The notes: a model not told the origin generated them from the sequence alone. A DNA stretch of 32,000 bases from Microcystis aeruginosa NIES-2549 (GCF_000981785.2 NZ_CP011304.1:1890001-1922000), one strand, 5' to 3'; positions 1 through 32,000 are shown, counted from the first letter of the stretch. Numbers and translations are program-made.

Positions 1-553
1 CCTTCCATGCCGCTCTTAACCTAGCATCATCGAGATTACGAATGGGAACGCCCGCTAAAGCGGCTTTTTGATAGCCGACGGTTCTGCGAATCATCGACTT
101 GAAAACAGGGATACTGCCCTCGATTAATTCCTGACGTAGTATTTCCCCCTCCTTATTTGGTGGTGGCGGTACGATCGTGATCAGGGCGCGGTAATTAGCG
201 TCTCCCAAATCTTTAGCCGTTTCCAACATCGGCTGCAGACTGAGAACATCGGGGGCGGTGGGCAAGATCAGGAGTTCGCAACCCTTGGCTAACTCTTTGA
301 GATCGTCGGAGTGGGGACGGGCGGGAGTGTCGATGATAACGAAGTCCGCCCCGCCGATAATCTTCATCGCCTGCCGCTCATCGGCAACGGTGAAGGGAAG
401 ATTTCCCCTCTCCGCCCAACCCAGAGCGGTGCGGTTCGGGTCGCCATCAACTAATACCGTCCGACCTCGATCGCTGAAATAGGTGGCGATATGCACGGCG
501 GTGGTGCTTTTACCCACGCCGCCTTTGTAACCGGTAACGGTAATAATTTTCAT
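1..553 (-). CDS. parA: Small ParA/MinD-family partition ATPase (type Ib-like); the 3' end runs off the window
   Basis: Absent from the ORF track because no stop codon lies inside the window. Reverse-strand translation from the ATG at 553-551 gives MKIITVTGYKGGVGKSTTAVHIATYFSDRGRTVLVDGDPNRTALGWAERG...FVIIDTPARP...LILPTAPD. The deviant Walker A (KGGVGKST) sits at the extreme N-terminus, followed by DGDP and IIDTP motifs. The frame stays open to position 1. Confidence 0.85.
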   Translation of the reverse strand, partial: MKIITVTGYKGGVGKSTTAVHIATYFSDRGRTVLVDGDPNRTALGWAERGNLPFTVADERQAMKIIGGADFVIIDTPARPHSDDLKELAKGCELLILPTAPDVLSLQPMLETAKDLGDANYRALITIVPPPPNKEGEILRQELIEGSIPVFKSMIRRTVGYQKAALAGVPIRNLDDARLRAAWK

Positions 554-1146
554 CTGGTTTTCTGGTTTTTTGGTTTTCTGTTTTTCATCCTTGTTCCTGG
601 AAACAGGTTTTCTGTAAAACCAGATTACCTTAAAACCAGAATTGCGGTCACATTTGGATCGATTCCGTGAACTGGTTTTCTGTAAAACCAGATTGCCACA
701 AGACCAGAATTAAGGTTCCATTCGGATCGAGCGAGTTTTCTGTAAAACCACGCAAAAGGTATATTAATTTTCAGGAATTTACGTCGTTTCAGCCGACGAC
801 AAGTCAAGGTTTGAAACCACTTTGACGGAAGAGAAATAGATAGGATTGTATCTGGTAAGAAGGCTTTCTATAAAACCAGATTACCATAAAACCAGATAAA
901 TTAGAATCATATCTAGTAAGGAGGTTTTCTGTAAAACCAGATTGCCATAAAACCAGATAAATTAGAATCATATCTAGTAAGAAGGTTTTCTGTAAAACCA
1001 GATTGCCATAAAACCAGATAAACAGAATCGACTCCGCAAGCTAGTTTTCTTTAAAACCAGTTTTTTGTAAAACCAGTTTTTTGTAAAACCAGAATTATTC
1101 AGATCGATCAAGCAGGTTTTCTGTAAAACCAGATTACCAGATTGCC
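554..1146. repeat. Iteron/centromere-like array: at least 8 units of GTTTTCTGTAAAACCAGATTRCC plus extra AAAACCAG half-sites, in two clusters around a unique AT-rich spacer
   Basis: Read directly. Units start near 606, 673, 736, 864, 925, 986, 1045 and 1117. The core is a palindrome, (CT)GGTTTT-CTGT-AAAACC(AG). Degenerate copies (ctggttttctggttttttggttttctg) abut the parA start codon. Cluster 1 (554-755) and cluster 2 (864-1146) flank a ~110-bp unique AT-rich stretch. Confidence 0.8.
850..1032. repeat. Three tandem copies of a 61-bp unit inside the array
   Basis: atctRgtaagRaggYtttctRtaaaaccagattRccataaaaccagataaattagaatcat recurs with starts at 850, 911 and 972, giving an exact 61-bp period. 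Confidence 0.85.
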
Positions 1147-1288
1147 GGTCAGAAATAGTCAAAAGTTTATCCATTAACCAGAACTGGCTCGATCCAGATC
1201 AGTTTGCGATCGGGTCGTTCTCTGAGGCCGTAAGGTTGCCACCGATAAAACCCTCTGCGCCAATGGGTGCGGTACTGACTAGATTAAC

Positions 1289-1507
1289 TCACCCGCCAGT
1301 TAGCGAAAAATCAGAAGTAATTATTTCAACAGTAAACAGCTTTTGCTTGCCTAAGCAGGGTATCGGTTCAATCACCCTGACATTTTCCAGCTTCCAAGCG
1401 TATCGTTGGGGTTGCCAGTCGCCGAGCAACCGTTCCAATTCCGAAACCGATTCGTTGACATCCTCACCGCCGGGGCCGGACGGTGATTCCCTACAGATCG
1501 AACAAAC
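1289..1507 (-). pseudogene. Start-less C-terminal fragment, possibly of an ASCH-domain protein
   Basis: The reverse frame reads ...EDVNESVSELERLLGDWQPQRYAWKLENVRVIEPIPCLGKQKLFTVEIITSDFSLTGG*. An in-frame TAA lies immediately upstream (1508-1510) and there is no start codon. The YAWKLENVRxIEPIP...GKQKLF tail resembles ASCH C-termini from memory only. Confidence 0.3.
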
Positions 1508-1579
1508 TTAATTGAACGATCTTCGGATGGGTTGACGCTTCACGGGACGATGCTTCTTTAACAGAAGTCTTATACTTTC

Positions 1580-2336
1580 GGCGTTGCATAATAGAGATAT
1601 GAATGGAGGAAATCAAAATGCAATGCCCTGAATGTAAATCTACCCATATCCGTAAAAATGGCATCAATAAACAAGGTAAACAAAATCATATTTGTGTAAC
1701 CTGTGGCCGTCAATTTATTAATAACTATGAAAAACAGAAAGGCTATGACGAAAAAACGAAGCGAGAATGCCTAACTGCCTATGTTAATGGGATGGGATTT
1801 AGAGGAATAGAAAGGCTAAAGGGAGTTCATCATACGACCGTAATTAATTGGGTAAAATCTGTGGGAGAATTATTGCCAGTCGCCTATGACCCAGAAACAA
1901 TTCCTGAAGTAGGGGAACTGGATGAATTGGAAACCTTTGTTGGCTCAAAAAAAACAAAATCTGGGTGTGGACAGCCGTTGACCACTTTAAAAAAGGAATT
2001 TTAGGTTGGGTAATCGGAGACCATAGTAGCGAAACGTTTCGCCCATTATGGGAATTAGTTAAGTCTTGGGGATGCTATTTTTATGTGAGTGATGGATGGT
2101 CAGTTTATCCATGTTTTATAGCAGAGGGCGACCATATAATTAGTAAGACTTATATGACCAGAGTAGAGGGTGAGAACACACGTTTAAGACATTATCTAGC
2201 CCGATTGCATCGCAAAACACTCTGCTATTCTAAGTCTACAGAAATGTTAGGATACTCTATTCGTTTATTAATTCATTATCTGAAGTTTCAAGAAGTGCCT
2301 ATTCCTTACTGATTCATAGCTTAATTCAGCAACGCC
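1580..2336 (+). mobile_element. IS1-family insertion sequence, 757 bp, complete
   Basis: Imperfect terminal inverted repeats: GGCGTTGCATAATAGAGATATGAAT at 1580 versus the reverse complement of the right end, GGCGTTGCTGAATTAAGCTATGAAT (about 19 of 25 match). An 8-bp target-site duplication ATACTTTC lies at 1572-1579 and 2337-2344. Confidence 0.85.
1603..2312 (+). CDS. insAB: IS1-family transposase InsAB', made by a -1 frameshift; InsA alone is 1603..2004
   Basis: ORF A has a zinc finger (CPECKS...CVTCGRQF) and an HTH. ORF B (track 1965..2312) is in the -1 frame. The slippery run A8C lies at 1947-1955. Shifting there gives ...ELETFVGSKKNKIWVWTAVDHFKKGILGWVIGDHS..., a continuous IS1-type sequence. 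Confidence 0.85.
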
Positions 2337-2391
2337 ATACTTTCCTCCACATCCGTTTAAAGTCTCCGATTGCCTACCGGCGACCTTGATA

Positions 2392-3425
2392 TAGCACTTC
2401 TTGGAGCTATGAGGTACAATGAAAAGCAAATAGACAAATAATAGAACTCGCCAGCTTCCTATGAGACCCTATTCCGTAGATTTTCGCCAAAAAATTATCG
2501 ATGTCTGGAAGAAAGAAAAAATTTCTATTCGAGGACTAGCCCAGAGATTTGACGTGGCTAAAAGCTTTATTCAGAAGTTATTGAAGCAACATAAAGAAAC
2601 AGGAGATATCCGTCCTCGTCCACAAGGGGGAAGTCCGCCAACCAAGTTAAATAGTGAACAACTGATAATTTTAATAGAAATCATCGAATCTAACAATGAT
2701 GCAACTCTCGAAGAATTATCGGACTTACTGTATGAAAAGACACAGGTGAAAGTCAGTAGAGCCACCCTGGGGCGGCTTACGCAAAAACTCAATTACAGTT
2801 TCAAAAAAAAACACTACACGCGGCGGAAAAAGAAAGTGACAGGGTACAGCAAAAAAGAGTGGAATACTGGTCTCAAGTTCGGGAAATTGAGGCATCAAAA
2901 CTAATTTTCATCGATGAATCGGGGGTAAATTTAGCCCTTTTGAGACTCTATGCTAGAGCCTTAATTGGTCGAAGAGCTCGGGGAAGAAAACCACAAAAAA
3001 GAGGGAGAAATATTTCAATAATTAGTGCTATAAGTTTAGAAAAAGTTGTGGCATCAGTCAACATATACGGTGCAGTGGATGCGGTAACATTTGAAGGATT
3101 TATTCTGAAGGAAGTGCTGCCAAAAATTAAAGAAGGAGACTGTTTGCTCATGGATAACGCCAAGATTCATCTCGGAGAAATGGTCAGAGAAATAATTGAA
3201 CAAGAAAAAGCTAGACTCATCTATTTACCTCCTTATTCTCCCGAATTCTCTCCTATTGAAAACTTTTGGTCAAAAGTCAAAGCGATATTAAGAAAACTGA
3301 AGGCGAGAACTTACAAAGACTTAATAGAAGGGATTGAATTAGCTATGTTATAAGTTACTCAAAAAGATATTCGCAATTGGTTTACTCACTGTTGCTACTG
3401 TACCTCATGAGTCAGAGAATTGCTA
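2392..3425 (+). mobile_element. IS630/Tc1-mariner-family insertion sequence, 1034 bp
   Basis: Terminal inverted repeats: TAGCACTTCTTGGAGCTATGAGGTACAATG at the left end versus the reverse complement of the right end, TAGCAATTCTCTGACTCATGAGGTACAGTA. A TA dinucleotide is duplicated at 2390-2391 and 3426-3427, as is typical for IS630. Confidence 0.8.
2461..3353 (+). CDS. IS630-family DDE transposase; needs a -1 shift at an A9 run (programmed slippage or a frameshift mutation)
   Basis: Track ORFs 2461..2904 (HTH part) and 2859..3353 (DDE part: IFIDESG...LMDNAKIH...LPPYSPEFSPIE) lie in frames 1 and 0. The A9 run is at 2803-2811. A -1 shift there gives ...LNYSFKKKTLHAAEKESDRVQQKRVEYWSQVREIEASKLIFIDESG. 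Confidence 0.8.
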
Positions 3426-3516
3426 TATCTAAATTACTCGTTAAGACTGTCTAAGAGCAGGGAGCAGAGAGAAAAAACCTGACTCCCGATGACTGAAAGC
3501 TGATCACTGACAAAAC

Positions 3517-4515
3517 CTATCCCAAAACGATCGAATCGCGCAGGGATTGAATTTCCTCGGTTTGTAAACGCGCCCCAAAAGTAGAAACCACCCGAGCAGC
3601 CGCTAGAGAAGCGAGATTTCCTGCTCCTTTGTAACCCATACCGTGGGTAATACCGTAGAGAAACGCACCTGCATACATATCCCCCGCACCGACGGTATCG
3701 ATCGCCTCTACGGGATGGGAGTCAATTTCCAGGAGATTTTCGCCATCATAGATCAAAGAACCATTGGCACCCCGGGTGATAGCGAATCCTTTGGCAATGG
3801 TTTTAAAATAGGCGATCGCTGACTCGATTTCCTCGCTGCCAGAAATAGTCAAAGCTTCCGACTCATTAGCGAAAACGAAATCTAACCCCGTTCCGATCAT
3901 TTCCAGTAATCCCTCCCGGAAGAAGATCGCCATATTGGGATCCGACAGGGATAAAGCGGTTTTGACTCCAGCAGCCTGAGCAATTTCTCGCCCTTTAATA
4001 GCGGCAGCTTTGGCAGTGGGAGAGGTGACGAGATAACCTTCGAGATAGAGATAATCGGCATTAGCGATCGCTGAGGGGACTAATTCCCGTTCGGAAATTT
4101 CCCCAGTGATGCCGAGAAAAGTATTCATGGTGCGATCGGCATCGGGAGTCACAAAAACTAGACATTTTCCCGTGATTCCCACCTCTTTTTCGCCGCCGTG
4201 TTCATTGGTATGCAAACCACAGGCCCGCAGATCTTGCAGATAAAACTTACCCAATTCGTCATTACCCACTTTACAGGAATAGAAACCTCTACCTCCCAAC
4301 TGAGCGATCGCTACTAGGGTATTCGCCGCCGATCCGCCACCGCTGCGTTTACAATCAAGAGCCAATTTTTCCATCAACTGGGTTTGACGATTTTCGTCCA
4401 CCAGCGTCATCACTCCTTTGTCGATGCCCAATTCTTGCAGTAATTCAGGAGAGACTTGAAATTCCATATCGACGAGCGCGTTACCGATCCCATAAACGTT
4501 GTATTGTTTGCCCAT
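3517..4515 (-). CDS. PfkB-family carbohydrate kinase, adenosine-kinase-like
   Basis: 332 aa. N-terminal GIGNALVD, a GGSAANT motif, and the C-terminal [16 protein letters not shown] signature of the PfkB/ribokinase fold. Confidence 0.85.
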
Positions 4516-4620
4516 AATTTAGTCGATCGCCTAAAAATACTTTGTTATTGATAGTAGGGAAATAAGGAGCAAAAAGCTAGGGGCTTTTTTCAGCCAGAGA
4601 ATACCATAAACAAAAATTAT

Positions 4621-4643
4621 CGGTGTGCTAGTCTCACACACCG
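4621..4643 (-). terminator. Putative intrinsic terminator downstream of the 70-aa gene
   Basis: Hairpin CGGTGTG-ctagtct-CACACCG. On the minus strand it is followed by ATAATTTTTGTTT. Confidence 0.45.
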
Positions 4644-4678
4644 GGGAATTTTTGTTAAGTTTTTTTAACTAAGCCACT

Positions 4679-4891
4679 TTAAGCCTCATCGTAGGCTTCT
4701 AGATCCAACAGATAAAGATAAGGTTCGGCTAATTCCTGTCTTTGAAAAGCGATCGCCCGCAACAGATGCCAATCCCGCAAAGCCTCGAAAGGGTTACTAT
4801 ACTCATCTTTTTCTAGTCGTTCGGCTAAAGAAGCAATATCAGCGGCGGTATATTTGGCAATATCTTGATCAGTGAAGCTTATAACTGTCAT
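4679..4891 (-). CDS. Small acidic hypothetical protein (70 aa)
   Basis: Clean ATG ORF with no competing frame, followed by a terminator-like hairpin. I do not recognise the family. Confidence 0.55.
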   Translation of the reverse strand: MTVISFTDQDIAKYTAADIASLAERLEKDEYSNPFEALRDWHLLRAIAFQRQELAEPYLYLLDLEAYDEA

Positions 4892-5039
4892 TTCTGCACC
4901 TCCCTCGACCTTTGTTCTATTTCTAGCTTAACATATATCCTAAGTTGAAAAAATGCCTTCCCCGCCAAGTTAAGAACTGTAAATGAAAGGGTAATTGTGG
5001 TAAGATTCCAGCAAAAGAGCTATTTTTAGTTGATCTTCT

Positions 5040-5816
5040 ATGAAAACAGCCCTCATTACTGGCGCTTCCACTGGTATCGGTGTCGTCTTTGCTCGTCAAC
5101 TTGCTCAACGGCAAATGGAGCTAATTTTAGTCGCTAGATCTAGGGATAAACTAGAACAATTAGCAGCGGAATTAGAGGAACAATACGGGGTAAAAGTGAC
5201 AGTTATCGTTCAAGATCTGACCGTTGCCGGGGCAGGAAAGCTGGTATATGATACGGTGAACCAAAAAGGAATCAACGTTGATTTACTGGTAAATAATGCT
5301 GGTTTTGGTGATTATGGTGCTTTTAGCGAGCAGGATTTAGCCCGACAGTTAGAAATGATCCAGTTAAATAATCTGGTATTGGTGGAATTAAGCCACTATT
5401 TTCTCCGTCCCATGCTTGCTGGCACTGGGGGGGCAATTATCAATGTTGCTTCTATTGCCGGGTTTCAACCGCTGCCCTATCTTTCCGTTTATGCAGCCAC
5501 AAAAGCTTTTGTCCTCAGCTTTAGCGAGTCTCTCTGGGCAGAAAATAAAGATAAAGGCGTTAAAATCCTTGCTCTTTGCCCCGGTCCGACGGAATCTAAT
5601 TTTTTTGAGGTGGCCCGATTTCCCAGGGCTTTTATGGGCAAAAACGGCCGGTTAGATTCGGCGGAAGTGGTGGTACAAGAGGCTTTAACTGCCTTGGCAA
5701 ACAAACGCCCCAACGTGGTAGCCGGTAAATTGGCTAATAAAATTATCGTCAATCTGCCCCGTTTTTTACCTAGAAGTTGGATCGTGTCTTTGATAGAAAA
5801 GCAATTCAAGCTATAA
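5040..5816 (+). CDS. Short-chain dehydrogenase/reductase (SDR) family oxidoreductase
   Basis: TGASTGIG cofactor motif at the N-terminus, NNAG, and the catalytic S...YAATK. Confidence 0.9.
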   Translation: MKTALITGASTGIGVVFARQLAQRQMELILVARSRDKLEQLAAELEEQYGVKVTVIVQDLTVAGAGKLVYDTVNQKGINVDLLVNNAGFGDYGAFSEQDLARQLEMIQLNNLVLVELSHYFLRPMLAGTGGAIINVASIAGFQPLPYLSVYAATKAFVLSFSESLWAENKDKGVKILALCPGPTESNFFEVARFPRAFMGKNGRLDSAEVVVQEALTALANKRPNVVAGKLANKIIVNLPRFLPRSWIVSLIEKQFKL

Positions 5817-5831
5817 GTAGAATAAAGCGAA

Positions 5832-6518
5832 TTAAAGCAATTGCTGATAGGATTTTAAGGGAATACCTGTCCGGTTTCTAACTTCGATGGCCGAACGATA
5901 GACACCGTTTTTTTCTCTTTCAGCGACAATTTTATCAGCCAGGGAAAAGTCAAGACCGAGATTGACTAATTCCGCAACGGAGTAGTAGTTTAAACAACGC
6001 CAAGAAACGTCAACTTCTTGGCGAATATCGTAGGCAAAGATAATCAAAGGTTCTAATTTTTTGAGATAATTTTCTGGTAAACCAGCCAGGAAGTGTAATT
6101 CTTCCAAATGGGTAAAAATATGTCCTTCATTACGGACAGAAACAATATCATTGGCATAGACAATCGGCAACCCTAATTTATGAACCAGATCGTTGGTGGA
6201 ACAGCTGTTAATATCAATTTTTTCGAGAGGAGAGGATGACTGTCTAGAATCGGTTCTATTTGCCGAAGCTATTGGATGGGAATTAAGCTGTTGACGGATG
6301 TATAAACCCAGGCCGATTTGGGCAAACCAAATGACGATAAAAGCCTCTTGTGTAAGGAAAATAAAGGAGATAATTGTCAAAGCAATGCCGACGGATAACC
6401 AACTTTGGTTATTAGTTTTTTTGCCAGCATTAGCAATGGCAAGTCCCCCGAAAACTGGGACTAAGGATAGCCAGATCCACTCGGAAGATTCGGGAGGGCG
6501 AGGAGAGAGATTAGACAT
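5832..6518 (-). CDS. Membrane protein with two ComEA-like helix-hairpin-helix modules
   Basis: The N-terminal ~80 aa are hydrophobic (2-3 predicted TM helices). The C-terminal part contains IDINSCSTNDLVHKLGLP... and ...VAELVNLGLDFSLADKIVAEREKNGVYRSAIEVRNRTGIP, which resemble ComEA HhH repeats. Confidence 0.65.
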   Translation of the reverse strand: MSNLSPRPPESSEWIWLSLVPVFGGLAIANAGKKTNNQSWLSVGIALTIISFIFLTQEAFIVIWFAQIGLGLYIRQQLNSHPIASANRTDSRQSSSPLEKIDINSCSTNDLVHKLGLPIVYANDIVSVRNEGHIFTHLEELHFLAGLPENYLKKLEPLIIFAYDIRQEVDVSWRCLNYYSVAELVNLGLDFSLADKIVAEREKNGVYRSAIEVRNRTGIPLKSYQQLL

Positions 6519-6524
6519 ATTTTT

Positions 6525-6710
6525 TTAAAGAGAATCTAAATATTTTCTGCGTTTTTCTTCGTATTCTTCAGCAGTAATAATTCCCTGATCGTAAAGCTTT
6601 TTAAGCTGGAGTAAAGTAGCAGTTTTTTGCTGACCTGATTCTGGCAGTCTTCGCTCTGTACTGTTGGCGAGATAGTTAGGATTGTATTTAGGGTTTGCTG
6701 AAAAAGTCAT
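6525..6710 (-). CDS. SHOCT-domain protein (61 aa)
   Basis: The C-terminus LKKLYDQGIITAEEYEEKRRKYLDSL is the SHOCT motif. The gene ends 6 nt upstream of the next gene. Confidence 0.75.
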   Translation of the reverse strand: MTFSANPKYNPNYLANSTERRLPESGQQKTATLLQLKKLYDQGIITAEEYEEKRRKYLDSL

Positions 6711-6714
6711 TGAA

Positions 6715-8345
6715 AAGTACAGGTCTCTTAATCAATGATTTCACTTAGCTACAAGCATAAGCTTTAGTTGTTGATTAATTTTTAAGTTATAACTTATCCT
6801 AATCATTGACCGAGAAAAAGTGCTGTTTTTCCATTTCAGACATAAAAAAGCCCAAAAAACCTGCCTCAACAGGTTAGAAAGATTCATGACTAAAAAAGTA
6901 ATAGCAATCGCTGAAAAGGAAGTATGAGGAAGTTTAGCCATCACTTTACCTAAGCTAAATCTTCTTTTCCCCTGTCCAAATTTGCCCTCTATACAATTCC
7001 GAATCCTCTCATCATCGGTAGCTTGTTTCTTTTGTTCTTTACTAACATTTTTGGCTGGTCTTCCTAATGGGGGACCACTGATTCTGATTCCCCTTTCTTT
7101 ACACCAAGCTCGGTTTTCTCTGGTTCGATAAATTTTGTCCACATGAACTGATTCTGGATAGTATCCTGTATAGTCATAATAAGCTTCTATTTGTGCTTTT
7201 AAATCTCCTGATTCATTAAAGTTATCCCAACTAATTCGGTCTAAAAATATGTAACCATCTATACAGCTTGCTGAGAATTTAGCCCCAAATTCTACGGGTT
7301 TTCCAGCTTTTCCTCTGACTATCGGACGGATGTGGGGTTGAGTTAAGCTGACAATTCTGTCTTCAATACTCTGTTTGTTATTTTGGTACATCCAGAGTTG
7401 TTGACGATAAACTTCTGTGACTACTAACAACAGTTTATAGTCTCTTTTTTTCAAGCTTTGTAGAGAGGCTCCTTCTGCTAAAAGTTGTTCAATATGGTCG
7501 AGATTTCTTTTCAGATATTGCAGTTGTCTTTTCAGAGCTTTTCGTCTTTGTTTGACGGTAGGTTTTCTTTTTTTCGCTACTTCTAAATAACTTTTTCTGG
7601 CTAGAAGACGATAGGTTCTCGGTTTTTGAACAAGTTTTCCTTTTAAAGTTTCATAGAGAATATCAATAATTTTTTCGGTTTGTTTTCTTCCTTGATTTAA
7701 CAGGTTTAAATCCGTAGGATAACTAATATCTGCGGGCGCACAACTGGCATCTAAAATTAATTTACCTCGATTTTCTGGTTGACTTTGGGTTTCGCTCTCT
7801 AACTTTTTTTCGGTGTTTTCTTCTTCTTTTATTTCTCTCGAATTTTTGACCATAAAGCGATTCACTTTATTAATTAGTTCCAGAGTGATTCTTTCTCGAA
7901 AGTGAACCAACATTGACGCTTCAAACCGGGGTTCATTGCTGTAGGATGAAAACCCCAAGAAGTATTGTAAATAAGGATTTTCTTTGATTTGTTCTACCGT
8001 TTCTCTATCGCTTGTTCCTAATTTTTCTTTAATAATTAATGCTCCGAGTGCTGTCCTGAATGTTTTGGCGGGTGTGCCCATTTCTTCTGAAAAAAGTGAT
8101 GCGTATTCCGCTTCAAATTCTGACCAGGGAATGAGGTTGGCCATAATTACCCAACGATTGTCTTGGGATAATTTCCCCTCAAAGGGCAGCTCGAAGTTTT
8201 CTGGTGGGGTTGAGGGTAACTCGCTTTTACGGTACATTAGCACTAATTAGAGAAGATGCAAGGGTGATGCAAGGGTTTTAAGAGATTCTAGCAGATTTAA
8301 GTGCATTTGGGAAGCTCTCAATCAAGCTAAAAGCCCTTTCCTGTA
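6715..8345 (-). mobile_element. IS5-family (IS1182-like) insertion sequence; ends not resolved
   Basis: A single 498-500-aa DDE transposase gene fills the gap between the TM2 and SHOCT genes. I could not find convincing terminal inverted repeats by eye, only a weak AAAAGTACAGG / CCTGTAAGGTTTTT match and a TTAAGAGA match. The boundaries are approximate. Confidence 0.45.
6741..8237 (-). CDS. IS5-family DDE transposase with an N-terminal InsH/DUF772-type domain
   Basis: N-terminus FELPFEGKLSQDNRWVIMANLIPWSEFEAEY...TALGALIIKEKLGTSDRETVEQIKENPYLQYFLGF, and a C-terminal DDE region ending ...ERIRNCIEGKFGQGKRRFSL. The ATG at 8237 is preferred over the track's GTG at 8243. Confidence 0.85.
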   Translation of the reverse strand: MYRKSELPSTPPENFELPFEGKLSQDNRWVIMANLIPWSEFEAEYASLFSEEMGTPAKTFRTALGALIIKEKLGTSDRETVEQIKENPYLQYFLGFSSYSNEPRFEASMLVHFRERITLELINKVNRFMVKNSREIKEEENTEKKLESETQSQPENRGKLILDASCAPADISYPTDLNLLNQGRKQTEKIIDILYETLKGKLVQKPRTYRLLARKSYLEVAKKRKPTVKQRRKALKRQLQYLKRNLDHIEQLLAEGASLQSLKKRDYKLLLVVTEVYRQQLWMYQNNKQSIEDRIVSLTQPHIRPIVRGKAGKPVEFGAKFSASCIDGYIFLDRISWDNFNESGDLKAQIEAYYDYTGYYPESVHVDKIYRTRENRAWCKERGIRISGPPLGRPAKNVSKEQKKQATDDERIRNCIEGKFGQGKRRFSLGKVMAKLPHTSFSAIAITFLVMNLSNLLRQVFWAFLCLKWKNSTFSRSMIRISYNLKINQQLKLMLVAK

Positions 8346-8371
8346 AGGTTTTTACCATTATTCAGCAAACC

Positions 8372-8566
8372 CTATTTAGCATCAAAAGCTTGATCTGACA
8401 TGATGATTAAACCAATAAATTCAAAAAAAGCAATGATGCCGGGGATCAAAGTCCAGAAGAAAAGTAGATAGAGAACACCAGCCAAATTCTCCCCTAGATA
8501 AAATTTATGGATGCCAAGATAACCGAGAAAAAAGGCTAGTAAAGCCGCTATAGTTCTATTTCTCAT
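8372..8566 (-). CDS. TM2-domain membrane protein (64 aa)
   Basis: AALLAFFLGYLGIHKFYLG...LLFFWTLIPGIIAFFEFI is the two-helix TM2 pattern. Confidence 0.8.
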   Translation of the reverse strand: MRNRTIAALLAFFLGYLGIHKFYLGENLAGVLYLLFFWTLIPGIIAFFEFIGLIIMSDQAFDAK

Positions 8567-8775
8567 AATTTTTGAGATTTCCCTAATTTAGCCAAAAGAA
8601 AGTATAAAACCACGATGCCTGCCTGTAATTCCAAGAGAGTAATATAACCCTTGACTAGATAATTTAATTCTAGGGAGGAATTAAAGGCAAAAACTAGCAC
8701 ACCCAAGACTAAAAAAGGCAGTAAACGCCAGCCAGACTTGGGTATTTTTATTCCCGTACTATTAACCTGATTCAT
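8563..8775 (-). CDS. Small membrane protein (70 aa), translationally coupled to the TM2 gene
   Basis: Two hydrophobic helices. A 4-nt ATGA overlap links it to the downstream TM2 gene. Confidence 0.55.
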   Translation of the reverse strand: MNQVNSTGIKIPKSGWRLLPFLVLGVLVFAFNSSLELNYLVKGYITLLELQAGIVVLYFLLAKLGKSQKL

Positions 8776-8829
8776 GGGCTAATTCTCTAGGTTGGTCTTT
8801 TTCGTTGATAGTCGCAAAATCGGTCTTTG

Positions 8830-9111
8830 TCAAGGGGTGCTTTGATTAACTTTTAGCATCTCAACCAGAATATTATGGGCATCCTTGGCTGATTCTAGGG
8901 TGCGTTCAAAAGGTATTCTAATTGTTTGACTCTCCCCTAATTTTTCTACGGCTAAATCCATGCCTTGGGGATCGATGGAGAGCATTTGAGCCGTTTCTGC
9001 ATCGGTAATATTACCGTAAACTTGAGCGTAGAAAAGCACGGCATCACCGTGATCTTTATTCATGTGTTTACATATGCGATCGCTAATGGCGGGAGTGATA
9101 GTTTCAGACAT
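8830..9111 (-). CDS. DUF2470-domain protein
   Basis: ICKHMNKDHGDAVLFYAQVYG matches the HMNxDHxDA core of DUF2470 (the HugZ C-terminal-like domain). Confidence 0.7.
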   Translation of the reverse strand: MSETITPAISDRICKHMNKDHGDAVLFYAQVYGNITDAETAQMLSIDPQGMDLAVEKLGESQTIRIPFERTLESAKDAHNILVEMLKVNQSTP

Positions 9112-9514
9112 AATATTCCCGAAAAAAATCGATAATAAGGTGGGGACGGATTAAAGCCAGTTCTAAATCGAGGCCAATGGGGGGGATATTAGTTAGGGTA
9201 GCGCAATTAATCGCTAATTGCCAGATAATTTGGGCGTGGGCATGGGAGACATCAATGATAAGTTTAATATTATTTTCTTGACAAAAATCCTTAATTGTGC
9301 ATTAATCTAATTGTCCCACTTAAGGTCAATCGGGGTAGAGAGTAAAGTCTGGGGCTGCCCGTGCATTTAAATTGCCTGTTGAGATGAAACAAGAGGCAAC
9401 AGTAAAGGAATGGGGAGAGATTCAGCTAATCGGATAGGCGATTAAAATACCTCTTAGCTTAAAATCTCACACCCAGTCCCCACTAACAAACTTTTTCAGT
9501 ACACCCTATATATT

Positions 9515-9994
9515 TTATCGTTCACAACCGACAACAGAAGCGGTGTAGGTATTACCGATATGCTGAATACCATTGACAAAAAGATTGACTAAGAAAGGTT
9601 GATCATTTGCGCGTACTGTAGCAGTAATTGTTAAGGGTTTATCGGGTTCGATTCGTACTCCATTAGTATTAAAAAATTCCTCGTTAGTTTGATCGCTATA
9701 CTTGAGAAACAGCCGGATATCAAAGGAGGCAGCCCGGGGGACAGAAACCGTAACGATAAACCTCTGAAAACGTCTCCCCCCCGGCACTGCCCAATCGGTA
9801 TTCCAATTATTACGAGTTATCGTGACACCGAAAGGCCCTGGAACAGTGGGTTGTGAGACGCTTTTCGTAACTTCACTACCTTCACCCCCTAATAAAGAAA
9901 GTGGCCGACAATTTTGCGCCGCTGCCGGTAGATGTGAGCTTAATAATACCGCCGATAGACTTAATAAGCCAGTGATAGAGGTTAATTTCATCAT
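9515..9994 (-). CDS. Secreted hypothetical protein with a signal peptide
   Basis: MMKLTSITGLLSLSAVLLSSHLPAAAQ-NC... is a Sec-type signal peptide. The mature part is beta-rich, with Cys near both ends. The ATG at 9994 with a GGAG upstream is preferred over the track's TTG at 10009. Confidence 0.6.
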   Translation of the reverse strand: MMKLTSITGLLSLSAVLLSSHLPAAAQNCRPLSLLGGEGSEVTKSVSQPTVPGPFGVTITRNNWNTDWAVPGGRRFQRFIVTVSVPRAASFDIRLFLKYSDQTNEEFFNTNGVRIEPDKPLTITATVRANDQPFLVNLFVNGIQHIGNTYTASVVGCER

Positions 9995-10132
9995 TGATTT
10001 TGTCTCCAATTAATAGATAGAACACATCTAAAAATTATAGATGATCATGACGGTAAAAAAAGGCGATTTAACTTAATTGAGGTAAATTACCAGAAAAATG
10101 CCGATCATCAACCTTAATTTTCAAAAACGGGG

Positions 10133-11026
10133 TTAAAATTGATTCATAATTTCCATATAAATATGTTCTAACTGTACCGTCTGACGGGAGATAGAATCAA
10201 TATTAATGCCATCAAATGCCTGAATAATCTCGCTTAATTCTAGATGTTCATGTAACCAAAAAGCTAAATCTTTACCGTAAAATTTGGGAGTAAATCCTAA
10301 CTGTTTACCTCGATTTATGGCCGCTTCTTGATCCTGGGTATCCATGATAATAATTTCTTTCGCAGGAATGTGCTGACGCAGCTGATTTAAATTACCTTCG
10401 GCAATAATACGACCTTGTTTTAAAATGCCGATACGTTGACAGAGACGCTGTGCTTCATCGAGGAGATGGGTAGTTAATAAAATTGTCATTCCCTGTCGCC
10501 TTAATTCTCCGATTAAATCCCAAATTTCATAGCGAGATTCGATGTCTAAACCGGTAGTTGGTTCATCAAGAATTAATAATTTTGGCTGATGAACAATAGC
10601 CACAGCAATATTCATTCGCCGCTGCATTCCACCGCTTAAAGTTTCCACCGGACTACGGGCGCGATCAAGCAAATTTACTGCGGATAAACTGGCTTTAATC
10701 CGATGACGACGCTGGGGGCGATCGAGTCCATAAATCTGAGCAAAAAAGTTGAGATTTTCCTCACAAGTAAGGGATTTGTACAATAAATTTTCTTGTGGGG
10801 CAACCCCAATTAATTCTTTAGTAACTCTAGAAATTGGCAAATAATTAAAGGTAATTTCTCCCGATGAGGGTTTTAATAAATTACAAATTAAGTTAATAGT
10901 GGTGGTTTTTCCCGCACCATTGGGACCGAGTAAACCGTAAATTTCCCCCGCTTCAATATGAAAGTTTAATTGATCTAATACTAAGCGTCTTCCGTAATTT
11001 TTTTTGACATTATTAATAGTCAGCAT
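10133..11026 (-). CDS. ABC transporter ATP-binding protein
   Basis: Walker A GPNGAGKTT, signature LSGGMQRR, Walker B LLILDEPTTGLD and an H-loop TTH. Confidence 0.92.
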   Translation of the reverse strand: MLTINNVKKNYGRRLVLDQLNFHIEAGEIYGLLGPNGAGKTTTINLICNLLKPSSGEITFNYLPISRVTKELIGVAPQENLLYKSLTCEENLNFFAQIYGLDRPQRRHRIKASLSAVNLLDRARSPVETLSGGMQRRMNIAVAIVHQPKLLILDEPTTGLDIESRYEIWDLIGELRRQGMTILLTTHLLDEAQRLCQRIGILKQGRIIAEGNLNQLRQHIPAKEIIIMDTQDQEAAINRGKQLGFTPKFYGKDLAFWLHEHLELSEIIQAFDGINIDSISRQTVQLEHIYMEIMNQF

Positions 11027-11147
11027 TTTTAATAAAGTAACGAGGATAGTCAGGATTTTTTAAGCCATCATCCGTCAGCTAGGTAATAGTAAGAATAACA
11101 GGGAAATTGGCTAATTATACTGAAAAATAGGAAGCTGAATAACTGAT

Positions 11148-11212
11148 GGTGGGTTACGGCGAATAGATAAATTAATGATTAAGTCTGATAATTTGTCTCC
11201 GCCTAACCCACC
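11148..11212. repeat. MITE-like stem-loop element
   Basis: GGTGGGTTACGGCG (11148-11161) pairs with CGCCTAACCCACC (11200-11212) with one indel, around an AT-rich loop. Confidence 0.6.
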
Positions 11213-11220
11213 CTACCTAA

Positions 11221-11251
11221 CTGATAACTGATCACTGATAACTGATCACTG
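11221..11251. repeat. Heptamer array (CTGATAA/CTGATCA), about 4.5 copies
   Basis: ctgataactgatcactgataactgatcactga, read directly. Confidence 0.85.
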
Positions 11252-11253
11252 AT

Positions 11254-12027
11254 TTACAGTCGGCGTTCAAGGTTTAACATTTGTCGATAGGTAAGCCAAC
11301 CACCTGCTACCATAGCTAGAGCAAAAAGACAGAGAAAGCGAAAATGAGAGCTAATATCTTGTAGATTTTTGCCCTTTGCCCAAACAGCAATTAAAGCTTC
11401 ATTCATGTGGTAGATCGGGTTATATTTAGCCAGAGATAGAATATTGTCGGGGAATAAAGCAGTCGGAAGAAAAACGCCGCCTAAAATTAATAAAGGAACA
11501 CCAAAAGTTCCCACCAAGGCATTAACATCTTCCGTTCTTTTCGCCAGTTGAGTACCGAGGATAAATCCTAAACCCACATAGGCGGTGATACTAAGAAAAA
11601 TAATTAATAATTCTAGAGGAATTGAGCCTTTAAAAGTGGCTCCATACTGTTTAGCAATAGAATAAACTAAAATTGTCTGACAGGCGGCAATCGCACAATG
11701 GGCGAGAAAAATGCCAATAAAATAGGAAACACCGCTTAAAGGCGATAAAAATAACCGTTTAATCGTTTGTTGTTCCCTTTCTGCTACTACCGTTGCCACG
11801 GTTCCCCCTAAACAACTAAAGAAAAGTGCCGCCCCGACGAGGGTGGGAGGAGTAGCCAGAGCCATTGCCTCGGCAAGCTCAATTTTGCCTTTTTCTGCCA
11901 TAATATAGCCATTTAAGAGCAGGACAAGGATCGGGAAAATGCCCCAGAGGATTAAGCTACGCCCGCGTCGGATTAATTCTACTAAAATTCGTTGAGCGAT
12001 CGCTAAAATTTCCTGCCAATATTTCAT
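11254..12027 (-). CDS. ABC-2-type transporter permease
   Basis: 257 aa with about 6 hydrophobic helices, directly upstream of the ABC ATPase on the same strand. Confidence 0.85.
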   Translation of the reverse strand: MKYWQEILAIAQRILVELIRRGRSLILWGIFPILVLLLNGYIMAEKGKIELAEAMALATPPTLVGAALFFSCLGGTVATVVAEREQQTIKRLFLSPLSGVSYFIGIFLAHCAIAACQTILVYSIAKQYGATFKGSIPLELLIIFLSITAYVGLGFILGTQLAKRTEDVNALVGTFGVPLLILGGVFLPTALFPDNILSLAKYNPIYHMNEALIAVWAKGKNLQDISSHFRFLCLFALAMVAGGWLTYRQMLNLERRL

Positions 12028-12029
12028 AG

Positions 12030-12260
12030 AATGTTAGTGTAATTGTTTCTCCCTGTAGAGAAATAAGTTTTTCTACTTTTGACTTAGGCTTATTTTGACA
12101 TACTCCCACCGTCAAGCTACGCTGTGACGGGGGATTCTTTCCACATCGCTGTTAGAAATTCCTTGTTCAACGAGACAGCTTAGATTTTCAATGTCTCCAT
12201 TAAAAACCCAGAGGTCGGACTCTCCCAAGGCGTTTGGGTCGGTTTCTGTTTGCCCAACAG
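12030..12260 (-). ncRNA. Predicted omega-RNA (reRNA) of the tnpB element; extent is approximate
   Basis: Inferred from what is known of TnpB systems, where the guide RNA is encoded across the tnpB 3' end and the right end of the IS. A hairpin CCGTCA-n10-TGACGG (12109-12130) spans the stop codon, and a second hairpin TTTCTC-n6-GAGAAA lies near 12045-12063. Confidence 0.3.
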
Positions 12261-13500
12261 TACCGTTGAGATGATTTCCCAAATATTTCAACCCTTTTTT
12301 CAGAATATTTATTGCTGCATTATGATCCCTATCTAAGACTGTTTTACAATTGAGGCATTGATGAGTTCTAGTGCTTAATGATTTTTGAACTCTCGTCCCA
12401 CAAACTGAACAATCTTGAGTCGTGAAATGGGGAGGAACAGCAATACAAACAATCCGATAAATCTTGGCAAAATAATTCAACCATTCAGTGAATTGATACC
12501 AAGAAGCATCGGAAATCGACTTGGCAAGCTTACGGTTTTTTACTAAGTTTCTTACCTTTAAAGCTTCATAGACTACCAAATCATTAGACTGGACTAACGC
12601 CAAAGCGTCTTTAATTGCTTTGTCTTTACGTTGTCTTGACACCTTAAGATGAAGCCTAGCCACTTTTATCCGTTGCTTGTGATAGTTGTTAGACTGTTTC
12701 TTTCCTTGACGAAATAGTTTTGATAATCGTCTTTGTGCTTTTTTCAGTCGTTTTTCTGACTTTCTTAAATAACGTGGATTCTCTACAGTATTACCTTGAG
12801 CGTCAGTATAAAACTCTTTTAACCCTAAGTCAATTCCTGTTATTTGTCCCGTTGGTTCATGGTATTCTTGCCGCTCTACGTCAATTAAAAACTGGCAATA
12901 ATAACCGTCAGCACGTCTAACAACTCTTACCCGTTTAATCTGTTGTTCTGAATAATAAACTAAGGTTTTCTGACTACACCATAAATCAAATTCTCCTGCT
13001 TTAAAACCATCAGTGAACTTGATTTTACGTCTATCATCAGATAGTTTGTAACCCGTTAGTTTATATTCAACCGAACGGCTATGCTTTTTGAACCGAGGAA
13101 AACCATTTTTCCCCGCTATCTTAGCATGACAATTCTGGTAAAACCTATTAATTGATTGCCAGGCTCTATCAGCAGCCGATTGACGAGCTTGAGAGTTTAA
13201 TTTATTAACCCAAGGTGTCTCTTTATTATTAGCTAGTACCGCACAAAGTTTTTGGAGATCATTGCGGGTTGTTCCTTTATTTTCTATCCAATAACGAACA
13301 CAAGAGTTACGGACAAACTGAGAAGTTCTGATAGCTTCATCAAGTTTCTGATATTGCTCTGGTGTTCCGTTTTTTAGCTTCGCTTCTACGACTAGCATTT
13401 AACAATCCACGACCATTGGATAAATTAAGTATAACACAGTTTACCCACAGAGGGTGGAATTAAACCGATGCTCTGGGGTTGATATTCTGGTCAGATTTCA
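12040..13500 (-). mobile_element. IS200/IS605-family element lacking tnpA (IS1341-type); ends not resolved
   Basis: tnpB is the only gene and no Y1 transposase lies nearby. The element must end within the 84 bp between the tnpB stop (12112) and the permease ATG (12027). Confidence 0.45.
12112..13398 (-). CDS. tnpB: TnpB (OrfB) RNA-guided endonuclease, IS200/IS605 family
   Basis: 428 aa. RuvC-I ITGIDLGLKEF, RuvC-II VVYEALKV, zinc finger CSVCG...HQCLNC, and RuvC-III DRDHNAAINI. All catalytic positions are present. Confidence 0.9.
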   Translation of the reverse strand: MLVVEAKLKNGTPEQYQKLDEAIRTSQFVRNSCVRYWIENKGTTRNDLQKLCAVLANNKETPWVNKLNSQARQSAADRAWQSINRFYQNCHAKIAGKNGFPRFKKHSRSVEYKLTGYKLSDDRRKIKFTDGFKAGEFDLWCSQKTLVYYSEQQIKRVRVVRRADGYYCQFLIDVERQEYHEPTGQITGIDLGLKEFYTDAQGNTVENPRYLRKSEKRLKKAQRRLSKLFRQGKKQSNNYHKQRIKVARLHLKVSRQRKDKAIKDALALVQSNDLVVYEALKVRNLVKNRKLAKSISDASWYQFTEWLNYFAKIYRIVCIAVPPHFTTQDCSVCGTRVQKSLSTRTHQCLNCKTVLDRDHNAAINILKKGLKYLGNHLNGTVGQTETDPNALGESDLWVFNGDIENLSCLVEQGISNSDVERIPRHSVA

Positions 13501-13537
13501 TCCCGCGCTAATTTTGGTGAATATCTTGTCGAAAAAT

Positions 13538-14185
13538 CTAGCGGGGGCATTCATCCGACATTTTAGGTAAGTGTTCCAGAGCTTGATCAGCACGCAATCT
13601 TACCACTATTTCCGCTTCTGTCTCCCGAATCTGCGCTAAAAGTTCCCGAATCGCCCCGCGAAATGCCGCCGCCGCAGTTCCTAATCCCTCTAATCCGACA
13701 ATCGCCGCATATCTAACCACCCACTCTGGATCCCCTTGCGAAAGTTTCTCCAGTGCCGCAAAAACAGCCTTCTGAGCCTCAGAAACCCGACTTTCCTCCA
13801 AATCAGACCAAATTATATTTCCTAAGCCTCTAGCCGCTCCTCGCCGCACGCTAAAGGAAAAATCACTCACCGCCGCCTCAAGCAATAAGTCCAATCCTCG
13901 CACATCGCCAATTCCCCCTAGGGCGCGGGTTGCCCAAGCTCTCGCCCCATAATTATAACCGTCTAGGTTGGCTAGTAAATAGGGGACCGCCGCTTTGCCG
14001 ATGGCGATTAAACCATCCACGGCTGCCACGGAGGCACCAGGGTTATTGTATCTCAGCACATCGGTGAGGGTGGGTATTGCCGCTTCACTTTTGGCGGCGG
14101 CTAAGTTTTCCACGGCTGTTAGTAACTCATTAGCTGAGTCGGCTTTTTCGACGGCAATAATTAAAGTCTCAACGGTGGGAAGCAT
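13538..14185 (-). CDS. cpcF: HEAT-repeat phycocyanobilin lyase subunit, CpcF-like
   Basis: 215 aa of HEAT/PBS-lyase repeats (...AVDGLIAIGKAAVPYL...ARAWATRALGGIGD...VRRGAARGLGNI...VRYAAIVGLEGLG). The size and its pairing with a CpcE-like gene on the same strand fit CpcF. Confidence 0.7.
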   Translation of the reverse strand: MLPTVETLIIAVEKADSANELLTAVENLAAAKSEAAIPTLTDVLRYNNPGASVAAVDGLIAIGKAAVPYLLANLDGYNYGARAWATRALGGIGDVRGLDLLLEAAVSDFSFSVRRGAARGLGNIIWSDLEESRVSEAQKAVFAALEKLSQGDPEWVVRYAAIVGLEGLGTAAAAFRGAIRELLAQIRETEAEIVVRLRADQALEHLPKMSDECPR

Positions 14186-14216
14186 TGTTTATCAGTAGAG
14201 GGGATGAGGGGTTGGG

Positions 14217-14251
14217 AATTATGAATTATGAATTATAAATTATAAATTATG
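14217..14251. repeat. Heptamer array (GAATTAT x3, AAATTAT x2)
   Basis: Read directly. Confidence 0.85.
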
Positions 14252-14333
14252 AAGTGGGAAGAATAAATAAAAATAATCTCCTGACGACTGATTCTTATCT
14301 CCTAACCCCACCAACAAACTCTTAAAGATAATT

Positions 14334-14627
14334 TTATCGCCAAACTTTTTTCTGTAAAATCTGACTAATTTCTTGGGGAAAAGGACAATCATCGGGAAAG
14401 TTAAAGGATTGATAATCGGGGTTATCTCGCAAGCTTTTTAAAGCCGTGGCATAGCAATCTAAAAATACTTGATCCCAGTAGGGTTTTAAACTAGGAGAAT
14501 CCCTCAAAAGTTCTTCTAGTTCCCGTTGACTGCGCCTAATAGTTTCTTGCCAACCTCGATAATCCTCAACGTAATCAGTATAGCAGAGTTTGAGGCAGTG
14601 TGTTGACTTCTGCCCAAACTTTCTATC
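14334..14627 (-). pseudogene. DUF29 gene, C-terminal fragment with no start codon
   Basis: The reverse frame reads ...HCLKLCYTDYVEDYRGWQETIRRSQRELEELLRDSPSLKPYWDQVFLDCYATALKSLRDNPDYQSFNFPDDCPFPQEISQILQKKVWR*, a typical DUF29 C-terminal half. No Met is present, and the fragment ends at the 13-bp junction repeat. Confidence 0.7.
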
Positions 14628-14734
14628 GTTCCAGATCAGCAGCAGCGAGTAACCTTCGCCATTGTACCAAAGACTTCACACCGTCCGCTACACTGGGGGG
14701 TGTATGCTGTTTACTAGGGCCGTGGGGAACTTAA

Positions 14735-14751
14735 AATCCCATTTTGGGATT
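14735..14751. promoter_or_regulatory. Candidate C-box-like operator palindrome upstream of the controller gene
   Basis: AATCCCA-ttt-TGGGATT has perfect 7-bp arms and lies 55 bp upstream of the C-gene ATG. Confidence 0.35.
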
Positions 14752-14805
14752 ATTCTAAAATAGGTTTATCTTGGAAATGCTAACTCCTGTGCTCATTAAA
14801 GCACG

Positions 14806-15069
14806 ATGAAATCTATTTTTAGCCCAGAGTACCATGTCTTTCGTCAATGCCTGATCGCCGCTCGTAAGGATGCGAATTTAACTCAAGCAGCCCTCGCTAA
14901 AGCCATCAAAAAGCCGCAATCTTTCGTTGCCAAATACGAAAATGGTGAAAGAAGATTAGATGTGGTTGAGTTCCTTCTGGTTAGTCGTGTAATCGGTGTA
15001 GATCCTTGCGAAATTTTAAAGCAAGTTGAGCAAGCTTGTCAGTCCACATCTTGTGGGGAAGGGTTATGA
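14806..15069 (+). CDS. XRE-family HTH protein, likely the restriction-modification controller (C) protein
   Basis: 87 aa. LTQAALAKAIKKPQSFVAKYENGERRLDVVEFLLVSRVIGVDP is a Cro/CI-type HTH. Its stop overlaps the REase start (ATGA at 15066-15069). Confidence 0.75.
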   Translation: MKSIFSPEYHVFRQCLIAARKDANLTQAALAKAIKKPQSFVAKYENGERRLDVVEFLLVSRVIGVDPCEILKQVEQACQSTSCGEGL

Positions 15070-15983
15070 ATACAGAAGATGTTATTAGCCTGGCATCGCA
15101 ATATCTAGATGATTTGTCTGGACATAGATTTGACCTATTAGACATTGCTAGACCAATATCGGTTGCTGCAGCAGTTAATTTAGCCAAAGTAATTTCAAAG
15201 CTATCACCACTATTGGGAAATCTGATTGAATTTAACACTGTTGAGTTTTTGAATAAGCAGGAAATATTTGCGCCGTTTGGTGAATGGAAAAGGCAAGATC
15301 CAGGATTTCCTGATACTGTCTTCATGGGTAGCATCCAGCCTACCCCGGGATTAGAAATAAAAGCATGGTTCCCATTAGCTACTGAAATAACAGCCCGTTT
15401 CAAAGATAGTCAAAATCATTTTCAGTTTGATCAAACCTAAGTTTCTCTAATAGCTTGGCTGCCTGAAGCGGTAATTTATGGCAAACCCAAGATTCTAGAT
15501 GTATGCGTTGTCTCTGGCTTTTCAGTGGCTAAAGCGAGAGATGATCATTATCATAATCCTCCTGATTACCTTGTTCTAGAACCCGAAGATACAACCCAAA
15601 GGAGAGCAAATTTGCAACAAACAAATACTAATGGATACAAATTTCAAGGGACGGACGAAGAACTATTTCAAGCTGAAGAAATAGTTAATTCTTGGGGAAA
15701 TGATGGCAGGCTTTATAAGCCGACACAAGAGTATCAAATGCTCTTGCGGGAACTGATCACTCGCTTCAAATATAGATTAGACACTAATTTTGCCAAAATG
15801 GACAGGATTTTACATCCAGGAATTGAGGATTTTAAAAAGCGTGTTTATCGAACACAGTTCTCTGGAATGAAAGTTGGACAGTGGAACAGGCTTTTAGCTA
15901 GTCGTCGAGAGGAGTTAATTAAATCTGCTTTAAGAGAACACCTTGGCATTAAAGAAGGGAACATTGATGAACTACTTGACTAA
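15066..15983 (+). pseudogene. Type II restriction endonuclease (PD-(D/E)xK) interrupted by a single in-frame TAA at 15438-15440
   Basis: Track ORFs 15036..15440 and 15525..15983 are in the same frame, and the only stop between them is the TAA at 15438-15440 (codons 15441-15524 are open). The N-terminal part carries FPD-x14-LEIKAW, a PD...ExK nuclease motif. Confidence 0.65.
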
Positions 15984-17037
15984 ACCTTTTGACTCCATAA
16001 TAGAAATAAGTTTCGTCAATTTCACAAGCGAAAGCTTTTCGATTCAGGATATTGGCGGCTAAAGAGGCACTGAAAAGCCCCCCAAATGGTTCCCAAACCA
16101 CATCCTGTTCCTCACTTGAAGCTGCAATAATTAATTTCATCAGATCCAGTGGCTTTTGATTTAAGTGAACAGCTTTACCATCCTTAGACTTAATTCGTTC
16201 ATCATCGCGCAAAGCTGAACGATCCCAAACATTTGTAAAACCATGAGGGCAATTAAATTTAGAGCGCATCTTCTCCCACTCTTTACCTGTTAAAGGACGC
16301 TGGCCATTTTTAGAAAAATAGGGTTTTCCCTCTGGGTTTCCGTGTTCGTTGGCATAGAAAACTAATTTTTCAAACATTTCGGGTGGGGGAAAATACCATA
16401 AATGTCCTTGATCAAAATATTTTCTTGTTGCCGCATCTGCGACACCACAAGCTAAATTAGCTTGACGCAAAGGTAAGCCCGATCTTAACCATTCCTTTCG
16501 GAGCCATTCTTTAATTGTTAAGTCAGCAATTTTGACTTCTCTAACGTATTGGACGCAAACCTCTGTCACCACTGGAAAACGCCTTATTTTTTCTGTGTTG
16601 ACATTACCTGCAATATGACCTTTTCCTTTATTCCATATATTACAATTAACATATCGCCAGCCAAATTTCTCAAGTATTGGATGTACCACAGCCCAGCCAA
16701 TTTCTGAGTTCCAAAACCAAAGAGTTGTATTTGGCAAGGCCAACTTAGACCAAGCTTCCACATGAGGTTCATACCATTCAGGTAGGTCAAGATGATCTGA
16801 TGTATCACCTTCAAATCCTAAAAGACCGTAGCCTCCGTCTGAGATTATTACTATAGGTTGTTCCCAAGAATCATAATGTTCAATGCTATTACCAAGACTC
16901 AGACTAACACTGCTGTTATTCCAAGCTGAAAAAGCTAGTTTCTCAGTAAGTTGGACAGTTTTGCCACGCCCAACAGTGCTTGTTGCTTTATTCTTCTTTA
17001 TACTTGGCAGACGATGGGAAGGCTCAGGTATATCCAT
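15949..17037 (-). CDS. Beta-class N4/N6 DNA methyltransferase (N6_N4_Mtase-like)
   Basis: The C-terminus HLNQKPLDLMKLIIAASSEEQDVVWEPFGGLFSASLAANILNRKAFACEID matches the HxxQKP...DPFxGS SAM-binding region of beta-class MTases. An N-terminal beta-strand IVIISDGGYG sits where the (D/S)PPY motif is expected. The gene converges on the REase gene and overlaps its 3' end by 35 bp. Confidence 0.8.
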   Translation of the reverse strand: MDIPEPSHRLPSIKKNKATSTVGRGKTVQLTEKLAFSAWNNSSVSLSLGNSIEHYDSWEQPIVIISDGGYGLLGFEGDTSDHLDLPEWYEPHVEAWSKLALPNTTLWFWNSEIGWAVVHPILEKFGWRYVNCNIWNKGKGHIAGNVNTEKIRRFPVVTEVCVQYVREVKIADLTIKEWLRKEWLRSGLPLRQANLACGVADAATRKYFDQGHLWYFPPPEMFEKLVFYANEHGNPEGKPYFSKNGQRPLTGKEWEKMRSKFNCPHGFTNVWDRSALRDDERIKSKDGKAVHLNQKPLDLMKLIIAASSEEQDVVWEPFGGLFSASLAANILNRKAFACEIDETYFYYGVKRFSQVVHQCSLL

Positions 17038-17130
17038 GGATTTTTTTATCGTCTTATAAACAGTATGAATATCAATACTCTATCCTGTTTTAGGATATTT
17101 GGCTACCCCATAAACCAATGACCTAGAAAG

Positions 17131-17259
17131 TTAGCCTAAGACTAGCAAACTTTCTATCTCCCCGCTCAAGTTTTCCCAGTCAACTTGATCAAAGTTTTTT
17201 TGTTTTAACAGAGTGATTGTTTCGTTCAGCCAGCCAACATAATCGGTTTGAATTAGCAT
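17131..17259 (-). pseudogene. DUF29 gene, N-terminal fragment (42 codons, then an out-of-context stop)
   Basis: MLIQTDYVGWLNETITLLKQKNFDQVDWENLSGEIESL is a typical DUF29 N-terminus. It then runs into LVLG* just after the 13-bp junction repeat. Confidence 0.7.
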
Positions 17260-17314
17260 AAAAACCTCTGGATTTTATCGGTTTTAATTTAGATACAAAA
17301 TAACCAATGATTAA

Positions 17315-18127
17315 TTACAATAAACTATCCATTAAAGTGAGAATTTCCGAGATATTTTCGCCCCTAGAATTAGTTTTTAGATGGTTTTCTAAAAGTTCCT
17401 TGAGAGCAACCAGTTTCAGACTATTTTCCGCCAAAGTATTAGCGATCGCAGGAGCAGCCGGCAGATAACCCGTAGCGCCCAAATCCATTAAAGCAGAACG
17501 ACGCAGCTGTAATTCTTCCCCTTGCAAGGCATTAATCAGAATATCGCCATAGTCGGGGTTAGCCGTGAGTTGATAGAGGGCGCGGGCAGCCGCATAACGC
17601 ACTTTTTCGACGAAATGCTTTAAAAACGGTTCAATGAGGGGAATCGCTTCCCTCGCTTGCAGGGTTCCCAAGGCTTCGATAATCGCCTCGTAGGGTTGGA
17701 CTAAATGGGGTTTTCCCGTCACTAAAACGGCCACTTCGATGCCACCCTCTAATAGTTTCTTTAAAGGTGCGATCGCTCTTCGATCCTGAAGCATTTCCAA
17801 TGCCTGGGCAGCCGATTCGCGCACATAATAATCTTCGCAGTCGAGACAGGCAATCAAAGCGGGAACACAACCGAGATCATCTAATTTCCCTAAAGCACTG
17901 GCAGCGTTGCGTCGCAGGGGATAACCGCCGTCAGGAGTGCGATCGCTTTCGTCCTCTAAAGCGGCAATTAACGCCGAAATCGCCTCCGGTTGACGAACAC
18001 GAAATCTACCCAACCACCAAGCGGCATAATAACGCGCTCCTAGGTCTTCTCTTTGCTGGATATTAGCGATCGCTTGTTGAACAGTATAGGCCGGATTATC
18101 GACGGCAGCAGAGTAAGAATCGCTCAT
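17315..18127 (-). CDS. cpcE: Phycocyanobilin lyase subunit CpcE-like (HEAT repeats)
   Basis: ARYYAAWWLGRFRV...DRTPDGGYPLRRNAASALGKLDD...YYVRESAAQALE is the CpcE pattern. The ATG at 18127 is preferred over the track's TTG at 18133. Confidence 0.75.
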   Translation of the reverse strand: MSDSYSAAVDNPAYTVQQAIANIQQREDLGARYYAAWWLGRFRVRQPEAISALIAALEDESDRTPDGGYPLRRNAASALGKLDDLGCVPALIACLDCEDYYVRESAAQALEMLQDRRAIAPLKKLLEGGIEVAVLVTGKPHLVQPYEAIIEALGTLQAREAIPLIEPFLKHFVEKVRYAAARALYQLTANPDYGDILINALQGEELQLRRSALMDLGATGYLPAAPAIANTLAENSLKLVALKELLENHLKTNSRGENISEILTLMDSLL

Positions 18128-18143
18128 AGACAAGTGAAAATGG

Positions 18144-18164
18144 GTGTGGGGTGTGGGGTGTAGG
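18144..18164. repeat. GTGTGGG heptamer, 3 copies
   Basis: gtgtggggtgtggggtgtagg, read directly. Confidence 0.8.
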
Positions 18165-18238
18165 GAAGGAAACCTCTTTCATCTCTGGTGGTGAAAATTT
18201 TTTCATCAGGACTGACTCGGAGAATACTGACGACTGAC

Positions 18239-20014
18239 TCAGTTTTTCATAGTTGCCGCGCCATTGCCAATACCAGAATAAATTAAACCCCGTTGAGCAT
18301 CGAGACTAATGATCACCCCTTCGCGGATAATTTTCGTGGCATCTTTAACCCCGACAATAACAGGAATGCCCAATTTTAAACCGATAGTAGCGGCGTGATT
18401 ATTCATGGAGGTATCCTCGGTGATAATTCCGCCAGCTTTCCGCATCATATCCACATATTCGGCACTGGTGGTGGGAACGACTAAAATCTCCCCATGACTA
18501 AAACTACCCACTTCTCGGGCATTATGGGCCACTCGCGCCCGGCCACTGGCCATACCCTGGCCGATACCTGTACCTTTGCCCAAAAGGGATTTTACCACTT
18601 CCACCTTAATTAAATCCGTGGAACCGGCCACCCCTTGCAGAGTTCCCGCCGTCATCACCACTAAGTCACCATCCGCGAGGAGGTTATTTTCCTGGGCAAG
18701 ATTCATCGCCACTTGAAAAGTTTGGCTGGTGGAGGGTAAATCGAGCAATAACATCGGTTTTACGCCCCAAACTAGCTGTAACTGCTGTGCCACTTCTCGA
18801 TGGGGAGTAACGGCTAAAATCGGGGTTTTGGGGCGAAATCGGGAGACATTACGGGCAGTAGAGCCGGTTTTTGTCAGGGTAATAATTGCCGCTGCCCCCA
18901 ATTGTTCGGCAATTTGACTGACTGCCGAGGAAATAGCGTTAGGAATCGATTGTTTATTGTTAGAGCGAGCGGCACTATTGATCTGTTCCCGTTCGATCCT
19001 TTCGGCAATGCGGGCCATGGTTGCCACCGCTTCGATGGGATAATGACCCACAGCCGTTTCATTGGAAAGCATGACCGCATCAGTGCCATCTAAAATCGCA
19101 TTAGCTACGTCAGAAACCTCGGCGCGGGTGGGACGAGGATTACTGGCCATACTGTCAAGCATTTGAGTGGCGGTGATAATCGGGATGCCTAGCTGATTAG
19201 CGGTATTAATCAGGCGTTTTTGCAGGATTGGCACGTCTTCGGCTGGTAATTCTACTCCTAAATCTCCCCTGGCCACCATAACACCATCACAGAGGGATAA
19301 AATTTCCCCCATTTCCTCGATCGCTTCGTGTTTTTCAATTTTAGCGATCACGGGGATAGATTTACCCGCACTGGCGATTAATTCTTTAATTTCCAGGATA
19401 TCTTGGGGATTACGCACAAAACTAAGGGCAATCCAATCCACATCCCACAGCAGTCCGAACATTAAATCTTTTTTGTCCTTATCGGTTAAAGCTTTTACCG
19501 ACAGATAAACGTTGGGAAAATTTACCCCTTTATTGCTCGATAAGACACCCCCAACCACTACGCGACAGGACAGGTCTCCTTTCAGGCGATCCACTGATTC
19601 CACCCGCATTTCGACTTTACCATCATCGAGGAGAATTCTCGAACCTTCTGGGACTTCTTGAGCAAGAGAGGGATAGCTAATGGAACTTATTTCCTGATTA
19701 CATTCCACATCCCTAGAAGTAAGGATAAAGGGTTCCCCCGGTTTCAGGGTAATCGACCCACAGGCAAATTTACCTAAACGAATTTTTGGACCCTGTAGAT
19801 CCTGAAGGATGCCAATCGGTTGATTGAGTTCAAAGGCTAACTGACGGATCAGGTTAATGCTGTGACGATGGTAATCGTGATCGCCATGGGAAAAGTTTAA
19901 TCTAAATGTTGTCGCCCCCGCCTTGATCATCTGACGTAATGTTTCCTTATTTTGCGAGGCCGGGCCAATCGTGGCCACAATTTTAGTGCGACGGGGGAAA
20001 GACGGAGAGTGCAT
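18239..20014 (-). CDS. pyk: Pyruvate kinase with a C-terminal PEP-utilising-enzyme mobile domain
   Basis: RRTKIVATIGPAS, FRLNFSHG, MVARGDLGVE and MLSNETA motifs, plus a ~100-aa C-terminal extension (GIGQGMASGRARV...GGIITEDTSMNNHAATIGLKLGIPVIVG). The ATG at 20014 (MHSPSFPRRTKIV...) is preferred over the track's TTG-initiated 50-aa extension. Confidence 0.9.
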   Translation of the reverse strand: MHSPSFPRRTKIVATIGPASQNKETLRQMIKAGATTFRLNFSHGDHDYHRHSINLIRQLAFELNQPIGILQDLQGPKIRLGKFACGSITLKPGEPFILTSRDVECNQEISSISYPSLAQEVPEGSRILLDDGKVEMRVESVDRLKGDLSCRVVVGGVLSSNKGVNFPNVYLSVKALTDKDKKDLMFGLLWDVDWIALSFVRNPQDILEIKELIASAGKSIPVIAKIEKHEAIEEMGEILSLCDGVMVARGDLGVELPAEDVPILQKRLINTANQLGIPIITATQMLDSMASNPRPTRAEVSDVANAILDGTDAVMLSNETAVGHYPIEAVATMARIAERIEREQINSAARSNNKQSIPNAISSAVSQIAEQLGAAAIITLTKTGSTARNVSRFRPKTPILAVTPHREVAQQLQLVWGVKPMLLLDLPSTSQTFQVAMNLAQENNLLADGDLVVMTAGTLQGVAGSTDLIKVEVVKSLLGKGTGIGQGMASGRARVAHNAREVGSFSHGEILVVPTTSAEYVDMMRKAGGIITEDTSMNNHAATIGLKLGIPVIVGVKDATKIIREGVIISLDAQRGLIYSGIGNGAATMKN

Positions 20015-20170
20015 AGATAAGCAACTAAATAGGCGAAGTAAATATAGCAGCGTTTGGGACGCTCCGATCATCTTCTCATAAATGGTTATATCCAGTGAAA
20101 AGTTAAAAGTAAAAAAACGGTGAGATCTACAAATCCCACCGTTCTTATTGATCAGGTCGGTCAAATCAGC

Positions 20171-21865
20171 TTAGAAGCGGAAAGTCGTCCGGAGGACACC
20201 GACAAAAATGGTGTCGTCATTACGGTTGTTAGCGTTGAAGATCGCATAGGCACCAGGCGTAATCAGGATGTTTTTGGTGACTGGGAACTTATACTGAGCT
20301 TCCACCATGTAGGAAGTGCCATCTTCCTTATCGGAACGGGGTACTTGACCGCCACCGATGGACAAGGCCGCACCTTCGGCAAAGAGATCGAGGACAGAAA
20401 GATTAAGGTTCCAAGACCAGATACCAGTGTTATTGTCTCCGATCGCAGCATTAACTCCCGTGGCCGAGGCATCAGCATAACCACCCCAGGCCGCTATATT
20501 TAAGACTCCTGGGATAACCTGGGCGCTACCCTGCAAACCGAAACGGTTAGCAGTAGTACCAACGTTACCAAAGGGACGCTCGGTGAGAGGGCTGCTGACG
20601 TTACCGAATAAACCAGAACTCATACTGGCTGCAGTTTGATAACTGTGAACGTAAACGAAGTTAATATCGGCAAATTTGATGAAGGAGAAACCTACTTGCG
20701 CGCCAGTACTGTAGGAACCATTAAATAAACCGCTACCCTCATTAGGATTGCTGGCTCCGTTAACCCCACCCTCGGCTAGGTAGGTTCCCGTAACTTGGAA
20801 AACATCGCCAATGTTGAATCTGACCCCAGCACCAACACCCGAAGGACCCCGGAAAACGATGTTATTGTAGCGTTGACCGCGAGATAAAGCACCTGTACCG
20901 CTATCGGCGAGGAAGGGGTTAGCAGTGATGAAAACGTCATCAAGGTTAAGGGCGTTAGCACCAACCCAAACGGTGATGTTACCGAAGGGAGTGCCGATGG
21001 GAGCGCGGTAGAACAAGTCATCGATGGTTACGTCATTGTCCCGGCCATCATCGTATGCCAGACGGGTCATGTTCGTTCTCGTCGGACCGTTTTGGTTGAA
21101 GGTAGAACCAAAGTTACCCGCTTGTAAACGGGTTCTTAACATATCTTTACCAGTGAAGCTGGTTTCAAAGTTGAGTCGTACCCGATTATTAAACACGGCT
21201 TGGGTTTGATCTTGATTGCTGCCATCAGTCACCGTACCGTTGGTATTGGTAATGGAAGGCTGATCACCCCAGCTATCGGCAATACTGAAGATTACCTCAC
21301 CTCTGAGTTTGGTAGTGGTGGAAAATTGATTATTTTCCAAGAAAGCAACCCGCTGTTCCAGGTTATCTACTCTAGCTCCTAAGGCCGCTAGTTCGGTTTC
21401 AAATTCTTTAACAAGACGTTTTAATTTATCGATGTCTTCTCTGAGTACAGCGATACCATCTTGAATTAAACGTTCCATGACGTTTAAACAAGCGTTTAAA
21501 CCGGCGGCAAATTCCCAACGAGTGGTGGCCCGATCACCACGGAAGGTCCGGTCGGGATAACCAACGATACAACCGTAACGTTCTACAAGGCTTCTTAATG
21601 CTTCGTAGGCCCAAGCGGTGGGAGATACGTCCCGCAGTTGGTTAACGCTAGTCACCTGAGACATGGAACCCTGATAGACACCTGTATTGATCTGCTGACT
21701 ACTTTGGGCGCGTTGAAGGCGATCGAGTTGTTGTTGCGCTACTGGATCAACCTTAAGTTGAGGTGTACCGGACATAGTTTGAGCTACGGCACCACCTGCA
21801 GCGGCCAGGGAAGCACCTAATACTAAAGGAGTTACCTTGACTAAATTCTTGAATATTTTTGACAT
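20171..21865 (-). CDS. Outer-membrane porin with an N-terminal SLH domain and an OprB-type beta-barrel (SomA/Slr1841-like)
   Basis: Signal peptide; SLH segment VSPTAWAYEALRSLVERYGCIVGYPDRTFRGDRATTRWEFAAGLNACL; a coiled-coil linker; a long beta-barrel ending in ...GVLRTTFRF. Confidence 0.88.
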   Translation of the reverse strand: MSKIFKNLVKVTPLVLGASLAAAGGAVAQTMSGTPQLKVDPVAQQQLDRLQRAQSSQQINTGVYQGSMSQVTSVNQLRDVSPTAWAYEALRSLVERYGCIVGYPDRTFRGDRATTRWEFAAGLNACLNVMERLIQDGIAVLREDIDKLKRLVKEFETELAALGARVDNLEQRVAFLENNQFSTTTKLRGEVIFSIADSWGDQPSITNTNGTVTDGSNQDQTQAVFNNRVRLNFETSFTGKDMLRTRLQAGNFGSTFNQNGPTRTNMTRLAYDDGRDNDVTIDDLFYRAPIGTPFGNITVWVGANALNLDDVFITANPFLADSGTGALSRGQRYNNIVFRGPSGVGAGVRFNIGDVFQVTGTYLAEGGVNGASNPNEGSGLFNGSYSTGAQVGFSFIKFADINFVYVHSYQTAASMSSGLFGNVSSPLTERPFGNVGTTANRFGLQGSAQVIPGVLNIAAWGGYADASATGVNAAIGDNNTGIWSWNLNLSVLDLFAEGAALSIGGGQVPRSDKEDGTSYMVEAQYKFPVTKNILITPGAYAIFNANNRNDDTIFVGVLRTTFRF

Positions 21866-21872
21866 GGGTCAA

Positions 21873-21881
21873 TCCTCACAC
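21873..21881 (-). promoter_or_regulatory. Porin leader: Shine-Dalgarno region with complementarity to the conserved Yfr1 loop
   Basis: The mRNA reads 5'-AAGGUGUGAGGAUUGACCC-AUG. GUGUGAGGA is a 9-nt perfect complement of UCCUCACAC within the conserved Yfr1 motif ACUCCUCACAC. Confidence 0.3.
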
Positions 21882-22220
21882 CTTATTCTATGGATTGAAT
21901 GAACTATGGATACAAGCAGACTATTTACATACATAGCCTGAATTATACTCACATTCTATGCTAATTCCCTCTTGCCTAGGTTAAGTTAACTTTATGGTAT
22001 GACAGAAAAATTTCTGTCTCATCTTATTAGAATTGGAACTTACGCACTTTACAAATTAACCACGGTGTGCATGAATGAAAATCCGTCGTTTCAGAAGCGA
22101 TCGCTCAAAAGCCATCAAGAAATCATATTAAAATGCCCGAAACCCATGCCCCACATTTAGTCAATCCCGTCAATGGGTAATCTCTAAAGATTTTGTTAAG
22201 ATATTGGCCGTCAGCCTTTT

Positions 22221-22251
22221 CAGTGATCAGTGATCAGTGATCAGTTATCAG
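22221..22251. repeat. Heptamer array (CAGTGAT, the reverse complement of the CTGATCA type)
   Basis: cagtgatcagtgatcagtgatcagttatcag, read directly. Confidence 0.85.
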
Positions 22252-22516
22252 ATGTGAGTTTTCAGTTCACTGATTACTGTTTACTGTTCACTGATAAAAT
22301 CTCGCCACTTCCCTAACAACAGTTGTTTAAATTAGGCTCGATCGAGTAAGTTAGAATCGAGGATGATAGATATAGTGCCAGACTTCGGGGTTAGGATATA
22401 GCTCGACTCTAGAAGTTAAAAACAGCAAGATTGCTGCCGAAAGCTGACGGCTAATGGCTAACCGCTATAGATAAAGACTCGATTCTTGAATTTAAGCACC
22501 GAGAAGGGAGATAAAG

Positions 22517-23332
22517 ATGGTCAATTTTGGGCTGAATTCGGCCAGTATCTTAGGAATTTTTCTGGCAGTGGCCGGAGCCGGGTTATACTTCCTGCGCTCG
22601 GTGCGGCCGGAACTTTCCAGGGATCATGATATATTTTTTGCCGCCGTTGGGTTACTGTGCGGTTTAATTCTACTTTTTCAAGGATGGCGACTGGATCCGA
22701 TTTTGCAATTCGGGCAATTTTTGCTGACCGGGGCAGCGGTGTTTTTTGCCTTCGAGACGGTAAAATTGCGGGGTTTAACCACGGAACAGGCCCGCCGCGG
22801 CACGTCTTTTGTGGATGAACGTCCTGTGAGTCGGGAATATCGGGCCGAATTGGAACCCCTCGACACCTACGAACCGGAGGAACGTTACGAAGATAATCCC
22901 CGTTTACGCGGTTACGAGGATCCCCGCTCTTCCCGCACTTCTAGTTATCAGGACGAGGAACCCCGCAGCACCCGCACCCGTCGGCCGGCCGATACTGGCA
23001 GTCGCAAAACGGCTAATCGTCGTCCCCGCAATAGTTCCCCCACTAGCGATCGAGATGTTTATGATCAGCGCCGTAGCGGTGATGATTGGGAAGAAACCAG
23101 TCCCCGTCCCCGTCGTCGTCCCGCTAGTGAAGAGACGAGCAGTAAACCTCCCCGCAGTAGCCAAAAACGTCGTACTCGCCCAATAATTGAGGATGATCCC
23201 CCATTTAAAGGGGAATACGTCGATTATCAACCGATCGATCCTAGCGGTACGAGTGATCGAGAAGATTGGGAGAGACCGGATAATAGTGAACGGGAGTCGA
23301 GTAATGATAATCCGACTAGGTTTGACTATTAA
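22517..23332 (+). CDS. ycf66: Ycf66-family membrane protein with a long charged low-complexity tail
   Basis: The N-terminal ~90 aa, MVNFGLNSASILGIFLAVAGAGLYFLRSVRPELSRDHDIFFAAVGLLCGLILLFQGWRLDPILQFGQ, match Ycf66. The remaining ~180 aa are rich in R/P/S/D/E. Confidence 0.75.
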   Translation: MVNFGLNSASILGIFLAVAGAGLYFLRSVRPELSRDHDIFFAAVGLLCGLILLFQGWRLDPILQFGQFLLTGAAVFFAFETVKLRGLTTEQARRGTSFVDERPVSREYRAELEPLDTYEPEERYEDNPRLRGYEDPRSSRTSSYQDEEPRSTRTRRPADTGSRKTANRRPRNSSPTSDRDVYDQRRSGDDWEETSPRPRRRPASEETSSKPPRSSQKRRTRPIIEDDPPFKGEYVDYQPIDPSGTSDREDWERPDNSERESSNDNPTRFDY

Positions 23333-23344
23333 GGAGTAGGTCCG

Positions 23345-23881
23345 ATGACCAAATCTCCCTTTTTGCTGTTTATCTGCTTGTTTTTAGGGGTTATAGGCGG
23401 TTGTAATCTCAATAACCCCGGTTTATCTACAGGAACCCTAAATAGTCGCTATAATGACGAAAAACCTGCCCTGAGCGGTGATGGTCGTTGGCTTGCTTTG
23501 CTGTCTAATCGTCGCGGTACTAATCAGATTCTGCTGTATGATTTGCAGACAAAACAATACCAGGCCCTGGGGGGATTATATACGGGTCAAGAAATTACCG
23601 ATAGCCCTAGTTTAAGCCAAACGGGGCGTTATCTGGCTTATATGGTGATTATTGAAGGTCGTCCCGTCATCGCTTTATACGATCGCATTACCGATCGTTC
23701 TGAGTTATTGAGTCAAAATTATCGCGGTTGGTTGCGAAATCCCCGTCTTAGTCCCGATGGTCGTTATCTTGTCTTTGAGTCCGCTCGTCGGGGACAATGG
23801 GATGTGGAGGTTCTCGATCGCGGTCCGAATATCGAGTTAGATATTGCCGATGGCAGTCCCGTTGACAGTCCCAAACCGTGA
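23345..23881 (+). CDS. Lipoprotein with TolB-like PD40 beta-propeller repeats
   Basis: Lipobox VIGG-C, and repeated xxPxLSxDGRxLAxxSxRxGxxxIxLYD units. Confidence 0.7.
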   Translation: MTKSPFLLFICLFLGVIGGCNLNNPGLSTGTLNSRYNDEKPALSGDGRWLALLSNRRGTNQILLYDLQTKQYQALGGLYTGQEITDSPSLSQTGRYLAYMVIIEGRPVIALYDRITDRSELLSQNYRGWLRNPRLSPDGRYLVFESARRGQWDVEVLDRGPNIELDIADGSPVDSPKP

Positions 23882-24396
23882 AACGTCATTTTTTTATTAG
23901 TCTTGTTGCCGTAATTAGTTTGTTAACTGGATGTGCGGGTTATCCCAGTTTATTGTCTTTTCCTTTCGATCGAGGGGGGAGAAGTTTAAACAGCGCTGCT
24001 AGTGAATTAACTCCCTATCTTGCCTCTCGCTATCTCGTTTTTGCTTCCGATCGCAATGGTTCCCAAGCTATCTATCTTTTTGATGCCATCGATCGCCGTT
24101 TACTGCCTTTACCCGGCCTAAATTCTCTCGATCAGATCGCTTCTAGTCCTTCCATTAGTGAAGATGGTCGTTATATCGTTTTTACTGCCAGTCGTCAGGG
24201 AAAAACGGCTATTTATCTGTACGATCGACAAACTCAACAGAGAAGGGAAATTGCTCCCGATCTGCTCGCGGAAGTACGCAATCCGATCATCAGTGCCGAT
24301 GGTTCTAAAGTGGCTTTTGAAGCGGCAAAAAATGGGCAATGGGATATTATGATTTACGATCTATCTGGACGGGTATTAGTCAATGAAAATCAGTGA
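23878..24396 (+). CDS. Lipoprotein with TolB-like PD40 repeats, a paralogue of the preceding gene
   Basis: The GTG start overlaps the upstream stop (GTGA). Lipobox LLTG-C, and the same PD40-type repeats (SPSISEDGRYIVFTASRQGKTAIYLYD). Confidence 0.7.
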   Translation: MKRHFFISLVAVISLLTGCAGYPSLLSFPFDRGGRSLNSAASELTPYLASRYLVFASDRNGSQAIYLFDAIDRRLLPLPGLNSLDQIASSPSISEDGRYIVFTASRQGKTAIYLYDRQTQQRREIAPDLLAEVRNPIISADGSKVAFEAAKNGQWDIMIYDLSGRVLVNENQ

Positions 24397-24436
24397 TTAT
24401 TATCACCGCCACCGGGAAGAACTTTTTTAGCAAACC

Positions 24437-25534
24437 CTATCTTAAACCCATAGCTTTTAGTCGATGTTCTAGAAACTGTTTTCCCTGTTTTTCGCCGTCA
24501 GCGATCAGACGCTGGATATTGGCGGGAGAGCGATCGAGTTTACTTTCATAGTTGAGACTATTGGCTAATTCCGCCGACATTTCGATCATCGGGATATGGT
24601 AATCTTGATCGGGATCTTCTGGGAAAGATTTAGGAATTTTAAATGGTTCTGTTAAGGCAATCTCCCGCAAGAATTCCTCTTTAAAGGCTCCTTTAAGAAA
24701 TAATTGATTGAGAAAATCAATCTGATCGAGACCTTGAAATAGGGAAACATTGCCTTCTAATTCATTGCGGCGATCGGCAATATCATCGGATTGCACGGGG
24801 ATCTTATCTCTAGAGGTGGGATTAATTTTAATTACCCAAATTTCATCGGGAATATTTTCGACTCCGACAAATTCACTGCGAATTAAAGAACGGATGGGGG
24901 GATTATCAGAAAATAGTCCATCCCAGTAGGCCATAGTTTCAATGGTGACAGCAGGAAAAATGTTAGGAACACAGGCAGAAGCTAGGATATGTTCAATTTT
25001 AACTGCTTCCTGGCGCGAGTTAAATTTACTTAACTTTCCTGTGAGGACATTACAGGCCCCCATTAATAAAATTGGTGGTTCTGGTTTAGCTCCCCAAGTG
25101 GCTAATTCCGAGAAATCAATATGCGCTCTTAGTAACTGATCAAAGTTGGTAAAGCGACTGCGTAAACCGTAGGTAGCTAGGGAAAATAAGGTTTTAGTAA
25201 TCGGAGAGTAAGGACTGAGATTATACTGGGGAATTAATCCTTTGCTGGCTAATTCTAGAGCTTTAATAGCTGAGTCATTAAATAGCTTTTCTTGGGGAGT
25301 TCGAGCGCTATTATCTTCCCAAAAATCAATCATTCTTTTCCAAACGATGCTATCACCTTTTTTGAGAGCATACCAGATGAAAAAGGCACAGATAGCACCG
25401 CCAGAAGTACCACTGAGACTGACAATATTAAAGTAATCTTGCACTTTATTGTCAAATAATGCTTTTAATGCACCAGCAGTAAAAGCAGTTTGACTGCCGC
25501 CTCCCTGACAAGCGATGGCGATTTTGGCTTTCAT
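24437..25534 (-). CDS. Patatin-like phospholipase
   Basis: Oxyanion GGGSQTAF, nucleophile elbow GTSGG, and the catalytic Asp context WDGLFSDNPP. Confidence 0.85.
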   Translation of the reverse strand: MKAKIAIACQGGGSQTAFTAGALKALFDNKVQDYFNIVSLSGTSGGAICAFFIWYALKKGDSIVWKRMIDFWEDNSARTPQEKLFNDSAIKALELASKGLIPQYNLSPYSPITKTLFSLATYGLRSRFTNFDQLLRAHIDFSELATWGAKPEPPILLMGACNVLTGKLSKFNSRQEAVKIEHILASACVPNIFPAVTIETMAYWDGLFSDNPPIRSLIRSEFVGVENIPDEIWVIKINPTSRDKIPVQSDDIADRRNELEGNVSLFQGLDQIDFLNQLFLKGAFKEEFLREIALTEPFKIPKSFPEDPDQDYHIPMIEMSAELANSLNYESKLDRSPANIQRLIADGEKQGKQFLEHRLKAMGLR

Positions 25535-25625
25535 AAATATCCTTTGAATGGCTTATATCTAAGCCCTAAGTAGGGAGGCACAATTATTTGTAGGATGGTT
25601 TAGCGGTAGCGTAAACTATGCGGGC

Positions 25626-25677
25626 GTTGGGTTTCATGCTTCAACCGTTCGGCAAAAGCTCACGGCCGAAGCCCAAC
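25626..25677. repeat. MITE-like nested hairpin element
   Basis: GTTGGGTTTC...GAAGCCCAAC forms the outer arms and TTCGGC...GCCGAA the inner arms. Confidence 0.55.
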
Positions 25678-25687
25678 CTACGTTCAT

Positions 25688-25743
25688 CTGATAACTGATA
25701 ACTGATAACTGATAACTGATAACTGATAACTGATAACTGATAG
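25688..25743. repeat. (CTGATAA)n heptamer array, about 8 copies, abutting the glgC stop codon
   Basis: Seven perfect copies plus one partial copy, read directly. The array ends 1 nt from the glgC stop. Confidence 0.9.
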
Positions 25744-25744
25744 A

Positions 25745-27034
25745 TTAAATTACTGTCCCGTCGGGAATAGTGGCATTTTTGAAAATAACCACGATGCCGC
25801 TGCGAACATAGAAACCTAAATCTTCGCGATTAGCTTCTTCCACACGATCTTTGTTAACAATTAAAACGTTGGCACCAATGCGAGCATTTTTGTCCACAAT
25901 TGCCCGACGAATAGTGGAACCCGGGCCGATACCCACGGGAACTTTGCCATTTCCGATGAGACCTTCCCGTTCGGGGAAAGACTCATAAAAGTCGGCTCCC
26001 ATCAGCATTGTATCCTCGATCGTGCAGTCTTTGCCGACTCGACTACGAATACCTAAAATCGAGTGATGGATGCGAGATTCTTTGAGAATACAACCTTCAG
26101 AAATCATCGATTCTGTCACCGTACAATTGAGCATTTTTGTGGGTGGCAGATAGCGAGAACGGGTATAGATGGGGGCTTTTTCGTCGTAGAAACTAAAGGC
26201 GGGATTGGGTTGTTGGGTCAGGGCGAGATTAGACTCATAAAAGGCTTCAATCGTCCCGATATCCTCCCAGTAACCCTTAAATAAATAAGCCTGAAGATTG
26301 TAGTCTTTAGCCGCCGAGGGAATAATTTCCTTGCCGAAATCGGTCTGTTCTTTATTGGCATCGAGCAGATCGATTAAAACATTCTTTTTAAAGACATAAA
26401 TTCCCATGGAAGCAATGTAGGGACTTTGACGAGCTTGGTCGGGAGTTAAGCCTAAAATCGTCGTATCTACCCGCATTCTTTCCAATTCTGGCCCTTTGGG
26501 TTTCTCATAAAAATCGACAATTCGCCCCGAATCATTAATTTTCATCACCCCAAAAGCGGAGGCCCGACGTTCATCGATGGGAACCACTGATAAAGTGATA
26601 TCGGCGTTGGTTTCCCGATGGCGTTCGATGAACTTGCTGTAGTCCATGCGATAGAGATGATCTCCCGAGAGAATCAGATATTCATCGATATCCCAATCCT
26701 TCATCGTCCAAATATACTGTCGTACCGCGTCGGCCGTGCCTTGGAACCATTGAGGATTTTCCATGGTTTGTTGAGCAGCCAAAACTTCCACGAAACCATC
26801 ACTAAAACCCGTAAAATTATAGGTACGATTGAGGTGACGATTGAGGGAAGCGGAATTAAATTGCGTCAACACATAGATTTTGTCAATCTGGGAGTTAATA
26901 CAATTGCTGACGGGAATATCGATTAAGCGATATTTTCCCGCTAGGGGGACGGCAGGTTTTGCCCGCAGTTTCGTTAACGGATAAAGGCGAGTTCCGGCCC
27001 CGCCACCTAAGATAATAGCTAATACTTTTTTCAC
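25745..27034 (-). CDS. glgC: Glucose-1-phosphate adenylyltransferase
   Basis: [27 protein letters not shown] at the N-terminus, with a left-handed beta-helix C-terminal domain. The GTG at 27034 with a GAGGG 9 nt upstream gives 429 aa. The track's start at 27070 is a TTG. Confidence 0.9.
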
Positions 27035-27183
27035 GCGCGTAACCCTCGCGATTGGCTGTTTCCTTCTCAAAGTAAGTGTAGGATGATAGCGTACCTTATT
27101 GATAGAGGGGAAACAAAAATCTAGATCTAAAAGTCATCAAGAGGGAATTGATCGGAGTCTTTGCGGATAAATTCGCTAAAATC

Positions 27184-28605
27184 ATGAATTTCTGGGCTAA
27201 ATCATTAATATTCACCTTTTTTCTCCCTTTACCGTACCTAATGCCCGCCACGGTGACTGGCGATCGCTGTTCCTGGTTAGCCCAAAGTTCCGATGTACAA
27301 ACTTTCGGTAAACAGGGACAAAGCGGAAAAGCTGGCAAGATCGGCAGCCAAGGCAAAAATAGTGACAGTTTAACCCTTTTTCTCGATGGTTCTCCCCTAA
27401 AACTCGATATTTCAGGACAAAAAGGGGTCGATGGTGAAAATGGCAGCAATGGCAGCGAGGGCAACTGTAGCGGTCAACCGGGCAACGTCACACGAAATCT
27501 CCAGGCGGCCGGTGGTGGTAACGGTGGCAATGGGGGTAATGGGGGTGATGGGGGCAATGGCGGCGCTTTAACCCTCTATGCCACTAATTTAGATTTTTTA
27601 AGACAAGTAACGGTCAATGCGGCCGGAGGCGCCGGGGGTTTTGGGGGTCAAGGAGGCCAGGGGGGCAAGGGTTGTCGCTGTTCCCGACCTTTCTGGACAA
27701 TTCAAACCTGCAGCGGTAGGCCGGGTGATGCCAATTATAGCTGTACCACTAGAGAATTTAGCTGTCAGGATGGTCTGGATGGGGCGACGGGTAATAGTGG
27801 TCGTAACGGTCGCGGGGGACGTTTAGGACAGTTAACTTTAATTCAAATCGATCGCCCTTTAACTGCCGATCAACCGAGCGCAACTGTTCCCCTTTCGGAG
27901 TTAAAAGAACGGGGTTATATTCTCTCTAAAAATAGTTGGGAAACTCGCACCGGGGCAGTGTCTTTATTTGCCCCCGGTTCCCTGATCGATGATCAATATC
28001 GGATTTTAGTAGATCGATCGGAACGTTCTTTTATTTTAATTTGGAATGCGCCCCAAGAGTTTAACCGGTTTGCTAATCAGCGTTTTACTTTAACCCTCGA
28101 TGCTCAAAAGGAAATGAGGGTAACTGTCCCCAGTGAATTGTGGATCGAGGGAACCACTCAAAAACGCAATAATGTTACGGAATTTGTCGTTTATAATGCT
28201 GTTTTTGAACGAGATGTCACCCAATTAGAAGCAAAAGGTATTACAGGAAATGGTACTGATTTAAGGCTTTTTCTTGAAGATAAAGCTTCCCAATCGAATT
28301 TAATCGGCACTAAATTTAAAGTGCGTTATCGCGTCACTCGTTGGCAAGCAGACGACCTGCAAACCAGTCCTAGGACTGATTTTGTCACTCGTTATGAAGG
28401 AGATATGCCTGCTAATTTGGTCCGACAGGAGGGCAATCAATTTATTCTCGATATCGGTCAATTACCCTTACCTGTGGAATCTTTGCGATCGGGTACAGGG
28501 ATAGAAATCGAGTTACTTGCTACTCGTTCTTTTGCTGGTTATTCCAAAGAACAAAAAATCGTCATCCGCGACACGATTAAGGGGGCAAATATCCCACGGA
28601 GATAA
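27184..28605 (+). CDS. Secreted glycine-rich protein with collagen-like GXY/GGN runs, a Cys-rich knot and a ~280-aa C-terminal domain
   Basis: Hydrophobic N-terminus from the ATG at 27184 (MNFWAKSLIFTFFLPLPYLMPA). Runs of GKQGQSGKAGKIGSQGKN, GQKGVDGENGSNGSEGN, GGGNGGNGGNGGDGGNGG, GGAGGFGGQGGQGGKG and GLDGATGNSGRNGRGGRLG. I do not recognise the family. Confidence 0.7.
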   Translation: MNFWAKSLIFTFFLPLPYLMPATVTGDRCSWLAQSSDVQTFGKQGQSGKAGKIGSQGKNSDSLTLFLDGSPLKLDISGQKGVDGENGSNGSEGNCSGQPGNVTRNLQAAGGGNGGNGGNGGDGGNGGALTLYATNLDFLRQVTVNAAGGAGGFGGQGGQGGKGCRCSRPFWTIQTCSGRPGDANYSCTTREFSCQDGLDGATGNSGRNGRGGRLGQLTLIQIDRPLTADQPSATVPLSELKERGYILSKNSWETRTGAVSLFAPGSLIDDQYRILVDRSERSFILIWNAPQEFNRFANQRFTLTLDAQKEMRVTVPSELWIEGTTQKRNNVTEFVVYNAVFERDVTQLEAKGITGNGTDLRLFLEDKASQSNLIGTKFKVRYRVTRWQADDLQTSPRTDFVTRYEGDMPANLVRQEGNQFILDIGQLPLPVESLRSGTGIEIELLATRSFAGYSKEQKIVIRDTIKGANIPRR

Positions 28606-28727
28606 GTCAAAAAAGTTCCCTTCCCCTTTCTCCGGTGCAGTCTTAACCAGTAATTTAGATAGCCAACTTAAGTAGCTGGTTATAATTAAATTAAAAATAG
28701 ATTTTAGGTTCGATCCCCCCTTAGTCC

Positions 28728-28770
28728 TAGGGTTGATTCATAGTAGGGTTGATTCATGAATCAACCCTAC
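28728..28770. repeat. Palindromic MITE-like element, copy 1
   Basis: A half-copy TAGGGTTGATTCATAG is followed by the perfect 28-bp palindrome GTAGGGTTGATTCATGAATCAACCCTAC (28743-28770). Direct CCCTTAGTCC copies flank it at 28718-28727 and 28770-28779; the second copy shares its first C with the end of the palindrome. Confidence 0.75.
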
Positions 28771-28906
28771 CCTTAGTCCCCCCTTGATAAGGGTGGTGTC
28801 TGATAATTTTTAACGCCTACCTACTTACCAAAAGGCTCTAAAATATGTTGAGAGGAAGACCGGTTCTTCTCTGGGGAAACCCAGAGAATGTCCCGATCAG
28901 CGATCA

Positions 28907-29935
28907 ATGGCTACCCTGAAGGAGAAAATCAAGGGAAAGATGGGCAGTATTTTAAGTGTGGCTCCGATGATGGATTATACCGATCGCCATTTTCGCTATT
29001 TTTTGCGACAAATTAGCCGTCGTCCCCTTCTCTACACGGAAATGATCACAACGATGGCGATTAAACACGGCGATCGCTATAAGTTGCTGGGGTTCTCCCT
29101 AGCAGAAAAACCTCTAGCTTTGCAGTTAGGGGGTGATAATCCCTATCTTTTGGCAGAATGCGCTAAAATAGCCGAAGATATGGGTTATGACGAGGTAAAT
29201 CTCAATGTGGGTTGTCCTAGTTCTCGGGTAAAAGAGGGCAATTTCGGCGCTTGTTTGATGGCTAACCCGGAATTAGTCGCGAGGGGAATATCGGCAATGA
29301 ATCAAGCTGTATCGATTCCCGTGACTGTAAAACAGAGAATTGGCATTGATGATCAGGATAGTTACGAAAATATGGTCAATTTTGTCCGTATTGTCGCGGA
29401 TGCGGGTTGTCAACGTTTTACCATCCATGCGCGCAAAGCTTGGTTACAGGGATTAAGTCCCAAGGAAAATCGCACCGTCCCCCCCCTGCGTTACGATGAT
29501 GTTTATCGCCTAAAAAATCAGTTTCCCCATTTGTTTATTGAAATTAATGGCGGTATCATTAATTTAGAACAGGCTAGACAACATTTACAATTAGTAGATG
29601 CAGTTATGATCGGTCGGGCAGCCTACGATAATCCCTATTTATTTGCCACAGTCGATCGAGATTTTTATGGGGAATCGGTTACTCCTCCTACCCGGGAAGA
29701 AGTAATCAAAAAAATGCTTCCCTATATCGATGAGTGGGTGAGTAAAGGTTATAAATTACACCAGATCAGCAAACATCTTTTACAGCTTTTTGCCGGTCAG
29801 CCCGGAACTAAGGTCTGGAAACGTTATATTAGTGAAAATAGCCATTTTCCTGGGGCTGATTCTGGGGTAATCTGGCAAGCTTTACAGCAGGTAAACTCCC
29901 TAAATGATCTGGCTAATCTGTCAGCTTCCCATTGA
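28907..29935 (+). CDS. dusA: tRNA-dihydrouridine(20/20a) synthase
   Basis: VAPMMDYTDRHFRYF, LQLGG, NLNVGCPS and the HARKAWL motifs of the DusA family. Confidence 0.88.
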   Translation: MATLKEKIKGKMGSILSVAPMMDYTDRHFRYFLRQISRRPLLYTEMITTMAIKHGDRYKLLGFSLAEKPLALQLGGDNPYLLAECAKIAEDMGYDEVNLNVGCPSSRVKEGNFGACLMANPELVARGISAMNQAVSIPVTVKQRIGIDDQDSYENMVNFVRIVADAGCQRFTIHARKAWLQGLSPKENRTVPPLRYDDVYRLKNQFPHLFIEINGGIINLEQARQHLQLVDAVMIGRAAYDNPYLFATVDRDFYGESVTPPTREEVIKKMLPYIDEWVSKGYKLHQISKHLLQLFAGQPGTKVWKRYISENSHFPGADSGVIWQALQQVNSLNDLANLSASH

Positions 29936-29950
29936 TTTATTTTCTTTTCT

Positions 29951-30763
29951 ATGATTACCCAATCCTCAATTACTGCTGGGGTAAAAAATTCAGCTATGGC
30001 GGATTTTGTTTATCAACCTCCCCCGGCAGCTATCACAGCTAAACGTATTTTAATTAAACCTAATTTAGGTTATCCTGTGCCACCACCAGTAACGGTTAGT
30101 TTGCCGGTATTAACTGGAGTTTTGCGGGGATTGAGAGGGGTAAATCCAGGGGCAGAAATTATCTTGGTAGAGGGAGTATGTTCGGCTATTTCTTTGAGAG
30201 AAATTATCGATATTTTGGGCGTAAAATCTATTCTCGATCCTGGAATAACTATTCTTGATGCTGATAGTTTACCTCAGCAAGAATATCCGAATCTTTCCCC
30301 TTTTCCTGTCCGTTTTCCCTCGATGTTTGCCCCTAAAATTATCGAAGAAGTGGATTGTCGGATCACGATTGGAACCTTAAAACGCACCCATTTAAAGGAT
30401 AAACCCCTGATTTCTGCTTCTTTAAAAAATCTCTATGGACTCTTTCCCCGTAGTCATTATAAAGCGCGTAGTCCTAACTCGCGGGGGCAATTACATCGCC
30501 CCTCCGTACCGCTAATTTTACAGGATGTTTATTTTTGTATCGGTCATCTTTTTGATGGGGCAGTGGTGGACGCTAATCTCAAATATTTTAGTAGTAATTG
30601 GCGACCGGATCGAGGAAAATCTATTCCTCTCGGTCAAGTATTTTGGGGTGATGATATGATTAGCGTGGATCGCAGTGCTTGCCTCTTGGGTGATGAACCG
30701 ATGCCGAGTTATTTAGATGCGATCGATTTGCTTCGTTCTCAACTTTTAAACGGAACCAATTAG
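29951..30763 (+). CDS. DUF362-domain protein
   Basis: ILIKPNLGYP...GAEIILVEG resembles the DUF362 N-terminal pattern. The gene starts 15 nt after dusA. Confidence 0.6.
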   Translation: MITQSSITAGVKNSAMADFVYQPPPAAITAKRILIKPNLGYPVPPPVTVSLPVLTGVLRGLRGVNPGAEIILVEGVCSAISLREIIDILGVKSILDPGITILDADSLPQQEYPNLSPFPVRFPSMFAPKIIEEVDCRITIGTLKRTHLKDKPLISASLKNLYGLFPRSHYKARSPNSRGQLHRPSVPLILQDVYFCIGHLFDGAVVDANLKYFSSNWRPDRGKSIPLGQVFWGDDMISVDRSACLLGDEPMPSYLDAIDLLRSQLLNGTN

Positions 30764-30804
30764 GGTTAATAATTCTTGGCTAAAATAGGCAAACACTTGT
30801 ATTA

Positions 30805-30822
30805 AATAAGCTCTGGCTTATT
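30805..30822 (+). terminator. Putative intrinsic terminator after the DUF362 gene
   Basis: AATAAGC-tctg-GCTTATT followed by ATTTCT. The U-tract is weak. Confidence 0.35.
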
Positions 30823-30914
30823 ATTTCTACTGCAAAGCCTTCCGCTCCTAGGCTGACATGACGCTAAAATCCTGTTTAAAAAATATACAGGAGAGTGGGG
30901 ATCACCGGAGCGGG

Positions 30915-30960
30915 GTAGGGTTGATTCATGAATCAACCCTACCTTGAATCAACCTACTAT
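30915..30960. repeat. Palindromic MITE-like element, copy 2, inverted relative to copy 1
   Basis: The identical 28-bp palindrome lies at 30915-30942, followed by the half-copy CTTGAATCAACCTACTAT. GAGCGG is present on both flanks. Confidence 0.75.
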
Positions 30961-31099
30961 GAGAGCGGAGGGGGGGAACAGTCCATAACTGGGTTTTTAT
31001 GGAAGGGAGCGCGGTAGGGTTTGACATTCTCAAAGATTAACCAATTGTCGGTTAAAGCAACTGCTCTTTAGGTTGCCCAAAACCCCCCTCGGTGAGCGG

Positions 31100-31450
31100 T
31101 TATGCGTCTATCCAGATGCTGCCGTCTTCGATGCGAAGGGGATAAACGGGTAAAGCTTGGGGTTGAGAAACTGCCGCCATCGCTTTGTTAACCACAGGGG
31201 GCCAGGTAATCCAGTCCTTGACAGCACCAGTACAGAGATCAAAAGAACTACGATGCCAGGGACAAACGATCGCGCCGTCCTCGCTAATTTTGCCTTTCGT
31301 CATCGATAATTTTAAATGAGGACAACGATTACCGACGGCGTGGAATTGACCGTTATTGTTAATCAAGAGAATGGAATTTTCCCCCACTTTTACCACTTGA
31401 CGGGCGCCGGGGGCAAGGGAATCTACAGATAGTACTTTTGTCCAACTCAT
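31100..31450 (-). CDS. Rieske [2Fe-2S] domain protein
   Basis: CPH (CPHLKLSM) and CPWH (CPWHRSSF) cluster ligand motifs, in 116 aa. Confidence 0.85.
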   Translation of the reverse strand: MSWTKVLSVDSLAPGARQVVKVGENSILLINNNGQFHAVGNRCPHLKLSMTKGKISEDGAIVCPWHRSSFDLCTGAVKDWITWPPVVNKAMAAVSQPQALPVYPLRIEDGSIWIDA

Positions 31451-31458
31451 ATTTTTAT

Positions 31459-32000
31459 TTAACTAAGGGAGAGATCGAGAATGGTTTCGGGGTAATTTTG
31501 GGCAATAATATCCTGTTTAGCCCATTGTTGGTAATCTTGCAACAATTGACTCATTAAACGCTGTTTAATCCGCAATAAAACCCCTTTTAGGAGACTATTG
31601 CCGGTGATTTCTAACAACGGACGCGGGGTTAACCATAATGGCGGTGGTAGGGCGACTTTCACCTCAAGATTGGCTTTCCCCGCTAGATAGGTTTGATTAT
31701 TTTTTTCCACCGGAGCGAGTTTGCCTTGAACATTGAGGCTAAAGCGATCGTTGATATAATCAATACCTTTGATCTGACAGTCTTCTGATTGCAAAAATAC
31801 CGTCCCCCCAGAGGTGGCCCAGACATTGAGAATAACTGTGGGCTGAAAATAGTACAGATCCAAGAAGTTGAGGGGACGCATTTTTAGGCGAAACCGATTC
31901 TCAGACAAGTGTTCTGTTAAGCTAGTCTCAACGATAGCCTGTACTAATCTTTGCGGTTGGCGCAGATAATGCTGAATCGGGATGGTTTGTTCAGCAACAA
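31459..32000 (-). CDS. DUF1997-family protein; the 5' end runs off the window
   Basis: The track's M at 31908 is a TTG. The same frame stays open to 32000 and reads ...VAEQTIPIQHYLRQPQRLVQAIVETSLTEHLSENRFRLKMRPLNF..., a typical DUF1997 N-terminal region. Confidence 0.65.
   Translation of the reverse strand, partial: VAEQTIPIQHYLRQPQRLVQAIVETSLTEHLSENRFRLKMRPLNFLDLYYFQPTVILNVWATSGGTVFLQSEDCQIKGIDYINDRFSLNVQGKLAPVEKNNQTYLAGKANLEVKVALPPPLWLTPRPLLEITGNSLLKGVLLRIKQRLMSQLLQDYQQWAKQDIIAQNYPETILDLSLS

Follow-up and report, generated by a model that had tools for sequence, protein, structure and literature searches.

A Type II restriction-modification cassette without mobility genes inserted in a DUF29 gene between cpcE and cpcF of Microcystis aeruginosa

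Genes and features of the locus

The window analysed here is a stretch of 32,000 nucleotides from Microcystis aeruginosa NIES-2549 (GCF_000981785.2, NZ_CP011304.1:1890001-1922000), with positions counted from its first letter. It contains cpcE and cpcF, the subunit genes of a light-harvesting phycocyanobilin lyase, between which the two parts of a DUF29 gene flank a restriction-modification (R-M) cassette with the following organization:

13538-14185, minus strand: cpcF, downstream neighbour (NCBIfam phyc_lyase_CpcF, 263.2 bits against a cut-off of 220)
14334-14627, minus strand: DUF29 C-terminal fragment (Pfam DUF29 profile positions 54-136, matched by the piece 14613..14334)
14615-14627: direct repeat on the C-gene side, exact 13-mer CAAACTTTCTATC, with which the retained C-terminal part of DUF29 begins
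14628-17145: inserted DNA, 2,518 bp, missing from empty-site alleles (blastn against 12 Microcystis loci and junction alignments)
14628-14732: 105-nt stretch at the C-gene end, found in Microcystis carriers only and lying outside the core shared with other cyanobacteria
14736-14766, plus strand: two adjacent 15-bp palindromic boxes upstream of C, ATCCCATTTTGGGAT (14736-14750) and ATTCTAAAATAGGTT (14752-14766), putative controller-protein operators
14806-15069, plus strand: C gene, 87 aa, controller helix-turn-helix protein (Pfam HTH_3, E=1.1e-11; weak PADLOC Control_protein match, 8e-5)
15066-15983, plus strand: R gene, Type II restriction endonuclease, 305 codons, a pseudogene here (PADLOC REase_II PDLC03583)
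15949-17037, minus strand: M gene, amino-methyltransferase, 362 aa (Pfam N6_N4_Mtase)
17082-17096: lone palindromic box ATCCTGTTTTAGGAT preceding M, a putative operator for the controller protein at the M promoter
17106-17145: M-side flank of about 40 nt, which only the Leptolyngbya O-77 and Snowella cassette copies share
17146-17158: direct repeat on the M-gene side, exact 13-mer CAAACTTTCTATC, with which the N-terminal part of DUF29 ends
17146-17259, minus strand: DUF29 N-terminal fragment, 38 codons, MLIQ...ENLSGEIESL (Pfam DUF29 profile positions 3-41)
17315-18133, minus strand: cpcE, upstream neighbour (NCBIfam phyc_lyase_CpcE, 428.9 bits against a cut-off of 330; PDB 5n3u at 1.6e-95)

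Both neighbours score above the NCBIfam equivalog cut-offs, which bears out the identities given to them in the preliminary description; they lie 3,129 bp apart and share the minus strand with M, likewise as claimed there. A TnpB element near the locus (12112-13398) is a separate recent insertion, missing from one sister strain. Apparent mentions of DUF29 in a paper on HEPN turned out to be text matches to DUF294_C. The insert carries C, R and M and no mobility gene: it contains no transposase or integrase ORF, and no terminal inverted repeats linking its two ends were found. Its GC content is about 0.38-0.41 over most of its length and rises to 0.445 at the C-gene end, against about 0.48-0.54 in cpcE and cpcF; GC content was rejected as a marker of the insert, which it does not delimit.

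The cassette is a controller-regulated Type II R-M unit, with a C-R operon facing a convergent M. The stop codon of C overlaps the start of R (ATGA at 15066-15069), and R and M overlap by 35 nt. This arrangement resembles that of Esp1396I (Bogdanova et al. 2009, PMC2691842), in which a C-R operon is convergent with M, and the CR promoter has two operators, the M promoter one: in both there is a small helix-turn-helix C overlapping the start of R, and the palindromes at our locus are likewise disposed two plus one. Unlike in Esp1396I, the box (ATCCYNTTTTRGGAT) is unrelated to the classical C-boxes, its operator role being putative, and R is of another family, for which Pfam has no model. If C behaves as its counterpart in Esp1396I does, it would bind the paired boxes of the CR promoter and the single box of the M promoter, thereby delaying R and limiting M. 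A scan for promoters and terminators gave no signal above the shuffled background.

A Pfam N6_N4_Mtase match (5.7e-19; 69.4 bits against a cut-off of 26.7) and a PADLOC MTase_II match (4.3e-21) identify the M product, which has 6,642 homologues. Beta-class enzymes carry motif IV, (D/S)PP(Y/F), N-terminally and motif X and the AdoMet motif I (FxGxG) C-terminally. The motif order of M fits this class, with invariant NQKPLDL (293-299) and EPFGGLF (316-322) in the C-terminal part; at the N-terminal end, however, stands SDGGYG (66-71), unchanged across 20 homologues, and not xPPY.

The claim of a PD-ExK nuclease gene was confirmed for R by a PADLOC REase_II match (E=2.9e-48, residues 12-288) and a conserved PD...ExK motif, in which P82, D83 and E97 are near-invariant and K99 is invariant. 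Searches of Pfam, NCBIfam and PDB sequences with R returned no match. Its AF2 model (pLDDT 93.5) gave weak Foldseek matches, almost all of them to Type II restriction endonucleases and the best to HincII, NlaIV, SwaI and PvuII (E 2.6e-3 or worse, TM 0.24-0.34). R is thus like the EcoRV/HincII/PvuII-like PD-(D/E)XK Type IIP enzymes in its motif and in its match to the REBASE-derived model, and unlike them in the weakness of its fold matches and in having no sequence match in the three databases. The preliminary description had missed an in-frame TAA at 15438-15440 (Tyr124, TAC to TAA), because of which R is a pseudogene in the window. It is intact in all seven other carrier loci, with Tyr at codon 124 (TAC in L001, L003, L005, L008, L016 and L088), and the same stop as in the window is found in L086 and L087. 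Read from its sequence, the locus in this strain is an M+C remnant, now predicted to encode only the methyltransferase and the regulator. The R family has more than 3,000 members annotated as hypothetical and is worth characterizing.

The split DUF29 gene, the direct repeat and the conserved core

Ten intact 143-aa DUF29 orthologues from Microcystis are collinear with both fragments, which jointly cover one DUF29 (PF01724) domain, and read ...EEIESLGRSQKRELRNRLTTILEHCLKLCY... where the two are predicted to join. The fragments are thus the two halves of one DUF29 gene, as had been proposed, and the possibility that they would fail to align to a single homologue does not apply. The N-terminal fragment is 93-99% identical to its orthologues in the Microcystis loci, and its open frame continues into the insert up to 17131. 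In comparison with the intact genes, the C-terminal part has a second frame break, the 38-39 nt that follow GGCAGAAGTCAA having given way to 1-2 nt. The net loss against the ten intact genes is 37 nt at 14601-14602, and L001 and L016 have the same scar.

The 13-bp repeat was described correctly to the base at both positions. Within the window CAAACTTTCTATC occurs only at these two sites, 2,531 bp apart, even if one mismatch is allowed, so that it is not a common dispersed repeat. About 0.09 matches are expected by chance; two or more copies arose in none of 100 shuffles, and a flanking direct repeat of 13 bp or more in none of 200 shuffles of the flanks. Junction alignments show the duplication to be exactly 13 bp, with identity stopping on either side. 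A 9-bp inverted repeat at the M-side junction (TAGAAAGTT, 17124-17132, against AACTTTCTA, 17149-17157) at first looked like a hairpin and was rejected as functional, since the cassette arm reads AAGTTTCTA in most other carriers.

A search for the cassette at other loci and in other taxa recovered the same 2.36-kb core in at least seven unrelated loci, in several cyanobacterial genera. The C(87)-R(305)-M(362) triad is found at 73-88% DNA identity in Leptolyngbya, Spirulina, Snowella, Limnospira, Gloeotrichia and three metagenome lineages; Planktothrix has an R-M pair without a called C gene, and C is kept beside R in most of the other cyanobacterial contexts. The two boxes at 14736-14766 form the most conserved non-coding block among the window and nine loci from six other cyanobacterial lineages. 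The box at 17082-17096, which delimits the shared core on the M side, is kept in the majority of other contexts. No inverted terminal repeats or mobility genes of their own were found in the copies from other cyanobacteria, and at six other insertion contexts no flanking direct repeat exceeded what shuffled sequence gives.

The ends of the core are ragged between genomes, and its outward extent depends on the lineage. On the C side, homology to other taxa always begins at about 14731 (14731-14734); on the M side it ends at 17099-17105 in L089/L090, L093-L096 and L098, and extends to 17141-17152 in L081, L082, L084 and L085. Judged by these limits of homology, the repeats do not enclose a discrete element: the 2,518 bp of intervening DNA consists of a 2.36-kb conserved core with lineage-specific flank DNA. 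The 105-nt stretch at the C-gene end, a 15-mer from which occurs in carrier loci only, is probably donor flank DNA; a source for it was sought in the closest non-Microcystis copies (L095, L098), and they offered none. At the opposite end, the AAGTT.G that closes the M-side repeat copy recurs in the native cassette flank of Leptolyngbya and Snowella. There the native flank (L081 and L084) reads ...GGCAAGTTAGGG... and the DUF29 target ...AGAAAGTTTGGG..., a short microhomology of 5-8 bp.

Allelic states in Microcystis and the origin of the cassette

The search for an empty-site allele in relatives was successful, and the case that all relatives carry the cassette does not apply. In five of the 12 Microcystis species genomes (L002, L004, L007, L010, L011) an intact 143-aa DUF29 gene with one 13-mer occupies the site, and about 10 of 18 metagenome contigs likewise have a single 13-mer and an uninterrupted 143-aa ORF between cpcE and cpcF. 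The other seven genomes carry the cassette at the identical junction, and therefore one insertion accounts for them. The M-gene-side junction (13-mer|CTAGTCTTAGGC) is the same in all seven; the other junction, including the 37-nt scar, is common to the window, L001 and L016. A Microcystis lineage acquired the cassette once, from another cyanobacterium and as naked foreign DNA, which was inserted in DUF29 between cpcE and cpcF and is bordered by a 13-bp target duplication, one copy at each junction. The original proposal of a recombinase-less unit inserted in DUF29 with target duplication is upheld by the empty sites, the exact repeat and the absence from the insert of a recombinase and of terminal inverted repeats.

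From the anatomy of the junctions, the mechanism was most likely microhomology-mediated illegitimate integration. Break repair and replicative template switching are the candidate routes, and the 37-nt deletion, which lies 12 bp away and contains filler bases, could also be the product of either. It counts against this explanation that end-joining does not automatically give a 13-bp duplication.

Compared pairwise, the carriers are on average 98.4% identical in M and 97.4% in R, against 95.5% in cpcE and 94.7% in cpcF, and the flanks of the window are closest to empty-site genomes. The cassette genes are thus less diverged (97-98%) than cpcE and cpcF (about 95%), which points to a later spread between lineages; the low divergence of M and R could in part reflect selective constraint. 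Judged by this divergence, the interrupted gene and its cassette spread among Microcystis lineages after the insertion, and would have done so by ordinary homologous recombination, for which DUF29, cpcE and cpcF would supply the flanking homology. We regard as probable, taken as a whole, the explanation that a Type II C-R-M unit was inserted once from a foreign source by microhomology and later spread by recombination.

Five of the seven carrier genomes and all seven metagenome carriers have two DUF29 copies, an intact one followed downstream by the interrupted one. Such tandem alleles have an intact copy 1, a spacer of about 60 nt, a diverged upstream region (83-91% identical) and an interrupted copy 2, with 25 identical bp common to copy 1 and the C-part. 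The single-copy form of the window is the rarer arrangement and is probably derived: its N-part is 99% identical to copy 2 of L001 and 93% to copy 1, and its upstream spacer is of the copy-1 type. It may have arisen from the tandem form by recombination between the two N-terminal parts. An uninterrupted copy 2 beside an intact copy 1 was never seen in the carrier loci compared, and the original insertion was therefore perhaps in another DUF29 locus or lineage. Homologous or Campbell-type recombination would then have brought the interrupted gene in beside the resident DUF29 and so created the tandem allele, of which the window allele would be a later deletion derivative; the 13-bp duplication would be real and made elsewhere. 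The prevalence of the tandem arrangement, the diverged region upstream of copy 2, the mixed affinities of the window's N-part and spacer, and a cassette younger than its flanks are all consistent with this. However, neither the window nor any of the fetched loci has another DUF29 locus with the cassette or the spacer, the C-parts of copies 1 and 2 are indistinguishable and so give no polarity between tandem and single alleles, and the data are explained just as well by a tandem duplication at the locus itself with subsequent insertion. We consider an insertion elsewhere possible, if doubtful.

The tandem copies in many strains and the highly rearranged state of the locus also lend themselves to a reading without a true duplication, in which the cassette replaced the DNA between the 13-mers of adjacent DUF29 copies. 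This would need a three-copy array, which was never observed; moreover, the 13-mers border the insert exactly, with no further DUF29 homology on either side, and the single-copy empty allele is common, making such a replacement extremely improbable.

Two independent metagenome contigs (L110 and L120) have the 37-nt scar and one 13-mer without the cassette. They could represent precise loss of the cassette at the repeat, compatible with a site-specific process as well, or a target that was already a pseudogene before the insertion. The further small deletion anticipated in the preliminary description is thus real, being the 37 nt lost relative to intact genes; the accompanying idea of continued decay of the host gene is left unproven by these two cassette-free contigs, as the deletion may predate, accompany or outlast the insertion. 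A sequence of exactly 2,531 bp (L088) was considered as a circular form and rejected: its ends, one 17 nt ahead of the 13-mer and one about 20 nt short of the other junction, do not overlap, and the match in length is a coincidence. The locus occurs in empty, filled, tandem, truncated and scarred states, with three different secondary deletions.

The scarred contigs, retaining what precise excision would leave, also bear on whether the cassette is a non-autonomous element moved in trans, with both insertion and excision precise, by a tyrosine or serine recombinase using the 13-mer as att core or by a transposase making a 13-bp target duplication. The exact repeat precisely at the borders would accord with this, as would the near-palindromic 15-bp boxes 5-12 nt from both ends of the core, which can be read as terminal repeats. 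Yet these boxes lie where promoter operators are expected, as in Esp1396I (PMC2691842), and inverted repeats common to both ends of the insert are lacking. The ends of the insert are also not those of the core, from which they are separated by the 105 nt and about 40 nt of lineage-specific DNA; six other insertions of the core lack a flanking repeat above chance, all Microcystis carriers trace to one event, and the scar allele can also be obtained by slippage or recombination. Movement in trans is accordingly unlikely. Because the two scarred cassette-free contigs suggest precise loss at the repeat, the cassette might alternatively be a reversibly mobile, recombinase-free unit that drives its own 13-bp-duplicating insertion. 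Its own nuclease could make the break, or the C protein could act on the boxes at the core ends, the operators doubling as transposition ends; we hold this to be very unlikely.

Relation to known systems and significance

The locus is close to the class of R-M insertions described by Nobusato et al. (2000) and surveyed by Furuta, Abe and Kobayashi (2010; PMC2853133). Members of the class have R and M homologues in an insert below 20 kb with no mobility gene, and a target duplication above about 30 bp; the survey includes a case between M. aeruginosa NIES-843 and PCC 7806 with an 88-bp repeat. As in this class, the insert has R-M genes only, without integrase or transposase, and the direct repeat is single-copy at the empty site of the sister genome. 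The locus departs from it in that the insertion lies inside an ORF, with a 37-nt deletion nearby and many allelic states, and in that the duplication of 13 bp is below the survey thresholds of 20-30 bp; such events were therefore not counted. A short exact target duplication at both borders is also a feature of DNA transposons and insertion sequences. Unlike these, the insert has no transposase or terminal inverted repeats, its ends vary between independent insertions, and six other insertion sites show no duplication.

Together, these observations make the locus a clean and well-documented, though not unprecedented, case of the entry of defence genes into genomes. How R-M systems free of mobility genes enter chromosomes is known mainly from a few genome comparisons, and insertions with short duplications escape the thresholds of earlier surveys. 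For one such event the locus provides an unusually complete natural series of empty, filled, tandem, deleted, R-nonsense and scarred cassette-free alleles. It suggests that, after one illegitimate insertion, the unit may travel within the species complex by homologous recombination, and that a defence cassette between two light-harvesting lyase subunit genes is evidently tolerated rather than purged.

The split DUF29 gene and its R-M cassette

The 32-kb window contains exactly two copies of the 13-mer CAAACTTTCTATC, even with one mismatch allowed (14615-14627 and 17146-17158; spacing 2,531 bp), against a chance expectation of about 0.09 matches, and none of 200 shuffles yielded a flanking direct repeat equal to it. 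Its copies mark the two break points of what the preliminary description had taken to be a single DUF29 gene. A minus-strand frame at 17259..17146 codes for 38 residues and finishes with ...DWENLSGEIESL; another, closing at 14334, encodes ...THCLKLCYTDYVEDYRGWQ...KKVWR. These N- and C-terminal parts cover positions 3-41 and 54-136 of the Pfam DUF29 profile, and intact 143-aa homologues exist, bearing out the one-gene reading. The flanking genes, now 3,129 bp apart, both score above the NCBIfam equivalog cut-offs for cpcE and cpcF. A further small deletion suspected in the C-terminal part is real: 38-39 nt following GGCAGAAGTCAA are missing and 1-2 filler bases stand in their place, for a net loss of 37 nt (the scar). 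As described earlier, the cassette between the repeats comprises just a controller gene, a nuclease gene and a convergent methyltransferase gene, and no transposase, integrase or terminal inverted repeats were found in the insert.

Features between the 13-bp repeats
14806-15069, plus strand: HTH_3 controller gene (C)
15066-15983, plus strand: nuclease gene of 305 codons (R)
15949-17037, minus strand: N6_N4_Mtase methyltransferase gene (M), convergent with C and R

The initial observation is thus confirmed and its interpretation is supported with amendments. One amendment concerns R, which in the window is inactivated by an in-frame TAA at 15438-15440 (TAC to TAA) that had been overlooked; two other assemblies (L086 and L087) share this stop, and the gene is intact in seven other loci carrying the cassette.

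The R protein belongs to a widespread, uncharacterised restriction endonuclease family. Its 3,288 homologues, spread across cyanobacterial orders at 74-90% identity, are all annotated as hypothetical, and sequence searches of Pfam, NCBIfam and PDB returned no match to it, while the PADLOC REase_II profile detects it with an e-value of 2.9e-48. K99 never varies in an alignment that extends to 27% identity, and P82, D83 and E97 show at least 90% conservation in it. The AF2 model is confident (pLDDT 93.5) and yields weak fold matches, almost all of them to Type II endonucleases (HincII, NlaIV, SwaI and PvuII). M has 6,642 homologues, and motifs X and I lie towards its C-terminus, an order that fits the beta class. 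At the N-terminal place of the catalytic motif IV, (D/S)PP(Y/F), it has SDGGYG (residues 66-71; window 16825-16842), of which S66, D67, G68, Y70 and G71 do not vary among 20 homologues down to 64% identity; either the active site is unusual or the motif is wrongly assigned.

Two adjacent 15-bp palindromic boxes upstream of C (14736-14766) and one upstream of M (17082-17096) are putative operators, and they constitute the best-conserved non-coding sequence among the loci compared. In the Esp1396I system (PMC2691842) the CR operon is likewise convergent with M, and the C protein has two sites at the CR promoter and a single one at that of M. By analogy, the cassette, with C-R facing M, two putative boxes before C and one before M, appears to share this layout.

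Empty, occupied and scarred alleles in Microcystis

A survey of one genome per GTDB species with CpcE yielded 12 Microcystis loci. Five of these (L002, L004, L007, L010 and L011) have the empty site that had been predicted: an uninterrupted 143-aa DUF29 gene directly downstream of cpcE with a single 13-mer, followed by cpcF in all but L004. The intact genes read ...EEIESLGRSQKRELRNRLTTILEHCLKLCY..., and therefore the join of the two halves made earlier in silico is correct. In Pannus brasiliensis, the nearest outgroup, cpcE and cpcF are separated by a 75-bp gap without DUF29 (L012:10760-10900); hence, DUF29 between the lyase subunit genes is itself a Microcystis-specific insertion. The sequence downstream of DUF29 is not cpcF in L004:1337-1600, nor in the metagenome contig L110 (reverse complement, 642-1199), pointing to a further rearrangement that separates cpcE from cpcF in some Microcystis strains.

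The remaining seven loci carry the cassette, with an identical junction of the 13-mer to CTAGTCTTAGGC... in all seven. The other junction and the 37-nt scar are common to the window, L001 and L016; L005, L006 and L009 share another deletion, which joins cassette nt 2505 to nt 178 of the DUF29 C-terminal part. The L006 allele, from a Microcystis wesenbergii MAG (10780-10900), additionally lacks the DUF29 N-terminal part and the first 141 nt of the insert, including the M promoter with its box and the first 11 M codons, with C and R intact. A new ATG for M lies 9 nt after the cpcE stop, so that M in this natural allele would have to be expressed by read-through from cpcE. In L008 the 5' part of C is gone, as is all of the sequence downstream of it. 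There was a single insertion, from which many alleles are derived.

In five of the seven carrier loci the interrupted gene is a second DUF29 copy, in the order cpcE, intact DUF29, a spacer of about 60 nt, a diverged upstream region, N-terminal part, cassette, C-terminal part and cpcF. A metagenome scan for the N-terminal part with the 13-mer recovered 18 contigs, 7 of them tandem, about 10 empty and none with the single-copy arrangement of the window; the tandem arrangement is the commoner form. The N-terminal part in the window is 99% identical to the second, interrupted copy of L001 versus 93% to its first, intact copy, and the spacer upstream of it is of the first-copy type. The simplest reading is therefore that the window allele arose from the tandem form by deletion.

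Two contigs from independent metagenome assemblies, L110 (QLAH01039527.1; 1-1199) and L120 (ENA ERZ27313221; 1-583), contain cpcE, the DUF29 N-terminal part, one 13-mer and the C-terminal part with the 37-nt scar, without the cassette; their fused 70-aa ORFs differ at 2 residues. Chimeric contigs are a less likely explanation, since the scarred allele is present in both assemblies. Precise loss of the cassette is possible, through recombination between the two 13-bp repeats or, in tandem alleles, between 25 bp that are identical in the intact copy and the C-terminal part; alternatively, the deletion may be older than the insertion. With the deletion just 12 bp away from the junction, one complex event comprising deletion and insertion, followed by loss of the cassette, may be the likelier course.

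At 140 bp downstream of cpcF there is a TnpB gene (12112-13398, minus strand; IS200/IS605 family, RNA-guided endonuclease; NCBIfam guided_TnpB, 1.5e-79). This element, of about 1.47 kb, is missing from L086, a strain otherwise 98.5-99.7% identical, and so represents a recent IS insertion that has nothing to do with the cassette. Upstream of cpcF and cpcE, the spacers contain heptamer tandem arrays (GAATTAT x5.4 at 14216-14253 and GGGTGTG x3.4 at 18142-18165, respectively), and their repeat type and length vary greatly among strains. In another strain (protein P0394, from an NCBI contig of 1,976 bp) DUF29 follows the usual sequence as far as ...CLKLCYT, after which the translation turns into a TECRCTECRC... 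repeat; this looks like the expansion of a short repeat, or an insertion, within that gene.

Origin, integration and spread of the cassette

The C-R-M triad is also found in unrelated loci of Leptolyngbya O-77, Spirulina subsalsa, Snowella, Limnospira, Gloeotrichia and three metagenome lineages. In Planktothrix paucivesiculata (L092:3356-4918) an R-M pair has a phosphatase gene upstream in place of a called C gene, and DNA homology to the window is limited to 15066-16909; in Arthrospira platensis C1 (L089:4884-6009) the called M gene is in two pieces, of 63 and 316 aa, adjoining an intact R. Both represent further states of the cassette, either decayed or variant. In Leptolyngbya O-77 the cassette adjoins SMODS and S_4TM (CBASS-like) genes and is therefore within a defence island there; an IS with a DDE transposase abuts its C-gene side (L081:4800-5561) and is lacking in a near-identical metagenome contig, L082.

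Planktothrix aside, the DNA homologous to the window begins at about 14731 and mostly extends to about 17105, just beyond the boxes; it ends earlier in Spirulina (about 17075), and an extra 40 nt or so on the M side occurs only in the copies from Leptolyngbya and Snowella. A stretch of 105 nt (14628-14732) is confined to the Microcystis carriers, and no flanking direct repeat above chance was found in six other contexts of the cassette core. The cassette is not an element with defined ends. Comparison of the native M-side flank in Leptolyngbya and Snowella (...GGCAAGTTAGGG...) with the DUF29 target (...AGAAAGTTTGGG...) places the M-side junction within a microhomology of 5-8 bp. Transposition or site-specific recombination would be a less plausible route of integration, given the ragged ends, the lack of a recombinase, the one short duplication and the deletion with filler bases 12 bp away. 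Together these features point instead to illegitimate, microhomology-mediated integration of imported DNA, which might have proceeded via break repair or template switching.

Among carriers, M and R (mean identity 98.4% and 97.4%) are less diverged than cpcE and cpcF (95.5% and 94.7%), and the flanks in the window are nearest to those of empty-site genomes. The cassette is therefore younger than the surrounding genes and has moved between Microcystis lineages after its insertion; homologous recombination via the flanking DNA is the simplest route.

R-M complexes that lack mobility genes and whose insertion goes with a target duplication form a recognised class (Furuta et al. 2010, PMC2853133), which includes a Microcystis case with an 88-bp repeat. 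The present insert resembles that class in these respects, but its repeat is of 13 bp and thus falls outside that survey, in which repeats longer than 20-30 bp were required. It represents a very well-resolved new case of target-duplicating R-M insertion, with an uncharacterised but widespread restriction endonuclease family.
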